Source: Thermoplasmata archaeon (GTDB lineage Archaea; Thermoplasmatota; Thermoplasmata; Lutacidiplasmatales; UBA184). Taken from it: a stretch of DNA of 64,000 nt. Positions 1 through 64,000 of the stretch are shown here, piece after piece. The notes beneath the pieces were generated by a model that made no database searches, was not told the origin of the DNA, and was given only the letters and a program-made list of their open reading frames with translations. A program made the position numbers and the translations under genes. The stretch is taken from the NCBI GenBank assembly GCA_028864975.1, contig JAGWLG010000002.1, forward strand, positions 64,001 through 128,000, in the 5' to 3' direction. The first letter of the stretch is position 1; each line of letters starts with the position of its first letter.

Positions 1-49
1 GGGCCCTCGGGGTGGGTCCCGCGGTGGGGCCGGCGCGGCCGAGGCGGGG

Positions 50-2857
50 GTGGGGGACGTCCCGTTCCAGGTCGACGAGGCGGCCGCCGTGGTCATCTTC
101 GAAGAGGAGAAGCCGAAGCGCATCTTCGACCACGCGTCGGCGCTCTCGAAGGCGCATCCCTGCCTCGTGCTGGGCCGGGACCGTCCTCAGTCGGTGCGGC
201 AGAGGTTCCCCGAGCTCGCTCCCTCCTCGCGAGTCCTTTGGCTGTCGAGGACCGAGGGGGAGGAGGTGATCCCTCCGAGCCAGCTGGACGCGTTGGGCGA
301 GCTCGCGGAGAAGCACCTCCGCCAGCACGAGGGAGGCGTCGTCGCGCTCGCGGGCATCGAGTACCTGGTGAGCCAGAATACGTTCCTCCCGGTGCTGCGG
401 CTCTTGCAGTTCCTGAGAGACGTCGCTGAGGGGACAGGGGGGAAGCTGCTCCTCTCGGTCCACCCCGCGGCCTTCGATGCCCGGGAGTTCTCGCTGCTCG
501 AGGCCGAGGGGGAGGTGGTGAAAGCCCCGTCGGCGGCGTCGCCCACCGGAGGGAGCGCCGAGGAGCGGCCGTCGGGCCGGGGGACGAGCGAGCCCTCCTC
601 CGCCACGCTCCTCCGATACGTCCAGACGTTCGAGGCGGAGTCCCGCAACCGACCGCTCCTGCTCCTGCTGGACGACTTCCAGTGGGCGGACGAAGGCTCG
701 GCGCTGGCCTTCCAGTTCCTCTCTCGGAACCTTCGGCGGGCCCCCGTCATCCTCGTGGCGGGCGTCCGCGACGCCGAGACGCGGACCACGGTCGCGGCGG
801 GAGGCGGGAGCCCCCAGGAGGGGGTCGTCGTCGATGTCATGGACAACCTGGACCGCGAAGGGATCCTGCGGAGGCTGCCGCTGCGGGGGCTCGACCCGGG
901 GGAGGCGCGCGACCTCCTCGAAGGCTACCTGGGGGCACCGCTCGCGCCGGGGGACGTCGAGGGGGCGGCGCAGACCCTGGTCGAGCTCACCGGAGGGAAC
1001 CCGTACCACCTCCTGCAGGTCGTGAGCCAGCTCAAGGAGGAGGGGCTCGCCCGGGTCGAGGGGGGCCGGGGGCTCATCTCGCTCCCTGCTCCGACGGAGG
1101 TTGGGTCGTCGTTCGCGGGCTCTCGGGGGCGCACCTCGCTCCCGACGATCCGGCGCCTGGTCTCTCGGCAGCTCGAAGGCCTGCCGAAGGAGGACCGCGC
1201 CCTTCTCGAGACCGCGTCCCTCGTCGGGCGGGAGTTCGACCTCCCTCCCCTGGCGGACGTTCTAGGTCGCTCCCGGGAGGACCTGAAGGCCCGTGCCGAG
1301 AAGCTCACCACGCGGCCCCCGCTCCTCACGGCACGGGAGGACGGGAAGCGCTACGCCTTCCAGAACCCGATCGTCTGGGAGGTGGCGAGGGAGGAGCTCT
1401 CGGCCGAGGACCGACGCCGGTGCTCCCGGACCCTCGCGGACTGGTTCACCTCGCGTCGTCCAGAGGAGACCGAGACCATCGCGCGCCTCTACTACGAGGC
1501 CCGGGACCGGACGAAGGGGCTTCCGTGGATCCGCAAGGCGGCCGACAAGGCGCTCCGGACGCAGGCGAGCGATGCGGTCGAGCGTTACGTTCGGTGGGCG
1601 GAGGACCTGCTGCGCGGGAGCGGGGAGGACTGGGAGGGACGCGTGATGGAGGGGGTACGGCTCGCGGAGGGGATCCGCGAACAGGGGGCTATCCGCGACG
1701 CCCGACGGCTCCTGCAAGGGTTGCTGGAAGCGGGGCCCCCCGACAAGCTCCGTTGGCGGGTCCAGAGGGCGCTGGTCATGGCCCAGGCGGACATCGATGC
1801 GCGCGAAGCCCGCACGCGGCTCGAGGAGCTCGAACGCAGCCTCCAGGCAATGCCCGAGGCGAAGATGCCGGAGTGCCGCTCGCTCCTCGCGGTGACGCGG
1901 GCCCACGTGCTGACCCTCGCGGGCTCGTGGGAGGAAGGGCTCGCCGCGGCGCGCGAGGCCCTCCAGCTGCTCTCGGAGGTAGGAGGGGGAGACCCGGCCG
2001 AACGTGCGCAAGCCCTCTACGCGGCGGGGTGGTGCCTGAAACAGCTGGGACGGCTCGAGGAGGCGCGCGAGCAATTCGCCCAAGGTCGCGCCGCGGCGGC
2101 GGTCGCCGAGCGACCGGGGCTGCTCGCCTCCCACATGAACGGCGAGGGGGCGGTCGCCCTCCTTCGAGGGGACCTCCCGGCCGCGCGCCGGGCCTTCGAG
2201 GACGCGGTCGAACAGTGCCGCAAGACGGGGAACGTCGCGAGGGTCGCCTCGATCCTGCTCAACATGGCCGAGGTCGCGTTGAACCTGGGGGACCTGGAGG
2301 CCGCCCGGAAGGCGGCCGAAGAGGCGCAGGCGCTGGGGGAGCGCTTCGACGTCCCTCGGGTCGCCGCCAACGCGACCTTCCGCATGGGCGTGATCCACCA
2401 GAAGGAGAAGCGATGGGAGGAGGCTCGCACGGCGTTCCAGGCCGCGCTCGAGCGCTACGACCGCTTGGGCCTGGCCGACCTCGCCTACTCCGCCCGGATC
2501 AACCTCGCGCTCCTGCGCGGGATCATGGGCGACCCTCAGTCCGCCCTCGTCGAGCTCGAGGAGATGGTCCGCAAGAGCGTGGGCGTCGACCTCAGGAACC
2601 TACCGCTCTATCACCAGGCCCGGGCGGAGCTCAAGGGGTTCACCGGCGACTCCGACGGAGCGAAGCGCGAGCTCGAGCGGGGGCTCGAGGCCGCGCGTTC
2701 GACGCAGAACCTCCTCTCGCAGGCTTCCCTGCACGAAGCCCTGGGGGCGTGGGAGGATGCGCACGGGGACCCCGCGCGGGCCCGGGTCCAGCGCGAGCAG
2801 GCCGAGGCGCTCTTCCGTCAATGCGGACTACCGAAAGGGAGCACCTCGCGCGGCTGA
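50..2857 (+). CDS. DUF835 domain + partial STAND/MalT-type NTPase (Walker B onward) + helical/wHTH region + TPR array; frame is open to the left window edge, so possibly 5'-truncated
   Basis: DUF835-like WLSRTEGE...GGVVALAGIEYLVSQNTF...FSLLEAE; STAND-like LLLLDDFQWADEGS, LTGGNPYHL, LETASLVGREFD, YAFQNPIVWEVA; C-terminal TPR-like helices. No stop codon in frame from position 2. Confidence 0.8.
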   Translation: MGDVPFQVDEAAAVVIFEEEKPKRIFDHASALSKAHPCLVLGRDRPQSVRQRFPELAPSSRVLWLSRTEGEEVIPPSQLDALGELAEKHLRQHEGGVVALAGIEYLVSQNTFLPVLRLLQFLRDVAEGTGGKLLLSVHPAAFDAREFSLLEAEGEVVKAPSAASPTGGSAEERPSGRGTSEPSSATLLRYVQTFEAESRNRPLLLLLDDFQWADEGSALAFQFLSRNLRRAPVILVAGVRDAETRTTVAAGGGSPQEGVVVDVMDNLDREGILRRLPLRGLDPGEARDLLEGYLGAPLAPGDVEGAAQTLVELTGGNPYHLLQVVSQLKEEGLARVEGGRGLISLPAPTEVGSSFAGSRGRTSLPTIRRLVSRQLEGLPKEDRALLETASLVGREFDLPPLADVLGRSREDLKARAEKLTTRPPLLTAREDGKRYAFQNPIVWEVAREELSAEDRRRCSRTLADWFTSRRPEETETIARLYYEARDRTKGLPWIRKAADKALRTQASDAVERYVRWAEDLLRGSGEDWEGRVMEGVRLAEGIREQGAIRDARRLLQGLLEAGPPDKLRWRVQRALVMAQADIDAREARTRLEELERSLQAMPEAKMPECRSLLAVTRAHVLTLAGSWEEGLAAAREALQLLSEVGGGDPAERAQALYAAGWCLKQLGRLEEAREQFAQGRAAAAVAERPGLLASHMNGEGAVALLRGDLPAARRAFEDAVEQCRKTGNVARVASILLNMAEVALNLGDLEAARKAAEEAQALGERFDVPRVAANATFRMGVIHQKEKRWEEARTAFQAALERYDRLGLADLAYSARINLALLRGIMGDPQSALVELEEMVRKSVGVDLRNLPLYHQARAELKGFTGDSDGAKRELERGLEAARSTQNLLSQASLHEALGAWEDAHGDPARARVQREQAEALFRQCGLPKGSTSRG

Positions 2858-3071
2858 CGGCAAGGGCCCGTCGGGGCGTGGGAGAGAGCTCCCTCCGGCA
2901 CCCGGTCGAGCGCCTCGACCATCAGGGAGGCCTCCGATCCGGGTGGCCGGCGGACCCCTGCCACGTCGGAACGGAGCACACGACGCCGCTCTTGGCCGCC
3001 CATTTCCGGCGTCGACCTGACCTGTCCATGAAAGGGTTATTCTGCAGGCCCCGCGGTGCCTGGCCAAGCCC

Positions 3072-3854
3072 ATGTCCGGCGCTCTGGCCTCCGCGCTCCG
3101 GTGTCCCAAGTGCGGGACAGGAACGCTCGCCAAGCTCGCCACCGGATGGACCTGCGAGCAGTGCGGGTTCGCTCCCTTTGCAGGGAGGGAGAAGGAGAAG
3201 GTGCCGCCACCGTCGCCGATCAATCCCCGCACGGTCGACCCCGCAGGCCGCCCCTTCTCCGCGTCCGACCTGGCGGCGGACGCCCCGCCGAAGGTACGGT
3301 TCAACTCCCTCGAGAAGCGCCCGGAGGCCCTTCGGGTGCAGTGGATGCCGGCGGGCGCGGGCCTCCGCTACGCTTCCCGCGTTTCCCTCCAGACCGTCCC
3401 CCCGGGGGAGAACGTGCCCCTCGAGCTCCTCGCCCACAATCAAGGGCCCCATCCCCTCTCGCTCGAGTACTACGTCCAGCTCACCGGGAGAAGCGGGGTG
3501 GTCGCGGTCTCGCGCGTCTACTCGGGCGACCTTCCTCCCGAGGGCGTCCTGGACGCGACGGTCCTACTGCCCCCTCCCGACGACCCGGAGGGCTGCCGGG
3601 TCTCCACCTATTGCCGGGCGCTACCGGCCACCGGACGCCTGCAACCCGAGCTCCAGCCGCCCGGTGTGGCCCCGGTCCAGGGGAGCGTGAGCCTACCGGT
3701 CCAGCCGACCGACCCGGACGTCAAGTTCCTCACGTCGGTCCGCTGCCCTCGCTGCGAGAACAGGATGGCGTGGGTGCCCGGAGGGCCCCGCAGGGCCCGG
3801 GCGTGGGTGTGCGACGCCTGCCAGCATCGGGTCGAGACGGGTCTGCTGGGTTGA
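3072..3854 (+). CDS. Hypothetical protein with N- and C-terminal zinc ribbons around a beta-rich (Ig-like?) core
   Basis: CPKC..CEQC at the N-terminus and CPRC..CDAC at the C-terminus; coding-like codon usage. Confidence 0.7.
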   Translation: MSGALASALRCPKCGTGTLAKLATGWTCEQCGFAPFAGREKEKVPPPSPINPRTVDPAGRPFSASDLAADAPPKVRFNSLEKRPEALRVQWMPAGAGLRYASRVSLQTVPPGENVPLELLAHNQGPHPLSLEYYVQLTGRSGVVAVSRVYSGDLPPEGVLDATVLLPPPDDPEGCRVSTYCRALPATGRLQPELQPPGVAPVQGSVSLPVQPTDPDVKFLTSVRCPRCENRMAWVPGGPRRARAWVCDACQHRVETGLLG

Positions 3855-4264
3855 GCGGGACGACGAGCGACCCCTCCTGCTCAACCTGACCCGGACAGGT
3901 CCTGAGCGTGGCCGATAGGGGTTCTTGCTCGCGACGCGGCCGGGACAGGTCGAACTCTGCGGGATCAGACCGACCGTCGGTGAGAGACGGGATCGACCCG
4001 GGTGCGACCCACCTTCCCACGCTCCGTCGGGAGGGCCCTCAAGCGACCATCACCGCCCCCCACACGGATCTCCTCGCGCCCTTCACAGGCCGTTGATCGG
4101 TAGGCCAGGGTCGCGCGGCCCCCACGGGGGCCAGAGGCGAGGTCTCCGCCCCCTATCGGACAGATCCCTTGGGGGAGCCTCAACGGAGGAGGGGGATCCT
4201 TGCTGGACCCTTCTTCCCCGCCGCCGGTCTTCCGTCCGAAGGGGAGGGGCTCCCGCTAGGGCAC

Positions 4265-4298
4265 CTTTATAGAGAATCGAATATTTCCATTATCGAAA
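4265..4298 (+). promoter_or_regulatory. TATA box plus imperfect palindrome (candidate MarR operator) of a probably leaderless marR operon
   Basis: CTTTATAG at 4265-4272, about 30 nt before ATG 4302; TTTCCATTATCGAAA (4284-4298) matches its reverse complement at 12/15 positions in an AT-rich patch. Confidence 0.6.
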
Positions 4299-4301
4299 CA
4301 A

Positions 4302-4814
4302 ATGAACGCTGTCGCCGACCCCCGGGCGTCGCGCGCCACGCCGGAGGAGAAGCTCTCCCGGGCCCTTGGAGAGCTCACGCGCTGGCGATTGAGGCTCGGA
4401 AGGGAACTGGGCCGCGCCCGGGGGATGACGCTCCCTCAGGTCTTCCTTCTCGCGGGCCTTGTCGAGAACGCCCGGATCCCGGTCACGCGATGGGCGGAGG
4501 TCACAGGGTCCTCCCCGTCGACGACGACGGCGCTCCTGGATGGTCTGGAGGACGCGGGGCTGGTCCGCCGGGAGCACGACGAGGAGGACCGCCGACAGGT
4601 CCTGGTCTCGCTCACTCCCAAGGGGCTCAGGATCGCCGAAGAGTTCCGGCGGGAGGGGCGCCGCCAATGGGAAGCGCTCTGTCGAGGCATCCCTGCCGCG
4701 GAGCTGGACCGGAGCTCCGCCACCCTCCGACGGATCCTTCTCAAGGTCGATCCGGAGCCTGCGGAGGACCCCCTTCGACCCCCCTTGAGGTCAGAACGCT
4801 GGAGGAACGCATGA
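4302..4814 (+). CDS. MarR-family transcriptional regulator
   Basis: GMTLPQVFLL...TTTALLDGLEDAGLVRREHDEEDRRQVLVSLTPKG MarR wHTH signature. Confidence 0.92.
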   Translation: MNAVADPRASRATPEEKLSRALGELTRWRLRLGRELGRARGMTLPQVFLLAGLVENARIPVTRWAEVTGSSPSTTTALLDGLEDAGLVRREHDEEDRRQVLVSLTPKGLRIAEEFRREGRRQWEALCRGIPAAELDRSSATLRRILLKVDPEPAEDPLRPPLRSERWRNA

Positions 4815-5758
4815 CCGCCCCTACGATCGAGGCGACCGGCCTGACGAAGAGGTTCGGGAACTTCACCGCCCTCGACCACTTGGAGCTCAAGCTCGAGGGG
4901 GCCAAGTGCGTGGGCTTCCTGGGACCGAACGGTGCCGGGAAGACGACCACGCTCAAGATGCTCACCGACATGATCTTCCCCACCGCCGGGGAGTGCTTCA
5001 TCAACGGTATCTCGGTGCAAGCCGAGCGCAAGGTCGCGCTCGCCGACGCGGGTGTGCTGATCGAGAGCCCGGAGATCTATCCGTCCCTCACGCCCCGCCA
5101 AGCGCTCCAGATGATCGCCGACCTTCGCGGGCTGCCCGCCAGGGACACCAAGGGGAGGATCGACGAGGTGCTCTCCGAGGTGAAGATGGCCGACTGGGCG
5201 GACAAGCGCGTCGGACGTTTCTCCAAGGGGATGAAGCAACGGATCAACATCGCTGCTGCCCTTGTCCACGACCCCGACGTCGTGATCTTGGACGAGCCGG
5301 CGACGGGGCTCGACCCGCGGGGGATGGCCGAGGTCCGCGACATCGTCCGCGGTCTCAAGAAGCGCAACCGTCTGATCTTCATGTCGAGCCACATCCTTCA
5401 GGAGGTGGTCGACGTCTGCGACGAGGTGGCCCTGATCGACAAGGGCAAGCTGCTCTTCTACGACACCCTGGCCAACGTCACCTCGAAGTTCGCGGGGGGC
5501 AACCCCACGATCGACGTCGGGCTCGCCCGCCCGCTCGGCAGCGAATCGGCCCTCCAGGACATCGGGGCCCTTCCGGGCGTGACCTCCTGCACGTTGCTCG
5601 AGCCGAAGCGGATCCGACTTAGGTTCAACGGCGGCCCGGACGGACGGGAGCAGCTCCTGGCGAGCCTCGTGGAACTCCGGATCGGGGTCACGAGCCTCTC
5701 CGAACCTGTCAGCGCGCTCGAAGAGATCTATCTCAAACAGATCGAGAAGGGAGACTGA
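4811..5758 (+). CDS. ABC-2 type exporter ATP-binding subunit
   Basis: Walker A GPNGAGKTT, signature FSKGMKQR, Walker B VILDEP, switch SSH; ATG 4811 overlaps the marR stop (ATGA) with a GGAGG SD. Confidence 0.95.
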   Translation: MTAPTIEATGLTKRFGNFTALDHLELKLEGAKCVGFLGPNGAGKTTTLKMLTDMIFPTAGECFINGISVQAERKVALADAGVLIESPEIYPSLTPRQALQMIADLRGLPARDTKGRIDEVLSEVKMADWADKRVGRFSKGMKQRINIAAALVHDPDVVILDEPATGLDPRGMAEVRDIVRGLKKRNRLIFMSSHILQEVVDVCDEVALIDKGKLLFYDTLANVTSKFAGGNPTIDVGLARPLGSESALQDIGALPGVTSCTLLEPKRIRLRFNGGPDGREQLLASLVELRIGVTSLSEPVSALEEIYLKQIEKGD

Positions 5759-5762
5759 GGAC

Positions 5763-6668
5763 ATGGCCGCGCACGAGGCTTCCGCCGTCGCCAAGCTGCC
5801 GACCGCACCGCGCACCCGCTTACAGGTCCCCGGGTCCGTGAACCAGGTCCTCAAGCTCACCCGGGCGCAGTTCGGCGAGTACCTCTCGTCGCGGCGGTTC
5901 GTGATCCTCGTGGGGATCGTCATCGCCATCGGGGGGATCCTGACCGCGGTGGTGGCCTACTTCCGCTCGAGCCTCGTCTCCTCGAGCTCGCTCGCCTTCT
6001 ACGGCTCCCTCTGGGGCGGCGCGGCAGGTTTCGTCATCGTCCTGGCCGCCGTCTTCTTCGGCGGGGACGCCATCGCCGGGGAGTTCCAGAACAAGACCGG
6101 CTACTTCCTCATGGGCCTTCCCATCCGCCGTTCTGTGGTCTACGTGGGGAAGTACATCGCGGCGCTGCTGGCCTCCCTCTGCGTGCTCTTCCTCTTCCTG
6201 GTGATCCTCCTGGCCAACGGCGCCTACTACTACGGCGGGAACGCCCTGCCCTGGCAGCTGCTCCCCTCGGTCCTTCTGGCCGTGGTCTACCTCTTCGCGG
6301 TCCTGGGAACCACCTTCTTGTTCAGTTCGCTCTTCAAAACGAGCGCGTACGGGTTCGTGCTGACGGCGATCCTCTTCCTCTTCGGGTTCACGCTCCTCCA
6401 GGACCTGGTCCAAGGCCTCGTGAAGATGGAGCCCTGGATGGTCATCTCCTACGCGAGCAGCGCCATCGGGGAGGTCTTCGCCCCGACGGTCAACTGGGGG
6501 CTCGGAGGAACGATCGTGTCGACGAGGATTCCCACCGGACCGGGTAGATTCGACACCGTGACCTCCTACACATCCGGCGTGGCCGAAGGTCTGGCGATCA
6601 TGCTGGCCTACTTCCTGATCACCGGGGTCGTCGGCCTCCTCCTCTTCGAGAAGGAAGAGTTCGCCTGA
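5763..6668 (+). CDS. ABC-2 type exporter permease
   Basis: Multi-TM protein; GGDAIAGEFQNKTGYFLMGLPIRRS...GKY is the typical ABC-2 permease motif; operonic with the ATPase. Confidence 0.92.
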   Translation: MAAHEASAVAKLPTAPRTRLQVPGSVNQVLKLTRAQFGEYLSSRRFVILVGIVIAIGGILTAVVAYFRSSLVSSSSLAFYGSLWGGAAGFVIVLAAVFFGGDAIAGEFQNKTGYFLMGLPIRRSVVYVGKYIAALLASLCVLFLFLVILLANGAYYYGGNALPWQLLPSVLLAVVYLFAVLGTTFLFSSLFKTSAYGFVLTAILFLFGFTLLQDLVQGLVKMEPWMVISYASSAIGEVFAPTVNWGLGGTIVSTRIPTGPGRFDTVTSYTSGVAEGLAIMLAYFLITGVVGLLLFEKEEFA

Positions 6669-6718
6669 CCTCTCGCGAACCTGTCAAGGACTCCACGGGC
6701 AGGTCGCCCGCCGATCGC

Positions 6719-7585
6719 TCAGGGCGTCAGGAGCTCGCAGCCGCCCTCGACAACCAGAAAGGTCCGTTCGGCCTGCGAGACCCAGCCGTGCCCCTCTTCA
6801 ACGAACACGGGGTAGGTCTGCAACCGCTTGCGGGCTTTGAGCAGCGCCGAGCGCAGCTCCGGCTCAGGCACCCAGCGGGCGCAGAACGGTAGGGTACGGA
6901 ACCGACCGAAAAGCTCCGAGAGTTCAGGGAACTTCTTCGCGGAGGGCGGCTCGCGGAACCTCATGATGTTCCCGAAGGCCCCGTTCCCGATACGCCCTGC
7001 GCCGTTCGTCGCGAACGGCTCGATCGCGACTACCTCCCCTGGTTCGAGACGGGCGGTGCTCATGCCCGTGACGTTCGGCACGGACTTGCCGGCGTGCAGG
7101 AGGTAGCTCTCGATGGTATGTCCCGTCAGGTTCTCGACCGGCTTGAACCCCAACGCGTGGATCGTTCGCTCGATGGCGCGGGAGAGGGTCATCGTCTCGA
7201 CCCCGGCCCGGAGCTCGCGCTCGGCCGCCTCCACCGCGCTGCGCGTCGCGGCAACGAGCGAGGCGTACTTTGTTGCGCCGACCTCGACCGTTGCGGCCGT
7301 GTCCGAGATCGCCCCGTCGAGATGGGCGCCCACATCGACCTTCACGACGTCCCCGACGGCGAAGCGCCGCATGTCCTCGGGGTCGGGGGTGAAGTGGGCG
7401 GCCTCGTCGTTGATTGACAGGTTCACGGGGAAGGCCGGCTGCCCGCCCTGGGAGCGGATGTACTTCTCGACCTCTTCGGCGACGTCCCGGCGCGAGGCCC
7501 CTTCGCGGATCATCCCGGCGCCCAGGTCCCGGGCCGCCCCTCCGATCTTGCCGGCCCGACGCCAGCGGTCCAGGTCCTTAGGCAT
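6719..7585 (-). CDS. map: Methionine aminopeptidase type II
   Basis: AFPVNLSIND.AAHFTP, VKVDVGAHLDGAISDTA, LTGHTIE, AIEPF, QAE metal ligands; start re-picked at ATG 7585. Confidence 0.93.
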   Translation of the reverse strand: MPKDLDRWRRAGKIGGAARDLGAGMIREGASRRDVAEEVEKYIRSQGGQPAFPVNLSINDEAAHFTPDPEDMRRFAVGDVVKVDVGAHLDGAISDTAATVEVGATKYASLVAATRSAVEAAERELRAGVETMTLSRAIERTIHALGFKPVENLTGHTIESYLLHAGKSVPNVTGMSTARLEPGEVVAIEPFATNGAGRIGNGAFGNIMRFREPPSAKKFPELSELFGRFRTLPFCARWVPEPELRSALLKARKRLQTYPVFVEEGHGWVSQAERTFLVVEGGCELLTP

Positions 7586-7617
7586 GGGAGGAGCGCGAGC
7601 GGTCCTCGCCCTTATGA

Positions 7618-8178
7618 CTACCGTCGGGGGCGACGATGAGGGTGTGACCTCGTCAGATCGATGATCGTGGAGGGGCGCCCCGAGGGCGGAGGCGGCCCCG
7701 TCAGGTAGACCGCGACCTTGGCGCCGAACTGTCGACGCGCCTGCTGCACCGTTCGGCACGGAGGTCTTCCGTGGAGATTGGCCGACGTGGACGTGATCGG
7801 CCCCGCCCGCCGGGCGAGCTCACGCGCGATGGTGTGGTCAGGGACCCGAAGCCCTAGCGCGCCCCGCTTCCCGAAGAGGCCCGGTGGGAGTCGCCGTCGG
7901 GCGAGGGGGGTGGGCATCACAAGGACCGTGTAGGGACCAGGAAGGAGGGAACGTAGCTCACACCGCTGTCGGACGGTGAGGCGGGCATACTCCTCGACCT
8001 CCTCGACCGAGGAGAGGCCGACCGACATCGGGGCGCCCTCGGGTCGACGCTTGACCTGGACCAGGGACCTGACCGCATCGCTGCGAGGAAGAACTGCGAG
8101 GCCGAGGAGCGTATCCGTGGGGTAGAGCACGATCTTCCCCGCGCGCAGCGCCGTCAGGGCTCGGTCCATCTCGCTCAT
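7618..8178 (-). CDS. tsaC: L-threonylcarbamoyladenylate synthase (single-domain TsaC/YrdC type)
   Basis: YPTDTLLGL, KRRP, LLPGPYTVL, GLRVPDH, ITSTSANLHG, PSTIIDL motifs. Confidence 0.93.
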   Translation of the reverse strand: MSEMDRALTALRAGKIVLYPTDTLLGLAVLPRSDAVRSLVQVKRRPEGAPMSVGLSSVEEVEEYARLTVRQRCELRSLLPGPYTVLVMPTPLARRRLPPGLFGKRGALGLRVPDHTIARELARRAGPITSTSANLHGRPPCRTVQQARRQFGAKVAVYLTGPPPPSGRPSTIIDLTRSHPHRRPRR

Positions 8179-8218
8179 GCGACGATCTCCCCCACGAACC
8201 CGGGTGGGGAGCTCCTCC

Positions 8219-8680
8219 TCAGAAGTAATCCTCGTCCACGCGGTGGTAGGAGACGTACTCCTTTTCGGAAAAGTACAGCGGAAGCTCCCGCTGGGCCGTG
8301 GGGACCGAGTCGGAGGCGTGGACCACGTTCGGCGTCAGCGCGAGGGCCAGGTCGCCACGGATCGTGCCGGGGGCGGACTCCCACGGCTTGGTCGCGCCGT
8401 TCATGGCACGCACGACCGCGACCGCGTTCCTCCCTTCCACCGCTAGGGCGAGCACCGGGGCCGAGGTGATGAACTTCACGAGCTCGGGGAAGAAGGGCTT
8501 CGCCTTGTGCTCCTCGTAGTGCTTCTCGGCGAGATCCTTGGGGATCTGCATGAGCTTCGCGGCGACGACCTTGAGGCCCCGCCGCTCGTAACGGGAGAGG
8601 ACCTCTCCCATGAGGCCGCGGCGGACGCCGTCGGGTTTGACCAGGACGAGGGTTCGCTCCTTCGCCGCTTCGCCGGGCAT
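8219..8680 (-). CDS. ndk: Nucleoside diphosphate kinase
   Basis: ERTLVLVKPDGV, PGTIRGD, NVVHASDS (catalytic His); start re-picked at ATG 8680. Confidence 0.97.
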   Translation of the reverse strand: MPGEAAKERTLVLVKPDGVRRGLMGEVLSRYERRGLKVVAAKLMQIPKDLAEKHYEEHKAKPFFPELVKFITSAPVLALAVEGRNAVAVVRAMNGATKPWESAPGTIRGDLALALTPNVVHASDSVPTAQRELPLYFSEKEYVSYHRVDEDYF

Positions 8681-8767
8681 GGCCCGCCGAGGAGTGACCT
8701 CCCTCAAGAGGTTTCCGACCTTCGGGCCACCTAGGCTCAAATCCTCCGGGCCCGCTCCCGCGGCTCT

Positions 8768-9598
8768 ATGTCCGGGACGGGTTCGCCCCTCTCCCCAGAG
8801 CAGGTCAAGGAGCGGACACGCGAGATCTGGTCCTCGGGCGACTTCCAAGCGATCACCGACATGGTGACCATCCATGTGGTCCCGGAGCTCGTTCGCTTCG
8901 CTGGGATTAGGAAGGGCCAGAGGGTCCTCGACGTGGGGACGGGCACGGGAGCCGTGGCGCTGGCCGCGCGCCGGGCAGGGGCCGAGGTGACCGCCTGCGA
9001 CCTCACCCCGAGCATGATCGAGCGGGCGAGAGAGAACGCAAGGCTCGCCAAGCTGGACGGGATCCACTTCGAGGTGGGGGACTGCGAGGCCCTGGCCTTC
9101 CCCGACGCGAGCTTCGACCAGGTCCTCTCGCAGTTCGCCCACATCTTCGCGCCCCGACCCGAGACCGCCGCGAGCGAGATGCTCCGCGTGCTCAAGCCCG
9201 GTGGGAGGATCGCCTTCGCGGCCTGGACACGCGAGGGCGGGCACGCCGCGACGGCCGCGGTGGCCAAGAAGCACGGGCTGGTGCCGAAGGGCGTGCCCGA
9301 CATGCTCCATTGGGGGGACGAGAGGACCGTGCGCGAGCGGCTCGGGCCCGGGGTCCGCGACCTCCAGTTCCGGCGCGGAGCGTTCCGGTGGCGGATGATG
9401 AGCCCCCGACACCTCCTGGAGTTCAACCTGAAGAACACCGGTCCCGTGGCCAGATCGTACACCTCGTTCGGAGAGGACGTTGCGCGGAGGGAAGCGTGGC
9501 TCCACGACCTGGAGCTGGCCTACGCGACAGGCGCCGACCACGTCGGCGCGAACTTCCCGATGCACTACCTCTTGACGCGGGCAACGAGGGCCGGGTAG
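8768..9598 (+). CDS. Class I SAM-dependent methyltransferase (Methyltransf_11/UbiE-like)
   Basis: RVLDVGTGTG, VTACDLTPSMI, GDCEALAFPDASFDQVLSQF, LRVLKPGG. Confidence 0.92.
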   Translation: MSGTGSPLSPEQVKERTREIWSSGDFQAITDMVTIHVVPELVRFAGIRKGQRVLDVGTGTGAVALAARRAGAEVTACDLTPSMIERARENARLAKLDGIHFEVGDCEALAFPDASFDQVLSQFAHIFAPRPETAASEMLRVLKPGGRIAFAAWTREGGHAATAAVAKKHGLVPKGVPDMLHWGDERTVRERLGPGVRDLQFRRGAFRWRMMSPRHLLEFNLKNTGPVARSYTSFGEDVARREAWLHDLELAYATGADHVGANFPMHYLLTRATRAG

Positions 9599-9607
9599 GG
9601 AAGCCGC

Positions 9608-10105
9608 CTACGCGGCGGGCTTCTCGTCCTTCTTGGGCTCTGCCGCGGGCGTTGGTTTCTTCGCGACCGGGGCGGGCTTGGGCGCCGCGGGCTTCGCCGC
9701 CGCGGCGGCCGGGGCGGCCGCGGGAGCCGTCTTGTTGACGGTGGCCGGAGCGGCGGAAGGCTTCGGGGCGGCGGGCTTGGTCGCAGGCGCAGATGACCCC
9801 TTAGGTGCCGCAGGCTTGGCGGGCACGACCACCTTGGGCTTCGTGGCGGCGGGCGCCGCGGGCTTCGCCCCGGGTTTGGCGCCCGGCTTGGCCGCCGCGA
9901 CATGCGTCCCTTTCGCCTGCTCGACCTTCAAAGCGTGGGCGCGCGTCCACTTCCACTGGTGGCCCACCCGATGGTAGGTGAGCTGGTGCTTTCGGCATGT
10001 CCCCGAGCAGAAGTAGAAGACCGACCCGTCGCGCTTGACGAACATCACGCCGCGACCAGGTTCGATCTCTCCCGCGCAGAAGCTGCATTGGCGTTTCGCG
10101 ACCAT
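9608..10105 (-). CDS. rpl24e: 50S ribosomal protein L24e with a long Ala/Lys/Pro-rich C-terminal tail
   Basis: CSFC.GEIEPG.G.MFVK.DG...YFCS..C.K...KWT; canonical position after rps28e. Confidence 0.95.
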   Translation of the reverse strand: MVAKRQCSFCAGEIEPGRGVMFVKRDGSVFYFCSGTCRKHQLTYHRVGHQWKWTRAHALKVEQAKGTHVAAAKPGAKPGAKPAAPAATKPKVVVPAKPAAPKGSSAPATKPAAPKPSAAPATVNKTAPAAAPAAAAAKPAAPKPAPVAKKPTPAAEPKKDEKPAA

Positions 10106-10141
10106 GGTCCGACCCCGATCTCTCCTTCTCGTGGAATTGGC

Positions 10142-10354
10142 TCACCGTACGGTGAGCTTGCGGGCCTCGCGCGCGGTCTCGCGCAGGATCAGAACGTCGC
10201 CGATCCGGACCGGGCCCATGACGTTGCGTGTGATGATCTTCCCGCGGTCGCGCCCGGCGAGGACCCGGACCTTGACCTGCGTCGCCTCCCCGGCCATGCC
10301 GGTCCGGCCGACGAGCTCGACCACTTCCGCGGGGGAACCTTTCTCTTCGGGCAT
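10142..10354 (-). CDS. rps28e: 30S ribosomal protein S28e
   Basis: [24 protein letters not shown]...[23 protein letters not shown]. Confidence 0.97.
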
Positions 10355-10395
10355 CGGGCGACCTCAGGACCTCGATCGTGCGTGGGGAGCTCCGC

Positions 10396-10767
10396 TCATT
10401 TCTTGAGCGAGCCGAAGGACTGGGAGAGCTCCTCGAGCAGGGCCTTCCCCTCGCCGGGCTCGACGACAGCGACGCTGGCCGCGCTCTTCGAGAGACCGGC
10501 GACCTGGCCCAGCCGCTGCTTCTTCTGGACGTAGAGGTAGGGGATGTGCTTCTCCTCGCATAGCATGGGGATGTGGACCAGGATCTCGGCCGGGTCGACG
10601 TCCTCGGCCATGACGACCATCTTGGCCTCGGAGCGCTCCGAGCTCTTCGTGACCTCGTTGGTCCCCACGCGGACCTTCCCGGTCTCGCGGGCGACCTGCA
10701 CGAGCTGCAGGGCCTTGTCGGCGATCTCTTGGGGCGTCTCGAAGCGAACGAATACGGGTCGCGCCAT
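10396..10767 (-). CDS. rpl7ae: 50S ribosomal protein L7Ae
   Basis: GKVRVGTNEVTK..ER..AKMVVMAEDVDP.EI..HIP.LCEEK.IPY.YV. Confidence 0.97.
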   Translation of the reverse strand: MARPVFVRFETPQEIADKALQLVQVARETGKVRVGTNEVTKSSERSEAKMVVMAEDVDPAEILVHIPMLCEEKHIPYLYVQKKQRLGQVAGLSKSAASVAVVEPGEGKALLEELSQSFGSLKK

Positions 10768-10779
10768 GGTGTTCCTCGC

Positions 10780-10847
10780 GTCAGCGGGACCCCCTCTCGA
10801 GGGTTCCTCGGCTCACGGGACGGGTCGCTAGGTCGATTCGTATTTAA
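10780..10847 (-). promoter_or_regulatory. rpl7ae promoter and structured 5' leader (candidate L7Ae-binding K-turn-like element)
   Basis: TTAAATA on the minus strand at 10847-10841; leader GUGAGC-CGA-GGAACCCUC-GAGA-GGGGGUCCC-GCUGAC forms a GNRA-capped hairpin with a 3-nt bulge and flanking UGA/UGA. Confidence 0.45.
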
Positions 10848-11055
10848 CGGCTAGGAGAGCGACCTCCTCGGGGGGCGCCGGGGCTTCGGAGGGGCCCCCG
10901 TCCCGGACCACGACCGCAGGCTCCCCGTTTCGAGGAGAGTCGGCGCCCGGGCCTCACCGGTCCGAGGGTATGGCCTGCCGAGACCCGGTTCGACAAAGGA
11001 ATCGCGTTATCAAGGGGAAGTTGGATGGGCCTCGGCGGCCAGCGTCTGACCCGGG

Positions 11056-14000
11056 ATGGCAAGGAACATGCAGAGGACAAGAACGAACTACGCCGAAGTT
11101 GCGACGATCGCGCTCCTGGGCCTGGTGCTCCTGGGACTCCTCACGCCTGGACCGCTCCGTTCCATGGTCGCCCAAGGCGCGCAAGGGGCCGCTCCCACGC
11201 CCGTCGCCGTCGGGGCGCTGCAGGCCGCCTCGGCCGGCGCGGGGCAGGGGGCCCCCTACGCGGTACATGGGGTCTCGCTCCACCCGCTCAGCGTCGGGGC
11301 TTCGGCCTCGGTAGGGACCTCCCGGGCCCCCCTGGCCTCCGGGGCTTCCCTCGCGGCGGAAGGACCTTCAGCCTCCGTCCCGAACGCCATCAGCCTGGGA
11401 AGCAGCTGGGCCGGGATCAACGCGGCCACCGGTTGCGCCTGTTTCCCACCAGATGGAGCGGAGGGGGAAGGCAACGGCTACGTCGTCCAATCGGTGAACC
11501 TGTGGTACCATGTCTGGACCACGGGAGGGACGTCGCAGTGGAGCGAGTCCGCGTCGACCTTCTTTGGCACGAGCGATGGCCTCTCAGACCCCAAGGTCTT
11601 CTACGACAACCAGACCTCGCGCTGGTTCACCTCGTTCCTTGATGTGACCAACAACCACCTGTGGATTGCGGTCTCCAAGACCTCGACGCCCACGCAGGGA
11701 ACGAGCAACTGGGTCATCTCCGACCTTCCAGGACCATCGAACGGGGACCTCCCGGACCAACCGATCCTCGGGGTGGACGCGAACAACGTGGTCCTTTCCA
11801 CGAACGATTTCTCCTCGACGGCCTTCGACGGCGCCGAGGTCTTCGTTGTCAACAAGACCGCCGTAATGGGGTCCGCCCAGACCGCGTGGGGCTGGACGTG
11901 GGGTCCCAACAATAACTATGGTTCGATGCATCCTGCCTACCACCTCGACGCGACGAACACGATGTGGTTCGCCACCACCTGTGGAGGGGCTGGGACCAAC
12001 TGCACCTGGCCGATTGCTGTTGGGAAGCTCACGGGCTCGCCTCCCGCGACCCCGAACTTCGTGGTCTACAACTACTGGACCTGGACGAACTCGTCTTCAC
12101 AGCTCCCGCCCGCCGTGGGATTCCAGAAGGGGAGCACGGTCAAGCTCGACACCGGCGATGACCGGGTGAGCTCCGCCACCTGGACGAACGGGGTCCTCTG
12201 GGTCGCCGCGGACGACAGCTGTCGCGCCAGCACCGGCTTCGCGAGCTGCCTGCACCTCTGGTCCTTCTCCACCTCCGCCGGCACGCCGAGTAAGGTCCAG
12301 GACTTCAAGTGGGAGGACAAGGCGAACAGCTTCGACGGCTACCCTTCCGTCATCATCGACAAGTACGGGAACGTCGGCGTCTCCTTCGAAGAGGCGAGCA
12401 ACGCGACGTTCCCCAGCACGTACGTCACGGGGCAGGCCACGAGCGACCCTGTCAATACCCTAGAAGCGGCTACGCTCGCGAAGGCGGGGGGCGGAGCGAT
12501 CACCGCGACCCAGAGCAACTTCTGCGCCGGGGTGATCACCTGCGCCCGATGGGGGGACTATTCGGGCTCGTCGGTCGACCCCACCAACCGGAATCAGTTC
12601 TGGATGGAAGCAGAGGACGGCCCGGGGGCCGGCGATAGCTACTGGGCGACGTGGGTCCAGGAGTTCCAGTTCCCATACCCAAGTGGTACCCCCACGGTCA
12701 ACTTCGCCCTCTCCCCGGCGAGCGGGGCGGGCTCGATCTCCTTCAACAGCGTGACCTACTACAACGGCGGCTCGACCAGCATCGCGACGGGGTCCTACCC
12801 TCTGTCCGCGACCACGAACGCCGGATGGCACTTCTCCTCCTGGTCGACGACGGGAGGTCTCTCCGTGGGGGCGAGCGGGCTCACCGTCTCCTCCTCCGGT
12901 ACGCTTACCGCGACCTACACGCAGTACGCCAAGGTGACCTTCGCGATCAACCGTGCCGCCTGCGGGCCGATCACGTTCAACAGCACGACCCAGGCCAACG
13001 CTTCGAGCGCGTCGTACTACACGTCGAGCTCGCCGTTCACGGCGAGCATCCCTGCGTGCGGAGGTGAAACGTTCAGCTCTTGGGCCGTGACGGGCGGAGT
13101 GAGCGTCGGCTCGCCGACCGCGCTCAGCACCTCCGTCACGCTCACGGACAACGGGACGCTCACCGCGAACTTCGTAACGGGCTCTGTCGACGTGGTCACG
13201 GTGGCGATTGCCCCTGGTGCGGGGGACGGTTACGTCACGCTCAGTGGAACCCCCTACTTCAACGGGAACACGGCGAACCTCGCCGCGGGGAGCTACCCGC
13301 TCGCGTTCGCAGCGTCACCGGGTTGGGCGTTCTCGACGTGGTCGGCCACGGGCGGCCTCACCATCGGGGCCGGGACCCTGGCTGTAAGCTCCTCGGGGAC
13401 CCTCACGGTCACCTTCGTGCAAGACCCGACGCTCAGCTTCACGGTGAGCCCAACCTCCTGCCAGCCGATCACCTTCAATGGCAGCACGCCCTGGAACAGC
13501 GGGACGTCGGGGAGCTTCTACACCTCGGGGAGCCCGTACACCGCGTCCGTCGCGGCGTGCTCCGGGTACAGCTTCAGTTCGTGGAGCACTACTGGAGGAG
13601 TAGCCGCCGGCAGCCCCTCCGCCACGAGCACGCCGGTCACGCTGACCGACAACGGCACCCTGACCGCGACGTTCACCGCTTCGTCGGGTGTGACGGTGTC
13701 GTTCACGATCTCCCCCGCGTCGCCCTCGTCGGGCGGATCGGTCACCCTGAACGGCGTGACGTACTACAATGGAGGGTCGGTCTCTATCGCCACGGGGACC
13801 TACACGCTCTCCCAGACCCCCGCCCCCGCCTTCCGGTTCTCCTCGTGGGCCTTCGCCGGTGGGGTCGCGCTCTCGGGCGGCAGCTTGGTCGTGACCGGCG
13901 CCGGGACGGTCACTGCGAACTACGTAGCGGTCTACGGGGTGGCCTTCTCCGTGGCCCCCGCCGCGTGCGCCGCCACCTCGGAGGTCCAGTTCAACGGGAC

Positions 14001-15480
14001 GAACTGGGCGAATGCCGGGAGCGGCACGTTCGCGGGCCTGACCACGAGCGCGCTCGCGGAGCACTGCAACGGCTACCACTTCTCCTCCTGGACCAACTCG
14101 GGGGGCGTCACGGTATCCGGGAGCGCTTCCAACCCCACTTCGACCACGCTCGCGGGGAACGGAAGCCTGGGCGCGACCTGGGCGGTGAACGGCACGACCA
14201 CGTTCTCGATCACGCTCGTCGCTTCGCCCGCGAGCTGCGGACCGATCTCCTTCAACGCGGGGAGCTATGCGAGCGGGTCCTCGGTCACGATCGCAGCAGG
14301 AACCTACGCCCTCTCGGTGGGCTCGTGTTCCGGGTACTCCTTCTCGAGCTGGTCGGCGACGGGATCGAACGTCGTGGCGTTGCCCTCCGCGTCGAGCACG
14401 AGCGTGACCATCGCCTCCGCCGGGACCCTCACGGCGACCTTCAGCTCCGCGACCACCTATGCGGTCACCGTCTCGACCGCGCCCGCCAGCTGCGGGTCGG
14501 TGACCATCAACGGCAACACCTACACGAACGGGATGACCGCCAACCTGGCGGCCACCACGTACCCCATCACGACATCGGCCTGCTCGGGCTACTTCCTCGT
14601 CCCGAGCTTCGCCTTGACCGGCGGGGTCAGCCTGAATGCCGCGCATACCCAGCTTACGGTCTCGAACGCGGGCACGCTCGCGATGACCTTCGCAACGACC
14701 TTGACCGGTCAAGTGAGCGCCACCCCCGCCAGCACCACCACGGGCTCTGCCGTCTCCTTCACCCTGACCTTGAGCGGCGGGTTGGGCCCCTACGTGGCCA
14801 CCTGGAACTTCGGTGATGGTAGCTCGTGGGCCACCACGAACCTCACCTCGACGAGCGGCACCGAGAGCCACACATTCGGTAGCGCGAACACGTTCACGGT
14901 CACGGTGACCGTCCGCGACAGCGTCGGTCAGGTCATCAGCGGCTCCGTGCCGATCCAGGTCAGCTCGAGCTCCGCGGCAGGCTCCCCCATCCCGCTCTGG
15001 GCCCTCGGACTGCTCCTGCTGGTCGTGGTGGCCGCTATCGTCGCCACGGTGTTGCTCGTCCGACGGCGCAAGAAGTCCCAGGAACTCCTCGCAGGTCCCA
15101 ACGCGGCCGCCGGAGCTGCCTACGAGCCTGTGCCGTTCCCGTCCCCCGCCGGCGGCGCTCCGCCGCCGCCCCCGCCGACCTACGGTGCCACGATGGCTCC
15201 GGCGCCTCCACCGCCGGTCACGAGCGCCCCTCCCCCGGTGGCCACGCAGGCGGTCGCGCCCATGCCAGCCCCCGCGCCATTGCCACCGCCCGCTCCGGTC
15301 ACTCCACCGCGCCCGAGCGCGGCCCCTCGGCCAGGTCCCTACCTCACCGAGCGGCAGCGAAGAGCGCAAGAGGCGGCCGCCGCGGCCCCCGCCACGGGAT
15401 CCGCTGCGACGGAGCCTCCCCCCTCGACCTCGACCCCTTCCGAAGGGAGCGGGGGGGCGACCGACGGGAACTCGGGCTGA
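11056..15480 (+). CDS. Large membrane-anchored cell-surface protein: N-terminal signal/TM, about 430-aa putative beta-propeller-like domain, 8 InlB-B-repeat-like modules, PKD domain, TM, Pro-rich cytoplasmic tail
   Basis: Hydrophobic N-terminus; PPD, DQP.LG, RWGDYS...DP motifs; about 80-aa repeats with FSSW..TGG...GTLTA(T/N)F; PKD TWNFGDGS; WALGLLLLVVVAAIVATVLLVRRRKK anchor. Confidence 0.85.
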   Translation: MARNMQRTRTNYAEVATIALLGLVLLGLLTPGPLRSMVAQGAQGAAPTPVAVGALQAASAGAGQGAPYAVHGVSLHPLSVGASASVGTSRAPLASGASLAAEGPSASVPNAISLGSSWAGINAATGCACFPPDGAEGEGNGYVVQSVNLWYHVWTTGGTSQWSESASTFFGTSDGLSDPKVFYDNQTSRWFTSFLDVTNNHLWIAVSKTSTPTQGTSNWVISDLPGPSNGDLPDQPILGVDANNVVLSTNDFSSTAFDGAEVFVVNKTAVMGSAQTAWGWTWGPNNNYGSMHPAYHLDATNTMWFATTCGGAGTNCTWPIAVGKLTGSPPATPNFVVYNYWTWTNSSSQLPPAVGFQKGSTVKLDTGDDRVSSATWTNGVLWVAADDSCRASTGFASCLHLWSFSTSAGTPSKVQDFKWEDKANSFDGYPSVIIDKYGNVGVSFEEASNATFPSTYVTGQATSDPVNTLEAATLAKAGGGAITATQSNFCAGVITCARWGDYSGSSVDPTNRNQFWMEAEDGPGAGDSYWATWVQEFQFPYPSGTPTVNFALSPASGAGSISFNSVTYYNGGSTSIATGSYPLSATTNAGWHFSSWSTTGGLSVGASGLTVSSSGTLTATYTQYAKVTFAINRAACGPITFNSTTQANASSASYYTSSSPFTASIPACGGETFSSWAVTGGVSVGSPTALSTSVTLTDNGTLTANFVTGSVDVVTVAIAPGAGDGYVTLSGTPYFNGNTANLAAGSYPLAFAASPGWAFSTWSATGGLTIGAGTLAVSSSGTLTVTFVQDPTLSFTVSPTSCQPITFNGSTPWNSGTSGSFYTSGSPYTASVAACSGYSFSSWSTTGGVAAGSPSATSTPVTLTDNGTLTATFTASSGVTVSFTISPASPSSGGSVTLNGVTYYNGGSVSIATGTYTLSQTPAPAFRFSSWAFAGGVALSGGSLVVTGAGTVTANYVAVYGVAFSVAPAACAATSEVQFNGTNWANAGSGTFAGLTTSALAEHCNGYHFSSWTNSGGVTVSGSASNPTSTTLAGNGSLGATWAVNGTTTFSITLVASPASCGPISFNAGSYASGSSVTIAAGTYALSVGSCSGYSFSSWSATGSNVVALPSASSTSVTIASAGTLTATFSSATTYAVTVSTAPASCGSVTINGNTYTNGMTANLAATTYPITTSACSGYFLVPSFALTGGVSLNAAHTQLTVSNAGTLAMTFATTLTGQVSATPASTTTGSAVSFTLTLSGGLGPYVATWNFGDGSSWATTNLTSTSGTESHTFGSANTFTVTVTVRDSVGQVISGSVPIQVSSSSAAGSPIPLWALGLLLLVVVAAIVATVLLVRRRKKSQELLAGPNAAAGAAYEPVPFPSPAGGAPPPPPPTYGATMAPAPPPPVTSAPPPVATQAVAPMPAPAPLPPPAPVTPPRPSAAPRPGPYLTERQRRAQEAAAAAPATGSAATEPPPSTSTPSEGSGGATDGNSG

Positions 15481-15483
15481 GGC

Positions 15484-16764
15484 TCAGGAGGGGCGAGGCT
15501 CCGCGGTCCCGTCGAGCCTCCAGAGGGCTCGGCCCACCGTGGAGAGGGCCCCGGTCAGCAACAGTCCTCCCCCGGCCACCTCGAGCGCGAACGAGATCCC
15601 TCGGTAGGTGATGAGGAGCGCCCCCACGACCTGGGCCACGGGCATCACGGCATAGCTCAGGATCCCATCGATGGAGAAGTAGCGCCCGCGCATCCGCTCG
15701 GGGACGATGGTCTGGGCCGTCGTGAGCCAGGTCGTTCCCGCGACCTGCATGACCAGGCTGAAGGCGAAGACGATCGGGACCGAGAGGTAGAAGGAGCCTG
15801 ACCGCGAGAGGGCGAGCAGCAAGACCCCGCACACGACGCCGTACCCAAGGGTCCAGACCTTGCCCGCGTGCTTGACGGCGCGGGTCCTGCCCACGAGCAG
15901 GCCGCCTGCGGCGGTCCCCCCGGTCATGGTCGCGAGGAACAGCCCGAAGGTGAGCGGAGTGCCGTGGAGCCCGAGCGTGACGTAGACGACGATGAACCAG
16001 AGGAAGATCGAGGAGAAGAAGTTCATGAAGAGGGCGGAGATGGAGAGCTCGAAGAGCCCCTTCGAGGAGAGCAGCCAGCGCCCGCCTTCCGCGATCTCCG
16101 ATAGCATTCGCCGACGTGGTACGGACGCCTCCTCGAGCTTCCGAGGGAGGCGCTTCGTCCCGACGCTCACCGTGAAGACCAGGGCGGCGGAGAGCAGGAA
16201 CGTGAGCGTGTTGTACAGCAGGCTCAGGACGACGCCCGCCACGAGGAGGAACGTCCCCGCGATGGAGTTCGACAGCATCGAGATGATGGACCGGGAGGAG
16301 CGGACGAGACCGTTCGCGTCCGCGAGCTGATGCTTCGGGAGGATGGAGGGGATCAGCGACTGCTCGGCCGGGGTGAAGAGCGTACCGACGCACCCTGAGA
16401 CGAAGGCCACGACGAGGAACATTGGGAGGCTGAACCCCCAACGCCAGAACGTGAACGCGAGGGCGCCGATGGCCCCCGCGCGCGCGAGGTCGCTCGCGAC
16501 CATGACCCGTCGACGGTCGTAGCGGTCGACCCACACGCCCGAGGGGAGGCTCATGACCACGATCGTGACCGTGGTGACGATCCCCACGAGGGCGATCGCG
16601 AAGGCGGACCGGGTCGAGGAGAAGACGATCCACGAGATCGTGACGCTGGCGATGGCGCCGCCGCTGATCGAGGTCGCGCCGGCGAGGAAGAGGCGCAGGA
16701 AGTTGCGGTCCCGCAGGACCGAAGCGAGCCCCACGCCCGGCGCGGAGGAGGGGGACGCGCCCAT
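15484..16764 (-). CDS. MFS transporter (DHA3/EntS-like efflux)
   Basis: RNFLRLFLAG..S..G, GVWVDRYDRRRVMVASDL, P.EQSLIPSIL, VPERMRGR; about 12 TM. Confidence 0.93.
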   Translation of the reverse strand: MGASPSSAPGVGLASVLRDRNFLRLFLAGATSISGGAIASVTISWIVFSSTRSAFAIALVGIVTTVTIVVMSLPSGVWVDRYDRRRVMVASDLARAGAIGALAFTFWRWGFSLPMFLVVAFVSGCVGTLFTPAEQSLIPSILPKHQLADANGLVRSSRSIISMLSNSIAGTFLLVAGVVLSLLYNTLTFLLSAALVFTVSVGTKRLPRKLEEASVPRRRMLSEIAEGGRWLLSSKGLFELSISALFMNFFSSIFLWFIVVYVTLGLHGTPLTFGLFLATMTGGTAAGGLLVGRTRAVKHAGKVWTLGYGVVCGVLLLALSRSGSFYLSVPIVFAFSLVMQVAGTTWLTTAQTIVPERMRGRYFSIDGILSYAVMPVAQVVGALLITYRGISFALEVAGGGLLLTGALSTVGRALWRLDGTAEPRPS

Positions 16765-16801
16765 GCACCCCTCTCACGGAGGTGGAGGGTGACCGTGCCC
16801 C

Positions 16802-17524
16802 TCACACCTCGAGCCGGACGACCTCGCGCCCTCCTTCCTTCCCCAGGAGGCGTGCGACGAGCCCCTCGGCGTCCTTCGCCTTTCCGCGGTGGTAACCTTT
16901 GAGCGCGGCTTCGCGCAGCCCATCCGCCCCCATCCCGATGACCTCGGCCTCCATCTCTCCGATGGACCCGCTGGGGTCGACAGCGAATAGGCGAGGCTCG
17001 TGGGCGAGCGTCGAGGCGATGAGGAGCGAGCAGCCGAGGGGGCGATCCTCACGCTTCAACGTGTGTTCCCAGAAGTACCGCGAGGCCTCGTCGACGAGCT
17101 CGTCCGCGCTCTTCCAGGACTGGCGGCGAAGGTGCCGCACGACCGAGCGCCCGTCGGCGACGAGCCCGACCTTGAGGACCGCCACGTGAGGCGAGAGACG
17201 GTCGATCTTCCCGCCCGACCTCACGGTGGGGTTCGGTCCCGCGCTGTAGGCAGCGCCAAGGACCACACCTTTGTCGAAGACCGCCCCTGCGATAGGAAGG
17301 CCGCGCCGGGAGGACTCCCGGGCGTACTCGATCTGGTAGATGCGGCCGTCGGGGGAGAAGTGGTTCACCTTGTCGAAGTCCTGGGCCATCGGGCCGGCCT
17401 GCTGGGCGTACGCCACGATGGCAGCGCGGACGAGCTCGGCCTTGGTGCCGAAGGGGCCCGTGCGGACGAGGGCGTCCAGGTAACGGTCTATCTCGGGTGG
17501 GACGGCGAGTCGAATCTCTGCCAT
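16802..17524 (-). CDS. Ribbon-helix-helix (CopG/ParD-like) domain fused to a divergent proteasome alpha-subunit fold
   Basis: aa1-42 MAEIRLAVPPEIDRYLDALVRTGPFGTKAELVRAAIVAY fits RHH; then MAQDFDKVNHFSPDGRIYQIEYARE (alpha signature), GLVADGR, RPLGCSLLIA, LFAVDPSG, VIGMG. Start re-picked at ATG 17524. Confidence 0.88.
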   Translation of the reverse strand: MAEIRLAVPPEIDRYLDALVRTGPFGTKAELVRAAIVAYAQQAGPMAQDFDKVNHFSPDGRIYQIEYARESSRRGLPIAGAVFDKGVVLGAAYSAGPNPTVRSGGKIDRLSPHVAVLKVGLVADGRSVVRHLRRQSWKSADELVDEASRYFWEHTLKREDRPLGCSLLIASTLAHEPRLFAVDPSGSIGEMEAEVIGMGADGLREAALKGYHRGKAKDAEGLVARLLGKEGGREVVRLEV

Positions 17525-17586
17525 ACGTCGAAGCTCCGCTAGGACGTATGTTTCACGTAGTCTTGAAGGATGATGTACGTGAAACA
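17522..17586. promoter_or_regulatory. Nested inverted repeats with four ACGT cores upstream of the RHH-alpha gene (candidate autoregulatory operator)
   Basis: TGTTTCACGTA (17549-17559) / TACGTGAAACA (17576-17586) perfect 11-bp IR; CATACGTC (17522-17529) / GACGTATG (17543-17550) perfect 8-bp IR covering the start codon. Confidence 0.7.
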
Positions 17587-17641
17587 CGGCGTATTCGCGG
17601 AGACTTCCTCCGACCCGCTGACGCTCCCGAGGAGCGATCGC

Positions 17642-18433
17642 CTACCTTCGGGCGACGAGGATCACGTTGGAGAGCTCTCGCCATAGCACGGCGGACTCCC
17701 GGAACCCCGCCGCCCGCAGGTACCGCCGGTGCTCCTCCTCCGACGGTTCGACCTCGTGGTGGGTCGGCTCAGGGAAGAGGGCGTTCCGTCTCTTGAGCGC
17801 CTCGTGCAGCGACGGGTCGCGGCCGGCCTCGCGCCACCATTCGCGCCACTCGAGGGCGGACCGGCGGACCTCAAGGACCCGTTGTCGTCGATGCAACGTC
17901 TCGGAAGCGAGTTCGCGAAGACGGGGGCTCTCCTCTCCCAGAGGGGCCTTGTCGCCGTTGAGCAGGACCCCTCCGGGGCGGAGCAAGGTCCGAAGGTCTC
18001 GGTAGACACGCCGAAGTTGTGGGGGAAGGAACCAGTGCAGTGCCGTGGTCGAGAGGACCGCGTCGAAGCGCCCCGGGGGCAGGGCGCGGGCCCACGTGGG
18101 AGAGCGCAGGTCGCTCTCCACCCAGCGCAGCCGTTGGGCGACCGAGGGGGGCGCCGACGTCCTCCCGATCGTGAGGAGGAGCGGGTCGATGTCCACGGCG
18201 ACCACGCGGGCCCGTGGGAACCTCGCGAGCAGGCGGAAGGAAAGCGAGCCCGGGCCGCATCCCACGTCCAGGGCGCGGAACGTCGAAGGAAGACCGGCCT
18301 CGAGCAGGTCGAACATCGCCGTGAAGCGAGCTTCGCGGGAGGGAATGTAGCGCGTCTGCATCCGGTCCCACGAGGTCAGGAGGGCCCGGGCACGGGCCCG
18401 GGTGAGCGGGGGAGTAGGGGGAGGAGGGGACAT
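17642..18433 (-). CDS. Class I SAM-dependent methyltransferase
   Basis: RALDVGCGPGSL, VVAVDIDPLLL, FDAVLSTTALHW, LLRPGGVLLNGD. Confidence 0.92.
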   Translation of the reverse strand: MSPPPPTPPLTRARARALLTSWDRMQTRYIPSREARFTAMFDLLEAGLPSTFRALDVGCGPGSLSFRLLARFPRARVVAVDIDPLLLTIGRTSAPPSVAQRLRWVESDLRSPTWARALPPGRFDAVLSTTALHWFLPPQLRRVYRDLRTLLRPGGVLLNGDKAPLGEESPRLRELASETLHRRQRVLEVRRSALEWREWWREAGRDPSLHEALKRRNALFPEPTHHEVEPSEEEHRRYLRAAGFRESAVLWRELSNVILVARR

Positions 18434-18440
18434 GCGACCC

Positions 18441-19493
18441 CTACCCGGGGGCCTTGAGCGCGGAGAGCGCCTCGGGATGCTCGGCGAAGTAGCGGTTCGC
18501 GGGGGCCATGATCCGCTGGAGGCCGACGGCGACCGAGGCCTTCAGGTCCTGCGGGTGGAGCTTCCCCTCCTTCCAGGTCGCGAGGAACTCCTCCTCCTTC
18601 GAGAAGGAGAGAGGGCCCCCATACTTGGCCGGGCGCTCCACCTCGAGCTTTCCGAGCCACGGGAGCACCACGTAGCGCGCGAGCTCGAGGACCGGGTTCC
18701 CCTCCACCTCCTTCACGGGGCAGAAGGCTCCCTTGAGGCGGTCCTCGACGACGGCGTCAGGGGACGGGACGGGGATCCCCGAGGTGGGGTCGCTCTTCGA
18801 CATCTTCCGTTCCATGAGGCCCGGGTCGTCGATGTTCATCCGGCCGCCGCCCTTGAGGGACGAGATCAGAGGGGTATGGAGGGCGACGGGGACGGGCCAT
18901 CCGTAGTGGTGGGCCACCTCGCGGGCGAGGACATGGGCCCGCCGCTGGTCGATCCCCGCGTAGGCCAGGTCGACGGGGAGCTCGAAGATGTCCGCCACCT
19001 GCATCGCGGGATAGAAGAGCTTCGCCGCGTCGACCTCAGCCTCGTCCTCCTTCCTCCCCATGATGGTCACCGCGCGCTTCGCGCGTGCGAGGCTCATCGC
19101 CTTGGCGCAGCGGATGACGCGTGCCCAGTAGTTCTCCGAGGCGACCAGGTCCTTGGCCCATCGGAACCGGACGCCTTCCGCCGCCTCCAGGGCGCGGAAG
19201 GTCTCCGACATGGCGCGACCGGCCAGACGGATCCTCTCGAGGGAGCCTCCGAGCTTGTCGTTGATGAGGGCGTGCCAGTCCGCGAGGAAGACCGTGACCT
19301 GGAACCCTGCGTGGGCGAGGTCGCGGACCTTCGCGATCGTGACGAGCTGGCCCACGGTGAAGAGCCCGCTCGGTTCGTAGCCGATGTAGGCCTTCGGGTG
19401 GTCCTCCCGTGCGAGGAGTGCACGCACCTCTTCGTTAACGAGGACCTCCTGGGCGTTGCGGAGCACCAGGGCGACGCGCTCTTCGAGGTCCAT
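18441..19493 (-). CDS. tyrS: Tyrosine--tRNA ligase (archaeal type)
   Basis: AYIGYEPSG, FLADWHALINDK, FYPAMQVADIF, AGIDQRRAH, KMSKS; the HIGH motif reads TVGQ. Confidence 0.95.
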   Translation of the reverse strand: MDLEERVALVLRNAQEVLVNEEVRALLAREDHPKAYIGYEPSGLFTVGQLVTIAKVRDLAHAGFQVTVFLADWHALINDKLGGSLERIRLAGRAMSETFRALEAAEGVRFRWAKDLVASENYWARVIRCAKAMSLARAKRAVTIMGRKEDEAEVDAAKLFYPAMQVADIFELPVDLAYAGIDQRRAHVLAREVAHHYGWPVPVALHTPLISSLKGGGRMNIDDPGLMERKMSKSDPTSGIPVPSPDAVVEDRLKGAFCPVKEVEGNPVLELARYVVLPWLGKLEVERPAKYGGPLSFSKEEEFLATWKEGKLHPQDLKASVAVGLQRIMAPANRYFAEHPEALSALKAPG

Positions 19494-19534
19494 GTCGGGG
19501 GGTGGGAGCTCTCCCTGATGAAGAACCTTGGCCG

Positions 19535-20530
19535 TCAGCCGGGGGGACGGGCGACCGACTCGTCCACCGTCGAGTCGTAGACCTCTCCCGGGGGGACAGC
19601 TTCCGCCTCCTCCGGGGAGAGGGCGGAGAGGACCGCCCGCTCGGTCGCGAGCTCGGCCCGTTGGGTCGCACGACGGAAGGCTAGGACCTCGAAGAGGAGC
19701 GCGGCGGCCGGCACCAGGAGCACGAGGACCGCGCTGTCAAGGAACTCCGTCGCGGGCGAAGGGGAGGACGGGGTGCTCACGCCGGGGACGTCGGCGACGC
19801 TCAAGTTCGCCGTAACGGGCTCCGAGGCGGTCGGAGCACGGGAGGTGGCCTCGAGCGCGCGGTAACCCGAGATGGAGGGGTCGTAGAGCCCCTGGAGCGT
19901 CCACGCCGCGAGCGGGCCGGAGGAGAGGGTGCGGAGGACGACGGAGAGGGTCGTCGCGTACTGCCGGTAGGAGTTGCAGACGTAGAGCACGCACGAGGTG
20001 GAGCTCCCCGGGGGGTAGAGGCGCTGGTAGGTCGCGTTGACCTGGGCGAACGTGCTCGCGATGGCGCTGCTGCAGGCGCCGCCAACGACGGCGGAGACGG
20101 TCGTCGACCACACCCCTCCCGCCCCGAGGGGGAAGGAGAGCCCTCCGGGCACCGGACGCGAAAGGTTCGCCCAGGAGGTTCCGTTGGGACATTGCCACGC
20201 GATCCCCTCCAGGTATCCGTTGACCCCGTCCAGGACCCAACCCGCGAAGGGCCAGGTCGACGCGACGGGACCGCGGGCGCTCCAGTTCCATCGCTCGAGC
20301 ACGGGAGTATCATGGGCGCCCGTGAGGGCCAGGTTCAGCGCCACGGTCCCCCCGTTCGGAAGGACCGACCCCTCGTAGGTCGAGTCCGCGACGTACGTCC
20401 AAGTTGCGGTCCCGAGGACGGGTGGGGGCCCGTAGGTGGGGTCCCGCGCGGGGGGAAGCAGGAGGGGGAGCACGACGAGCGAGGCGACCCAGAGGGCGAG
20501 GTAGAGGAGGAGGCGGCGCCGGGCCTGCAC
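19535..20530 (-). CDS. Membrane protein with N- and C-terminal TM segments and a Cys-containing Ser/Thr-rich extracellular domain
   Basis: GTG 20530 gives MQARRRLLLYLALWVASLVVLPLLL; C-terminal SAVLVLLVPAAALLFEVLAF; coding-like codon usage. Confidence 0.7.
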   Translation of the reverse strand: MQARRRLLLYLALWVASLVVLPLLLPPARDPTYGPPPVLGTATWTYVADSTYEGSVLPNGGTVALNLALTGAHDTPVLERWNWSARGPVASTWPFAGWVLDGVNGYLEGIAWQCPNGTSWANLSRPVPGGLSFPLGAGGVWSTTVSAVVGGACSSAIASTFAQVNATYQRLYPPGSSTSCVLYVCNSYRQYATTLSVVLRTLSSGPLAAWTLQGLYDPSISGYRALEATSRAPTASEPVTANLSVADVPGVSTPSSPSPATEFLDSAVLVLLVPAAALLFEVLAFRRATQRAELATERAVLSALSPEEAEAVPPGEVYDSTVDESVARPPG

Positions 20531-20803
20531 GTGGTGGGCAAGGGAAGGGCGCCCATACCCTTTCTCGCCGCACGTCGCACCGAAATCGGGGTGCGAGCGC
20601 GCCTCGGGGCCGAGCGTGGGCGACCGACCTCGGCCCCCCAGCGCGGCCTGAGCCTCCTGAAGGAGCCTTGCGACGGGAGGACTTGCGCCCCGGGGCCCAC
20701 CTTCCACCCTCCCCATCGGCTTCGGGGAGGACCCGCCGACCGCCCAGTCGAACGGCGGGATTCAAATACCGGTCCGGGGCGTGAATGCCCCGCGGAGCGC
20801 AAC

Positions 20804-21466
20804 ATGAGGAAGGGACTGGTGATCGTGGGGGTCGTCCTGCTGGCCTTGGGAGCGGTGCTGATGTTCGTCCCGCTGATCCCTTCGACGATAAGTTCGACGG
20901 CGAGCAACCCTTCGGCCAACGGCGGAATGATCGGCTACAACATCTACCAGTCCAGCTTCTCCCTGACCGGGGGAACCACCGGCAAGTTCTCCTTCTCCTC
21001 TTCCTCCCCGGTGGACATCGCGGTCATCACCTGCTCCCGCGCGGTCACCACCTCGCAGCTTCAGCAGGCCACCACCAGCGCCCAGTTCAATGCGGCCTGC
21101 GGGACCAACACCACATACGGGACGACGCAGGTCGGAGGCTTCTCGTTCTCGAACGGCACGAGCGGTCCCTTCTCCGTGACCATCCCCTCCGGAGGGACCC
21201 TCATCTGGTTCGCGCTCTCGGGACAGAACTCCCCTCCGACCGTGACCGTGACGACGACGTACACCTCCCCGCTGCTCGGGCTGGTGCTCTTGGTCATCGG
21301 CGTGCTCCTCCTGCTCTTGGGGGTGGCCCTCAAGTCGAAGAAGCAGAAGCAGGCCGCGACCTCTCTGCCTCCGCCCCAGCCGTGGGGCCCTCCTTCCGGC
21401 CAAGGTGTGGCGTCGCCAGGAGCTCCCCCACCGGCCTGGCAACAGCCTCCTCCACCCTCGCGATAG
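20804..21466 (+). CDS. 2-TM membrane protein with an extracellular beta-domain and a Pro/Gln-rich cytoplasmic tail
   Basis: MRKGLVIVGVVLLALGAVLMFVP...LLGLVLLVIGVLLLLLGVALK; Cys pair; TTCAAATA promoter at 20761. Confidence 0.8.
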   Translation: MRKGLVIVGVVLLALGAVLMFVPLIPSTISSTASNPSANGGMIGYNIYQSSFSLTGGTTGKFSFSSSSPVDIAVITCSRAVTTSQLQQATTSAQFNAACGTNTTYGTTQVGGFSFSNGTSGPFSVTIPSGGTLIWFALSGQNSPPTVTVTTTYTSPLLGLVLLVIGVLLLLLGVALKSKKQKQAATSLPPPQPWGPPSGQGVASPGAPPPAWQQPPPPSR

Positions 21467-21707
21467 TCGAGGCGAGGGGCCGCTTTCGCGTCGCAGCGCA
21501 AGCGCAGCGGCGGCGCCCCGTGAAGGGCTCAGGCCCCTGGCCGCCCCGTATGGGGCGATCCTCCCATCCCGTCCTGTCCATCGGTCCGCTCCAAGCCCCG
21601 ATGGGGGGAGCGCGGCAGAGGGACCGGAGCGTCGTGGCGCGGAGGTGCACCTTCCCCCGGGGCCTTTTATAGAGAGCAGAGCCATGGCTCGCCCTGGGGA
21701 GCCCTCA

Positions 21708-22364
21708 GTGCGACCCGTCTTCGCCCTTGTCGGTTCGGCTATCCTGGTCCTTCTCGCGCTCCTCTCTTACTTCGTTGCGGCGGGGTTCCAGCAGCAGAAC
21801 AGCCTCTACCTCTCCTCTGGGCCCCTCTACACGGGAGGGGCGGGGTCGGCGGTGGTCGATCCCACCTCGTCGGAGGACACTTTCCTTCCGAACATCCCGG
21901 TGAACGTCACCGTGACCGACCTCCCGGCTGGGGCGACGGTCTACGCCTTCCCGTGTCCCACGGGGGTGACGAACTCGACCCAGTGTGCCAAGAGCGCCCC
22001 CTCGTTCATCGATTCCTGGACCGGCAACGGGGACGGGCACCCGGTCTTCCTCCACTTCAACGTCAACGTCGGGCACGCTTTCGTGCTCACGACCAATGCC
22101 GGCCGGGGTGCCCAGGTCGCCTACACGGCGAAGGTCCCGCTGTGGGCCCTCCAGACGTGGGTGGTCGTGATCGTCATGATCGTGGGGATCGTTCTGGTCG
22201 GGGTGGGCCTCTCCCGGGGGCACTCCTCGGGGTCGGCGGCCTCCTATGGCGAACCGGCCGGATACTCCTCACCCCCCCTTCGGCGGTTCTGCGAGACCTG
22301 CGGGAGCCGCTTCCCCGACGACATGACAATGTACTGCCCCTCCTGCGGCGCGCCCCGGATGTGA
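21708..22364 (+). CDS. 2-TM membrane protein with an extracellular domain and a C-terminal zinc ribbon
   Basis: Two hydrophobic segments; C-terminal CETC...CPSC; GTG 21708 with a GGGGAG SD and TATA at 21664 (alternative ATG 21684). Confidence 0.8.
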   Translation: MRPVFALVGSAILVLLALLSYFVAAGFQQQNSLYLSSGPLYTGGAGSAVVDPTSSEDTFLPNIPVNVTVTDLPAGATVYAFPCPTGVTNSTQCAKSAPSFIDSWTGNGDGHPVFLHFNVNVGHAFVLTTNAGRGAQVAYTAKVPLWALQTWVVVIVMIVGIVLVGVGLSRGHSSGSAASYGEPAGYSSPPLRRFCETCGSRFPDDMTMYCPSCGAPRM

Positions 22365-22374
22365 GGTGGGAACG

Positions 22375-23640
22375 GTGAGAGAAGGTCTACTGTTCCCCGG
22401 TGTGGTCCTCACGGTCCTGATGATCCTGTTCGCCTTCGCTCCTCTCCCGAACGCTCCGTCCGGGCAGGTGAGCTCGGCCCGGGCGCTCACGGTGAAGCCC
22501 CCCGCCTTCCCCTACTCGGAGGAGACGCCGATCAGCGTCAGCTGGAACGGGGGGAACGCTAGCACCTTCCTCGAGATCATCCCGTGCCTGGACTCGAACT
22601 GCTCTGCCGGGCCGAAGGCCCCCGTCACCGCGCCGCTCACGGTCAACGGAGGGGCCGTTGTGGCCAACGGGAGCTCGGGCGGCTTCACGGTCTGGGTCTC
22701 CACGACGCTGAGCCTGCTCATCGTGACGAACTCTCTCGCGCCGCTCAGCGTCACCGTGACGTGGAACGAGATGCCGGAGTTCGGGTTGCTCTGGGAGATC
22801 CTGACGGTCGTGGGCATCCTCCTCACGATCGGCGGGATGGTGCTCCCCGAGCACGGGGCCCCCCGCGGGCACCACCGGCGGCTTTCCTACGCCCACTGGA
22901 GGCACCACGCCTTCGCGCTCCCCCCTCACCTTCCCTCGACGGGGCTGACCTGCTCCGCCTGCGGGCTCTCGGACATCCCGCACGAGGACGACTTCTGCCC
23001 GCGTTGCCAAGCCCCCTTGCCGCGGGCCTCGACGGTCGTCCCCGGTCCTCCGTCGACCGCGGCGGCCGCCCCGGCCTCCCCCGCACGCCCCCGTGGCGCG
23101 GAGATGGCGGCGGGGACCGCCGCGGCGGCGTCGGCGGCCGGCACGGTGGCCGCCGTGCCCCCCAAGAAGCGCGTCGCGGTGAACAAGTCGAAGGTCGCGG
23201 GGCAGTCGCTCTCCGTCGCCGACCCCGACCCGCTACGACCCTGGCGCGTGATGAAGGGCCTCGGGTTCGCTCCCGAAGAGGCCGTCGTCTTCACCCGCGA
23301 GGACCCGGTGGTCCTGGAGGAGAAGTACCACCTGACCGCTCAGCAGGTCCACATCATCAGCCGCACCGAAGGGGAGGGGACGATCTCCCCCTCGGAGTGC
23401 GACAAGATCGCGGACCTCGCCGACCAGCATCTTCGCAGCCACGCGGGGGGCGTCGTGGTCCTGACCGACCCGAACTACTTCGTGACCCACGGTGGGTTCG
23501 ACGTGCTTCGTAGGTTGGTGCTCGCGATCCAGGACCACGCCCGCGAGCAACGCGGGACCTTCATCCTCGCCTTCAACCCGTCGGTCTTCACGCCCGACCA
23601 GCGAGCGCAGCTCGAGGAGCGGATGCGCAAGGTCGTGTGA
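22375..23640 (+). CDS. 2-TM membrane protein + zinc ribbon + C-terminal DUF835
   Basis: MREGLLFPGVVL...; CSAC...CPRC; ISRTEGE...HLRSHAGGVVVLTDPNYFV...FNPSVF...AQLEER DUF835 pattern. Confidence 0.85.
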   Translation: MREGLLFPGVVLTVLMILFAFAPLPNAPSGQVSSARALTVKPPAFPYSEETPISVSWNGGNASTFLEIIPCLDSNCSAGPKAPVTAPLTVNGGAVVANGSSGGFTVWVSTTLSLLIVTNSLAPLSVTVTWNEMPEFGLLWEILTVVGILLTIGGMVLPEHGAPRGHHRRLSYAHWRHHAFALPPHLPSTGLTCSACGLSDIPHEDDFCPRCQAPLPRASTVVPGPPSTAAAAPASPARPRGAEMAAGTAAAASAAGTVAAVPPKKRVAVNKSKVAGQSLSVADPDPLRPWRVMKGLGFAPEEAVVFTREDPVVLEEKYHLTAQQVHIISRTEGEGTISPSECDKIADLADQHLRSHAGGVVVLTDPNYFVTHGGFDVLRRLVLAIQDHAREQRGTFILAFNPSVFTPDQRAQLEERMRKVV

Positions 23641-24188
23641 CCGACGGCATTACCCCTGCTGCACCGCTCCGATTCCGTCCGACCCGACGCCTCGAGCGCT
23701 CCCCCCATGGGGAGCGGCTGTTGGAGGCGGCGCTCGAGGTCGCTCCGGCCTTCCCCGAGCTTGCGGGAGAGGTCCGGTTGGACCTGCTCCCCAGCTCCTC
23801 CCGCTACCGTGGGCTGACCTTCGCGCTGGAGCGGCCGCCGAGGGTGGCCGTTCGACCTCACAGCCGGACGCCGATCGCGCTCCGCGCGACGTTGGCGCAC
23901 GAGTTCGTCCACCTGCTGCAGCCCCCCCATGGGGACATCCCCGGAGGGGAGCGCTCGTGCGACCTCTACGCGATGGCGAGAGTGGGGAGCCGATACCCGC
24001 ACCCCCCCGCCTATCTTCGACTTCCCCGGGGGCTCGCCCGCGCGTGGGCGCAATGGGCACCCCTGGCCCAGACGCTGGCGCGGGAGTCGTTGGAGCGGCG
24101 GGAAGCGGGGGAACGACGCTACATCGTCGACTGGGAGCGGCGCTTGCGCGACGCGGCGAAGGATGTAGCGACGACGCCGGGGAACTGA
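23637..24188 (+). CDS. Zincin-like HExxH metallopeptidase (SprT/IrrE-ImmA-like)
   Basis: ATLAHEFVHLLQ followed by GERSCDLYAMAR; start overlaps the previous stop (GTGA). Confidence 0.7.
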   Translation: MTDGITPAAPLRFRPTRRLERSPHGERLLEAALEVAPAFPELAGEVRLDLLPSSSRYRGLTFALERPPRVAVRPHSRTPIALRATLAHEFVHLLQPPHGDIPGGERSCDLYAMARVGSRYPHPPAYLRLPRGLARAWAQWAPLAQTLARESLERREAGERRYIVDWERRLRDAAKDVATTPGN

Positions 24189-24265
24189 GGAGGGCCGCTA
24201 CTTCCGCGCGGACCGTTCTCCGGCGACATTTTGCGTCCCGAAGAATCCCGCCGTTCCGCCGCCAG

Positions 24266-24273
24266 TATAAATA
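24266..24273 (+). promoter_or_regulatory. Consensus archaeal TATA box
   Basis: TATAAATA about 30 nt upstream of ATG 24304. Confidence 0.7.
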
Positions 24274-24303
24274 TCCACCCTGCCGCTATGGTAAAGGCAC
24301 GCC

Positions 24304-26904
24304 ATGGCGGAAGCGTCCCAACGCTCGACGCTTCCCCCGCAGGGGAAGGAGTCCCTCGCCCGGGAAGCGCGGGTGGACAGGTTCGAATCCGAGCTCAAGA
24401 TCACCCACGAGCAGGCGGTCCGGCTCGAAGAGGCAGGGTACCGGTCCCCGGACGAGGTACGGCTCTCGGAGCCCGAACGCCTCTCGAAGCTGGACTTCTC
24501 CGACGAGGAGATCAAGCGCCTTCGGGAGGGGGAGCCGACGGCGGCCGAGGGCGGCGAAGCCCCTTCCGATGCGCTGCTCGAGAAGTGGCTCCAGGACCGC
24601 AAGCGCTCGGGGTCCGATCGTGCTGCGCGCGGGAAACGTCCGAAGGGGCTCGCCGGGAAGAACGCGCCCGGCGCGGACCTGCTCAAGCGATGGGTGGCAG
24701 GCGACGACAGCGTGATGGACGCCTGGATCAAGGAGGAGCCGGCGAAGGCCGCGGCGGGCGGGACGGCGTCTGCCGGGGGGCCGCCGGGACCCGCTGCTCC
24801 GACATCCCCCTCCAACACCCCTGCGCCTTCCCCGGGCTCCTCGGAGACCCTCGCCCCTTCGCCGCCCTCTCCTCCCCCCACCCCTCCCGCCACCGAAAGC
24901 GCGGGGCCGACCCCTTCCGTCACCTCGGTGGCCCCCGTTCCTTCCGGCCCCACGGCCCCTGGCGCGCCCGGCGCGGTCGGTCCTGCGGGACCCGCGGCCC
25001 CCTCGGCTCCTGCTGCTCCCCCTGCGGGAGAGGTCCCAGCACCCAAGGAGGGGGGGAAAGCACGGCCCCCACCGCTTCGGGCGAAGGCCGCCGCCGCGGC
25101 AGGGGCGGCTCCTGCCGTCGCAGGGGCCGAGATCTCGGACCTGCGGGCCCGGGAAGAGACGGTCCTGAAGTGGCTGACCGAGCTCTTGGACAAGGCCAAG
25201 GCCGAGAACTTCGACCCGGGACAGCTGCTGCGGGAGGCCCAGGACCTGACGCGTCAGCTCCACGAGGAGCGCGGACGACGGCGGGAGCTCGAGGAGGAGC
25301 TCGAGCACGTGAAGAAGGGCTCCGTGGCGGTGATCAAGTACGTCCGCAACCGCGAGGCGCGGGCCCGGGAGGAGGCCATTGCCGCCAAGGAGGCGGACAT
25401 CTTGGAGCTCCGCCGCCAGCTGGAGAGCGCCCGCGCCTCCGGTTCCTCCCTCGACACCCAGAAGGTCCTCGCGGAACGCGACGAGAAGATCCGTTCTCTG
25501 GAGGAGGACCTCGACAAGGCGAAGACCGTCGCCGGGACCTCCACGGGGGCCCAGCACGAGCTCACCGCCCGGTTCCAGGAGGAGATGGAAAAGAAGGACC
25601 GGGACTTCGCGGAGAAGGAGGCCGAGCTCAAGCGCAAGGTGATCAAGGCCGAGGAGGAGGTCCAGAAGGTCCGCAGCGCACAGGAGCTCGCCGAGCGCCA
25701 CGCGCAGCTCGCCAAGATGGACGAGAAGAACCTGACCAGCGAGCTCAAGTCGAAGCTCGCGACGGTGGAGGCCCGGGAGAGGTCCATCGTCACCAAGGAG
25801 ACCGAGTTCAAGACGAAGATCGAAGAGCTGATGGTCAAGGCCGACGAGTTCGAAAAGAAGAGGGCCCCGATGGCCTACAAGGAACAGGAGCTCATCCGAT
25901 GGGAGGAGGAGCTGCGCGTCAAGGAGGGGACCGTCAAGGCCCAGATGCGGGAGGTCGAGCAGGCGAAGAAGGAGGGGACGAACGTCGAGGAGCGCGACAA
26001 GCTGCGCCGCCTGGAGGACCTCAAGGCCGAGATCCAGAAGAAAGAGGACGAGATGCGCCAGAAGGAGGCGTACCTCAACCAGAAGCTGGAGGAGCTCGAG
26101 CGGAAGGAGCGCGACGTCACTGAGGAGGAGATCGAGCGCGCCCGCGAGGACCTGAAGGCGGAGGTCGCGCAGAACAAGGTCAAGACCGGCGTGAACCGGC
26201 TGGACGACCTGCTCCTGGGCGGGGTTCCGCTGGGGACGAGCGTCCTGGTCAACGCGCCCTCCCACACGGGGAAGGACGTGATGGCCCGCCTGATGGCGGC
26301 CGAGGGCCTGAAGAAGGGCGTCCCGATCCTCTGGATCCTCTCCGACAAGGCCACCTCCACGCTACGGGAGGAGATGACGGCGGTCCTGCCGTCGTACCTG
26401 GAGTACGAGAAGAAGGGGCTCGTGCGCTACGTGGACCTCTACTCGATGAGCCTCGGGATCACCACCGCCGACCCGCTGGTCACGATGCTCTCCACCGAGG
26501 ACAAGAACTTCTTGGAGAGCCTCTCGAAGGCCGTCGACGAGGTCGCGGCGGACTTCCGCAAGAAGGCGGAGTACTACCGTCTCATCTTCGAGACCGTGAG
26601 CACGGTCACCGCCTACCTGGACGACGCGCAGTCCTCCTTCCGTTTCCTGCAGCCCTTCGTGGGGCGGCGGAAGCGCGACAAGGCCGTCGCCTACTACCTG
26701 GTCGACACGGGGATGCACAGCGAGAACGACATCCAAGTGCTCGAGCACATGATGGACGGCTCGGTCAACCTGAAGGTCGACCAGCTCAAGACCTATCTCG
26801 CGGTCAAGGGGCTCGGGGATGTCGCGAGCCGCGCGTGGATCGCCTACACCTTCACGAAGAAGGTGTTCAACATCGGCTCCTTCTCGTTGGACCACATTCG
26901 CTAG
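24304..26904 (+). CDS. HhH domain + Pro-rich linker + long coiled coil + C-terminal degenerate KaiC/RAD55-like (RecA-superfamily) ATPase
   Basis: RLEEAGYRSPDEV HhH; E/K/R-rich heptads; KTGVNRLDDLLLGGVP.GTSVLV; Walker A APSHTGKD; Walker B LIFETVS; LEHMMDGSVNL. Confidence 0.85.
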   Translation: MAEASQRSTLPPQGKESLAREARVDRFESELKITHEQAVRLEEAGYRSPDEVRLSEPERLSKLDFSDEEIKRLREGEPTAAEGGEAPSDALLEKWLQDRKRSGSDRAARGKRPKGLAGKNAPGADLLKRWVAGDDSVMDAWIKEEPAKAAAGGTASAGGPPGPAAPTSPSNTPAPSPGSSETLAPSPPSPPPTPPATESAGPTPSVTSVAPVPSGPTAPGAPGAVGPAGPAAPSAPAAPPAGEVPAPKEGGKARPPPLRAKAAAAAGAAPAVAGAEISDLRAREETVLKWLTELLDKAKAENFDPGQLLREAQDLTRQLHEERGRRRELEEELEHVKKGSVAVIKYVRNREARAREEAIAAKEADILELRRQLESARASGSSLDTQKVLAERDEKIRSLEEDLDKAKTVAGTSTGAQHELTARFQEEMEKKDRDFAEKEAELKRKVIKAEEEVQKVRSAQELAERHAQLAKMDEKNLTSELKSKLATVEARERSIVTKETEFKTKIEELMVKADEFEKKRAPMAYKEQELIRWEEELRVKEGTVKAQMREVEQAKKEGTNVEERDKLRRLEDLKAEIQKKEDEMRQKEAYLNQKLEELERKERDVTEEEIERAREDLKAEVAQNKVKTGVNRLDDLLLGGVPLGTSVLVNAPSHTGKDVMARLMAAEGLKKGVPILWILSDKATSTLREEMTAVLPSYLEYEKKGLVRYVDLYSMSLGITTADPLVTMLSTEDKNFLESLSKAVDEVAADFRKKAEYYRLIFETVSTVTAYLDDAQSSFRFLQPFVGRRKRDKAVAYYLVDTGMHSENDIQVLEHMMDGSVNLKVDQLKTYLAVKGLGDVASRAWIAYTFTKKVFNIGSFSLDHIR

Positions 26905-27045
26905 GGCACGCGGCGCCGGTGCGGCCCCGGTGGAGGCAGAGCATCTCAGGGGGCGCGAGGGCTCGGGTTCGACCATTCACGGTGGCGGACATGGCCCCCA
27001 GGGCACTCCCCAAAGAGGATGTCCAAGTGTTGCCCTAGTTCGTAC

Positions 27046-27942
27046 GTGCTCCAGCGGGTCCTGCGAGGGTTGGTCTGTCCGCCGTGCCGCGCAACGCTGG
27101 ACCGCGACTACCCTTCCGAGAAGGTGGGCGGGCGGGTCCGGATGGCCGAGCTACGCTGTCGGAAATGCCGCGCGGTCTACGCTGTCGAGGAAGGGGTCGG
27201 CCTCTTCTCCGCCCCCCGCAAGGTCGGGCTGGAGTGGCGCTCCGACCCGGGGCTCCTCACACGGCCTCCCGATGAGAGGCTGTGGGCCAACTACCTTGCG
27301 AGCCTGCCCCCGGAGGTGCCGGCGGCCTACGAGGCCGCCAGTCGAGAGATCGTGGGGACCGCGGTGGGCCTGGACGGGCTCGTGGTGGACCTCGCCACCT
27401 GCCGCGGGCACGTCCTACGTCCGCTCGCCGCTCGGAGCGGGGCCCACCAGATGCTCCTGGGGACCGACCCTGAGGTCGCCCGTCTCTACGCGACGCAGGC
27501 CGCGCTCCGCCAGGAGCGGCACTACACCAACGTCTCGCTCATGGAGATGGACGGGACCCGCTGGCCTCTTCGTGATGCTGGGGTCTCGGGGGTCATCTCG
27601 TTCTACGGCCCCTCGATGCTCCCCCACGGGCGGCGTCTGCTCCGGGAGGTCGCTCGGGTCCTCCGCCCAGGGGCGCCCTTCCTGTTCTCGACGTTGCTCA
27701 CCGATGCCGGGACCCTGACCCTGAGGTCGGCGACCCGCCAGGGCACGGGGGAACTGTTGACGGAACCGAGGCTCAAGACCGCGCTCTCGCGCTGCGGGCT
27801 CCAGCTCGAGCGTTGGGAGGTCCTCGCGGAGGGAGATGCCTGGGGCCGCACGGCTTACGACCCCTTGCCCGTGGCCGGGGACCCGTGGAAGCACGTCCTC
27901 GTTCACACCCATCGCCGGCTCGAGCGGCCGCAGATGTCGTAG
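27046..27942 (+). CDS. Trm112-like zinc-binding domain fused to a class I SAM methyltransferase
   Basis: LVCPPCRATL...LRCRKCRAVYAVEEGV (Trm112 pattern); VVDLATCRG, LGTD, WPLRDAGVSGV, RVLRPG. Alternative start 27019. Confidence 0.75.
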   Translation: MLQRVLRGLVCPPCRATLDRDYPSEKVGGRVRMAELRCRKCRAVYAVEEGVGLFSAPRKVGLEWRSDPGLLTRPPDERLWANYLASLPPEVPAAYEAASREIVGTAVGLDGLVVDLATCRGHVLRPLAARSGAHQMLLGTDPEVARLYATQAALRQERHYTNVSLMEMDGTRWPLRDAGVSGVISFYGPSMLPHGRRLLREVARVLRPGAPFLFSTLLTDAGTLTLRSATRQGTGELLTEPRLKTALSRCGLQLERWEVLAEGDAWGRTAYDPLPVAGDPWKHVLVHTHRRLERPQMS

Positions 27943-27967
27943 AGCGCGGGGGCCCGGGGCACGGAGC

Positions 27968-28366
27968 GTGAGCGGAAACCCGAGCGAGGAGGGACCCGAG
28001 CCTCCGTTCCCGAGGTTGCACGCCGTCGCCGCCCCCGTGGTCGTCGCGGGTCTGATCGGGCTCGTGGTCGGGGCGCTCCTGCTCGTCGCGTGTACCCCCT
28101 CGTCTACTTCTGCCCCCTGCGGCGGAGCCAACGCGACCTGCCTCCCCTCAGGGAACTGCCCCTTTGGACCCGATGGCGTGGTCCTGCTCACCGCCGGGCT
28201 CGTCGCGTTGACGGTCGGGATCATCGGGCTGTGGGGGAGGCGTCCGGGGGAGGAGCCTCACCCCGAGCGCCCTGCGGCTCGGCCACCCCCTGACACCGCG
28301 CTCACCCGCATGGAGCAGGAAGCGCACGAACATCGAGAGTCCGCACGGCTCGAACGGGATCGATAG
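27968..28366 (+). CDS. Small 2-TM membrane protein with a 4-Cys loop
   Basis: VVVAGLIGLVVGALLLVAC...C...C...C...VVLLTAGLVALTVGIIGLWG; GTG 27968. Confidence 0.65.
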   Translation: MSGNPSEEGPEPPFPRLHAVAAPVVVAGLIGLVVGALLLVACTPSSTSAPCGGANATCLPSGNCPFGPDGVVLLTAGLVALTVGIIGLWGRRPGEEPHPERPAARPPPDTALTRMEQEAHEHRESARLERDR

Positions 28367-28387
28367 GACCGCGGCCCCGTCCCTGGG

Positions 28388-28395
28388 TATTTATA
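28388..28395 (+). promoter_or_regulatory. TATA box of the SRP RNA gene
   Basis: TATTTATA about 22-28 nt upstream of the predicted RNA 5' end. Confidence 0.7.
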
Positions 28396-28415
28396 CCGCA
28401 GGTCGGCTTCGCTCG

Positions 28416-28730
28416 CTGCTAGGCTTGACCGGGGGGTTAGGCGTCCCCTTGTACACCAGCATCGTCTTCAGTGGGGGTGACAGCCAGGGACGGCGTCGGG
28501 CGGATCCGGTCGCTCGTTCAGTTCCGTGGAAGCTCTGTTCCATCAGGTCGCGGGCACTGCGACGGGCCCTCGGAGGAGGGCCCTAGCGGTTACCCATCAT
28601 GGGTACCGGGTCAGGTCCTGACGGGAGCAGCCCTACCATGACCCGTCGACGCCGATGGGGCAACGGGGCGGAGGAACGGTTCGAGGCTCACGGCCGGACC
28701 CTCACGGCGTCAACCCTGGTGGCCTAGCAT
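28416..28730 (+). ncRNA. ffs: Archaeal SRP (7S) RNA
   Basis: Terminal helix TGCTAGGC (28417-24) / GCCTAGCA (28722-29); Alu-domain GGGGGGTTAGGCGTCCCCTTGTA; helix 6 GGGCCCTC-GGAG-GAGGGCCC; helix 8 CAGG-TCC-TGAC-GGG-AGCAG SRP54 site; about 315 nt. Confidence 0.93.
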
Positions 28731-28794
28731 CCGACCCAAGGGTCGTCCGAGGTCGCGGCACGCTTAAGGTTCTGCGCAGCTGCCCTCCCCTTCG

Positions 28795-29094
28795 ATGATC
28801 ACCTACATCGACCTGTTCTTTCCGTCGCAGGGTCCGACCGCAGGCGAGGTCGCTCAGCTCCTGAAGGAGAAGGCGGGGCTTTCGTTCATCAAGGGCCCCC
28901 ATGACATCTGCTTCCAGTGGGGAAGTTTCGAGGAGTTCACGGAGTCGATCGAGAAGATCCATTCCGCGCTCCAGGGAACTGGGGTCATCTACCGTTTCGT
29001 CTCGAGCGAGGAGGAGAGCGGCAGCTTCGAGGACCTGGTCGGCTGGCCCCCCATGGGGGTGCCCTCCCACCCGTCCACACGGCGGGAGCGCTAG
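28795..29094 (+). CDS. Small acidic hypothetical protein (probable ferredoxin-like fold), paralog A
   Basis: TYIDLFF...GLSFIKGPHD...W...YRF.S.EEE...WPPM; colinear with the next gene. Confidence 0.75.
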   Translation: MITYIDLFFPSQGPTAGEVAQLLKEKAGLSFIKGPHDICFQWGSFEEFTESIEKIHSALQGTGVIYRFVSSEEESGSFEDLVGWPPMGVPSHPSTRRER

Positions 29095-29217
29095 GTCCGC
29101 GCCCTCCCGACCCCCCCACCCCCCCTCTGCGAGTGGAGATGGGGAACATCGAACGGCCCGTTGCGACCCCCGAGGGCAGCTTATAGTTGGGCGTGAGATG
29201 CAGAACTAGAGGAAACC

Positions 29218-29508
29218 GTGCGTACCTACGTGGACATCTACTTCAGTGCCGCGGGAGCCTCTCCGATGAAGGTTGCCGAGGCCCTGAAGAAGGAGGTCGG
29301 GCTCTCGTTCGTGTTCGGAGAACACGACTTCGTCATCAACTGGCAGACAACGGAAGAGCTCTTCGAGATCATCCACAGGATGAACGAAGTACTTCGTCCC
29401 ATGGGGGTCTACTTCCGATTCGAGTCGCACGAGGAGCAAGAGGAGGAGCCTGAGCTCCGGGAGTTCTCCTGGCCACCCATGTTGCCTTCCTCCCCTGGGG
29501 AACGCTAG
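29218..29508 (+). CDS. Small acidic hypothetical protein, paralog B
   Basis: TYVDIYF...GLSFVFGEHD...W...YFRFES.EE...WPPM; own CTTATA promoter at about 29180. Confidence 0.75.
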   Translation: MRTYVDIYFSAAGASPMKVAEALKKEVGLSFVFGEHDFVINWQTTEELFEIIHRMNEVLRPMGVYFRFESHEEQEEEPELREFSWPPMLPSSPGER

Positions 29509-29521
29509 TAGCGTTAGGGAG

Positions 29522-29995
29522 TCACGTCGAGCGAGCGGCGGCGGGCCAGCCTTCCGACGCTGGGTCCACGAGCGTTCGGGTGAAGCTCGCTCTCAGTCCA
29601 TCCGAGAGAGGCTTCTTTTCCAAGCGCTTGTAGTCGTAGGCGACCTGGACGGAGCGTGCCCTCATCAGGACCGTTCCGGTCGCTTCGTCGCTGAACCGGT
29701 AGAGGAGTTCCCAGCTGGTCCTTCCGACGTGAGAGGGAGCGACCTCTCCTAGGACCCTGTGAGCATACCGGACCGGGACGAAGTAGCGGGCTCCCGCCTC
29801 CGCAAGAATGAAATCGATCTCCATCGGGTCCTTGAGCCCGGAGAGGTGCATGTAGTGGTGGAGCCGCAAGGTCTCCATCCACGTGAAGACGACCGAGTTG
29901 TTGACATGACCCGCCAGGTCGAGGTCGCGGAAGGTCACTTCGAAAGGCTCGTGGAAGCTCCAACGCTCCCGCGCCGTTACCTCCTGCGTACCCAT
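29522..29995 (-). CDS. Acyl-CoA thioesterase (4HBT/YbgC hotdog fold)
   Basis: VTFRDLDLAGHVNNSVVFTWMETLR, GRTSW; start ATG 29995. Confidence 0.92.
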   Translation of the reverse strand: MGTQEVTARERWSFHEPFEVTFRDLDLAGHVNNSVVFTWMETLRLHHYMHLSGLKDPMEIDFILAEAGARYFVPVRYAHRVLGEVAPSHVGRTSWELLYRFSDEATGTVLMRARSVQVAYDYKRLEKKPLSDGLRASFTRTLVDPASEGWPAAARST

Positions 29996-30129
29996 GATGC
30001 TCCTTCCTCGGAGGGCGCCGGCCGCAAGAGGATATAGGCCTCTCCGCTCCTCCCCCGCTCCGTGATGTCCCACGTGGACCTCCCCACGGACCCGGGGGTC
30101 TCCACTCGCAGCCAAGGGGGGGGAGGGTC

Positions 30130-31473
30130 GTGACGCTCTCGCCCTCCTCGACATGGGCCACCCAGGCCTCCCCCGAGGAGATGCGAGCCTCCGTAGAACG
30201 CGTGCGGAAGGCCACGAAAGTGCACTCGAAGTTCTTTGAGGATTCGATCCCGCTCATCGCCTCAGAGAACCTGCTCTCCCCTTACGCGAAGGAGCTCCTC
30301 ATCTCCGACCTCCATTCGCGCTACGCGGAGGGGCTTCCGGGCGAGCGCTACTACGAGGGGAACGCCTGGGTCGACGAGATCGAGAACGAGTGCCTGGCGC
30401 TCGCCCGTCGGCTGTTCCGCTGCAATTTCGCGGACGTCCGCCCCATCTCGGGGACCGTGGCGAACATGGCCGTGCTCAAGGCGATGGCCGACCCGGGGAG
30501 CACCATCGGGAGCTGCCGACTCGCGGACGGGGCGCACATCTCCTCCGCCTCGTTCGGGGCCTTCGGGCTCCGGGGGGTCAAGCCGGTCCACTACGCCTTC
30601 GACACGTCGAAGATGCAGCTTGACGTCGACGCGACGAAGCGGATCCTCCTGCAGGAACGGCCCAAGCTTTGCCTCTTTGGCCTCTCCCTCTTCCTCTTCC
30701 CGTTCCCGCTCCGCGAGCTCCAGGAGACGCTCAAGGAGATCGGGGCGTTGGGATGGTACGACGGGGCCCACGTGCTGGGTCTCATCGGCGGTGGGCAGTT
30801 CCAGGACCCGCTCCACGAAGGATGTACGGTGCTGTCGGCCTCCACCCACAAGACCCTCCCGGGACCGCAACACGGCATCGTGCTCGGGGAGACCTCGGAT
30901 GCCGACCTCGTGAGGAAGCTCCAATCGGCCTGCTTCCCCGGCGTCACCAGCAACCACCACCTGAACGCCATGGCAGCCCTCGCCGTCTCCCTGGCGGAGC
31001 ATCTCGCCTTCGGCGAGGAGTATGCCCGTCAGGTCGTGGCCAACGCCCGAGCCCTGGGACAGGCGCTGACCGAGCACGGGTTCGAGGTCCTCTGCGCGGA
31101 CCAGGGGTTCACACGGAGCCACACCATCGCGGTCCGCGTCGAGAAGGAGGGGGGAGGCGAGGACGGTTCGAAGAAGCTCGTTGCCGCCGGGATCGTCACC
31201 AACAAGAACCTCTTGCCGGGGGACAAGAGCCCGAAGCACCCCCAGGGGATCCGACTTGGGACCCCGGAGGTCACGCGGCTCGGGATGAAGGAGAAGGAGA
31301 TGGCGCGGATCGCAGAGCTGTTCGACCTGCTCCTGCACCGGGGGAAGAGCCCCCAAGAGGTGGCCCTGGCCGCCAAGGAGCTCAAGCGAGGCTTCACCAC
31401 ACTCCAGTACTGCTTCGGGGCGGGCGAGGCCGCCTACCGCTACTACGACCTGGTGGGCGACTCCCGCGCCTGA
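30130..31473 (+). CDS. glyA: Serine hydroxymethyltransferase (archaeal type)
   Basis: IPLIASEN, RYAEGLPGERYYEG, RPISGTVAN, YDGAHVLGLI, STHKTLPGPQHG (PLP Lys), GIRLGTPEVTR. Start could be ATG 30181. Confidence 0.96.
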   Translation: MTLSPSSTWATQASPEEMRASVERVRKATKVHSKFFEDSIPLIASENLLSPYAKELLISDLHSRYAEGLPGERYYEGNAWVDEIENECLALARRLFRCNFADVRPISGTVANMAVLKAMADPGSTIGSCRLADGAHISSASFGAFGLRGVKPVHYAFDTSKMQLDVDATKRILLQERPKLCLFGLSLFLFPFPLRELQETLKEIGALGWYDGAHVLGLIGGGQFQDPLHEGCTVLSASTHKTLPGPQHGIVLGETSDADLVRKLQSACFPGVTSNHHLNAMAALAVSLAEHLAFGEEYARQVVANARALGQALTEHGFEVLCADQGFTRSHTIAVRVEKEGGGEDGSKKLVAAGIVTNKNLLPGDKSPKHPQGIRLGTPEVTRLGMKEKEMARIAELFDLLLHRGKSPQEVALAAKELKRGFTTLQYCFGAGEAAYRYYDLVGDSRA

Positions 31474-31483
31474 GGCGTGGTCC

Positions 31484-32053
31484 GTGGACCATCTACCCAA
31501 GCCGTTTGATCGCCTGCTCTCGATTCGGAAGGACGAGCGGCTCCTCGCTTGCTGGCATGCTCAATACGTCCTCCTCGATGCCTCCGGCAGGCTCCACTCG
31601 GGCTTCTTTGTGAGGGGCTCCGAACTGGAGATCGACGTGAGGCAGGGCCTCTTGCTCCTCACCGACAAGGGCCTGGCGTATGTTCGGGTGAGGGGCTTGG
31701 TGGGGTTCGAGCAGCTCAAGTCCTACCCACCCATCCCGTACGGGCATCTTCTCGGTGCAGGGGTTGCCCGATACCCCGCCGACCTCCGGCCGGCGCTCAG
31801 GCTGAGGGCTCAGAGGGGTGGTGCTGGAACGGACTCCTCCGAAGCGTGGCCGCCGGGGCCGGGCGCCATGGACCTCCTGTTCGTCGTAGGGCGCGACGAG
31901 AACGTCGAGTCGGTCGCCTCCGCCATCAGGAACGTCGCGGGGCTGGACCCGCTCACAACCGCACCATCCGTCGAGCGTGACGCCCGACCGCTCCGGTCAG
32001 GGGACGCGGATGGCGCGGTCCTCTTCCGCGCAGAGGCGGACCCCGACGAGTGA
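31484..32053 (+). CDS. Hypothetical protein, possible bacterial-PH-like domain
   Basis: DERLL...GLLLLTDKGLAYV pattern resembles bPH folds; operonic after glyA. Confidence 0.55.
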   Translation: MDHLPKPFDRLLSIRKDERLLACWHAQYVLLDASGRLHSGFFVRGSELEIDVRQGLLLLTDKGLAYVRVRGLVGFEQLKSYPPIPYGHLLGAGVARYPADLRPALRLRAQRGGAGTDSSEAWPPGPGAMDLLFVVGRDENVESVASAIRNVAGLDPLTTAPSVERDARPLRSGDADGAVLFRAEADPDE

Positions 32054-32091
32054 CCCCCCTCTTCGTCGCCCACCTGCGCGGTCCAGTCTGC

Positions 32092-32784
32092 CTAGCTCGC
32101 GCGTCCGCGTCGCGGGCGCTCCTCCCTAGGGAGACGGATCACGTGCGCTCCGGGCTCCTCGGGGCGCGGGCGTTCGCTCCAGGTTCGCTCGGTCCACTCC
32201 GCATAGCGAGGGGAGCGAAGACGCCAGACCTCCCTGGCGCTCAAACGTCGCTCCTCTTTCCATCGAGCCCGGGCGTCACGCGTGGCCCGCAGCGCGAGGT
32301 TCCCCAGGAAGGCCCCGCTGCCCAAAGATGCGAGCGCCGCCGCACCTTCCGCCGCCTGGCCCGGCACGGCCAGGTCGGGAGCCCACAGGACCCCTACGAG
32401 CAGAAGCAAGGCCGCGCCGATCGAGAGAACGGCGGCGAGAACGATCCTGAGCTCGTTGTCGACGACCACGTAGTCGCAAAGCCGGTAGCTCTCGAGGTCC
32501 GAGAGGTCTCGCGATCTCGGCACCGGGGGAGGCGACCTCCTAGGTGCGCCGGGCCCGGCCTTGGGCGACGAGGATAGATGGTCGTACTCGCGCCTTCGCA
32601 CCGGGTCGTTGAGCGTCTCGTACGCCTCCCGCAACTGTCGGGTGTTCGCCTCCGCGACCCTGCGATCGCCCTGGTAGACGTCCGGGTGGTACCGTCGGAG
32701 GAGGCGGCGATAGGCCCGCCGCAGCTCCTCCGGTCCCGCGGAGCGGTCGACGCCGAGCACGCGGTAGTGGTCCACGGTGGGCAT
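32092..32784 (-). CDS. J-domain (DnaJ-like) protein with a C-terminal TM pair
   Basis: DHYRVLGV...ELRRAYRRL..RYHPD...LREAYETLNDPVRRREYD; two hydrophobic segments. Confidence 0.88.
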   Translation of the reverse strand: MPTVDHYRVLGVDRSAGPEELRRAYRRLLRRYHPDVYQGDRRVAEANTRQLREAYETLNDPVRRREYDHLSSSPKAGPGAPRRSPPPVPRSRDLSDLESYRLCDYVVVDNELRIVLAAVLSIGAALLLLVGVLWAPDLAVPGQAAEGAAALASLGSGAFLGNLALRATRDARARWKEERRLSAREVWRLRSPRYAEWTERTWSERPRPEEPGAHVIRLPREERPRRGRAS

Positions 32785-32860
32785 GGGGATGGGACCGGTC
32801 CTAGAGGGGCCGGACGCCGTTGGGGGGCTAAGCGATTGCGACCGGGGCCGGGAGGGCACG

Positions 32861-35800
32861 CTAGGGCTGGTCCGACCTGGGCGGGGTCCCTTCCACCGAC
32901 CGACGGCCTCGGGACACCTCCCGCGTCAGCCGCGTCGGCATCGGGCGCGGTCGGATGGGGACCTCGGCAGGGTTCCGTCGGAAGGCTCGCAAGAAGTTCG
33001 GCCGCCACCAGATGCGGTCGCGGCTTGCCCCCAAGATCGCGGGGACGAGGTAGGTCCGTACCACGGCGGCGTCCAAGATGACCGCCGCTCCCACGGCGAA
33101 CCCGAGCACGCGGAGCAGGCTCACCTGGGCCGCGACGAGGGCGAAGAACGCGCCCCCCAAGATGACGGCGGCGGCCGTGATGATCCCCGCGGTGTGCGCG
33201 ACCGCATCGATCACCGCACGTCGTGGTGGGCTCCCCTTGAGCCGCTCTTCACGGATACGGGTGAGGATGAAGATGTTGTAGTCCATCCCCAGGCCCATGA
33301 TGAGCAGGAAGAGCACGGGGGGGATGTAGAAGAAGAGCGAAAGCTCGAGTCCGAGGACGAAGACCGCGTAGCTCAGGGCCCAGGACCATGCGGCCGAGAG
33401 GGCGATGGTGATGAGCGCGAGGGGAGGGAGCACCGCCGAGCCCAGGGCGAGGAACAAGACCAGGAGGAGCCCGACGATGATGATGAGCTCCATCCGTTGC
33501 GCGCTCTCGGCGAGCTGGGCCTGAAGGTCCTTGGTGATCGAGGCCGCGCCTCCGTAATAGACGTGCGAGACCGTGGGGTGGGTCGCGGTGAAGCTCGAGA
33601 GGTTCCCCTCGATCGAGTTGAGCTCGTTCACCCCTTCGTTGGTGTTGCCGTTCGAGTCGAGCGCGACGGTGTAGTCGACCGTCGTTCCATCGTTCCCTAC
33701 GTAGGAGGTGAGCGTCGCCAGCAAGGTCGCCTGGGGGACGGGGAGGGCGGAGGTGAGATTGAGCCACGTGGGGAGCGGGGCACCCCCCGACCCGAACATG
33801 GAGTTCACGGAACGGACGCCCGAGTGCACCGTGAGCAGGTGGGCGATGCCGTTCGCCTCCGCAAGCTCTGTCGGGCTCACGTACGCGACGTTCGAGTTCG
33901 GCGGACACGCGAGGCCCGGAGCGACAGGGGCCGAGGGCACGGCGGCCGTGCACGTCTCCACGAGCGGTGTCTGGAAGGTGACCAGGATGTCGAGAGGGAA
34001 CACGTAGCCCGGACCGAAGTTCCCGGAAAGCTCGTTCAGGCCCTGGGTCGCAGGCTGGGAGGGCGGCAGCTGTCCGAAGTAGCTGTAGGACTGCGGTGCC
34101 GTCAGCGCAAGGTAGACCAGCGGGATCGAGACCAGCGTGGCAAGGAGCAGCACCGTCGCCGGGCGCTTGGTCGCGACACGGCTCGCGCGGTGGAAGTAGG
34201 TGTTCCTTCTCCTCACCGCCAGGTTCCGGGCCGCGGCTTGTTTGCGGAAGCGCTCGCCGGTGTAGGGCCAGAAGATGCGAGGCCCGATGAGGTAGAGGAC
34301 CGCGGGGACCAGGGTCAGCGCCACGAGGATAGCGATGGTCACACCGGTGGAGAGGACCTTTCCCCAGTCGGTGATGAGCGAGGCCCCCGAGAAGGTCATG
34401 GCCAGCGTCGCCAGGACGACCGTGCTTCCGCTCGTCGCGATGCTCTCCCCTGCCCACGTGACCGCGTTGACCAGCGCCTCCCGGTGCTCCTTCCCCGACC
34501 AGAGCTCCTCGCGGTAGCGCGCCGTCAGGAAGACGGAGTAGTCGGTACCGACCCCGAGCGAGAAGGTCACGAGGAGCGTGAGCGAGGTGTCCGTGACCTG
34601 TCCCGTGAACGTCGTAGTGATGACCATCGCAGCCAGGCCCAGCAGGAGCGCGAGCCCGATGGTCAGCAGGACCAGGACCGGGGTGAGGGGCGCACGGAAG
34701 TAGAGCGCGGTGATCGCCAGCAGGAGCACGACCGTGATGGGCAGGATCGCGTTGGTGTCCTGATTGATGAGGTTCGACTCGGTGATCACCAGCGCGGCGT
34801 CGCCCGTCTGGACCCAGCCGATCGTCCCGGCGGCCCCCACCTGGGAGAGCGCGAGGGGCGTGAGCCGGTCGACATCGCTCACGACGCGCTGGGCCTGAGG
34901 TCCTTGGTCGGAGACGTTCAGCGCGATGACGATGACCGTGACATTGTTGGCCGCCCCATCCACGAACGTCCCCAGGATCGAGGGGGGGACGGGGGTCGCG
35001 TACGTGGCGGGGGTCCCGCTCGAGATGATGGCGTAGCTCCAGGCGTCGAGCGCCGAGGAGGAGGGGTCGAGGCTAGTGTCTGGGCTCCAGGTGGCCCACG
35101 TGGCGTTGAGATCGGGGAAGGGAACCCCCGAGGTCAACGCCAGGAAATGCAGGGTCGCCCACTGGACCGGAGGCGTGTAGCTGAAATTGGTGAGATTGAG
35201 CTGCGCGAGGACCCACCGGTCGAGGAACCCCCCGCCCCGGAGACCGGCAGCCACTGGGTCCGAGTGGAGGGCACGGACCATCGAGGCGGTGCAGCTGGAG
35301 ACCAGGGACTGGTTCGGGACGGAACCCCAGCATCCGTTGGAGGCGTTCCAGCCGTCGGGGGAGGGTCCTCCCAGATAGCCGTGGTAGAAGAGGGAGAGGT
35401 TCTGAAGGGCCAAGGGCTGGTTCGAGAGCGCCGGGTTCGAGAGGGTCCTCTGGTAGGCGGGGGCGTTGTAGGAGTTTGGAGGGGCCATCGACCCGTTCGC
35501 GATCCCCGCTTGGTAGAGGGTTGCCCAGTTGGAGAGGTAGAGCCCGGCGGTCCCCCAGAGGAGCTGGGAGGTCCCGTCCATCGCGTCGAAGAGGGAGGCG
35601 TTCCCGACGAACCCGGGGCGGAGCACGGCGAGCCGCGCGGTCTCCTCGGCGTTGAGGTAGCTCTGGTACGTCGTGTAGAGACTGTCGACCCGGCCCACGC
35701 TGGTGATGTGGGTGTCGTTCTCCAAGGCGCGCGTCACGGCGAGGGTCGCGTCGCGGCCCACGACCCCCGTGATGTCCGGGCCGGAGAGGAGCACCAGCGT

Positions 35801-36061
35801 GTCCGCGTTCACCGTGGCGTTAGGGAAGACCTGCCCCGCCTGCTTCGCCTCCTGGGAGCTGGGCTCGCTCGAGGGGATCGTCAGGGCGCTGGAGGTGGTC
35901 GCATTCCCGATGTGGGTGAGGAGGGGCGCCGCCGCGAGAAGGAAGAGTACCCAGACGAGCACGACCAACTTCGCGTGGCCAACGATGAGCTCCCCGAGCC
36001 GGGCGAACGGGCCGCGGACGTGGACCTGGGCCCGGCTCTCAACGCGCCCGTCATCCGACAT
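32861..36061 (-). CDS. MMPL/RND-family membrane transporter with a large extracellular domain
   Basis: LGVGTDYSVFLTARYREEL, GESIATSGSTV, MGLGMDYNIFILTRIREE, TAGIITAAAVIL, RTYLVPA. Confidence 0.93.
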   Translation of the reverse strand: MSDDGRVESRAQVHVRGPFARLGELIVGHAKLVVLVWVLFLLAAAPLLTHIGNATTSSALTIPSSEPSSQEAKQAGQVFPNATVNADTLVLLSGPDITGVVGRDATLAVTRALENDTHITSVGRVDSLYTTYQSYLNAEETARLAVLRPGFVGNASLFDAMDGTSQLLWGTAGLYLSNWATLYQAGIANGSMAPPNSYNAPAYQRTLSNPALSNQPLALQNLSLFYHGYLGGPSPDGWNASNGCWGSVPNQSLVSSCTASMVRALHSDPVAAGLRGGGFLDRWVLAQLNLTNFSYTPPVQWATLHFLALTSGVPFPDLNATWATWSPDTSLDPSSSALDAWSYAIISSGTPATYATPVPPSILGTFVDGAANNVTVIVIALNVSDQGPQAQRVVSDVDRLTPLALSQVGAAGTIGWVQTGDAALVITESNLINQDTNAILPITVVLLLAITALYFRAPLTPVLVLLTIGLALLLGLAAMVITTTFTGQVTDTSLTLLVTFSLGVGTDYSVFLTARYREELWSGKEHREALVNAVTWAGESIATSGSTVVLATLAMTFSGASLITDWGKVLSTGVTIAILVALTLVPAVLYLIGPRIFWPYTGERFRKQAAARNLAVRRRNTYFHRASRVATKRPATVLLLATLVSIPLVYLALTAPQSYSYFGQLPPSQPATQGLNELSGNFGPGYVFPLDILVTFQTPLVETCTAAVPSAPVAPGLACPPNSNVAYVSPTELAEANGIAHLLTVHSGVRSVNSMFGSGGAPLPTWLNLTSALPVPQATLLATLTSYVGNDGTTVDYTVALDSNGNTNEGVNELNSIEGNLSSFTATHPTVSHVYYGGAASITKDLQAQLAESAQRMELIIIVGLLLVLFLALGSAVLPPLALITIALSAAWSWALSYAVFVLGLELSLFFYIPPVLFLLIMGLGMDYNIFILTRIREERLKGSPPRRAVIDAVAHTAGIITAAAVILGGAFFALVAAQVSLLRVLGFAVGAAVILDAAVVRTYLVPAILGASRDRIWWRPNFLRAFRRNPAEVPIRPRPMPTRLTREVSRGRRSVEGTPPRSDQP

Positions 36062-36221
36062 GGTCCCGGGGGTTCCTCTCGATGGGGAACGACCCGGCGC
36101 ACGTTCTCTCGCGTATAGGTGTTGGGGGTGGGACCTCTTCGAGCTGGGTCGGCTGAAGCTCCGGGGGTGTGAGGCGCGGGACGCAGGAGAGGAGAAGAAC
36201 CTCCGGGGAACTTCCTCATCG

Positions 36222-36515
36222 ATGCCCGACCAGGTTCGCTATCGATGGATCGTCGGCGGACGCGTCCAGGGCGTGGGCTACCGCGCCCACGTGGCCCGCC
36301 TGGCCGAGCGCCTCAAGATCGTGGGGTCCGTTCGCAACTTGAGCGATGGCACGGTCGAGGTCGTGGCGCAGGGGCTCCCCACGATGGTCGAAGCGTTCCG
36401 CGCAGCCCTGCTAGCTCCCGCTTGGCCTTGCCACCCGGAAGGGATACGGCGAACCGAGGGACTTCCTCCCGACCTCGGCCTCGGGGAGTTCCGGGTCGCG
36501 GCTTCCTCGGATTGA
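36222..36515 (+). CDS. acyP: Acylphosphatase
   Basis: VGGRVQGVGYR, GSVRNLSDGTVEVVAQG. Confidence 0.93.
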   Translation: MPDQVRYRWIVGGRVQGVGYRAHVARLAERLKIVGSVRNLSDGTVEVVAQGLPTMVEAFRAALLAPAWPCHPEGIRRTEGLPPDLGLGEFRVAASSD

Positions 36516-36582
36516 GAAGGACGTCTCGAAAGCTTGGCTGAAATAGTCCCGCTGGGCTGTAGTAACGGCCGAGCGTGACATC

Positions 36583-37128
36583 TTGCCGACGGAAGCCTGT
36601 CCGATCTGTAACCACCGACTCCCGAAGGAATTCCTGACCACCCACATGGCCCGTGCGCATCCGGACCGGTCGGTGTCGGCGGAGCCTGGGCCGAGCGAGG
36701 CCCCGGCCCCTCCGAGCGGGGCCTACCAGGGGGACCTGGCCGAGGGACTCGCCCCTCCCGACAGCGTTGGGGCGGAAGTGCCGGCCCATCTGGGTCCTCC
36801 CCCTGCCGACCCGGAGCCGGAAAGCCCTGCCGCACCGGTTCCCCAGGACCCCGCCCCCACGGCGGAGGCCAGCCCGACCCCTGCGGCCGTCGTGGCCGAG
36901 GCTCCGTCGGACCCTGTCGAAGCGCCCTCCGACCCTCCCGCTACCGAGGGGCCCGCGGTGGTCCCCCCTGCGGCCTCCCCGGTCCCGCCTGCCGCTCCGC
37001 CTGTGATCCCGACCTCGAAAGAGCTCCGGTCCTGGCTTGGCAAGCACCAGCGCCACACGACGAAGGCGCGCGAGAGGGCCGAGGTCTGGTGCCAGGAGTT
37101 CGTCGACTCCCGTCGCCACCGACGCTGA
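36583..37128 (+). CDS. Hypothetical protein: N-terminal C2H2-type zinc finger, Pro/Ala/Glu linker, basic C-terminal helix
   Basis: CPIC-x12-HMARAH; TTG start; low-complexity middle region. Confidence 0.6.
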   Translation: MPTEACPICNHRLPKEFLTTHMARAHPDRSVSAEPGPSEAPAPPSGAYQGDLAEGLAPPDSVGAEVPAHLGPPPADPEPESPAAPVPQDPAPTAEASPTPAAVVAEAPSDPVEAPSDPPATEGPAVVPPAASPVPPAAPPVIPTSKELRSWLGKHQRHTTKARERAEVWCQEFVDSRRHRR

Positions 37129-37197
37129 GCGTTCGGTCCTTCGGTCCAGAGAGTTTCCGAGGGCCAGGCTTATACCCATCCTCCGGTGAGCCGACCC

Positions 37198-38184
37198 ATG
37201 CCCGCCACGGGCCGCAGCGCAAGTAATGTCGCCCCCGCGGCGCGGTCCTCCTCCGCTCCCCCTCCTCGTCCGCTACGACGGGGCAAGGTGAAGGAGGTCT
37301 GGGAGGTCTCCCCCACCGAGCTGGAGTTCGTCTTCACCGACGACATCAGTGTCTTCGACAAGCACATCCCGAACGCCATTCCTCACAAGGGAGAGACCCT
37401 CGCTCGTACGAGCGCGTTCTGGTTCGACCTGTGCACGAAGCAGGGCGTGAACCACCATTTCCTTCGGCTCTCCGGACCGAACAAGATGCGAGTGCGTCGT
37501 GTGGAGGTCGTTCCCGACCCCCGATCGTCGGGGCATCCGAAGAGGAGCTTGTTCATCCCGCTGGAGTGCGTGGTGCGCTACTACGTCGCCGGCAGCCTCT
37601 GGGACCGGCTCCAGAAGGGCAAGATCCGACCTGAGGACTGCGGGTTCCCCGGCGCACATGTGGCCGCCTACGGGCAGAAGCTCCCCGACCCGCTCTTCGA
37701 GTTCACCACCAAGCTCGAGCCGGTGGACCGCCTCCTTACCCCGTCCGAGGCGTTGGAAGTTGGAGGAGTGACCAAGAAGGACATCTCCGACATCGAGGAG
37801 ATGATCCTCAAGATCGATGGGGCGATGCAGCGGGCCATCTCCCCGCGCGGGCTCCTCCACGTCGACGGGAAGAAGGAGTTCGCCTTCGACGAGCATGGGA
37901 AGGTCATGGTCGTCGACACCTTCGGTACAGCGGACGAGGACCGGTTCTGGGAGAAGGACGCCTACGAGCGGGGGCGATTCGAGGAGTTCTCGAAGGAGTT
38001 CGTCCGGCAGCACTACCGACACCTGGGCTACTACGACAACCTCCAGGCCGCCCGTGCCGCGGGCAAGGCCGAACCCGACATTCCGTCCCTTCCCCCCAAT
38101 CTGGTCCAAGAGGTGAGCAAGCTCTACACCACCGTTTTCGAGCGGCTCACCGGTGAGCGGTTCCACCCCGGTGGCAAGGCGTGA
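37198..38184 (+). CDS. purC: Phosphoribosylaminoimidazole-succinocarboxamide (SAICAR) synthase
   Basis: RGKVKEVW, FTDDISVFD, IPLECVVRYYVAGSL, EFTTKLE, VDGKKEF, DTFGT.DEDRFW, SKEFVRQ; CTTATA at 37169 favours ATG 37198. Confidence 0.95.
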   Translation: MPATGRSASNVAPAARSSSAPPPRPLRRGKVKEVWEVSPTELEFVFTDDISVFDKHIPNAIPHKGETLARTSAFWFDLCTKQGVNHHFLRLSGPNKMRVRRVEVVPDPRSSGHPKRSLFIPLECVVRYYVAGSLWDRLQKGKIRPEDCGFPGAHVAAYGQKLPDPLFEFTTKLEPVDRLLTPSEALEVGGVTKKDISDIEEMILKIDGAMQRAISPRGLLHVDGKKEFAFDEHGKVMVVDTFGTADEDRFWEKDAYERGRFEEFSKEFVRQHYRHLGYYDNLQAARAAGKAEPDIPSLPPNLVQEVSKLYTTVFERLTGERFHPGGKA

Positions 38185-38305
38185 GCAGCAACCCGGCGGC
38201 GCCGGGTGGCTCACCTAGCACCGTTTCACGACCTCCCCTGCGACCTTTTAAGGGCCGCCCGCGGGTTCCGGACGAATCGCCGACGCGATCGCCGGAAGTG
38301 ACAAC

Positions 38306-40843
38306 ATGAGCGCCAAGGCCACCAAGCCCGCCACCGACGAGAAGGCCGAAGAAGAAGAGACGAAGGTCGAGTTCGAGGACCTTCCCGGGGTGGGGGCCAC
38401 CACCGCGGAGAAGCTCCGCGAAGCGGGCTACGGGGACATGATGGAGCTCGCCGTCGCGTCTCCGGACGACATCGCGGCGGCCGCGGACATCGGCGAAGGC
38501 ATCGCGCAGAAGATCATCGTCGAGGCGCGCAAGCGCGCCAAGGTCGGGGGGTTCGAGAGCGGCACCGATATCCTGGAGCGGAGGAAGAGGATCGGCAAGG
38601 TCACGACGATGTCCAAGAACCTGGACGAGCTCTTGGGGGGAGGCATCGAGACCCAGGCCATCACGGAGGTCTATGGGGCTTTTGGGAGCGGCAAGTGCAC
38701 GCACCCTGGCACGCCAGTCCTTTACTTCAATGACTCGGTGGCCCACCTCGAACCCATCGGGGAGATCTACGCGAAGTACGCCGCCAAGTTCGGAGAGATC
38801 CCCTTCGATGGTGGATGGGCTGTCCCGGTCGACTGCGTTCAGGTGGCGGGACTGACCGAGTCAGGAGTCCAGCGCGTTCGGGCCTCCCATCTCTACCGGG
38901 AGAAGGTCGCTCGGCTGATCCGGATCAAGACCGCACGCGGTCGTACGTTGGAGATCACTCCGCCGCACAAGTTGGTGTCCATCACCACGGAGGGGGTCTC
39001 GTGGGTCCCCGCGGCTAAGCTGGCTCCGGGATGCCCCATCGCTACCCCGCGAACGCTGCAGGCCCGATCCGCCGAGGATCATCCCAACATGGTCGACGAG
39101 GACGACGCCTTCTTCCTAGGTCTCTACGTTTCGGAGGGGGATCCCATCGGGATCACGAACACCGACCTTCGTCTCATCAAGTGGGTGGAGAGCTACATCG
39201 AAGGGAAGTTCGGTCATTCACCCCGGGTTTCGGTCGGGCACGGGCGCCCCCTGCCGGCGTTCCGAGTCCTTCTTCGTAAGCCCGTCCGCACTTTTCTGGG
39301 CGATCTTGCGACTCAGCGATCGGCGACCAAGCGGGTCCCTGCCAGCGTCCTTGGTGGGAGCGATGGCGTGGTGAGGTCCTTCCTCGCCGGATACATCGAA
39401 GGCGACGGATGTATCCAGCCCCTTCACACCGAGGTCGACACCGCGAGCGCCGGTCTGGCCCGAGATGTCGCCTACCTCTTCGCGCGCATCGGCATTCAGT
39501 CGAGCACTCGCGTCCGCCAGGTCAAGGGAAAGCCGTACTGGCGGGTGTCGGTCGTTGGGGAAGACCGCTCGAGGATCCGATCCCTCCCTCTTCGCTTCAA
39601 GCAATGGCCGAGTACCCTGCCCTACACCTCGGCCTATGGGTTTCCGACACCGACCATCGAGGTCCTTCAAAGGATCTACCGTCAGGGTCTTGGTGGCCAC
39701 CGCGGACGGAAGCAGAAGCGCGTTGGAAGGGCGCGGAACCGCAACGACCGTTTCTACCACGTCTTGGTAGAAGAGCGTACCAAATCTGACACCCTTAATG
39801 AGGCGACCTTCCGAGCCATCGCTGAGACCTTCCTCGAGGGGAGGGCAAGGCTCGAGCGGGCGCAGAGGCTGACCACCCGACTGGACCACCTCGACCTGCG
39901 CGAGTTCGCGCGCTTGTTCGACCTGCTGCCGCAGGCGTTCTCTGCCTATGCGGAGAGGGCAGGGATCTCAAGATCCGTGTCTCAGAACTGGCGCCGCCGA
40001 GGCGTCTCCCCGAACCGCGATCTCGAGCCTCTCAAGGCAATCATGACCGAGGACCTCTCGAGAAGGATCTCGATCCTTTCGCAGGGGCTCGCTCAGATGA
40101 AGAACATCCACTCGTTCGCGTGGGATATCATCGTTTCCGTGGAGCACGTCCCGTACGACGGCTTCGTCTACGACCTAACGGTCCCGGAAGGGCACACCTT
40201 CGTCGCCGGCGAAATGCCGACGATCATGCACAACACTCAGCTCGCTTTGCAAGTGTCCTCCTCGATCCAGCTCCCCGTGGATCAAGGTGGACTGGAGGGG
40301 GAGGCGGTCTGGATCGACACCGAGAACACCTTCCGCCCGGAGCGTCTCACCGAGATGGCCAAGGCGGCGGGTTTGGACCCCGCCGAGGCCCTGAAGAAGG
40401 TCCACGTGGCTCACGCCTTCAACGCGAGCCACCAGGAGCTGCTGGTCCCGAAGGCCTTCGAGCTCGCCCGCCAGAAGCCCGTTCGTCTGCTCGTCGTGGA
40501 CTCGCTCACGGCGCATTTTCGAGCCGAGTTCCTGGGGAGAGGCGCGCTCGCCGAACGCCAGCAGCGCCTCAATCGCCACATGCACGAGCTGCTCCGCTTC
40601 GGCGACGTCTTCAACGCGGCGATCATCTGCACGAACCAGGTCTCGTCCCGTCCCGATGTCCTTTTTGGCGACCCCACCGGCCCGATCGGGGGGAACATCG
40701 TCGGCCACACGGCGACGTACCGGGTGTACATGCGGAAGTCGAAGCCCCCGCGCCGCATCGCTCGGCTCGTCGACTCCCCGAACCTTCCCGAAGGAGAGGC
40801 GATCTTCTCCGTCCTGCCCGAAGGGATCCGCGACGCGGGCTGA
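38306..40843 (+). CDS. radA: DNA repair/recombination protein RadA containing an intein
   Basis: N-terminal LPGVG..TAEKL.EAGY; [25 protein letters not shown]|...|TQL; [12 protein letters not shown]; LLVVDSLT; LAERQQRL; TNQV; GGNIVGH; [15 protein letters not shown]. Confidence 0.97.
38696..40234 (+). mobile_element. 513-aa intein with LAGLIDADG homing endonuclease inserted in the RadA Walker A (GSGK|T)
   Basis: Starts Cys (CTHPGTPV), block [19 protein letters not shown]-like [11 protein letters not shown] and [10 protein letters not shown], block [17 protein letters not shown], block G IMHN|T; more A/T-ending codons than the flanking exteins. Confidence 0.96.
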
Positions 40844-40853
40844 CCCCGTTCGA

Positions 40854-42410
40854 TCACGCCCCGAACGAGCGCAAGCGTCGAAGGAGCGCCCCCGTGCCCA
40901 ACGGGGTGCCGCTGGTCTCGTTGACCTGCGCTACCCAGTCCTGGGTGATCCCAGGACGGAACCAGTTCCGGGTCAGCCACGGGGCAACCCGGGGGTTGGG
41001 CCAGGTGTCGCCCCCGATGTCGCGGAGCATCCCTTCCCGCACCTGAGAGGCAAAGAGCCAGGCGAAGAGGTAGCTCTTGGCGTAGAGGCCGTACTGGACC
41101 CAGATCCCATCGCCGAACGAGGCAGGGACCGACGTTGGCAGGTAGCCCTCGTACGCTCGTTGCAGGCGCGCGAACGTCGAGACCAGGTCCCCTGTCGGCC
41201 GACGGTAGAGTTCGAGCTCCTGCTCCACCCAAAGGGCGGTGTACCCCACGGAATCTGGCCATCCCACGGCACGGTCCGCGATGAGGCGATCGATCGAGGC
41301 CCGAGGCAGGCCGGTTCGCGTGGAGAGCCAGGCCGCCTCTCCCGAGATCTCCTCGAAGAGGCCACCGACCCCTTCCGACATGCCGGCGTTCCCGGGGAGC
41401 GTCTCGTACCCGCGCAGGAGGTGCGTGGGGGCCCGCGTCAAGCTCGCGTGGACGGCGTGTCCGAGCTCGTGCATCAGGATCCCATACCAGACCCAGCCGC
41501 CCTGCGGATTCACGACGACCCGGACGTCTTGGGGAATGGTCGGAGCGTAGCACAGGCCCCCCGCACTGATCGCGTGCCGGTCGATGCGAAGGTGGTAGCG
41601 TTCAGGATGGAAGCCCCACCCTCGCAGGGCTCCCATCGCGGCCGAGAGCATCCCTCGTCCAGGGAAGTATCGGTCCACCGCGGGCGGCTTTCGCAGCTCG
41701 AAGGCGCGCGGGAGGTCCCAGGGGTACCAGCCTCGTTCCCCTTTCGCATCCTCGAAATCGTCCCGCACCCTCCGGGCCGCCGGGCGGCCGATGGCCTTCA
41801 GCGAGACGATGAACCGTTCGAGCTGGGCGCGCGAGACCCCCTCTTGGGAGAGCCTCAGTTCGACGAAGGAGGGGAAGCCGAGCTCGTGGGCCCGAGCATT
41901 GCGGAGCTCGGCCAGCTTTCGTATCCCCGGCTCCAGAGTGGCCAGAGAGCGCTGCGATGCCTCCCAGAGCCTCTGGCGTTCCCTTCTCTCTTCCGCCTTC
42001 CGCAGTAGCTCTCCGACACGGTGCAACGGCAGGAGTCGTCCGCGGTAGCGGACCCGAAGACTGGCGTCCCTGCGGAGGAGATCGTTGCGGAGACGGACAA
42101 TCGGGGTGTCGTGCTCGACCTGGACGTCCTCGGCCGCGCGCCGAAGGAGGGCGACGCGTCGCTCGAGCAGACGCGGGAGGGGTCGGGAGAGAGCCTCGTC
42201 CGCGAATCGAACAAGTTCCGGACCTCCGAGCAGGCGGGCCCGCGCCATCTCCCACCGCTCGGGATGAGCTGAACGGCCCATGGCCACGCCCCACTGGGCG
42301 AGGAGGATGCCGCGGTCGAGGGGGGCCAACGCGGACTCGAGCCGGTCCATGAAGCGACCCACCTCGGTCGTGGAAGCGGACCGGCCGGACGGAGGGGAGA
42401 GAGGGACCAT
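40854..42410 (-). CDS. M3/M2-like gluzincin oligopeptidase
   Basis: ILMHELGHAVH followed by SEGVGGLFE (third Zn ligand); YAKSYLFA. Confidence 0.85.
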   Translation of the reverse strand: MVPLSPPSGRSASTTEVGRFMDRLESALAPLDRGILLAQWGVAMGRSAHPERWEMARARLLGGPELVRFADEALSRPLPRLLERRVALLRRAAEDVQVEHDTPIVRLRNDLLRRDASLRVRYRGRLLPLHRVGELLRKAEERRERQRLWEASQRSLATLEPGIRKLAELRNARAHELGFPSFVELRLSQEGVSRAQLERFIVSLKAIGRPAARRVRDDFEDAKGERGWYPWDLPRAFELRKPPAVDRYFPGRGMLSAAMGALRGWGFHPERYHLRIDRHAISAGGLCYAPTIPQDVRVVVNPQGGWVWYGILMHELGHAVHASLTRAPTHLLRGYETLPGNAGMSEGVGGLFEEISGEAAWLSTRTGLPRASIDRLIADRAVGWPDSVGYTALWVEQELELYRRPTGDLVSTFARLQRAYEGYLPTSVPASFGDGIWVQYGLYAKSYLFAWLFASQVREGMLRDIGGDTWPNPRVAPWLTRNWFRPGITQDWVAQVNETSGTPLGTGALLRRLRSFGA

Positions 42411-42507
42411 GTCCCGGTCAGAAGGAGGGCGAGAAGAAGCTCTCCCTCGACCGCCGGCGGTGGGCTAATATCCCCCACCGCCGCTCGCCCACCTCAAGGT
42501 CGCGCTC

Positions 42508-43155
42508 GTGCAGCTGGAGACGCTCAAGGGGATCGTGCCCGCCGTGCTGGCGACGCTCGGACCCCAGGAGGCGGTCTACTGCGAGCATGGCATCATGTTG
42601 TACAAGGACCCCACCGTGGGGGTCGGCCGTAAGACGATCAAGTCCGGCGGCATGTTCGGCGCGCTCAAGCGCGAGACCGTGGGAGGGATCCCCTTCTTCC
42701 TCGCCGAGTTCGTCGGTCCTGGCTCCGTCGCCTTCTCCCGAGATGGGGTGGGCGAGATCCGCGAGATCGAGCTCGCCCCCGGGGAGGTCCTGGACGTGGC
42801 GGAAGGGTCGCTTCTCTGCGCCGAGAACCGCATTCCCTACGACATGTTCTACGTCTCGGGCACGCACCGCCCCGGACGGATGGTGGGGTTCTGGATGGAC
42901 CGGCTCACCGGACCTGGGTGGGTCGCGCTGCACGGCTTCGGGAACATCATCTCCATGTCCCTCGCCCCCGGCGAAAAGATGACCTGCGACTACGGGGCCC
43001 TGCTCTGGAAGAGCGCGAGCGTCCAAGCGAAGTCCCTGAACCTTCCGTTCGGCGGCGGCCTTCTGGGGAAGCTTGAGTCCTACGAGGTCTTGGAGCTCAT
43101 TGGCCCGGGGAAGGTGGCGCTCCAGAGCGTCGACCCGAAGAAGCCGCACAGCTGA
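42508..43155 (+). CDS. AIM24-family (TRAP-like fold) protein 1
   Basis: L...EAVYCEHG.MLY, ETVGGIPFFLAEFVGPGSVAFS, WMDRLTGPGWVALHGFG, L.PGE...D.G.LL. Confidence 0.88.
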   Translation: MQLETLKGIVPAVLATLGPQEAVYCEHGIMLYKDPTVGVGRKTIKSGGMFGALKRETVGGIPFFLAEFVGPGSVAFSRDGVGEIREIELAPGEVLDVAEGSLLCAENRIPYDMFYVSGTHRPGRMVGFWMDRLTGPGWVALHGFGNIISMSLAPGEKMTCDYGALLWKSASVQAKSLNLPFGGGLLGKLESYEVLELIGPGKVALQSVDPKKPHS

Positions 43156-43187
43156 GGACCCTCCACGAGGAAGCAGGAGAACGAGCC

Positions 43188-43367
43188 ATGCCGATACCGG
43201 AAGAGTTCACGAAGAAGCGGACCGAAGTGACGATCAGCCGTGCGGTGCTCAAGGAGATCAACTGCAAGAGCTGCGGGGCGAAGATCGACCCGGCCAATAT
43301 CAAGGGCGGCTACGCTCGCTGCTCCTACTGCGGCGGAACCTACAACCTCGACGTCCAGGGAGCGTAG
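43188..43367 (+). CDS. 59-aa zinc-ribbon microprotein (absent from the ORF track)
   Basis: Manual translation MPIPEEFTKKRTEVTISRAVLKEINCKSCGAKIDPANIKGGYARCSYCGGTYNLDVQGA*; GGAG SD; GC3-rich codons; fills the gap between AIM24 genes. Confidence 0.85.
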   Translation: MPIPEEFTKKRTEVTISRAVLKEINCKSCGAKIDPANIKGGYARCSYCGGTYNLDVQGA

Positions 43368-43379
43368 GGGGGGTCTCTC

Positions 43380-44030
43380 GTGAAGGCCGACACGGTCGGG
43401 GGGATCACCCCTGCGGTCCTGGTCCAGCTGCGGCCCGGCGAGAAGGTCCTCGCGGCCCACGAGATCATGCTCCACATGGACGGGGAGGTCAAGCTCCACC
43501 GCAAGACGCTGAAGCATCTGGGGGTCTCCACGGCCCACCTGATGTCGATGCGGGCCAAAGGGGACTCGGAAGAGAACTACTTCTTCGCCGAGTTCGAAGG
43601 CCCGGGGAACGTCACCTTCTCGCGCGACAAGGCCGGGGAGGTACGGATCCTCCAGCTGGCCCCCGGCCAGGCGATCCGGCTGCGCTCGGGCCATCTCATC
43701 TGCTTCGACGAGACGGTTCGGTACTTCCCCATGGTCGTCGCACGTTGGGTGGTGAAGAAGGGGAACGACCAGGAGACGGAGTACATCTTCGCGGATGAGC
43801 TCACGGGACCTGGTACGGTCGTCTTCCAGTCACACGGGAACATCCTCTCCTTCAACCTTCAGCCGGGGGAGGCCATGCGCACCTCTACCGAGGGGTGGCT
43901 AGCGAGTGCGCCCACCACCCAGGTCAACGTGACGTGGTTCGCCCCACGCATGGGGGGGGTGGGGGTGAATCCCCGGCCGGTCCTTCACCTGGTGGGGCCA
44001 GGCTCCGTCATGGTCCACAGCGGGGTGTAG
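43380..44030 (+). CDS. AIM24-family protein 2
   Basis: VQLRPGEKVLAAHEIML, YFFAEFEGPGNVTF, ELTGPGTVVFQSHG, LQPGE, LVGPGSVMVHS. Confidence 0.88.
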   Translation: MKADTVGGITPAVLVQLRPGEKVLAAHEIMLHMDGEVKLHRKTLKHLGVSTAHLMSMRAKGDSEENYFFAEFEGPGNVTFSRDKAGEVRILQLAPGQAIRLRSGHLICFDETVRYFPMVVARWVVKKGNDQETEYIFADELTGPGTVVFQSHGNILSFNLQPGEAMRTSTEGWLASAPTTQVNVTWFAPRMGGVGVNPRPVLHLVGPGSVMVHSGV

Positions 44031-44032
44031 CG

Positions 44033-44689
44033 ATGCAGGTGAACGTCCAAGGGAACTTCGTCCCCGTCGCCCTGGTCCAGCTCAACCCCGGCGAGGAGAT
44101 CTTCTGCGAAGGGGGGCTCATGGTCTACGCCGACCCCTCCATCCAGATGAGCATCCGCCCGTTCACCCAGGGGGGGATGGGCCAGACCCTGCGACGGACC
44201 CTGGTCGGCGGGGTCCCGTTCTGGATGCACGTCTTCCACGGACCGGGGTATGTCGCGTTCAGCCGGTTCGGTCCTGGGGAGATCCGGGTGCAAGAGTTGG
44301 CCCCGGGACAGGTCGTCGACATCGCCGAGCACTCCCTCCTTCTCGCGTCGAACACGGTGCGCTACGACACCTACTACGTGGCCGGGACGGGGCGCATCGG
44401 GAGGATGGTCGGGTTCTGGATGGACCGGCTGACCGGCCCCGGCACGATCGTCTACCACGGCCACGGCGACATCCTGGGATTCGACCTCAAGCCAGGAGAG
44501 TCGATGCAGATCGACCATGGTGGGCTCCTCCGCAAGGATGCTACGGTGCAGATCCGGGCGTTCAACCAGCCTCTGGGCCAGGGGCTGATGGGGCACGCGA
44601 TGAGCTTCGAGGCCCTCCAGGTGGATGGCCCTGGGCGTCTCGAGCTGCAGACCGTGGACCCGACGCACCGTGGGGCGGGGGGCGGTTAG
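44033..44689 (+). CDS. AIM24-family protein 3
   Basis: VQLNPGEEIFCEGGLMVY, FHGPGYVAF, WMDRLTGPGTIVYHGHG, VDGPGRLELQT; ATG 44033. Confidence 0.88.
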   Translation: MQVNVQGNFVPVALVQLNPGEEIFCEGGLMVYADPSIQMSIRPFTQGGMGQTLRRTLVGGVPFWMHVFHGPGYVAFSRFGPGEIRVQELAPGQVVDIAEHSLLLASNTVRYDTYYVAGTGRIGRMVGFWMDRLTGPGTIVYHGHGDILGFDLKPGESMQIDHGGLLRKDATVQIRAFNQPLGQGLMGHAMSFEALQVDGPGRLELQTVDPTHRGAGGG

Positions 44690-44753
44690 CCCACCCGGGC
44701 CGCCCATCCTCCCCTCCCCCACGCTTAAGGCGATGGCTCGTGACCCCCGGTCC

Positions 44754-46277
44754 ATGAGCGGCCCGGTGGTCTTGGATGGCAACCACCTCACACTCTCGGA
44801 CGTGGTGAGCGTCGCGCGCCAAGGACGGCCGGTGGAGATCTCCGCGGAGGCCCGGGCCAGGATGGAGAAGGCCCGGGCCGCAGTCCTCCACATTGTCTCG
44901 GACGGGAGGCCAGTTTACGGGGTGAACACCGGCTTCGGACGCCTATCGGACCGAATCGTTCCCAAGGAACAGCTGCCCGAGCTCCAGCGGAACCTGGTCC
45001 GCTCCCACGCGAGCGGGGTGGGACCCGACCTACCCCGAGAGCTGGTCCGGGCGATGATGCTCCTTCGGGCCAACAGTCTCGCCAAGGGGGTTTCCGGGGT
45101 ACGGGTCGAGGTCGTGGAGACGCTCCTGGCCGCGCTCCACCACGATCTGGTCCCCGCCATCCCGGAGCAGGGCTCGGTCGGGGCCTCCGGGGACCTTGCC
45201 CCGCTCGCTCACCTTGCCTTGGCGTTGATGGGCGAGGGGGAGGTGATCGACGAGCGGGGGCACCGGATGCCCTCCTCCGGGGCCCTTGCGAAGGCGAAGG
45301 TCCCTCCGATCACGCTGGTCGAGAAGGAGGGGATCTCTCTCGTCAATGGAACCTGCCTGATGGCCTCCCAGCTCTCCTTCCTGGTCCATGACGGGGAGGC
45401 GTTGCTCCGAATCTCCGAGCTCGCCGCGGCCGTCTCCTTCGACGCCCTCAAAGGGAACGTTGGCGCCCTCGACCCGCGGCTGCACGAAGCCCGCAACCTC
45501 CCCGCCCAGAGCTCGGTCGCTGCCGAGATGCGCACCCTCCTCTCCGGGAGTTCACTGACCCGGGCCCCCGGCGACTACCAAGGGCAGGACCCCTACGTCC
45601 TCCGCTGCATCCCCCAGGTCCTCGGGGCCGTTCGCCTCGGCCTTTCCTGGGCGCGATCGGTGGCGGAAGGGGAGCTCAACGCGGCCTCGGACAATCCTCT
45701 CGTCTTCGACGGGGAGTTCCTCTCCGGCGGGAACTTCCACGGGCAGCCGCTCGCGCTCGCCCTCGATACCGTAGGCCTCGCCCTATCCTATCTAGGAAGC
45801 TTCAGCGAGCGGCGGACCGCCCGCTTGGTCGACGCGGACCTCTCCCGGGGGCTTTCCCCGTTCCTTTCCGCCTCCCCAGGGTTCTCTTCCGGGTACATGA
45901 TCCCCCCCTACGTGGCGGCGTCGCTGGTCGCGGAGGACCAGGTCCTGGTCCACCCCGCGAGCGCCGCCTCGCTCCCCACGTCGGCGAACCAGGAGGACTT
46001 CAACAGCATGGGTGCGACCGCGGGAAGGAAGGGGCTCCGGCTGCTCGAGAACCTCCGCAGGATCCTCGCGATCGAGCTCATGGTCGGGGTGCAGGCACTA
46101 GAGCAGCGGGGTCCCTCACGTGGCGGGAAGGGGAGCGAGACCGTTCGGGCCGCGGTCCGGACCCGTATCCCCCCCCTCACCGAAGACCGCCCCCCTGCCC
46201 CGGACATCGAGCGGCTCTACGAGGCCCTTCGCGAAGGGTCGTTCCTGGCTGACGTCGAGCGGAGCCTAGGGGCCTAG
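44754..46277 (+). CDS. hutH: Histidine ammonia-lyase
   Basis: VYGVNTGFG, LVRSHASG, GSVGASGDLAPLAH (MIO ASG), KEGISLVNGT, QDPY.LRCIPQV, DNPL, GGNFHG, ANQEDFNSM; GCTTAAG at 44723 favours ATG 44754. Confidence 0.95.
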   Translation: MSGPVVLDGNHLTLSDVVSVARQGRPVEISAEARARMEKARAAVLHIVSDGRPVYGVNTGFGRLSDRIVPKEQLPELQRNLVRSHASGVGPDLPRELVRAMMLLRANSLAKGVSGVRVEVVETLLAALHHDLVPAIPEQGSVGASGDLAPLAHLALALMGEGEVIDERGHRMPSSGALAKAKVPPITLVEKEGISLVNGTCLMASQLSFLVHDGEALLRISELAAAVSFDALKGNVGALDPRLHEARNLPAQSSVAAEMRTLLSGSSLTRAPGDYQGQDPYVLRCIPQVLGAVRLGLSWARSVAEGELNAASDNPLVFDGEFLSGGNFHGQPLALALDTVGLALSYLGSFSERRTARLVDADLSRGLSPFLSASPGFSSGYMIPPYVAASLVAEDQVLVHPASAASLPTSANQEDFNSMGATAGRKGLRLLENLRRILAIELMVGVQALEQRGPSRGGKGSETVRAAVRTRIPPLTEDRPPAPDIERLYEALREGSFLADVERSLGA

Positions 46278-46999
46278 AGCTCGTTCTGCACCCCGAGCGC
46301 CCTTCCACACCCTCGGCATCGCAGTGCCGACAGAGCGTTATCCCACCCGCAACTCGTGCAGCTGACCGAGATCGCGCCGATGGGGGGCGGGGGGGCACCC
46401 CCGCCCGGCCTTCCGTCGGACGTGCCCCCTCCAAGCGGGCCAGGGAACGTGAGCGGGGGAAGCCTCCGCTGGGCCTCCCGGACCCCCAGGTAGACCTGGA
46501 GAGGTCCCACCAAGAGCGGCAACAGCGTCAACGCGGCACCCATCCGGATCCTCTCGCTGCTGAACCGAACGCCCGCGCGATAGACCCCGACCAGGGTCGC
46601 GGCGTAGCCGGCCAAGAGCACCACCCCTCCCACGAGAAGGGCGCTGGGGGTCGTCCAAAGGATGAGGCCGGTGAGCGCGAGACCGACCACCGAAAGGGGA
46701 GCATAGGCCCAGGGGACCTGGAAGGACGGCTTGTCGAGCTTTCGCAACACGTCGAGGGCGAGGTAGTAGGCGAGGAGGGAGGCAAGGTAGGCGAGGATGG
46801 AGGTGATGGCGACCGAGGTGGAGACGGTGAGGAGACCTGCGGGGCCCCCCAGGAGGGTGACCAGGGAACCGAGGCTCGAGATGAACAGGGACGTGAACGC
46901 GACGAAGAGGAGAACCATCGCCTGGGAAGCCAGGGAGAAGGTCGCCCCCCACCGAAGGAAGTGGAGGGCATCCGTGTCCAGTGGCCGGGTGCTCCACAT
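46274..46999 (-). CDS. Multi-TM membrane protein with a C-terminal zinc ribbon
   Basis: About 5 hydrophobic segments; CTSC...CRGC at the C-terminus. Confidence 0.75.
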   Translation of the reverse strand: MWSTRPLDTDALHFLRWGATFSLASQAMVLLFVAFTSLFISSLGSLVTLLGGPAGLLTVSTSVAITSILAYLASLLAYYLALDVLRKLDKPSFQVPWAYAPLSVVGLALTGLILWTTPSALLVGGVVLLAGYAATLVGVYRAGVRFSSERIRMGAALTLLPLLVGPLQVYLGVREAQRRLPPLTFPGPLGGGTSDGRPGGGAPPPPIGAISVSCTSCGWDNALSALRCRGCGRALGVQNEL

Positions 47000-47029
47000 T
47001 CCGGACGCATGGGGGGTCGATGGCTATTG

Positions 47030-47320
47030 GACCTTCCGAAGGAGGGAGGGGGGAAGCGTTCCCCAGCCTTTCGGCCCACCAAGAACGCGCCCTAAGGCGC
47101 TGGGAAGGGGAAGGCTCGGGTGGGGTAGGCTCTTGGTCTCGCGGACGGTGCCACCGGAGACGCTACCCCACCTGAGCCCGAGGCCAAATGTACAATGCCG
47201 TCGCCGTCCTAAATAGCTAACTCCGAACCTCGGAACACGTGAAATGTGCTGGGGGAGGGGTCCGCGAACTTCCCACCCCCCTAGCTTCCGAACTGAAACC
47301 ACCAAGAACCTGAGCGCTTG
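47030..47320. ncRNA. Candidate structured non-coding RNA / leader (unclassified)
   Basis: 16-bp stem 47113-47128/47163-47178 (one G-U on +); several other hairpins; CCACCAAGAAC repeated at 47076 and 47299; no convincing long ORF. Confidence 0.35.
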
Positions 47321-47356
47321 AAGACCGTTCGAGCGGAGGGGGGGAGGACCGCCAAC

Positions 47357-48781
47357 GTGAGGGCGACCCGACGACAGGGGGGCCACCGGCCCGCCATCCG
47401 TAGCTCCGCACGGCCGGCCACGACCGCTCTTGGCGGGAGGGCGGGGGGACCGCTTCGCGCCCCACATGGCCTCCCGTTGGAGGTCTCGTCCGAGGTCCTC
47501 GCCCAGGTCGATCACGATGCCTCGGGGGCGCGTGGCCGTCCATCCGCCCGGGTCTGCCCCAAGACCGAGAGGGACGTCGTGGCCTTGGTCCGGTGGGCAC
47601 GCCGCCACCACATCCCCCTGGTCCCGCGGGGAGCGGGAACCTCGCTCGACGGAGAGAGCGTCCCACGGCGCGGCGCGGTCGTCGTCGACCTCTCGCGGAT
47701 GGACCGGATCCTTGAGGTCCGCGAGGAGGACCTCTGGGCCCGCGTCGAACCCGGACTGGTCAACTACCGACTGCAAGAGGCGCTGCGCCCGAAGGGGCTG
47801 TTCTACCCCCCCAATCCCGGGAGCTGGGAGTCTTCCACCATTGGGGGGAACGCCTCGACCAACGCTTCCGGGTTCCGCTCCTTCCGCTACGGCCCCACAC
47901 GAGCGTGGGTGATCCGTGCCCGGGCGGTCCTCGGCACGGGGGAGGTCGTCCAGGTGGGCACGCTCTCCGCGAAGCGTTCCGCCGGACCGGACCTCCTCAC
48001 TTCGCTCTTGGGCAGCGAGGGGACCTTCGCGATCTTCACCGAGCTGACGCTCCGACTGGTCCCGACCCCGGCTCGCCGTGTGGGGCTCCTCGCCCAGGTC
48101 CCCGAGGGGGTCTCGCTCGGGCATTTGGCGCAAGGCCTCCAGTGGGCCCGACGGGAAGGTCTCTCGGCCGTGGAATGGGTGGATGCACGGGTCGGGGCGG
48201 CGCTCCTGCGAGGCACCGGACTTCCGCTTCGGGAGGGTCGCGGAGCGCTCCTGCTGGAGGTCGAGGTCCCGCGGGAGATCGCGGACACCGTCCTCGAGCG
48301 ATGGTCGGTCGCGCTCAAGGGCTTGGGGCTGCCAGAAGAGGTGGGGTTGTTCGAGGACGCGGACCAGCTGTGGAAGGCTCGCGGGAAGGCGGGAACCCTC
48401 CTCGACAAGGAGGTGGGGGAGAGGGTCCGGGAGGACGTGGCCGTCCCGCTCTCCTCCTGGGACCGACTGATCGAAGGGGTCCAAGAGCTCGCACAACGCC
48501 ACGAGGTCGGGTTGCTCATGTACGCCCATCTGGGGGAGGGCAGCCTCCATCCGAACTTCATAGTCGACCCCGTCTCCCCCCTCGCGCGACGCCTCCGGCG
48601 CGAGCTCTGGGAGCTCGCTTGGTCCCTGGACGGCACCGCGAGCTCCGAACACGGGCTCGGGTCGCTCAAGGCCGGAGCGTTCGTGCGTGAGCACGGGCCC
48701 GCGGCCGTGCGGGCGCTGCGCGCCCTGAAGCAGAGCTGCGACCCCGACGGGATCCTGAACCCCGGGAAGTTCTGGGGCTGA
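47357..48781 (+). CDS. FAD-linked oxidase, GlcD/D-lactate dehydrogenase family
   Basis: LVPRGAGTSLDG, VVVDLSRMDRI, YPPNPGS...TIGGNASTNASG, GSEGTFAIFTE, HLGEGSLHPN, SSEHGLG, DPDGILNPGK; start uncertain (GTG 47357 with SD). Confidence 0.92.
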   Translation: MRATRRQGGHRPAIRSSARPATTALGGRAGGPLRAPHGLPLEVSSEVLAQVDHDASGARGRPSARVCPKTERDVVALVRWARRHHIPLVPRGAGTSLDGESVPRRGAVVVDLSRMDRILEVREEDLWARVEPGLVNYRLQEALRPKGLFYPPNPGSWESSTIGGNASTNASGFRSFRYGPTRAWVIRARAVLGTGEVVQVGTLSAKRSAGPDLLTSLLGSEGTFAIFTELTLRLVPTPARRVGLLAQVPEGVSLGHLAQGLQWARREGLSAVEWVDARVGAALLRGTGLPLREGRGALLLEVEVPREIADTVLERWSVALKGLGLPEEVGLFEDADQLWKARGKAGTLLDKEVGERVREDVAVPLSSWDRLIEGVQELAQRHEVGLLMYAHLGEGSLHPNFIVDPVSPLARRLRRELWELAWSLDGTASSEHGLGSLKAGAFVREHGPAAVRALRALKQSCDPDGILNPGKFWG

Positions 48782-49862
48782 CCCACACGAGCATCTTGCA
48801 GGTCGCCGTCGGGAGGGGAAGGGCGGGGAGCTCACGCGCCGTGACCCAGCGCAAGGTTCGCTCGACTCCCAGGGGGTGGCCGGTTCCCTTCGTCCCGGCG
48901 AGCCGAAAGACGTGGAGGGTCGCGTGGAAATGGCTGTAGTCATGTTCGACATCGCCCAAGTGCTCGACCACGCTCGTGCGCAGGCCGGCCTCCTCTCGGA
49001 ACTCTCGGATGATGGCGGCCTCCGCGGACTCTCCCGGCTTCAGCTTGCCCCCCGGGAACTCCCAAAGGCCGCCGAGCAACCCGCCGGGAGGCCGCTGACC
49101 CACGAGCCATCGTCCCTCGCGCTCGAGGAGACCCACCGCGGCCTCCACGCGAGGGCGGACGGGTCGGGGCCGGCGCGGCGGGAAGGCCCCGGGATCGGGG
49201 AGCTCTTGACGTGCCGCGCACCGACGGGCGAGCGGACACGCGCCGCAGCGAGGGGAGCGCGCCGTGCAGTAGCGCTGCCCGAGCTCCATCAACGCCTCGT
49301 TGAACGCGCGCGGTGGGTGGCCACCTAGGGCCTGCCGCCCGAGGGCCTCGGCCCTGGGGGCGGTCTTCCCCCCCGAGGGGTCGATCAGGAACAATCGCGC
49401 GAGGACGCGCAGGGCGTTCGCATCCAACGCGACCACCGGGACACCGAAGGCGATCGCGGCCACGGCCCGGGACGTGTAGGGCCCGAAACCTGGGAGCTGC
49501 TCCATCTCCTCGACCTCGGAGGGGAGCTTCCCTTGGCGCCGGTGGATGAGGAACTGTGCGGCCTCGTGCAGTCGATGGGCACGCGCGTAGTATCCCGCCC
49601 CTTCCCACACCTTCAGAACCTCCTCGCGGCGGGCCTGGGCGAGCTCCTCGATCGTCGGAAAGGCGGCGAGGAAGCGCCCGTAGTACGGACGCGCCTGCTC
49701 GACCCGCGTCTGCTGGAGAAGCACTTCGGCGACCCAGATCCGATACGGGTCCCGGGTTCGACGCCACGGAAGGTCGAGGGCCTCTCGTTCGAACCATGCG
49801 ACTAGCCTGTCGCCGACCTCCCGGACCCCCCGGGCCCACCGAGCGCTCTTCGGTCGCTTCAC
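48666..49862 (-). CDS. mutY: A/G-specific adenine glycosylase with C-terminal NUDIX domain
   Basis: LPWR...DPYRIWVAEVLLQQT, HhH LPGFGPYTSRAVAAIAF, LDANALRVL, CTARSPRCGACPLARRC [4Fe-4S], LWEFPGGK...E...REFREE; start uncertain. Confidence 0.94.
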   Translation of the reverse strand: MKRPKSARWARGVREVGDRLVAWFEREALDLPWRRTRDPYRIWVAEVLLQQTRVEQARPYYGRFLAAFPTIEELAQARREEVLKVWEGAGYYARAHRLHEAAQFLIHRRQGKLPSEVEEMEQLPGFGPYTSRAVAAIAFGVPVVALDANALRVLARLFLIDPSGGKTAPRAEALGRQALGGHPPRAFNEALMELGQRYCTARSPRCGACPLARRCAARQELPDPGAFPPRRPRPVRPRVEAAVGLLEREGRWLVGQRPPGGLLGGLWEFPGGKLKPGESAEAAIIREFREEAGLRTSVVEHLGDVEHDYSHFHATLHVFRLAGTKGTGHPLGVERTLRWVTARELPALPLPTATCKMLVWVSPRTSRGSGSRRGRSSASGRAAPARPRARAHARTLRP

Positions 49863-49925
49863 CCCCCGGCACGGGACCGTCAAGGTTCATGAGGTGCTAG
49901 TTCCGTGGGCGTACAGGGTGGGAGC

Positions 49926-50285
49926 ATGACCGCGAAGGACGAAGGGTCGGGACAGGGGGACTTGGCTAAGGTCACCGACGCGACGTTCGACGAGAAGGTC
50001 CTCCAGTCGCCGGTCCCGGTGGTCGTGGACTTCTACGCGGACTGGTGCGGCCCGTGCCGCCAGGCGGAGCCGTTACTCTCCCGTCTCTCCACGACCCTGC
50101 AGGGAAAGGTCCGGTTCGCACGTCTCAACGTGGACGAGAACGAGCAAACGGCGGAAAGCTACGGGGTCTATTCCATCCCCACGTTCATCTTCGTCGAGCG
50201 AGGTACCGAACGCGGGCGCCAGGTGGGACTCCTCGCGGAGAACGAGTTCCGCACGATCCTGAAGAAGTACTTCTCCTCGGTCTGA
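49926..50285 (+). CDS. trxA: Thioredoxin
   Basis: VVVDFYADWCGPC, LNVDEN, VYSIPT. Confidence 0.95.
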   Translation: MTAKDEGSGQGDLAKVTDATFDEKVLQSPVPVVVDFYADWCGPCRQAEPLLSRLSTTLQGKVRFARLNVDENEQTAESYGVYSIPTFIFVERGTERGRQVGLLAENEFRTILKKYFSSV

Positions 50286-50329
50286 CCTCCCCCGATCGTG
50301 AGGCCGGAAACCCTGCCGAGGCCGTGCTG

Positions 50330-52045
50330 ATGGAGGGCTCCGCCACGGTGGCCCCGCTCGGGCCCCCCCGCGAAGACCCGCCGGTCAAGCAGGACGGGGT
50401 CGCGGTCGTTCTCGGAGCCGGAAGCCCCTGGGGGGGCGTGCTCGCGGAAGCCCTCGCGCGCGAGAACTTCCTCCCCGTGCTCGTCGATGCGGCGGGAGAG
50501 GGCCTTGGGGCCGCTCGCGAACGCGTGCTCAGAACCGGGGCCAGCGCGGAAACGGTCTCCGCGGACCTTCGCGACCTGGAAGTTGTCCTGGCCCTGGGAC
50601 GGAAGTTGCCGACGGGACTCGGGACCCCCACGCTCTTGGTTCATGCGCTCCCCCCTCCCATCACCGGTCCCTTCCACGAACGCCGCTTTCCGGAGGTGGT
50701 CGAGGAGGTGCACCGTGGTTACTCCTCGCTGGTCGTGCTCGCGCGCGACCTGCTGCCGGCGATGATCGAGCGGCGGGAGGGCCGGATCATTGTCCTCGGG
50801 TCCGCAGCGGCCCGGGCGCCGCTCGCCAAGGCGGCGGTGCACTCGGCCCTCGCTGCCGCGCTCCCTGCGTTCCTGACGGCCCTGGACCGCGAGGTCCACC
50901 GGCAGGGCGTGCGGATCTCCTACCTGGAACCGGCCGGTTACCCCTCCCCACCCCTTCCGGCGGAGACGGCGACGGGGGAGGGGCTTCCGAACGAAGCGCA
51001 CCGACGCTTCCTCGTAAGCGACGCCGCCGTCGCGCGCGCTTTCCTTTCCACCCTCCGCTCGCCCTCGGTCCGACACCGGTCGTTCCACGGGCACGGACGC
51101 GCCCCGCCCTCACCGACGGTCCTCCGGCGCTACGTGGAACGCGAGCTCCACGGCCGCCACCCCGAGGAGCCGAGGGAGCGATGGGCACCCGTCGTCGTTT
51201 CCCCAGAGTCGCTGCGAGGCAGGACCGCCGTGGTCACGGGTTCTTCACGAGGCATCGGGCGCGCGATCGCGCTCCGTCTCGCTCAACATGGAATGAAAGT
51301 GGTCCTCACCGGTCGCGACAAGGGGGCTCTGGAGAAGGTCGCCAAGGAGGTCCACTCCCTGGGCGGGGGGGCCCACCCGTGGGTCCAGGACCTTCAGGAA
51401 CGCGGGGCCGCCGAGAAGCTGTTCCGTTTCACGATGGAGGCCGGGGGAGCTCCCTACCTCCTGGTCAACAATGCAGGCCTGGGCTTCTTCCGTCGCCTGG
51501 TCCGTCAGGACGATGCACAGCTCCGCACCCAGATCGAGGTCGACCTGCTCGCCGTCCTGGCCCTGAGCCACGCTTTCCTCCCCGCGATGCTCGAAGGAGG
51601 ATCGGGGCACCTCGTCGCCGTGGGGAGCCTATCGGCCGAGGCTCCCTTCCCTCGGCTCGCCCCCTACTCGGGGATCAAGGGGGCCGTGAAGGGCTTCTCC
51701 CTCGCCCTAGGGCGGGAGGTCGGCCATCGTGGCCTCAACTTCAGCGTGCTGGAGCCGACCACCGTGGACACCGACTTCATCGGGAGGGCTGGGGAGCCCG
51801 GGCGCCGCGACATGCGCGAGCGAGGGAGCCTCCGCCGGGTGATGATCGGTCCAGACGAGGTGGGGAGGGTCGCCGAACGGACCCTCCTGAGGCCTCGGCC
51901 GGTGGTGGTGGTCCCTCCTCGGATCCGACCGCTCATCTGGTTCTACCGCGGGCTGCTCCCCATCTCGGACCGGCTCCTCCGGCTCCCCCCGCCCTCCGCG
52001 GGCGGACCGAAGGGGGAGCACGGGAAGGCCTCGACGGGAGCGTGA
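50330..52045 (+). CDS. Tandem SDR fusion: degenerate N-terminal SDR + intact C-terminal SDR
   Basis: Domain 2: VVTGSSRGIG, LVNNAG, YSGIK. Domain 1: VVLGAGSPWG, no NNAG (LVHAL), no YxxxK (HSALA). Confidence 0.85.
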   Translation: MEGSATVAPLGPPREDPPVKQDGVAVVLGAGSPWGGVLAEALARENFLPVLVDAAGEGLGAARERVLRTGASAETVSADLRDLEVVLALGRKLPTGLGTPTLLVHALPPPITGPFHERRFPEVVEEVHRGYSSLVVLARDLLPAMIERREGRIIVLGSAAARAPLAKAAVHSALAAALPAFLTALDREVHRQGVRISYLEPAGYPSPPLPAETATGEGLPNEAHRRFLVSDAAVARAFLSTLRSPSVRHRSFHGHGRAPPSPTVLRRYVERELHGRHPEEPRERWAPVVVSPESLRGRTAVVTGSSRGIGRAIALRLAQHGMKVVLTGRDKGALEKVAKEVHSLGGGAHPWVQDLQERGAAEKLFRFTMEAGGAPYLLVNNAGLGFFRRLVRQDDAQLRTQIEVDLLAVLALSHAFLPAMLEGGSGHLVAVGSLSAEAPFPRLAPYSGIKGAVKGFSLALGREVGHRGLNFSVLEPTTVDTDFIGRAGEPGRRDMRERGSLRRVMIGPDEVGRVAERTLLRPRPVVVVPPRIRPLIWFYRGLLPISDRLLRLPPPSAGGPKGEHGKASTGA

Positions 52046-52076
52046 GGCTCGTAGGGCGAGGACGCCAGGTCCTCGC

Positions 52077-53657
52077 TCAGTGGCGGAAGACCCGCCACCC
52101 GGTGAAGTACATGGCGATCCCGTGCCGGTCCGCCATCTCGATCACCTCGCGATCTCGGATGGAGCCTCCGGGTTGCAGGATGACCTTCACTCCCGCCTTG
52201 CCCGCCTCCTCGATGCCGTCGGCGAAGGGGAAGTAGGCGTCGGAGGCAAGGACCGACCCTTGCGCCCGGGGCCCCGCGACCTCGAGGGCGAGACGCACCG
52301 CGCCCACCCGACTGGTCTGGCCGCCCCCGATTCCGACGGTCTCCGAGCCGCGGGCAAGGACGACGGCGTTGCTCTTGGCGTGGCGGACCACGCGCCAGGC
52401 GAAGTCCGCGGTCCGGAGCTCCTGCGCCGAGGCTCGGCCCTTGGTGACGGGCCGGAGGTCCTCGGCCTTGAGCGTCCGCTGGTCGGAGGCCTGGAGCAGG
52501 ACCCTCCCCGTGGCGGTCCGCGCTTCCCACCTCGGGAGCTTCGGGTCGGGAGGGGCGACCTGGATGAGCTTGAGCTTCGGCCGCTTCGAGAGCCTCTCCT
52601 GGACCTGGGGGGGGAAGTCCGGCCCTGCCAGGAGGTCGATGAACGTCCCCTTCATCGCATCCACGGCCGCGACGTTGAGCGGCGCGTTGACCGCGATCCC
52701 GCACCCGTAGCGAGCCACCGGGTCCGTGGCGAGGGCCCGTGCGCAGGCGTCCTCGATGGTGGGGGCGCTCGCCGCCCCGCAAGGGGTCGCGTGCTTGACG
52801 ACGACCGCTGCAGGTCGGTCCAACTCGCTCACGAGCGCGAGGCTTCGTTCCAGGTCGAGGTAGTTGTTGTAGGAGAGGGCCTCCCCTTTGAGGACCTCGA
52901 TCGGCCAGGGTCGAAGCAAGGTCCCCGGAGGGCCCGCGACCGCCATGACCTGGGAGGGTTGGTGGGGGTTCTCCCCGTATCGAAGGGTCTCGCCCGTCGG
53001 GGTGAGAGCGATGAAGGCCGAAGAGATCCGGGCCGCCTCCGGAGCGGCCGATCCGTTCGAGAGCCAGGAGGTGACCGCTATGTCGTGGAGCGCGGTGGTC
53101 CGGAACGACTTCGCGGCGAGCCGTGCCCGGGTCGCGAGGGAGATCCCTCCACGTGCCGAGAGTTCCTCGAGGAGGGACTCGGTGTCGCCGGGGTCCGAGA
53201 ACGGGACCACCCATCGGTGGTTCTTCGCGGCCGCCCTCAGGAGCGAGGGCCCGCCCACGTCGATCCACTCGAGGAGCGTCTCGGGAGGAAGGGTCCCCTT
53301 CGCCAGTTCCGATTCGAACGGGTAGAACAGGACGGCGACCAGGTCGAAGGGCAGGACCTTCCGCTGCTCAAGCTCCTTTACACCCTCCGCGGTCCGCGGA
53401 GCAAGGATCCCACCGAAGAGCGCGGGGTGCAGGGTGGCGACACGGTGCTCGAACCAACTTGAGATCCCGGTGATCTCTTCGGTGGGGTGGACCTGAAGTC
53501 CCTCGGCGGAGAGCCGTTTCTGGGTCCCGGAGCTCCCCCAAAGCTCGACCCCCTGGGACGCGAGCCCCTGGGCGAGCGGGAGCAGCGCGAGCGGGTCGAA
53601 GGCGGAGAGCAGAGCGCGACGCGGGACCACGAGCGCGTCTTCGGTGTCGGACCCCAA
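52077..53657 (-). CDS. purH: Bifunctional AICAR transformylase/IMP cyclohydrolase (bacterial-type PurH)
   Basis: RV.TLHP, YPF, IDVGG.SLLRAAAKN, LRYGENPHQ, LSYNNYLD, VKHATPCG, KSNA, ASDAYFPF, QPGGS.RD, RVFRH. Confidence 0.94.
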   Translation of the reverse strand: MGSDTEDALVVPRRALLSAFDPLALLPLAQGLASQGVELWGSSGTQKRLSAEGLQVHPTEEITGISSWFEHRVATLHPALFGGILAPRTAEGVKELEQRKVLPFDLVAVLFYPFESELAKGTLPPETLLEWIDVGGPSLLRAAAKNHRWVVPFSDPGDTESLLEELSARGGISLATRARLAAKSFRTTALHDIAVTSWLSNGSAAPEAARISSAFIALTPTGETLRYGENPHQPSQVMAVAGPPGTLLRPWPIEVLKGEALSYNNYLDLERSLALVSELDRPAAVVVKHATPCGAASAPTIEDACARALATDPVARYGCGIAVNAPLNVAAVDAMKGTFIDLLAGPDFPPQVQERLSKRPKLKLIQVAPPDPKLPRWEARTATGRVLLQASDQRTLKAEDLRPVTKGRASAQELRTADFAWRVVRHAKSNAVVLARGSETVGIGGGQTSRVGAVRLALEVAGPRAQGSVLASDAYFPFADGIEEAGKAGVKVILQPGGSIRDREVIEMADRHGIAMYFTGWRVFRH

Positions 53658-53699
53658 CGCCTCTTACCCCGACGTAAGTCGTACCCGGGGGAATAAAAT

Positions 53700-54164
53700 C
53701 TACGGAAGGGGCTTCAGCCCGCCTTTCGCTCTCCAGGCCGTGGGTCGGAGGTGGGGACCCGCGAGCCAGCGTTTCGCGTCCTTGAGGGTGCCCCAGGTAC
53801 GGCACGTTCTCACGGCGAGCCCGCGCCCCAGGGCCCCCGAAGGTCCCGTCAGCGGACCGTTCCACGCCGCCCGCGCCGCAGGTAGGTCCTCGTGCGCGAC
53901 TTCGACGATCGCGCGGGAACGCTCGGTGCGAATGACGCGGACCCAAGGAAGGGGAGCGGAAGGGGGACGGCGGGCCCCTCCCCCGAATCGAAGTGCCAGA
54001 AGACGGGCGAGCTCTCGAGTGGAGGGGGGTTCTCCCCCCTCCACCTCGATCCCGACATAGCGGGAACGGGTTGGACGTGGCGAAGCGGGCGGTGCACGCG
54101 AGGGGTCGCGATCAGCTGACCTGGTCGATGCCCCCGGAGGTCTCGCCCTGGGCGTAGCCACCAC
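53700..54164 (-). CDS. rnp2: Rpp14/Pop5-family RNase P protein component
   Basis: RYVGIEV...AIVEVAH...VRTCRTWGTLKDAK matches the Pop5 pattern; start uncertain (overlaps the ftsZ 3' end). Confidence 0.65.
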   Translation of the reverse strand: MVATPRARPPGASTRSADRDPSRAPPASPRPTRSRYVGIEVEGGEPPSTRELARLLALRFGGGARRPPSAPLPWVRVIRTERSRAIVEVAHEDLPAARAAWNGPLTGPSGALGRGLAVRTCRTWGTLKDAKRWLAGPHLRPTAWRAKGGLKPLP

Positions 54165-55254
54165 GGTTCCCCAGCAGGCTCGCGGCCTTCACGCCCGTGA
54201 TGATGAGGAGCACCTTGATGGTGTTCTCCAGCTCGGGCGAGGTGTCGATCGTGCATCCCCAGATGATCCTGGCGCGCTTGGAGATCTTGGAGCCTACGAG
54301 GGCCGCCGCCTTCTCCGCCTCGCTCACGGTCATGCTGGGTCCGCCGACGACGCGGACCAGGGCGCCGGTCGCGTCCTTGAGGTCGACATCGCCCAGGAGC
54401 GGCGAGGTGAGGGCCTCGGTGACCGCCTCGGTCACCCGGTCCGTCGCGCTCTCGCTCTCCCCGAGCCCGATCAACGCGACCCCGCCATCCTTCATGATGG
54501 TCAGGAGGTCCGCGTAGTCCAGGTTCACGAGGCCGGGCCGGGTCACGATCTCCGTGATCCCCTTGATGGCGGTCATCAGGACCGCGTCGGCGAGCTTGAA
54601 CGCCGCGTCCAAGGGCATCCGGGGGACGAGCTCCAAGAGCTTGTCGTTCTGGATGACGATGGTCGTGTCGCACACCCGGCGCAGGCGCTCGAGCCCGTCG
54701 CGGGCCTGCTCCATCCGGACCGCGCCTTCGGCCGAGAACGGCAGGGTCGTGACCCCCATGGTGAGGGCCCCCAGCTCCTTCGAGATGCGGCCGACCACGT
54801 GGGCCGAGCCCGTCCCCGTCCCTCCGCCCATTCCGGCGGTGACGAAGACGATGTGGGCCCCCTGCAGGAAGTTGCGGAGGTCCTCCTCGTTCTCGCGAGC
54901 GGCCTCCTCTCCCACCTCGGGTCGGGCCCCGGCGCCCAGGCCCTTCGTGGCCCGGCGGCCGATCAAGACCTTGCGGGGGGCATGGATGGTCAAGAGGTGC
55001 TTGGCATCCGTGTTGATGGCGCACATCTCCGCGCCCTGGATACCTTCCTCGACACAGCGGTTGATGGTGTTCGACCCACCGCCGCCGCAGCCGACGATGC
55101 GGATGTTGACCTTGAGCTGCTCGGCGAGCTTGGCAAGCTCCTCGTCGTCCGCGCTCACGGGGGTATGCGCCGGAGAGGGGCTCGCCGCCTGTCGCTCTTC
55201 GTTGGCCTTCGTTTCTTGGTGCTTCGCAATCGCTTCTTGGATGATGGACTTCAT
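54112..55254 (-). CDS. ftsZ: Cell division protein FtsZ
   Basis: IVGCGGGGSNTI, AINTDA, TKGLGAG, AGMGGGTGTG, TLPF..EG, IQNDKL, VNLDYAD. Confidence 0.98.
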   Translation of the reverse strand: MKSIIQEAIAKHQETKANEERQAASPSPAHTPVSADDEELAKLAEQLKVNIRIVGCGGGGSNTINRCVEEGIQGAEMCAINTDAKHLLTIHAPRKVLIGRRATKGLGAGARPEVGEEAARENEEDLRNFLQGAHIVFVTAGMGGGTGTGSAHVVGRISKELGALTMGVTTLPFSAEGAVRMEQARDGLERLRRVCDTTIVIQNDKLLELVPRMPLDAAFKLADAVLMTAIKGITEIVTRPGLVNLDYADLLTIMKDGGVALIGLGESESATDRVTEAVTEALTSPLLGDVDLKDATGALVRVVGGPSMTVSEAEKAAALVGSKISKRARIIWGCTIDTSPELENTIKVLLIITGVKAASLLGNRGGYAQGETSGGIDQVS

Positions 55255-55319
55255 GCTCTCGCCCCGATTGGATTTGTCTGCCGAGCGTCAGACGCTCGCG
55301 CAGACTATTCCCAGGTTCT

Positions 55320-56624
55320 CTATTTAGACGTTGCGCTCGAGCTGTCGATTTCTACGTCTGGGGGTTTCGTCTTCCCTTCGTCTGACGATTCTCCCTCTTC
55401 TAGCCTTCCCTCCACCGTCAGCGCGGTGGCGCTCTTCGAAGGCGTTCCATCTCCCTCGCCCTCGAGGGGTAGAGGGCTCTCCACCTTTTCGGGAGGTCCG
55501 GTTCCAGTCGCAGGCACGGGGGGCGTTTCCGGCGAGAGCGGGGGTCCTCCCTCCGGGGAGGGGGGAGGAGGGCGTGGCATCCGGGTCACGACCCAAAGGG
55601 TGGTCCCAACGATCACGAGAATGAACCCGGTCCAGCCGGACGGGACCGTGGCCGCGCCGAGGGCCACCGTGCCCGCAGGGATGTCCCCGGAGGTGTAGTT
55701 GACCCAGACCGAGGCAGGGCCGCTCGAGGTGCCCGGGTACGTGATCCAGACGATGAAGACCCCTCCACCGTTCTGGAGCGAGAAGGGAAGGAAACCGGGG
55801 ACCTGGGCGCTTCCCGCCAGCACGCTCGCGCTCACGGGATTCCCGTTGTGGTCCAGATACGTGGCCGCGACCCCCGCCGTCGAGTTCGAGGCGGCGATCA
55901 GGAGGTAGAGCTCGTCCCCGGGGGCTCCGGTCGTCGTGAAGTTGTACGACCCCCCCGGGGCGAGCACCTCGGTGTGGTCGAGCTTGACCCCTGCTATGGG
56001 GGCGACGGCAGGGGAGCCGTTGTATGAGACGTAGAGCCCAAAGGCCAGCAGCAGCAGCACGATGCCCAGAAGGCTGGCGTTCCGGCTCCAACGGTGCACT
56101 CGACGCAGCCGACGCTTGCGCTTCTCGGCGGCGGGGTGGCCCACCATCAGGAAAAGGACGAGGGCGATCACCGCCCCTCCCAGCGTCGTAGGGGAGGTGA
56201 GTCCCACCGCTCCGCCTACGAAGTACGCGGTGAAACCGCCCGCCGCCGTCAGGAGCAGGAGCGGGGAGGTGCGCATGGTGCGCCGCTCGAGCCCCGCGAC
56301 GAAGAGGAGGAGGGGGGGGACCTCGAGGATGCCCGCGATCAAGGAGGTCGCGCCGGCGATGGGAAGCGCGGACCCGAGCCGCCAAAGTCGCGCCCCGGTG
56401 CCGAGGAAGAGCGCCAGGGAGAGGGCGAACGCGACGATGACCGCGATGCGACGCGGTTGGACCCACTCCTCCCCCTGCGGGCGCCGCTCGGCAGGGGGCG
56501 CTCTTGCCTCCGCCGCCGAAGACGCCGAGGCCTGGGCGGCGTCGAGCGGGGATGCCCGGTCCGCCTCGGAAGCGGCGGGCGGACCGCCGAGGCTTTCCCC
56601 CTCGGATGGGATCGCTTCGGTCAT
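55320..56624 (-). CDS. Polytopic membrane protein with an extracellular beta-domain and Pro/Glu-rich termini
   Basis: 5-6 hydrophobic segments, basic cytoplasmic loop KRKRRLRRVHR, Ser/Thr/Asn-rich outer domain. Confidence 0.7.
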   Translation of the reverse strand: MTEAIPSEGESLGGPPAASEADRASPLDAAQASASSAAEARAPPAERRPQGEEWVQPRRIAVIVAFALSLALFLGTGARLWRLGSALPIAGATSLIAGILEVPPLLLFVAGLERRTMRTSPLLLLTAAGGFTAYFVGGAVGLTSPTTLGGAVIALVLFLMVGHPAAEKRKRRLRRVHRWSRNASLLGIVLLLLAFGLYVSYNGSPAVAPIAGVKLDHTEVLAPGGSYNFTTTGAPGDELYLLIAASNSTAGVAATYLDHNGNPVSASVLAGSAQVPGFLPFSLQNGGGVFIVWITYPGTSSGPASVWVNYTSGDIPAGTVALGAATVPSGWTGFILVIVGTTLWVVTRMPRPPPPSPEGGPPLSPETPPVPATGTGPPEKVESPLPLEGEGDGTPSKSATALTVEGRLEEGESSDEGKTKPPDVEIDSSSATSK

Positions 56625-56778
56625 CGTGCCCTGCCCCTCGTGCAGCGCCGAAGGGGAGGCGGGCTTACGCCTTGCGTGTCGCTCTCACGGACCCATGGTC
56701 GGTCTTCCGGCGACGGTGACGGAGCCCGACGCTCGGCCTTTATGCTCGCGCCAGCGGTGGAGAGCCTGAGGCCGCGGC

Positions 56779-59700
56779 TTGGAAGAATACTTCCGTCACC
56801 TCGACGAGGAGGTCACCCGTGCCTACGAGGTGGCCACGCGGGCCCGCGCCCTCGGGATCGACCCCGAGCCGCGGGTGGAGATCCCCCGGGCGCAGGACCT
56901 CGCCTCTCGGGTCGAGAAGCTCCTCGCGAAATGGCCGGTCTCGGGGGTCGCGGTCCGCATCCGCGAGCTCTCCGCCCAGACCCCGAAGATCTCCCGGGAG
57001 GAGGTCGCGATCACCCTGGCGCAGGAGATGGCCGGGGACGCCTCGCGCGGAAGCGTCGCCGAACGTCTCGAGGTCTCCCTGCGCGTCGGGCTCGCCATCC
57101 TGACGGAAGGGATCGTCGTGGCCCCGCTCGAAGGGCTTGTCAAGGTCGAGGTCCACCCCGATCCCCAGGGAGACTACGTTGACCTCTACTACGCGGGCCC
57201 AATCCGCGCCGCTGGGGGGGGCGCTCAGGCGGTCTCGGTCCTCCTCGCGGACGTGGTCCGCGAGAAGCTCGGGCTCTCGCGTTGGCATGCGACGGAGCAG
57301 GAGATCTCCCGCTACTGCGAGGAGTTGCCGCTCTACAAGCACCTCCAACATCTGCAGTACTCCCCCTCGGTGGAGGAGATCCGGACCGTCGTCTCCCGGC
57401 TCCCGGTCTGTATCGACGGGGAAGCGACCGAAGGCGACCAGGAGGTCAGCGCCTTCCGCAACGTCCCCCGCGTGGGCACGAACGGCGTGCGGGGCGGGGC
57501 TTGCCTGGTGATCGCCGAGGGGCTCTGTCTCAAGGCCCCCAAAGTGAGAAAGATCGTGGACAACCTCCGAAAGAAGGGGCTCTCCCTCTCGGACTGGGAC
57601 TTCCTCGACAAGGTGGGCCTGAAGGGGGCGAAGGAGGACGACGAAGGGAAGGGTTCCTTGCCCAAGTACCTCGCCGAAGCGGTGGGCGGACGCCCGGTCC
57701 TGGCCTACCCGCACCGTCCCGGGGGGTTCCGGCTCGTCTACGGACGCTGCCGGACCACCGGCCTCGCCTCCTGTGGCGTGAACCCCGCCACGATGGTCCT
57801 GCTGAGACACTTCGTCGCGATCGGCACCCAGGTGAAGACGGAGCTGCCGGGAAAGGCCGCGGCGATCTCCCTCTGCGACACGGTCGAGGGGCCGCTCGTC
57901 CTGCTTCGCGACGGCACTTACCTCCAGGTGAACGACGCCGAGCGGGCGAAGGAGGTCCTCCCAGAGGTGGACAGGATCCTCGACCTGGGTGAGCTCCTGG
58001 TCTCCTTCGGGGAGTTCCTCGAGAACAATCGCCCCCTCGCACCGGGCGGCTACTCCCTCGCCTGGCACTTGGAGGTGCTACGGGCGAAGGGGGCGACCCT
58101 CGACCGCCGTGCCCTCGCGCCCACCTTCCCCGAAGCGCTCGAGGACGCGAAGCAGCTCCAAGTTCCCCTTCACCCTCGGTTCAATCTCTTCTGGCACGAC
58201 CTCTCAGCGGAAGCGCTTCGGGCGCTCTCCCGCCGGGTGGAGGACCAGAGCGCCTGGTCCGGGGGTACCCTCCACCTCCCGATGGACCCCTCGTTGAGGG
58301 AGGAGCTTCTGGTCTTGGGCCTCCCTCATCACGTCGAGGGGGGCTCGCTCGTCCTCGACCCCGAGCGGGCCCCCGCTTTCCTCCTGGGCCTCGGGCTGGA
58401 GGTCGTCCCCTCGAACGGCGAGCTGCACCGGCGAGCCCCCCTGGAAGGAGGGGCGGCCGACACCATGGCCGAGGTCGTCCGGCTCTCGGGGGTCGCGTGG
58501 AAGCCCCGAGCTCCCACCCGTATCGGTGCCCGCGTAGGAAGACCGGAGAAGGCCTACCAACGGGTCATGTCGCCGAACGTGCACGTTCTCTTCCCTGTGG
58601 GGGAAGCGGGAGGTGCCAAACGATCGGTCCTGGCGGCGGCGGACCGGGCTCGTGAGGCTGCGCGTCCGAGCTACCCTCGCAACCACCCTTCGCGCCCTTC
58701 GTCCGCCGCCTCCCCGCCCGCACCCCCGCCCTCCCTCTCTGTCGCGCTGGGGATCCGGCGTTGTGAGCAATGTGGTCAGGAGGTCATCTCCAACCGTTGC
58801 GCGTGCGGGGGACACACCCGGCCGACGGAGCGCTCGGTCGCCGAGCCCGTACCTTTCCATGAGCTCTGGGAGCGTTCCCTGCGCGCTCTAGGGTTCTCGA
58901 AGTTCCCGCGGGACGTCAAGGGGGTCAAGGGCCTCATGTCGGAGAGCAAGACCCCGGAACCGCTCGAGAAGGGGGTCCTCCGGGCCCTCCACAACATTTC
59001 CGTCTACCAGGATGGAACGACACGGTTCGACCTCACGGACCTTCCGCTGACGCACTTCCGTCCCTGCGAAGTGGGGCTCCCGTTGGCGAAGGCCCATGCG
59101 CTCGGCTACACCCACGACTGGACCGGTGCGCCCCTGGAGCGGGTGGACCAGCTCCTGGAGGTCCTTCCGCACGACATCATCGTCGCGAAGAGCTGCGGCG
59201 ACTATCTGCTCGCCCTTTCGCACTTCCTGGACGACGAGCTCCACCTCCTCTACGGGATGGACCCCTACTACCGGGGCCAGAACCGCTACGACCTCCTGGG
59301 GAGCCTCGTGATCGCCCTCGCACCGCACACGTCGGGCGGCGTGTTGGGCCGGCTCATCGGGTTCACCGACGTCGAGGGATGCTTCGCCCATCCGGTCTTC
59401 CACGCCGCGAAGCGAAGGAACTGCGACGGGGACGAGGACTCGGTCACGCTCTTGCTCGACGGTCTCCTCAACTTCTCCTTCGCCTACCTTCCCGTCAAGC
59501 GGGGGGCGCTCATGGACAAGCCCCTCGTGCTCACGACCCGGCTCGACTCCCGGGAAGTGGACAAGGAGGCGCAGAACGTCGACGTGGCCTGTTCCTACCC
59601 GCTCGCGCTCTACGAGGCCGCCGAGCAAGGCGCCTCCCCCAAGGCCGTCGAGTCGCTCATCGACACGCTGGGAAAGCGCCTGGAGAAGGGCCCGTTGCAG

Positions 59701-60273
59701 TTCTCCCGGATGGGGTTCACGCACGACACCGCGGACATCGGGGCAGGACCCCGCCAGTCCGCTTACCGCGAGGCCCGAGGGATGGAGCGCACCGTGGAGG
59801 AGACCCTCCTCTTGGGCGCCCAGCTACGGGCGGTGGACGTGTCGGACGCGGTGGGGCTCCTGCTCAACCACCACTTCCTCCCCGACATCATGGGCAACAT
59901 GAAGAGCTACGCCACGCAGAGGTTCCGCTGCAAGGTCTGCGGAAGCTCTCTTCGCCGCCCCGCCTTGGATGGGCGCTGCCCGGAGCTGAGAGGGAAAGCC
60001 CGGTGCGGTGGTGAGCTCCTTCCGACGGTCTACCCCAGCAACGTCACCAAGTACCTGGGACTCTCCCGCGACCTCGCCAAGCGCTACGGGGTCTCGCCCT
60101 ATCTCCGCCAGCGGGTCGAGATCCTCGAGTCCTCCTTCGCGAGCCTGTTCCCCACCTCTCCGGGGGCGGTGGGGCTGGAGGAATTCCACGCCCCCGACCG
60201 GCCGACCCCGCCCCCTCCCCCGGAAGAGGAGCCCCCGTCGGAGCCTCCTCCCCCCTCCGCGCCAGCGGCGTGA
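56779..60273 (+). CDS. polC: DNA polymerase II (PolD) large subunit DP2, intein-free
   Basis: G.DP...VEIP.A.DLA.RVE.L, AILTEG...AP.EG, YYAGPIRAAGG, GGFRL.YGR.R.TG, RIG.R.GRPEKA, HAAKRRNCDGDED catalytic motif, PDIMGN. Confidence 0.98.
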   Translation: MEEYFRHLDEEVTRAYEVATRARALGIDPEPRVEIPRAQDLASRVEKLLAKWPVSGVAVRIRELSAQTPKISREEVAITLAQEMAGDASRGSVAERLEVSLRVGLAILTEGIVVAPLEGLVKVEVHPDPQGDYVDLYYAGPIRAAGGGAQAVSVLLADVVREKLGLSRWHATEQEISRYCEELPLYKHLQHLQYSPSVEEIRTVVSRLPVCIDGEATEGDQEVSAFRNVPRVGTNGVRGGACLVIAEGLCLKAPKVRKIVDNLRKKGLSLSDWDFLDKVGLKGAKEDDEGKGSLPKYLAEAVGGRPVLAYPHRPGGFRLVYGRCRTTGLASCGVNPATMVLLRHFVAIGTQVKTELPGKAAAISLCDTVEGPLVLLRDGTYLQVNDAERAKEVLPEVDRILDLGELLVSFGEFLENNRPLAPGGYSLAWHLEVLRAKGATLDRRALAPTFPEALEDAKQLQVPLHPRFNLFWHDLSAEALRALSRRVEDQSAWSGGTLHLPMDPSLREELLVLGLPHHVEGGSLVLDPERAPAFLLGLGLEVVPSNGELHRRAPLEGGAADTMAEVVRLSGVAWKPRAPTRIGARVGRPEKAYQRVMSPNVHVLFPVGEAGGAKRSVLAAADRAREAARPSYPRNHPSRPSSAASPPAPPPSLSVALGIRRCEQCGQEVISNRCACGGHTRPTERSVAEPVPFHELWERSLRALGFSKFPRDVKGVKGLMSESKTPEPLEKGVLRALHNISVYQDGTTRFDLTDLPLTHFRPCEVGLPLAKAHALGYTHDWTGAPLERVDQLLEVLPHDIIVAKSCGDYLLALSHFLDDELHLLYGMDPYYRGQNRYDLLGSLVIALAPHTSGGVLGRLIGFTDVEGCFAHPVFHAAKRRNCDGDEDSVTLLLDGLLNFSFAYLPVKRGALMDKPLVLTTRLDSREVDKEAQNVDVACSYPLALYEAAEQGASPKAVESLIDTLGKRLEKGPLQFSRMGFTHDTADIGAGPRQSAYREARGMERTVEETLLLGAQLRAVDVSDAVGLLLNHHFLPDIMGNMKSYATQRFRCKVCGSSLRRPALDGRCPELRGKARCGGELLPTVYPSNVTKYLGLSRDLAKRYGVSPYLRQRVEILESSFASLFPTSPGAVGLEEFHAPDRPTPPPPPEEEPPSEPPPPSAPAA

Positions 60274-60294
60274 GGGCAGGGCGCCCACCCCAGC

Positions 60295-61263
60295 CTACTT
60301 CAGCAGCTGCCGGAGCAGTGTGGGGAGGCGTGCCGCGAAGTCGGGAGGGTAGTCGTGCCCGAGCCCGGGCACGAGGTCGAGGCGACAGTCGACTCCTCCG
60401 TCGACCAACTTGTCCTGCAAGGTCTCGGTCGCACCTCGAGAGGGATCGGCCGTCCCCGTGACCAGCACCCCCTTGAGGTCGGGGGACAGGGGCCGCGCGG
60501 CCAGGTCGACGAGAGTTTCCCCCCCCTCGAGCGCAACAGCCCTCGTCGGGGCGACCGCGAGGAATCCGATGGCCGGAAGGGTTTGTTGCAGGGTCGCGTG
60601 CACCGCGAGGGCTGCTCCCTGGGAGTAACCTGCCAGCACGAGCGGGACGTTCGGGGACTCTCTCGGAAGGTCGAGGGTGACCGAGCGCAGGTCATCCAAG
60701 GCCCGAGGTACATCATCCCACCGATAGCGTTGGGACGACCAGGGTTGCGAGGATTGGACGAGCGCGACTCGGAAGCCCTCTTCCGCGGCGCGTCCCCAGA
60801 TGGGCTCGGCAGCGCGAGCGTTCTGTCCCCGACCGTGAAGGACGATGAGCCAAGGGGGCGGACGGTCCGGCGGGCTCTTGGGGATCGAAGGCATGACGAG
60901 GAGGTGGGACGGTCGCCGGGTCTCCCCTTCGGCCCGCGCCTGGAGCTCTCCCGCCCTCTTCCGGACACGGTCGAACTCCGGGAGACCCTGGAGAGGTCCC
61001 AGGAAGTTCCCGTACATCTCGAACCACTGGGGCGGCCACCAAAGGCCTCGGTCCAGGGATTCCTCCAGTTCGCGGACCGCTCCCGCGTGGTCCCCACGTT
61101 GAACACGAGCGATCGCGACGGTCATGGCCGCATCGTCGCTCTGGTCGGGGAAGGCCGCGGCGATCTCACGGGCGGCCGCCTCCAGAGCGACGAAGTCTCC
61201 CCGAGCGAAAGCGAGGTTCTGCCGCTCCTCCAGGGCTCGGAAGTCGGTGTTCCCCTCGGTCAT
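60295..61263 (-). CDS. Alpha/beta hydrolase (phospholipase/carboxylesterase-like) with an N-terminal helical/TPR-like domain
   Basis: LIVLHGRG, LAGYSQG nucleophile elbow, GTADP, GLGHDY. Confidence 0.85.
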   Translation of the reverse strand: MTEGNTDFRALEERQNLAFARGDFVALEAAAREIAAAFPDQSDDAAMTVAIARVQRGDHAGAVRELEESLDRGLWWPPQWFEMYGNFLGPLQGLPEFDRVRKRAGELQARAEGETRRPSHLLVMPSIPKSPPDRPPPWLIVLHGRGQNARAAEPIWGRAAEEGFRVALVQSSQPWSSQRYRWDDVPRALDDLRSVTLDLPRESPNVPLVLAGYSQGAALAVHATLQQTLPAIGFLAVAPTRAVALEGGETLVDLAARPLSPDLKGVLVTGTADPSRGATETLQDKLVDGGVDCRLDLVPGLGHDYPPDFAARLPTLLRQLLK

Positions 61264-61419
61264 GATGCACGCTCGGCGGTCGGCTCCTGGGATGCGTCCC
61301 GGACCCCGCTTCGTCTTGAAAGGCGTTCCGACCGGTCCCTCGGCGCCATGACGTCGTGGTTGTGGGCCCTCGTCGCCGCGAACAGAATCCCTAAGTCCTC
61401 CGGGAAGGCTGCGCCTCGC

Positions 61420-61529
61420 GGGCTCGTGGGGTAGTCTGGACTATCCTGATGGCCTTCGGAGCCATCGACCCGGGTTCGAAGCTCATCGGCCGCTAAGGGC
61501 GACCATGAGAGAGAATCCCGGCGAGCCCG
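61420..61529 (+). tRNA. tRNA-Arg(UCG) with a T-loop intron; CCA not encoded
   Basis: Acceptor GGGCTCG/CGAGCCC; D arm; anticodon arm ATGGC-CTTCGGA-GCCAT; T arm CCGGG-TTCGAA[35 nt]T-CCCGG; CCTAAG about 27 nt upstream. Confidence 0.92.
61481..61515 (+). other. 35-nt archaeal tRNA intron at position 59/60 with a relaxed BHB (BHL-like) motif
   Basis: Removing GCTCATCGGCCGCTAAGGGCGACCATGAGAGAGAA restores TTCGAAT; outer helix CUCAU/AUGAG; central helix UUCG/AGAG (3 pairs + G.A); two 3-nt bulges. Confidence 0.88.
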
Positions 61530-61555
61530 CTCGCTCCCGCTCGGGCCCGCGGGCC

Positions 61556-63082
61556 CTAGCTCGCGCCCTTCCTCAGGGTCAGGACGGACTCTCTTAGGAG
61601 GAAGTCCCTACGTTGCCCCGAGCGACGGACGCGGGCGACCTCGAACTTCTCGACCTCGAACCCCGCACGTACCGCAAGCCGACCGAAGAGCAGGTCTCCA
61701 GGAACGTAGCTACCGGCCATCCAACTGTCCCCGTTGACGACCACGAACTTCCCGCCGGGGCGTAGCGCGCGGTGGACCGCCACGATCACCGGGACCAGGT
61801 CGTCGAAGTACTTCGCGACGATCTCCGCCATGTCGCGTCGGCGATAGACGGTCTTGGATGCGATGTTCTCCTCGATCTGCCCCAGGGCGTGGGAAAGCCA
61901 GCCATCCTCCTTCACCCAACGTCCCGCTTCATGCGCGCTGATCACGCTGGGGGAGACGTTGTCGCAGGCCACCATGTCCGATTTTAGCCGCGCGAGGTCC
62001 TCGTAGCTGCGGACCTGGCCGAGCCACGCCATCTCGAGCTTGTAGTTCATCACATAGTCCATCCCGTTGACGTAGGGCGGGCTGGTGATCGCCAGGTCGA
62101 CGCTCGCCTCAGGGAGGTCGAGCTGCTTCGAGTTCTCTTCGAGGACTTGGGCCGGCGGTCCAAACCGCCCCCTTTGCGGCTTGAGCCACGTGAGGTCGGT
62201 CGCGATGAGCTCCGCCATCCCAAGGAAGCGCTGGTAAGGGGTCTCGGCGCCCACCTCGGGCTTGCGCGCGTACCCCAGGCAGGGCGAGCGCTTGAGCCGG
62301 CTCGAAGCGACGAGCACCCCCGCGAACGCGAGCTCGAGCAGAGAGCGGACCTCGCCCGCCGGTAGCCTCTCGAGCTCCGCGCGCATCCGAAGGAGGGAAT
62401 CGAGAGCTCCCGGGGCGAACTGTCGAGAGGTCTCTCGAAGGAACGGAGGGGGAGCTGGGGTCCCCCGTCGCGCGCGGACAACGAGCTTACGAGCGGCAGA
62501 ACGGACCCTTGAGGGAGCCGCCGTCCAGAGGTGCTTGGCGCGAATGACCATGGCGGCCACTGGCATGAGCTCGGAGGCGATCGTCTGGGCTCCCCGGAGC
62601 CGCGCCTCCACGCTGACCGTGCCCGATCCTGCGAAGGGGTCAAGAACGACCTTCCCCGGGCCGATGTCGAAGGCTTCGCAAGTGCGACGGACGAACTCGG
62701 CACTGAATCCCTGAACGTAGGGCCACCACCGATGGACCGGAAGCTCCTCGTTCGGGTTGAACTGGATCTCCCCCTGGAACGGGTCTGGGCCAGGAAGCTC
62801 GAAGCCCTTCAGGAAGCGGTCGAGATACCAGGACGGCCCCCGAACGTCGCTCTCCTCCCCGGGCTGACCCTTGTACCGGGGAAGGATCCAGAGCCCCTTC
62901 CCGACGCGCAGTACGCGCTGCGCCTGCGAGAGCCGACGGAGGGTCGCCTCGACCTCGACGACCGGCCTCCCCGTGGTGGAGGCCAATTGCTTGGAGGTGA
63001 TCCCCAAGAGCCCCGCGTTCTCGATCGCGGAGAGCAGGGGCCTGTCGGCCGTTGACGCCACGAGCCCTTGCACGAACCCCAA
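61556..63082 (-). CDS. Orphan amino-(probably N4-cytosine) DNA methyltransferase with an N-terminal winged HTH
   Basis: Motif I VLDPFAGSGT precedes motif IV ITSPPY; ALRPGG; LRES; N-terminal GITSKQLA...LRRL...RVLRVGKGLW. Confidence 0.85.
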   Translation of the reverse strand: MGFVQGLVASTADRPLLSAIENAGLLGITSKQLASTTGRPVVEVEATLRRLSQAQRVLRVGKGLWILPRYKGQPGEESDVRGPSWYLDRFLKGFELPGPDPFQGEIQFNPNEELPVHRWWPYVQGFSAEFVRRTCEAFDIGPGKVVLDPFAGSGTVSVEARLRGAQTIASELMPVAAMVIRAKHLWTAAPSRVRSAARKLVVRARRGTPAPPPFLRETSRQFAPGALDSLLRMRAELERLPAGEVRSLLELAFAGVLVASSRLKRSPCLGYARKPEVGAETPYQRFLGMAELIATDLTWLKPQRGRFGPPAQVLEENSKQLDLPEASVDLAITSPPYVNGMDYVMNYKLEMAWLGQVRSYEDLARLKSDMVACDNVSPSVISAHEAGRWVKEDGWLSHALGQIEENIASKTVYRRRDMAEIVAKYFDDLVPVIVAVHRALRPGGKFVVVNGDSWMAGSYVPGDLLFGRLAVRAGFEVEKFEVARVRRSGQRRDFLLRESVLTLRKGAS

Positions 63083-63130
63083 GGTGGTCGAAGGCCGATA
63101 AAGTTCGTCCTTGGTCCGACGTGCGCGAGC

Positions 63131-63664
63131 TCAACGTGGCGGGGCAGGGGGTGGGGCGTTCCACCCGCCCCCGGGTCGACGCTCGTGCTGAGCGGGGGCC
63201 CCGCCCGGACCACCGGGCACCTTCCCCAGGGCCTCGAGCCGACGCTGGCGCATGCTCTCGGTCCACTGCGCAAGTCCCTGGGCTTCCCGAGTACTGCCGG
63301 TGAGAAGATAGAGGGTCGAGAGCCCCATGCCCGAGAGCTCGACCATCAGTTCCATTCGGTTGTCCTTCACCTTGACCTCCTGGATCTTCTCGAGGTCGGC
63401 CCCAAAGCGAGGTCGGAACTGCCGTTCCTTGCCGAAGAGGCCCTTCTCGACCTCGTCGAACCCATAGCCGATCATTCGCTGGTCGGTTACGATGAGGTTC
63501 GTGGGTCGCTCCACCATCTCGTAGCGGATCTCGTCCATCCTCACCCCACGTCCCCCCTGGATCCCGATGACCATCGAGAACAGGTTGGGTAGGAAGCCCA
63601 GGATCTGTTCCCCCGGACGCCACGGGATCAGGGGGAGGACCTCGGGAGGGACACCACCCGCCAT
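63131..63664 (-). CDS. Hypothetical protein, possible PH-like domain
   Basis: GEQIL...NLIVTDQRMI...KGLFG pattern; start ATG 63664. Confidence 0.6.
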   Translation of the reverse strand: MAGGVPPEVLPLIPWRPGEQILGFLPNLFSMVIGIQGGRGVRMDEIRYEMVERPTNLIVTDQRMIGYGFDEVEKGLFGKERQFRPRFGADLEKIQEVKVKDNRMELMVELSGMGLSTLYLLTGSTREAQGLAQWTESMRQRRLEALGKVPGGPGGAPAQHERRPGGGWNAPPPAPPR

Positions 63665-63752
63665 CGCGCCTCGAGGCGCATCAGCACTTGCTAGGCGATA
63701 AACGATGGCCCCCTCGCACGGAGCCAAGAGCCCCACGAAGGGGAGCGCAGGA

Positions 63753-63998
63753 TCACCCGAAGTAGACCTGGACCTGCTCGGGGACCTTCTTTTCCTCTTC
63801 GGGCTTCGCCGCGTGGAGGATGTCGATGGAGAGGACCATGGCGGCGGGGATCAGCCGGATCCGCCCCTTCGCTTCCTTGCCGTGGGTGTCGTCGAGCTCG
63901 ATGGAGAGCGCCTGGTCGCCGCTCCCGATGCCGACGTAGCCACGGAAGGTTCCCGTGGTCACGAGCGGGTCCTCCCCCTTGTCCCCGGACCGCACCTG
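63753..63998 (-). CDS. Small Sm/LSm-like-fold hypothetical protein, 5' end outside the window
   Basis: TGTFRGYVGIG...RIRLIPAAMVLSIDI; frame is open to the window edge. Confidence 0.55.
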   Translation of the reverse strand, partial: QVRSGDKGEDPLVTTGTFRGYVGIGSGDQALSIELDDTHGKEAKGRIRLIPAAMVLSIDILHAAKPEEEKKVPEQVQVYFG

Positions 63999-64000
63999 GA

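What the first reader, a model, noticed from the sequence alone, without database searches (positions are those of the whole stretch)
16802..17524. Ribbon-helix-helix DNA-binding domain fused to a proteasome alpha subunit
Seen in sequence: residues 1-42 have the RHH pattern (beta EIRLAV, helix, G.F.TKAELVR.A), joined via GP to an internal Met that begins a full alpha-subunit-like fold. That fold keeps the gate cluster (F-D for Y8-D9, P17 in FSP, Y26 in IEY) and a Lys in GGKI at about the HbYX-pocket position. There is no beta subunit or PAN next to it. Established: alpha N-termini form the 20S gate, alpha subunits form heptamer rings, and RHH domains act as DNA-binding dimers. Inference: this is either a transcription factor using an alpha-ring as scaffold or peptide/ligand sensor, or a variant alpha that tethers or gates proteasomes on DNA. 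I know of no characterised protein with this architecture. It is the best candidate here for an undescribed system.
Basis: partly seen in the sequence, partly recalled or inferred. Interest (0 to 1): 0.88.

Follow-up and report, generated by a model that had tools for sequence, protein, structure and literature searches.

The report
DNA-binding proteasome alpha-like protein, self-regulated
This archaeal gene joins a small DNA-binding domain to a divergent extra copy of the proteasome's outer-ring subunit; a repeat array found only in front of this gene suggests the protein switches off its own promoter, and I found no paper describing this protein type.

Summary
Window 16802-17524 (-) is an intact 240-aa gene with two parts:
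- Residues 46-240 form a proteasome alpha-type fold, shortened relative to the canonical subunit.

It is not the organism's alpha subunit. The genome also has a canonical alpha, two betas, PAN, Cdc48 and four PAC2 genes elsewhere.

The fusion is a conserved family:
- More than 100 protein clusters carry it.
- It occurs in 32 of 201 Thermoplasmata genomes sampled.
- Aciduliprofundum boonei Aboo_0723, from a cultured organism, is a member.
- Longer forms exist; one record is labelled Hodarchaeota.

The RHH part is the best-conserved part. The alpha-like part evolves much faster than canonical alpha.

The main added evidence is a candidate operator. An array of TAC(G/A)T boxes phased at 11 bp lies between the TATA-like element and the ribosome-binding site of these genes. 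In ten genomes checked, such an array is unique or nearly unique to this promoter.

My best reading is a self-repressing RHH regulator built on an alpha-ring-type oligomerisation module. Here it is probably co-transcribed with an MFS transporter gene. Whether it still contacts the proteasome system is open.

I found no published description. This scan has found the same family before on other DNA, in at least six other genomes, with similar conclusions.

The parts
16802..17524 (-). Whole gene for the RHH-alpha protein (240 aa plus stop codon)
   Evidence: The start codon is fixed by orthologues that have a stop 1-2 codons before the same Met (L005, L006, L010, L019) and by GGAG at 17534-17537. 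Contigs from 4 runs in 2 studies cover 16700-17700 without an indel.
17390..17524 (-). Ribbon-helix-helix domain, residues 1-45 (strand 3-8, helix 10-22, G23 turn, helix 28-43)
   Evidence: This is the most conserved part of the family: M1, E3, R5, G23, F25, K28, E30, L31 and R33 are invariant in 56 sequences. RHH_1, ParD, VapB and RHH_8 hits occur in orthologues. AF2 pLDDT is 92. The top PDB fold matches are RHH domains.
17354..17389 (-). Linker and remnant of the alpha gate segment, residues 46-57 (MAQDFDKVNHFS)
   Evidence: pLDDT is low at 45-57. F50-D51 align with Y8-D9 of canonical alpha. M46 is not conserved; orthologues have I, L or F.
16805..17353 (-). Proteasome alpha-like core, residues 58-240: H0 helix and alpha/beta sandwich. 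It is shortened in the H1-H2 loop and lacks the last strand and C-terminal helix.
   Evidence: P58, G60, R61, Q64 and E66-E70 are invariant. K106 (K66 equivalent) is present here.
17522..17594 (.). Candidate operator: TACGT-type boxes read on the minus strand. ATACGC at 17594-17589, TCACGT at 17582-17577, CTACGT at 17560-17555, ATACGT at 17549-17544, and an inverted box CATACGT at 17522-17528 overlapping the ATG. Two perfect inverted repeats are also present: TGTTTCACGTA (17586-17576) with TACGTGAAACA (17559-17549), and CATACGTC (17550-17543) with GACGTATG (17529-17522).
   Evidence: Sequence. Boxes at the same offsets (-45, -34, -23, -4) occur in orthologues. It is the only triple-array hit in the 3.6-Mb genome with a weight matrix trained without this locus.
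17534..17537 (-). GGAG ribosome-binding site, 10-13 nt before the ATG
   Evidence: GGAGG or GGTGG lies at the same place in orthologues.
15484..16764 (-). MFS transporter gene, 37 bp downstream on the same strand; probable operon partner
   Evidence: Pfam MFS_3 E 7e-31 and MFS_1 E 5e-25. The spacer has no oligo-T tract. An orthologous MFS gene lies 38-96 bp downstream in most of about 14 related loci, which include GTDB families f1 and f23.

Best explanation
The gene encodes a self-repressing transcription regulator built on a proteasome alpha-type oligomerisation module.

Shown here:
- The N-terminal 45 residues have the fold and signature of a ribbon-helix-helix domain.
- The rest is a divergent, shortened alpha-subunit fold.
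- The protein is an extra paralogue beside a complete canonical proteasome gene set.
- Its own promoter carries a conserved, genome-unique array of TAC(G/A)T boxes spaced one helical turn (11 bp) apart.

Inferred:
- Pairs of RHH domains form the usual two-stranded ribbon. Each pair reads one near-palindromic box, probably through the invariant E3 and R5.
- The alpha-like domains hold several pairs together through alpha-ring-type side-by-side contacts, so that 3-5 boxes on one face of the DNA are bound cooperatively.
- The array lies between the TATA-like element and the ribosome-binding site, so it covers the likely transcription start. Binding should therefore block initiation of the gene and of the MFS transporter gene 37 bp downstream.

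Unknown: what releases the protein from DNA. The conserved H0 helix and pocket lysine make a peptide or a partner protein a reasonable candidate.
For: 1. Conserved fusion: more than 100 protein clusters cover 95-100% of the query at 238-253 aa. In the class, 32 of 201 genomes in 10 of 30 sampled families score 207-358 bits over the full length, against 141 bits or less for canonical alphas.
2. RHH evidence: the domain is the most conserved part. Mean identity among 8 genomes is RHH 59.6%, alpha-like 36.4%, canonical alpha 64.7%. Further support comes from Pfam RHH_1, ParD and VapB hits, the AF2 model at pLDDT 92 and fold matches to ParD, NikR, CopG, Arc and PutA-RHH/DNA.
3. Operator conservation: among 30 orthologue promoters, 14 have 3 or more boxes and 23 have 2 or more boxes chained at 10-12 bp. 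Dinucleotide shuffles give means of 0.007 and 0.55. Control windows from the same loci give 0 of 5712 and 23 of 5712. The spacers between boxes are not conserved. One locus, L033, has five perfect ATACGT boxes at 11 bp.
4. Operator uniqueness: a weight matrix trained without this locus gives one triple-array hit in the whole genome, at this promoter. A triple-box pattern finds only, or almost only, the RHH-alpha promoter in nine other genomes.
5. Position: in AT-rich orthologues the array starts 0-10 bp after a TTTAAATA-like box and ends before GGAGG.
6. Self-association: four copies score ipSAE 0.67 (median of 3 runs) against a best control of 0.01. The runs agree in at least 62% of contacts and the partner pLDDT is at least 77. 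In the tool's calibration the mark was reached by 20 of 30 proteins solved as pairs and 1 of 23 solved as single chains. The contacts are the alpha-ring lateral ones (54-62 and H2 of one copy with H0 64-74 and H1 121-130 of the next).
7. Extra paralogue: canonical alpha, two betas, PAN, Cdc48 and four PAC2 genes lie elsewhere in the genome.
Against: - No binding was measured, and no transcription start is known.
- In this GC-rich promoter only two boxes are adjacent at 11 bp. The others sit at 22-bp or 12-bp steps or are inverted, and no clear TATA box is visible.
- The RHH domains were not among the confident contacts in the four-copy model.
- Sequence-profile matches to solved RHH proteins are not significant (E 0.06-0.1), and Foldseek E-values for the 46-residue model are 0.3 or more.
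- The self-association score may come from memory of solved alpha rings.
- A regulator whose only visible target is its own operon needs a further function, which is not identified.
- Downstream genes differ between clades (MFS, PAC2, a roughly 950-aa secreted protein, or none).
Confidence: 0.6

Rival explanations
1. Moonlighting protein of the PutA type. On this reading its main job lies in the proteasome system, for example as an alternative cap-like alpha ring, an assembly platform, or a docking site for HbYX-bearing partners such as PAN, Cdc48 or PAC2. The RHH domain would only feed the amount of free protein back onto its own promoter.
For: - The H0 helix and pocket residues (P58, G60, R61, Q64, E66-E70) are invariant, although the rest of the alpha part has drifted to 36% identity.
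- K106 (K66 equivalent) is Lys in 49 of 71 loci, including this one.
- In one clade (family f10) the gene overlaps or abuts a PAC2-family gene (E 5e-46) whose product ends in MYG, an HbYX-type tail.
- The only detectable operator is the protein's own, which fits homeostatic feedback better than a regulon.
Against: - In the PAC2-linked clade the pocket lysine is replaced by Cys or Gly.
- The H1-H2 loop is shortened and the C-terminal helix is missing. From my own knowledge of the 1PMA structure, that loop region faces the beta ring.
- No proteasome gene lies near the gene in this window.
- Distribution is patchy: 32 of 201 genomes.
Confidence: 0.2
2. Alternative alpha subunit that is built into 20S particles in place of canonical alpha. 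The RHH domain would plug or modify the gate, or tether the particle to DNA.
For: - The gate cluster equivalents (F/Y50, D51, P58, Y67) are kept.
- The alpha fold and lateral contacts are predicted.
- Archaea with two alpha paralogues are known (my own knowledge, e.g. Haloferax).
Against: - It scores far below the PsmA equivalog cut-offs (83.6 against 287 bits).
- It forms a separate clade with long branches (100/99 support).
- It carries a family-wide deletion in the H1-H2 loop and has lost the C-terminal strand and helix.
- The RHH domain is under stronger constraint than the alpha part and is matched by a conserved operator-like array.
Confidence: 0.08
3. The N-terminal domain is a protein-binding module, as in antitoxins, and does not read DNA. 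The phased boxes would then be bound by another factor, or would be a promoter or leader element of a different kind.
For: - The nearest solved sequence and fold relatives are ParD antitoxins.
- No DNA binding has been shown.
- The last two boxes form an inverted repeat near the ribosome-binding site. Both of its halves change together in some clades (TACGT/ACGTA to TCCGT/ACGGA, TCCAT/ATGGA, TCCGG/CCGGA). An RNA hairpin could also explain this.
Against: - ParD antitoxins themselves bind DNA through the RHH domain (my own knowledge).
- The boxes follow this gene through 10 families and very different GC contents, and occur nowhere else in the genomes checked.
- No toxin gene is adjacent.
- The strand residues E3 and R5 are invariant, in step with an invariant TAC(G/A)T core.
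Confidence: 0.08
4. Artefact: a frameshift or misassembly joined two genes, or the real product starts at the internal Met (17389).
For: None was found. The idea rests only on the unusual architecture.
Against: - The same fusion is present in more than 100 clusters from independent assemblies and in 70 fetched loci.
- Contigs of four runs from two studies show no indel.
- M46 is not conserved.
- The N-terminal residues are invariant at the protein level.
- The cultured A. boonei genome carries the gene as one ORF.
Confidence: 0.01

Closest known systems
Archaeal 20S proteasome alpha subunit PsmA (TIGR03633 / NF003075; e.g. T. acidophilum 1PMA, A. fulgidus alpha ring 1J2P)
   Same: Same fold (Foldseek E 1e-16, TM 0.70-0.76, about 30% identity). 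The Proteasome and Proteasome_A_N signatures are present. The H0 helix SPDGRxxQxEYARE is invariant, and the Y8/D9/P17/Y26 equivalents are kept, as in most clades is the K66 equivalent. Ring-type lateral contacts are predicted.
   Different: - An RHH domain replaces the free gate tail.
- About 9 residues of the H1-H2 loop and the last strand plus C-terminal helix are missing.
- It scores far below the equivalog cut-offs.
- It forms a separate, fast-evolving clade.
- It is present in addition to a canonical alpha.
- It has its own operator-like array.
RHH regulators with a fused effector or oligomerisation domain: NikR (RHH plus nickel-binding tetramerisation domain) and PutA (RHH plus proline-catabolic enzyme, which represses its own operon)
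   Same: The N-terminal RHH model superposes on the NikR and PutA RHH domains (TM 0.77-0.85, rmsd 0.8-1.6 A). The candidate operator lies in the gene's own promoter. A C-terminal domain would supply higher-order assembly or a second function. PutA and NikR biology is from my own knowledge.
   Different: The fused domain is a proteasome alpha fold, which to my knowledge has not been reported in any DNA-binding protein. No ligand is known. Membership in these families is not claimed; only the working principle is compared.
Small RHH repressors that bind arrays of short repeats (Arc, MetJ, CopG, omega) and ParD antitoxins
   Same: The beta-alpha-alpha topology and the G-x-x-x-S/T/N-K-A-E cap of helix 2. 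ParD gives the best sequence and fold matches. The operator is made of several short boxes on one face of the DNA. Arrays of this kind are known for Arc, MetJ, CopG and omega (my own knowledge).
   Different: - Stand-alone relatives with the same signature exist (48-83 aa), but here the domain is fused.
- The box is TAC(G/A)T at 11-bp steps.
- No toxin partner is present.
Aciduliprofundum boonei T469 Aboo_0723 (ADD08534.1 / WP_008082465.1), named 'ribbon-helix-helix protein, CopG family' by NCBI and '20S proteasome A and B subunits' in UniRef
   Same: It is a member of the same family (233 aa; matched 1-237 of the family profile at 227 bits; identified). Two TACAT boxes 11 bp apart lie directly after a TTTAAATA element.
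   Different: It is about 37% identical to this protein. I found no paper on it. The databases name one half or the other, never the combination.

Membership tests
Archaeal proteasome alpha subunit (PsmA) | Pfam Proteasome (PF00227) and Proteasome_A_N (PF10584) above their cut-offs | tested here: met
   67 bits against 22.4, and 31.3 bits against 27.7.
Archaeal proteasome alpha subunit (PsmA) | Score at or above the NCBIfam equivalog or subfamily cut-off (TIGR03633, NF003075) | tested here: not met
   83.6 against 287.35 bits, and 90.7 against 219 bits.
Archaeal proteasome alpha subunit (PsmA) | Alpha-type fold with an H0 helix on the Ntn-hydrolase sandwich | tested here: met
   AF2 pLDDT is 86.5. 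The best PDB matches are alpha chains, E 1e-16.
Archaeal proteasome alpha subunit (PsmA) | Free N-terminal gate tail, full H1-H2 loop and C-terminal strand plus helix | tested here: not met
   The RHH domain precedes the YD(R) equivalent. There is a 9-residue deletion in the H1-H2 loop, and the protein ends about 35 residues early.
Archaeal proteasome alpha subunit (PsmA) | Groups with the canonical alphas of its class | tested here: not met
   It forms a separate group with 100/99 support and long branches. The bit scores are bimodal.
Archaeal proteasome alpha subunit (PsmA) | Forms heptameric rings that stack on beta rings | not testable with these tools
   Only lateral self-contacts were predicted (score 0.67 against control 0.01). 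Seven copies, or copies with beta, could not be folded.
Ribbon-helix-helix superfamily (CopG/Arc/MetJ; Pfam RHH_1 and relatives) | Profile match to RHH families | tested here: inconclusive
   - This sequence alone gives no hit for residues 1-48, and only VapB 0.1 and ParD 0.015 for the whole protein.
- 15 of 28 orthologues hit RHH_1 (best E 4e-4), and 8 hit ParD.
- The fragment P0143 passes the cut-off at 21.4 against 20.5 bits.
- P0102 carries PF01402 in the precomputed annotation.
- NCBI names the A. boonei member CopG family.
Ribbon-helix-helix superfamily (CopG/Arc/MetJ; Pfam RHH_1 and relatives) | Strand-helix-helix topology that superposes on solved RHH domains | tested here: met
   The model has pLDDT 92.3, with helices at 10-22 and 28-43 and an extended stretch at 1-9. 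The top 27 listed PDB matches are RHH domains (probability up to 0.97, TM 0.7-0.85), although E is 0.3 or more.
Ribbon-helix-helix superfamily (CopG/Arc/MetJ; Pfam RHH_1 and relatives) | Dimer through an antiparallel two-stranded ribbon | tested here: inconclusive
   The four-copy model listed no confident contacts for residues 1-45.
Ribbon-helix-helix superfamily (CopG/Arc/MetJ; Pfam RHH_1 and relatives) | Sequence-specific binding to repeated operator boxes | not testable with these tools
   The support is indirect: a conserved, phased, genome-unique TAC(G/A)T array in the gene's own promoter.

The most novel reading that the evidence does not exclude
An alpha-type ring that is itself a DNA-reading machine. 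The ring would present several RHH pairs on its gate face and read boxes one helical turn apart. It would be released from DNA when the ring is engaged by a partner of the proteasome system, such as an HbYX tail of PAN, Cdc48 or PAC2, or a beta ring. That would give direct feedback from proteasome assembly or load to transcription. The principle is known for PutA but has never been seen for a proteasome part.
Probability: 0.22. Interest if true: 0.9.

Novelty: new variant of a known kind. Interest (0 to 1): 0.72.

Why it matters
Proteasome alpha subunits are known only as gate and docking rings of the protease. Here the fold appears to have been recruited as the body of a DNA-binding regulator, or a proteasome-type ring reports on itself to its own promoter. 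The family is conserved and under selection. It occurs in a cultured archaeon (A. boonei). It comes with a sharply defined candidate operator. The hypothesis can therefore be tested directly with a gel shift, a footprint and a size measurement. Long forms in a record labelled Hodarchaeota, and earlier scan notes on Asgard genomes, suggest the architecture is old or mobile among archaea. That bears on how proteasome parts diversified before eukaryotes.

Tried and rejected
- **Misassembly or frameshift.** Rejected.
- **Translation from the internal Met 17389.** Rejected. M46 is not conserved, and the N-terminus is invariant at the protein level.
- **The longer GTG-started ORF reaching 17587.** Rejected. 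Orthologues have stops 1-2 codons before the Met.
- **"It is the only psmA".** Rejected.
- **Regulon search in the window's genome.**
  - Strict chains of three boxes: none.
  - The weight-matrix triple array finds only the gene's own promoter.
  - Pairs occur at roughly chance level. The two weak pairs on contig C115 have a different arrangement, and one of them lies inside an ORF. I dropped them.
- **Extra array in genome G043.** An additional five-box tandem array (C134:12186-12234) is absent from four other genomes of that genus and has near-identical spacers, so it is probably a local tandem repeat. Rfam finds nothing there.
- **Stand-alone close relatives of the RHH part.** The word-based search found only fragments of the same family. 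The exhaustive profile search did find small stand-alone relatives.
- **Sequence profiles against solved structures.** Only weak ParD matches.
- **Idea that the neighbouring PAC2 protein docks its HbYX tail on the K66-type pocket.** Weakened, because the PAC2-linked clade has Cys or Gly at that position.
- **RHH pairing in the four-copy model.** No verdict.
- **Expression.** No RNA holder is listed for this stretch.
- **Distant long forms and a stand-alone relative.** Their promoters do not show the same TACGT array.
- **Literature.** No description was found with the terms used. The survey of proteasome homologues PMC8665760 does not mention RHH or DNA binding.
Full report
**The gene.** Window 16802-17524 on the minus strand is an open frame of 240 codons plus a stop. 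Its start codon is well fixed:
- GGAG lies 10-13 nt upstream (17534-17537).
- Several orthologues have a stop codon one or two codons before the same Met (L005, L006, L010, L019).
- The longer GTG-started frame reaching 17587 is therefore not the gene.
- The internal Met at 17389 (M46) cannot be the start, because orthologues have I, L or F there.
- Contigs assembled from four public runs of two studies (mine drainage and soil) cover 16700-17700 without any indel. They differ at one base, 17580, in the distal box.

**The alpha-like part.**
- Pfam finds Proteasome and Proteasome_A_N above their cut-offs.
- Solved archaeal and eukaryotic alpha subunits are the best sequence matches (E 1e-20 and weaker).
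- The AF2 model (pLDDT 86.5) superposes best on alpha chains of T. acidophilum and A. fulgidus (E 1e-16, TM 0.70-0.76).

It is nevertheless not a PsmA orthologue:
- It reaches only 83.6 and 90.7 bits against cut-offs of 287 and 219 for the NCBIfam alpha models.
- It lacks about nine residues of the H1-H2 loop, and the last strand plus C-terminal helix (alignment A3).
- In a tree it forms its own group (support 100/99) with branches several times longer than those of canonical alphas.
- Across eight genomes that have both proteins, the alpha-like part is 36% identical on average and the canonical alpha 65%.

What stays fixed is the H0 region (P58, G60, R61, Q64, E66-E70) and D51, with F or Y at position 50. 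In most clades K106 is also kept; it is the equivalent of the HbYX-pocket lysine K66. In the clade that sits next to a PAC2 gene, K106 is replaced by Cys or Gly.

**The RHH part.**
- Residues 1-45 are the most conserved stretch of the family. M1, E3, R5, G23, F25, K28, E30, L31 and R33 are invariant in 56 sequences, and mean identity is 60% in the eight-genome comparison.
- This sequence alone gives only sub-threshold RHH hits.
- 15 of 28 orthologous N-termini hit RHH_1, and others hit ParD, VapB or RHH_8.
- One family fragment passes the RHH_1 cut-off.
- NCBI names the A. boonei member a CopG-family RHH protein.
- Folded alone with a 38-sequence alignment, the domain gives pLDDT 92 with an extended N-terminal stretch and two helices.
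- Its best PDB matches are RHH domains almost without exception: ParD, NikR, PrpA, Arc, CopG on DNA, omega, and PutA-RHH on operator DNA at TM 0.85/0.88. The E-values are weak, as expected for 46 residues.
- Sequence profiles against solved structures stay non-significant (ParD, E 0.06-0.1).

I take the RHH assignment as well supported by convergence of these lines, not by any single statistic.

**An extra paralogue in a conserved family.** The genome holds a canonical alpha (248 aa), two betas with the GTTTVG active-site start, PAN, Cdc48 and four PAC2-family genes on other contigs.

The fusion is widespread:
- More than 100 protein clusters of 238-253 aa cover 95-100% of the query.
- In 201 sampled genomes of the class, 32 genomes from 10 of 30 families have a full-length match of 207-358 bits. 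Canonical alphas score 141 bits or less and match only from about position 42 onward.
- One genome in that tally (G098) is unpublished.
- A DNA-pattern scan found 40 loci, 39 of them labelled Thermoplasmata, Thermoplasmatota, Methanomassiliicoccales or Methanobacteriota; one sits in a bin labelled Nitrospirae.
- An exhaustive profile search with the N-terminal domain also found long forms of 262-301 aa that keep the full alpha C-terminus. One is named as from a Hodarchaeota MAG. It also found stand-alone proteins of 48-83 aa with the same signature.
- One family member is Aboo_0723 of the cultured Aciduliprofundum boonei T469.

**The candidate operator.** I tested this across orthologues.
- Upstream of the ATG, orthologues from GC-rich and AT-rich genomes alike carry 2-5 boxes of the form (A)TAC(G/A)T at 11-bp steps, often at the same offsets (-45, -34, -23). 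The spacers between boxes are not conserved.
- Many also carry an inverted box that overlaps the start codon (ACGTATG).
- Locus L033 has five perfect ATACGT boxes.
- Of 30 promoters, 14 have three or more chained boxes and 23 have two or more. Dinucleotide shuffles give 0.007 and 0.55 on average. Other windows of the same loci give 0 and 23 of 5712.
- A weight matrix built without this locus finds a single triple array in the 3.6-Mb genome, at this promoter.
- A triple-box pattern finds only or almost only the RHH-alpha promoter in nine other genomes, with reversed-pattern controls of 0-3 per genome.
- In AT-rich orthologues the array begins right after a TTTAAATA-like element and ends before the GGAGG site. 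By the usual archaeal spacing of TATA box and start site (my own knowledge), the array therefore covers the likely transcription start. That is the classic place for an archaeal repressor.

In this window the boxes, read on the minus strand, are:
- ATACGC at 17594-17589
- TCACGT at 17582-17577
- CTACGT at 17560-17555
- ATACGT at 17549-17544
- an inverted box, CATACGT on the plus strand, at 17522-17528

Two perfect inverted repeats lie among them. Only one pair of boxes is adjacent at 11 bp, and I see no clear TATA box in this GC-rich promoter. The case here therefore leans on the orthologues.

**Neighbours.** An MFS transporter gene follows 37 bp downstream on the same strand, with no oligo-T tract in between. 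A methyltransferase gene and a class I Trp/Tyr-type tRNA synthetase gene lie upstream. Across 70 loci:
- An orthologous MFS gene follows in about 14 loci, which include families f1 and f23.
- A PAC2-family gene overlaps or abuts the stop codon in about 17 loci (family f10). Its product ends in the HbYX-like MYG.
- A secreted protein of about 950 aa follows in family f18.
- Others have no conserved partner.

**Self-association.** Four full-length copies folded together scored ipSAE 0.67 (median of three runs), against 0.01 for the best of three controls. The runs agreed in at least 62% of contacts, and the partner pLDDT was at least 77. In the tool's calibration this mark was reached by 20 of 30 proteins solved as pairs and 1 of 23 solved as single chains. 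The tool notes that these counts hold only roughly here, because four copies and my own alignment were used. The contacts are those of neighbouring subunits in an alpha ring. The pass may come from likeness to solved rings, so it shows that the surfaces are still ring-like, not that a ring forms. The RHH domains were not placed with confidence.

**Reading.** The best-supported explanation is a self-repressing RHH regulator whose alpha-like body multimerises, so that several RHH pairs bind boxes on one face of the DNA. In this genome it would control its own gene and probably the MFS gene. The fold assignments, the paralogy, the conservation pattern and the operator-like array are shown. DNA binding, repression, the oligomeric state and the releasing signal are inferred. 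The only visible target is the gene's own promoter, and the H0/pocket region is frozen while the rest drifts. A PutA-like double life, with a second role in the proteasome system, therefore remains a serious rival. A standard place in the 20S particle is unlikely.

**Novelty.** I found no paper on this architecture with the terms I used. A dedicated survey of proteasome homologues does not mention it. Databases name one half or the other. This scan has reported the same family on other DNA at least six times, with similar conclusions: self-repression, a PAC2 pairing, and presence in three phyla. My results agree with those notes. Of the multi-phylum claim I confirmed only the one Hodarchaeota-labelled record.

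Noticed in passing
L111:1501-1575 (G043:C134:12186-12260): A second array of five TACGT boxes at 11 bp, followed by two inverted TACAT boxes. It lies just after a surface-protein gene and about 600 bp before gyrB. It is absent from four other genomes of the same genus and has no Rfam match. It is either a local tandem repeat or a lineage-specific second target.
   Followed up: partly
L013:2223-3005 (and L014-L016, L034, L036, L040-L043): In family f10 the RHH-alpha gene overlaps or abuts a PAC2-family gene (PF09754, E 5e-46) whose product ends in the HbYX-like MYG. A PrsW intramembrane protease gene lies upstream. In this clade the K66-equivalent lysine of RHH-alpha is Cys or Gly.
   Followed up: partly
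L106:2872-2887; L005 and L010 just before position 1501: The long-form gene from the Hodarchaeota-labelled MAG and two Thermoplasmata short-form genes share the identical 13 nt GGAGGTATGACGT directly before the ATG. This could be a conserved initiation region with an inverted box, or a sign of transfer or mis-binning.
   Followed up: no
L027, L038, L028, L042 (upstream 100 nt of the gene): The proximal inverted repeat TACGT-N4-ACGTA is replaced by TCCGT..ACGGA, TCCGG..CCGGA or TCCAT..ATGGA. Both halves change together. This could reflect a shift in operator specificity or a leader RNA hairpin.
   Followed up: no
window 17580: This is the only difference among contigs of four public runs: T>C on the plus strand in two runs. 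It turns the distal ACGT core into GCGT.
   Followed up: no
window 11056-15480 (+): A 1474-aa ORF reads like a secreted or surface protein, with many repeated Ser/Thr/Gly-rich beta-type modules, a membrane anchor and a proline-rich tail. It is convergent with the MFS gene. In family f18 and in the P0009 locus a large secreted protein follows RHH-alpha directly.
   Followed up: no
L025:7640-7700 (G000:C115:47139-47199): Two GATACGC boxes 11 bp apart plus one inverted copy lie 50-95 bp upstream of a 1088-aa ORF on the opposite strand. The arrangement differs from the RHH-alpha operator, and the score is near chance level.
   Followed up: partly

What the first reader, a model, noticed from the sequence alone, without database searches (positions are those of the whole stretch)
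61420..61529. tRNA-Arg(UCG) interrupted by a non-canonical T-loop (59/60) intron with a relaxed BHB
Seen: both tRNA halves are perfect, and a 35-nt insert forms h(T-stem)-B-H(UUCG/AGAG, one G.A mismatch)-B-h'(CUCAU/AUGAG). Established: euryarchaeal introns are mostly at 37/38 with strict BHB, while non-canonical positions and BHL motifs are typical of Thermoproteales, some TACK and DPANN, which have broad-specificity endonucleases. Inference: this lineage has a relaxed-specificity splicing endonuclease. The intron also interrupts the T-loop, a common integrase att region. Standard annotation could call this a pseudogene or miss it.
Basis: partly seen in the sequence, partly recalled or inferred. 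Interest (0 to 1): 0.75.

Follow-up and report, generated by a model that had tools for sequence, protein, structure and literature searches.

The report
Arginine tRNA gene with T-loop intron
This is a real and apparently the only tRNA-Arg(UCG) gene of an uncultured Thermoplasmata archaeon, split in its T-loop by a 35-base protein-spliced intron of a known kind; the unexpected point is that the genome encodes only the splicing-enzyme type that reviews describe as limited to standard introns.

Summary
Window 61420-61529 (+) holds a tRNA-Arg(UCG) gene made of a 61-nt 5' exon, a 35-nt intron (61481-61515) and a 14-nt 3' exon. Removing the intron gives a perfect cloverleaf.

The intron rebuilds a bulge-helix-bulge on the T arm. 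Position 59/60 is the T-arm counterpart of the canonical 37/38.

The same intron is present in 23 of 29 genomes of the family. It sits next to the same PolD gene in the 24 relatives checked for synteny. It varies in length (23-35 nt) and keeps its helices through compensatory changes. In 22 of 26 distinct orthologous introns the central helix is a perfect 4 bp. The G.A mismatch is particular to this genus.

This genome carries at least nine T-loop introns. It encodes RtcB and a single two-unit (alpha'2-type) EndA without the loop that gives other archaea broad specificity.

Its inference of a broad-specificity enzyme is not supported by the enzyme's architecture, although some tolerance of an imperfect helix is implied.

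No RNA data exist, so splicing is inferred. This scan had already reported the same phenomenon for eight other tRNA genes of this genome.

The parts
61380..61396 (+). Promoter-like element: purine-rich stretch followed by an AT-rich box (CTAAGT, about -29 to -24 from the first tRNA base) in otherwise GC-rich DNA
   Evidence: An AT-rich box at the same distance precedes the Arg(UCG) gene in all 25 family orthologues inspected. Its function as an archaeal TATA box is inferred.
61420..61480 (+). 5' exon: tRNA positions 1-59 (acceptor 5' strand, D arm, anticodon arm with UCG, variable loop, T-stem 5' strand 61470-61474, T-loop nt 54-59)
   Evidence: 85-98% identical to the 5' exons of the family orthologues.
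61475..61478 (+). H helix, 5' strand (U54 U55 C56 G57)
   Evidence: Pairs with 61510-61513 (U.G, U-A, C-G, G x A).
61479..61481 (+). Bulge B1 (A58 A59 | G); inferred 5' cleavage site after 61480
   Evidence: Geometry taken from 22 orthologues with a perfect H helix in this register. A co-occurring relative's contig diverges exactly after 61480.
61481..61515 (+). 35-nt BHB intron
   Evidence: Its removal raises the ARAGORN score to 125.9. Present at the same site in 23 of 29 family genomes.
61482..61509 (+). h' helix (CUCAU 61482-61486 / AUGAG 61505-61509) closing an 18-nt apical part
   Evidence: The helix is kept with different sequences in other genera. One population variant (T>G at 61494) lies in the apical part.
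61510..61513 (+). H helix, 3' strand (AGAG); the first A (61510) faces G57 as the G.A mismatch
   Evidence: Orthologues outside this genus have C at that place (consensus CGRA).
61514..61516 (+). Bulge B2 (A A | U60); inferred 3' cleavage site after 61515
61516..61529 (+). 3' exon: U60, T-stem 3' strand (61517-61521), acceptor 3' strand (61522-61528), discriminator G (61529). No encoded CCA.
56779..60273 (+). DNA polymerase D large subunit (DP2), the conserved upstream neighbour of this tRNA gene
   Evidence: Pfam. DP2 followed by tRNA-Arg(UCG) is found in all 24 relatives of the family searched. In this genome an alpha/beta-hydrolase-like ORF (60295-61263, minus strand) lies between them.

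Best explanation
A functional tRNA-Arg(UCG) gene is transcribed as a 110-nt precursor (plus leader and trailer). In the precursor the T arm plays the part that the anticodon arm plays in ordinary archaeal intron-bearing tRNAs. The 5-bp T stem is helix h. T-loop nucleotides 54-57 pair with the four intron bases n-5 to n-2 to form helix H. A58, A59 and the first intron base form one 3-nt bulge. The last two intron bases and U60 form the other bulge. The rest of the intron folds into h'. The dimeric two-unit (alpha'2-type) EndA cuts after the second base of each bulge, and RtcB joins the exons to restore the T-loop UUCGAAU. No special enzyme is needed for the position, because archaeal EndA reads the BHB and not the tRNA body, and 59/60 in the T arm is the exact counterpart of 37/38 in the anticodon arm. 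The DP2 tree suggests a single gain after the first split within this Thermoplasmata family. The intron has since been inherited vertically, was lost precisely at least once, and in this genus has lost one pair of helix H. Shown here: gene anatomy, conservation, compensatory change, enzyme inventory. Inferred: transcription, the exact cleavage sites, and that this enzyme cuts the imperfect motif.
For: The spliced product is a perfect cloverleaf, ARAGORN 125.9. The precursor MFE fold is a cloverleaf plus intron hairpin, z = -3.8. Orthologues have an intron at the same site in 23 of 29 family genomes, lengths 23-35 nt. Orthology is fixed by synteny with DP2 in the 24 relatives searched for it. 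Helix H has 4 of 4 pairs in 22 of 26 distinct introns in the predicted register and in 0 of 26 in any of five shifted registers. Helix h' has a mean of 4.3 contiguous pairs against 0.79 in shuffles, maximum 1.6 in 2000, with 20 different end sequences. G019, nested inside the intron-bearing clade, lacks the intron and has exactly the predicted junction UUCGAA|U. A deletion scan and a whole-genome structural scan found eight more T-loop introns at the equivalent position in this genome: Asp, Asn, His, Ala-GGC, Gly-UCC, Ser-GCU, Ser-GGA, and one two-intron gene at C38. There is one EndA gene with two units and RtcB at 565 bits. This is the only credible Arg(UCG) gene in the assembly, and CGA codons are used, 15 of 189 Arg codons in four conserved genes. 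A conserved AT-rich box lies upstream. Literature: a Thermoplasmata alpha'2 enzyme (Ferroplasma) cleaves minimal BHB substrates (PMC8707768, abstract seen). Strict hBHBh' introns at 59/60 exist in ARMAN-2 (PMC3239211).
Against: No RNA data: no RNA run holds this DNA, so neither transcription nor the spliced junction has been seen. In this gene helix H has only three pairs, one of them U.G, plus a G.A mismatch. The BHB conformer is 5.3 kcal/mol less stable than the MFE fold, which pairs UUC with the terminal GAA instead. Reviews state that alpha4 and alpha'2 enzymes need a strict 3-4-3 motif (PMC3239211, PMC4090602, PMC5829648). The assembly is 89.6% complete, so a second EndA subunit or a second Arg(UCG) gene could lie in the missing part.
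Confidence: 0.85

Rival explanations
1. One reading: the lineage owns a splicing endonuclease with truly relaxed (broad) specificity, comparable in function to the (alpha-beta)2 or epsilon2 enzymes, and this is what permits the T-loop introns.
For: In this gene helix H is imperfect (G.A). Three more of this genome's T-loop introns have an A.G mismatch at the same spot. The BHB register is not the MFE fold in any member of this genus. A same-order genome (G026) has two 13-nt mini-introns in Arg(UCG) with almost no h', resembling the hBH/BHL type. Earlier notes of this scan report D-loop introns in the same genome (not tested here).
Against: One EndA gene only, of alpha'2 architecture. No insert at the CSL/ASL position, and the catalytic unit is almost gap-free against the strict M. 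jannaschii enzyme. The same two-unit ORF occurs in genomes with and without the Arg intron. 22 of 26 orthologous introns are strict 3-4-3 motifs.
Confidence: 0.2
2. The gene is a pseudogene: a tRNA-Arg gene inactivated by a 35-bp insertion.
For: Standard finders fail on it. No expression data.
Against: Both exons are flawless, and the insert has been kept at one site across six genera with compensatory changes in two helices. No other Arg(UCG) gene is present while CGA codons are in use. Eight other tRNA genes, several of them the only one found for their anticodon, have the same kind of insert.
Confidence: 0.03
3. The interruption is a scar or attachment site of an integrated mobile element that targeted the T-loop and 3' end of the tRNA.
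For: tRNA 3' halves are common integration sites (general knowledge). A DNA-methylase-like ORF lies just downstream. The 14-nt 3' exon occurs three more times in the genome.
Against: Those three copies do not extend by a single base beyond the 14-mer. About 0.5 chance occurrences are expected for so GC-rich a word (my estimate). No integrase is among the neighbouring ORFs tested. The insert is 35 nt and folds into a BHB. The DP2-tRNA synteny is ancient.
Confidence: 0.02

Closest known systems
59/60 introns of Candidatus Micrarchaeum acidiphilum ARMAN-2: pre-tRNA-Pro(GGG) (strict hBHBh', 53/54 plus 59/60) and pre-tRNA-Cys(GCA) (13-nt hBH at 59/60), Fujishima et al. 2011, PMC3239211
   Same: Same insertion point in the T-loop. 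Protein-spliced BHB-class intron. Short length. Organism placed near or within Euryarchaeota.
   Different: ARMAN-2 has a three-unit epsilon2 EndA with a specific loop and shown broad specificity. Here the enzyme is a two-unit alpha'2 type without that loop, and cleavage has not been tested.
Non-canonical-position introns of Thermoproteales and other TACK archaea (Sugahara et al. 2008, as cited in PMC4033280)
   Same: BHB-class introns outside the anticodon loop, present in many tRNA genes of one genome. That the T-loop is among their insertion sites is recalled from memory; PMC3239211 says only that ARMAN-2 sites overlap the major sites of (alpha-beta)2 archaea.
   Different: Those lineages have heterotetrameric (alpha-beta)2 EndA with the Crenarchaea-specific loop, many relaxed HBh'/hBH motifs and introns at many positions. 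Here the T-loop introns all sit at one position that mimics 37/38, and most are strict.
Canonical 37/38 introns of Euryarchaeota cut by alpha'2 EndA (A. fulgidus 1R0V/2GJW, Haloferax, Thermoplasma, Ferroplasma)
   Same: Same enzyme architecture. Same geometry: a 5-bp stem, four loop bases paired to the 3' part of the intron, and two 3-nt bulges cut after their second base.
   Different: The scaffold is the T arm, not the anticodon arm. In this genus helix H is one pair short.
Methanopyrus kandleri pre-tRNA-Glu(UUC) D-loop HBh' intron and its loop-less (alpha-beta)2 EndA (Kaneta et al. 2018, PMC5829648)
   Same: A euryarchaeon with a non-canonical intron and an EndA that lacks the specific loop.
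   Different: Different enzyme architecture, different intron position and motif. There cleavage was measured and found inefficient.

Membership tests
Archaeal protein-spliced BHB-class tRNA intron (strict or relaxed) | Removal of the insert restores a canonical tRNA | tested here: met
   ARAGORN 125.9, all stems perfect.
Archaeal protein-spliced BHB-class tRNA intron (strict or relaxed) | Exon-intron boundaries lie in two bulges on opposite strands, separated by a short helix and flanked by helices h and h' | tested here: met
   h = T stem, B1 = AAG, B2 = AAU, h' = CUCAU/AUGAG. The register is confirmed in 22 of 26 orthologues and in no shifted register.
Archaeal protein-spliced BHB-class tRNA intron (strict or relaxed) | Genome encodes EndA and an RtcB-type ligase | tested here: met
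   EndA at G000:C53. RtcB at G000:C104, 565 bits.
Archaeal protein-spliced BHB-class tRNA intron (strict or relaxed) | Spliced tRNA and excised (circular) intron are seen in RNA | not testable with these tools
   No RNA run holds this DNA.
Strict hBHBh' (3-4-3) motif | Central helix H of four base pairs | tested here: not met
   In this gene there are 3 pairs (U.G, U-A, C-G) plus G x A. The feature is met in every orthologue analysed from the other genera of the family (18 distinct introns) and in 4 of 5 from outside the family (the G026 helix read by eye).
Strict hBHBh' (3-4-3) motif | Two bulges of exactly 3 nt | tested here: met
   AAG and AAU in the BHB register. The MFE fold of the isolated RNA prefers another register.
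alpha'2-type (two-unit homodimeric) EndA | One polypeptide with two tandem endonuclease units, and no second EndA gene | tested here: met
   Two PF01974 and two PF02778 hits in one 374-aa ORF. Collinear with A. fulgidus EndA over residues 44-355. No paralogue found. The assembly is 89.6% complete.
alpha'2-type (two-unit homodimeric) EndA | Catalytic Tyr/His/Lys in the C-terminal unit | tested here: met
   FRAY, SHARY and VRKQ align with the M. jannaschii and M. kandleri catalytic segments. Assignment of the residues is by alignment only.
Broad-specificity EndA ((alpha-beta)2 with CSL, epsilon2 with ASL) | Insert (specific loop with a conserved Lys) in the N-terminal part of the catalytic unit | tested here: not met
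   A 10-residue gap opposite the A. pernix segment that holds K44, and no insert relative to M. jannaschii.
Integrated element with a tRNA att site | Direct repeat of the tRNA 3' part plus an integrase nearby | tested here: not met
   The repeats of the 14-mer do not extend. No integrase among the neighbouring ORFs tested.
Self-splicing group I/II intron | Ribozyme core | tested here: not met
   The insert is 35 nt. Rfam finds no family there even at E <= 10.

The most novel reading that the evidence does not exclude
The two-unit EndA of this Thermoplasmata family, although it lacks every known specificity loop, has a wider substrate range than the alpha'2 enzymes studied so far. It would accept BHB motifs on the T arm whose central helix has only three pairs plus a purine-purine mismatch, and in related families 13-nt mini-introns with almost no h'. 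That would be a third, loop-independent route to broadened EndA specificity. It would also overturn the rule that enzyme architecture predicts where tRNA introns can sit. A conserved PRGG-x3-KTPS(K/R)-aromatic-WV segment in the non-catalytic N-terminal unit, which has no counterpart in the alignment to the A. fulgidus enzyme, is an untested candidate for the difference.
Probability: 0.25. Interest if true: 0.7.

Novelty: new member of a known kind. Interest (0 to 1): 0.45.

Why it matters
Reviews tie intron position and motif strictness to EndA architecture: alpha4 and alpha'2 enzymes go with canonical 37/38 strict introns only. This gene and its eight T-loop-interrupted companions in one genome show a euryarchaeal-type lineage that breaks the positional part of that rule while keeping an ordinary-looking alpha'2 enzyme.

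The data suggest a simple reason. The T arm has a 5-bp stem and a 7-nt loop whose first four bases are nearly invariant, so it can imitate the anticodon arm.

There are practical consequences too. ARAGORN and the Rfam tRNA model miss or mis-call these genes, so tRNA sets of Thermoplasmata MAGs look incomplete and completeness or decoding inferences can be wrong.

The clade also offers a natural series for a direct biochemical test of how strict an alpha'2 enzyme really is: a perfect helix H in most genera, a G.A mismatch in this genus, and one precise loss.

Tried and rejected
**RNA evidence.** No RNA holder is listed for this DNA. Only DNA contigs could be laid on it.

**Second Arg(UCG) gene.**
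- The ARAGORN 'tcg' call at G000:C115:54062-54164 has a Glu-type body. Its arms are almost identical to Glu(CUC), and a perfect canonical BHB gives the loop CCUUCGA, so it is Glu(UUC) and not Arg.
- The call at G000:C20:31775-31847 scores 107.5, has no Rfam hit even at E <= 10 and has mismatched stems. It is rejected as a false positive.

**Integration or att idea.** Three other copies of the 14-nt 3' exon do not extend beyond the 14-mer.

**Recent transposition.** The nine T-loop introns of this genome share only the 3' H/B2 consensus and no other similarity by eye. I did not test this formally.

**EndA insert.** An apparent 11-residue insert in the N-terminal unit relative to A. fulgidus turned out to be conserved in all 80 Thermoplasmata EndA relatives fetched. 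It therefore does not mark the intron-rich family.

**ARAGORN with long introns.** The setting -i up to 3000 gave mostly false positives and was dropped.

**Literature.** Searches found no paper describing T-loop introns in Thermoplasmata. Absence from the held library does not prove that it is unpublished.

**Genomes left out or undecided.** G159, G028, G029, G030 and G064 could not be scored because of a contig end or an unresolved 3' exon. In G121 the locus fetched was an Arg(GCG) gene, so its Arg(UCG) was not scored. G120 (unpublished) was left out of all counts.

Full report
**1. Observation**

Window 61420-61529 (+) was read.
- Positions 61420-61480 hold tRNA positions 1-59: acceptor strand GGGCUCG, D arm, anticodon loop CUUCGGA, T-stem strand CCGGG and T-loop UUCGAA.
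- Positions 61516-61529 hold U60, CCCGG, CGAGCCC and the discriminator G.
- Joining the two gives a 75-nt tRNA-Arg(UCG) with perfect stems and ARAGORN score 125.9.
- On the genomic sequence ARAGORN forces a 75-nt model with mismatched acceptor and T stems. The Rfam tRNA model reaches only 19.1 bits against a cut-off of 29.
- A scan over every possible single deletion found the best score only for a 35-nt deletion starting after position 56, 57, 58 or 59. These cuts are equivalent because exon and intron both end in GAA.
- The 110-mer folds into a cloverleaf plus an intron hairpin (-57 kcal/mol, z = -3.8).
- Contigs from two independent metagenome studies carry the interrupted gene. A 208-nt contig has one change, in the intron's apical part. 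A co-occurring relative's contig matches up to 61480 and then continues with a different intron ending in CGAAAC|UCCC.

**2. Organism and context**

- The window holds an archaeal SRP RNA and the PolD large subunit.
- EndA relatives at 45-73% identity are almost all titled Thermoplasmata MAGs from soil, peat and sediment.
- The DNA is found in mine-drainage and soil metagenomes.
- The assembly has 3.6 Mb in 124 contigs and is 89.6% complete.

**3. Conservation**

I scored the Arg(UCG) gene in 108 genomes of the class.
- In the family of this genome, 23 of 29 genomes have an intron at this site, 23-35 nt long.
- The six without it are the five genomes of one genus (g3) and G019.
- Outside the family, 5 of 79 have a T-loop intron in this gene: G026, 13 nt; three genomes of family f11, 30, 135 and 136 nt; G158, 38 nt.
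- Family f2 has a long anticodon-loop intron instead.
- Orthology is secured by synteny. In all 24 relatives of the family searched for DP2, DP2 lies immediately upstream of the gene.

A DP2 tree (FastTree, query-anchored alignment, one gene, rooted on two other families) gives the following picture.
- g3 is the first branch of the family.
- All other genera form a clade, with support 0.97 for the split.
- G019 is nested inside the intron-bearing genus g7.
- The simplest history is one gain after g3 split off and one precise loss in G019.
- G019's T-loop is UUCGAAU, exactly the predicted spliced junction.

**4. Structure across orthologues**

Results for 26 distinct introns:
- T-loop bases 54-57 pair perfectly (4 of 4) with intron bases n-5 to n-2 in 22 introns.
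- No intron does so in any of five shifted registers.
- The consensus 3' end is CGRAAY|U. This gives H = UUCG/CGRA, B2 = A-Y-U60 and B1 = A58-A59-i1.
- Helix h' starts right after i1. It has a mean of 4.3 contiguous pairs, against 0.79 in shuffles (maximum 1.6 in 2000), with 20 different end sequences. That is compensatory change.
- The four imperfect cases are the three distinct sequences of this genus, which have A instead of C at n-5, and G158.

The G.A mismatch is therefore a derived state of this genus. In this gene the BHB conformer (-51.7 kcal/mol) is 5.3 kcal/mol above the MFE fold. In 15 of 23 relatives the MFE fold itself contains helix H in register, but in no member of this genus.

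**5. The rest of the genome**

- The Rfam tRNA model gives 39 hits above its cut-off and 8 weak ones.
- The deletion scan and a whole-genome structural scan find T-loop introns at the equivalent position in Arg-UCG, Asp, Asn, His, Ala-GGC, Gly-UCC, Ser-GCU, Ser-GGA and a two-intron gene at C38:9218-9363.
- That is nine of roughly 47 tRNA genes.
- Helix H is perfect in Asn, Ala and Gly. It has a purine-purine mismatch at 57/n-5 in Arg, Asp and both Ser genes. I did not check helix H in His or in the C38 gene.

This agrees with eight earlier notes of this scan on other pieces of this genome. I re-derived seven of those genes independently: six before reading the notes, and His confirmed by the structural scan afterwards.

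**6. Enzymes**

- One ORF of 374 aa (G000:C53) holds two PF01974 and two PF02778 domains. It has no paralogue.
- It is collinear with the A. fulgidus alpha'2 EndA over residues 44-355.
- Its C-terminal unit aligns with M. jannaschii EndA with only one- and two-residue gaps. It shows a 10-residue gap opposite the A. pernix segment that contains K44 of the Crenarchaea-specific loop.
- The literature assigns broad specificity to that loop or its ARMAN-2 analogue (PMC5829648, PMC3239211).
- The same two-unit ORF is found in genomes with and without the Arg intron.
- RtcB is present.

**7. Is the gene needed?**

- No other credible Arg(UCG) gene exists in the assembly.
- The C115 candidate is a Glu(UUC) gene, and the C20 candidate is a false positive.
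- CGA makes up 15 of 189 Arg codons in four conserved genes.
- Every orthologue has an AT-rich box at about -31 to -24.

**8. Reading**

The gene is a working tRNA gene with a BHB-class intron at 59/60.
- The mechanism is the ordinary EndA/RtcB pathway acting on a BHB built on the T arm.
- Position 59/60 is to the T arm what 37/38 is to the anticodon arm.
- The first four T-loop bases are nearly invariant, so a short 3' intron segment (YGRA) is enough to build helix H in any tRNA. This may explain why this one site has been colonised in so many tRNAs of the lineage (inference).
- A broad-specificity enzyme is not indicated by the architecture.
- The imperfect helices in this genus do imply some tolerance, and that tolerance is untested.

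**9. Novelty**

- Introns at 59/60 are known in ARMAN-2 (PMC3239211) and, by my recollection of Sugahara et al. 2008, in Thermoproteales and other TACK archaea.
- The reviews I read state that euryarchaea with alpha4 or alpha'2 enzymes have only canonical-position introns (PMC4090602; PMC4033280).
- I found no paper on T-loop introns in Thermoplasmata in the held library.
- The single gene is a new member of a known kind. The lineage-level pattern is the interesting part, and this scan has already flagged it on other DNA of the same genome.

Noticed in passing
G000:C115:54062-54164 (minus strand; loci L231, L233): A tRNA with a Glu-type body and a perfect canonical BHB intron (26 nt) matures to the anticodon loop CCUUCGA. 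That is anticodon UUC with C instead of the near-universal U at position 33. ARAGORN mis-reads it as Arg(UCG). The same loop is present in 9 intron-less orthologues from 5 genera and in 5 intron-bearing ones. Only G011 has the usual CUUUCGA.
   Followed up: partly
L144 (G026:C38:6760-7060): A same-order relative has two 13-nt mini-introns in Arg(UCG), one at 37/38 and one at 59/60. Each has a perfect 4-bp helix H but almost no h' (BHL-like), the same size as the ARMAN-2 13-nt 59/60 intron. Its EndA is also a single two-unit ORF.
   Followed up: partly
L149 (G038) and L217 (G133), family f11: The Arg(UCG) T-loop intron is 135-136 nt long here, far above the 23-38 nt seen elsewhere, with a perfect helix H. 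Whether it carries anything, for example a small RNA, was not examined.
   Followed up: no
L206 (G165:C121:1507-1831): The 14-nt 3' exon of Arg(UCG) (TCCCCCTGAGTCCG) is repeated 62 nt downstream of the gene. This could be the remnant of an integration event.
   Followed up: no
L057 (G027) and L143 (G025), family f2: Arg(UCG) is interrupted after the anticodon by an insert of roughly 200 nt, while its T-loop is intact. The boundaries and motif were not worked out.
   Followed up: no
G000:C53, EndA residues about 128-143 (L061:1447-2571, minus strand): The non-catalytic N-terminal unit keeps a segment PRGG-x3-KTPS(K/R)-aromatic-WV that is conserved in all 80 Thermoplasmata EndA relatives fetched. 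It appears as an 11-residue insert relative to A. fulgidus EndA.
   Followed up: partly
window 60295-61263 (minus strand): An alpha/beta-hydrolase-like ORF sits between DP2 and the tRNA gene in this genome. In the other genomes of the genus the tRNA follows DP2 within about 40 nt.
   Followed up: no
window 28417-28729 (+): Archaeal SRP RNA, 150.6 bits, full length.
   Followed up: no
G000:C6:96500-96615 (minus strand): ARAGORN calls this Arg(GCG) with an intron, but by eye it is a tRNA-Tyr(GUA) with a canonical intron. No Arg(GCG) gene was identified in the assembly, although CGC is the commonest Arg codon.
   Followed up: partly
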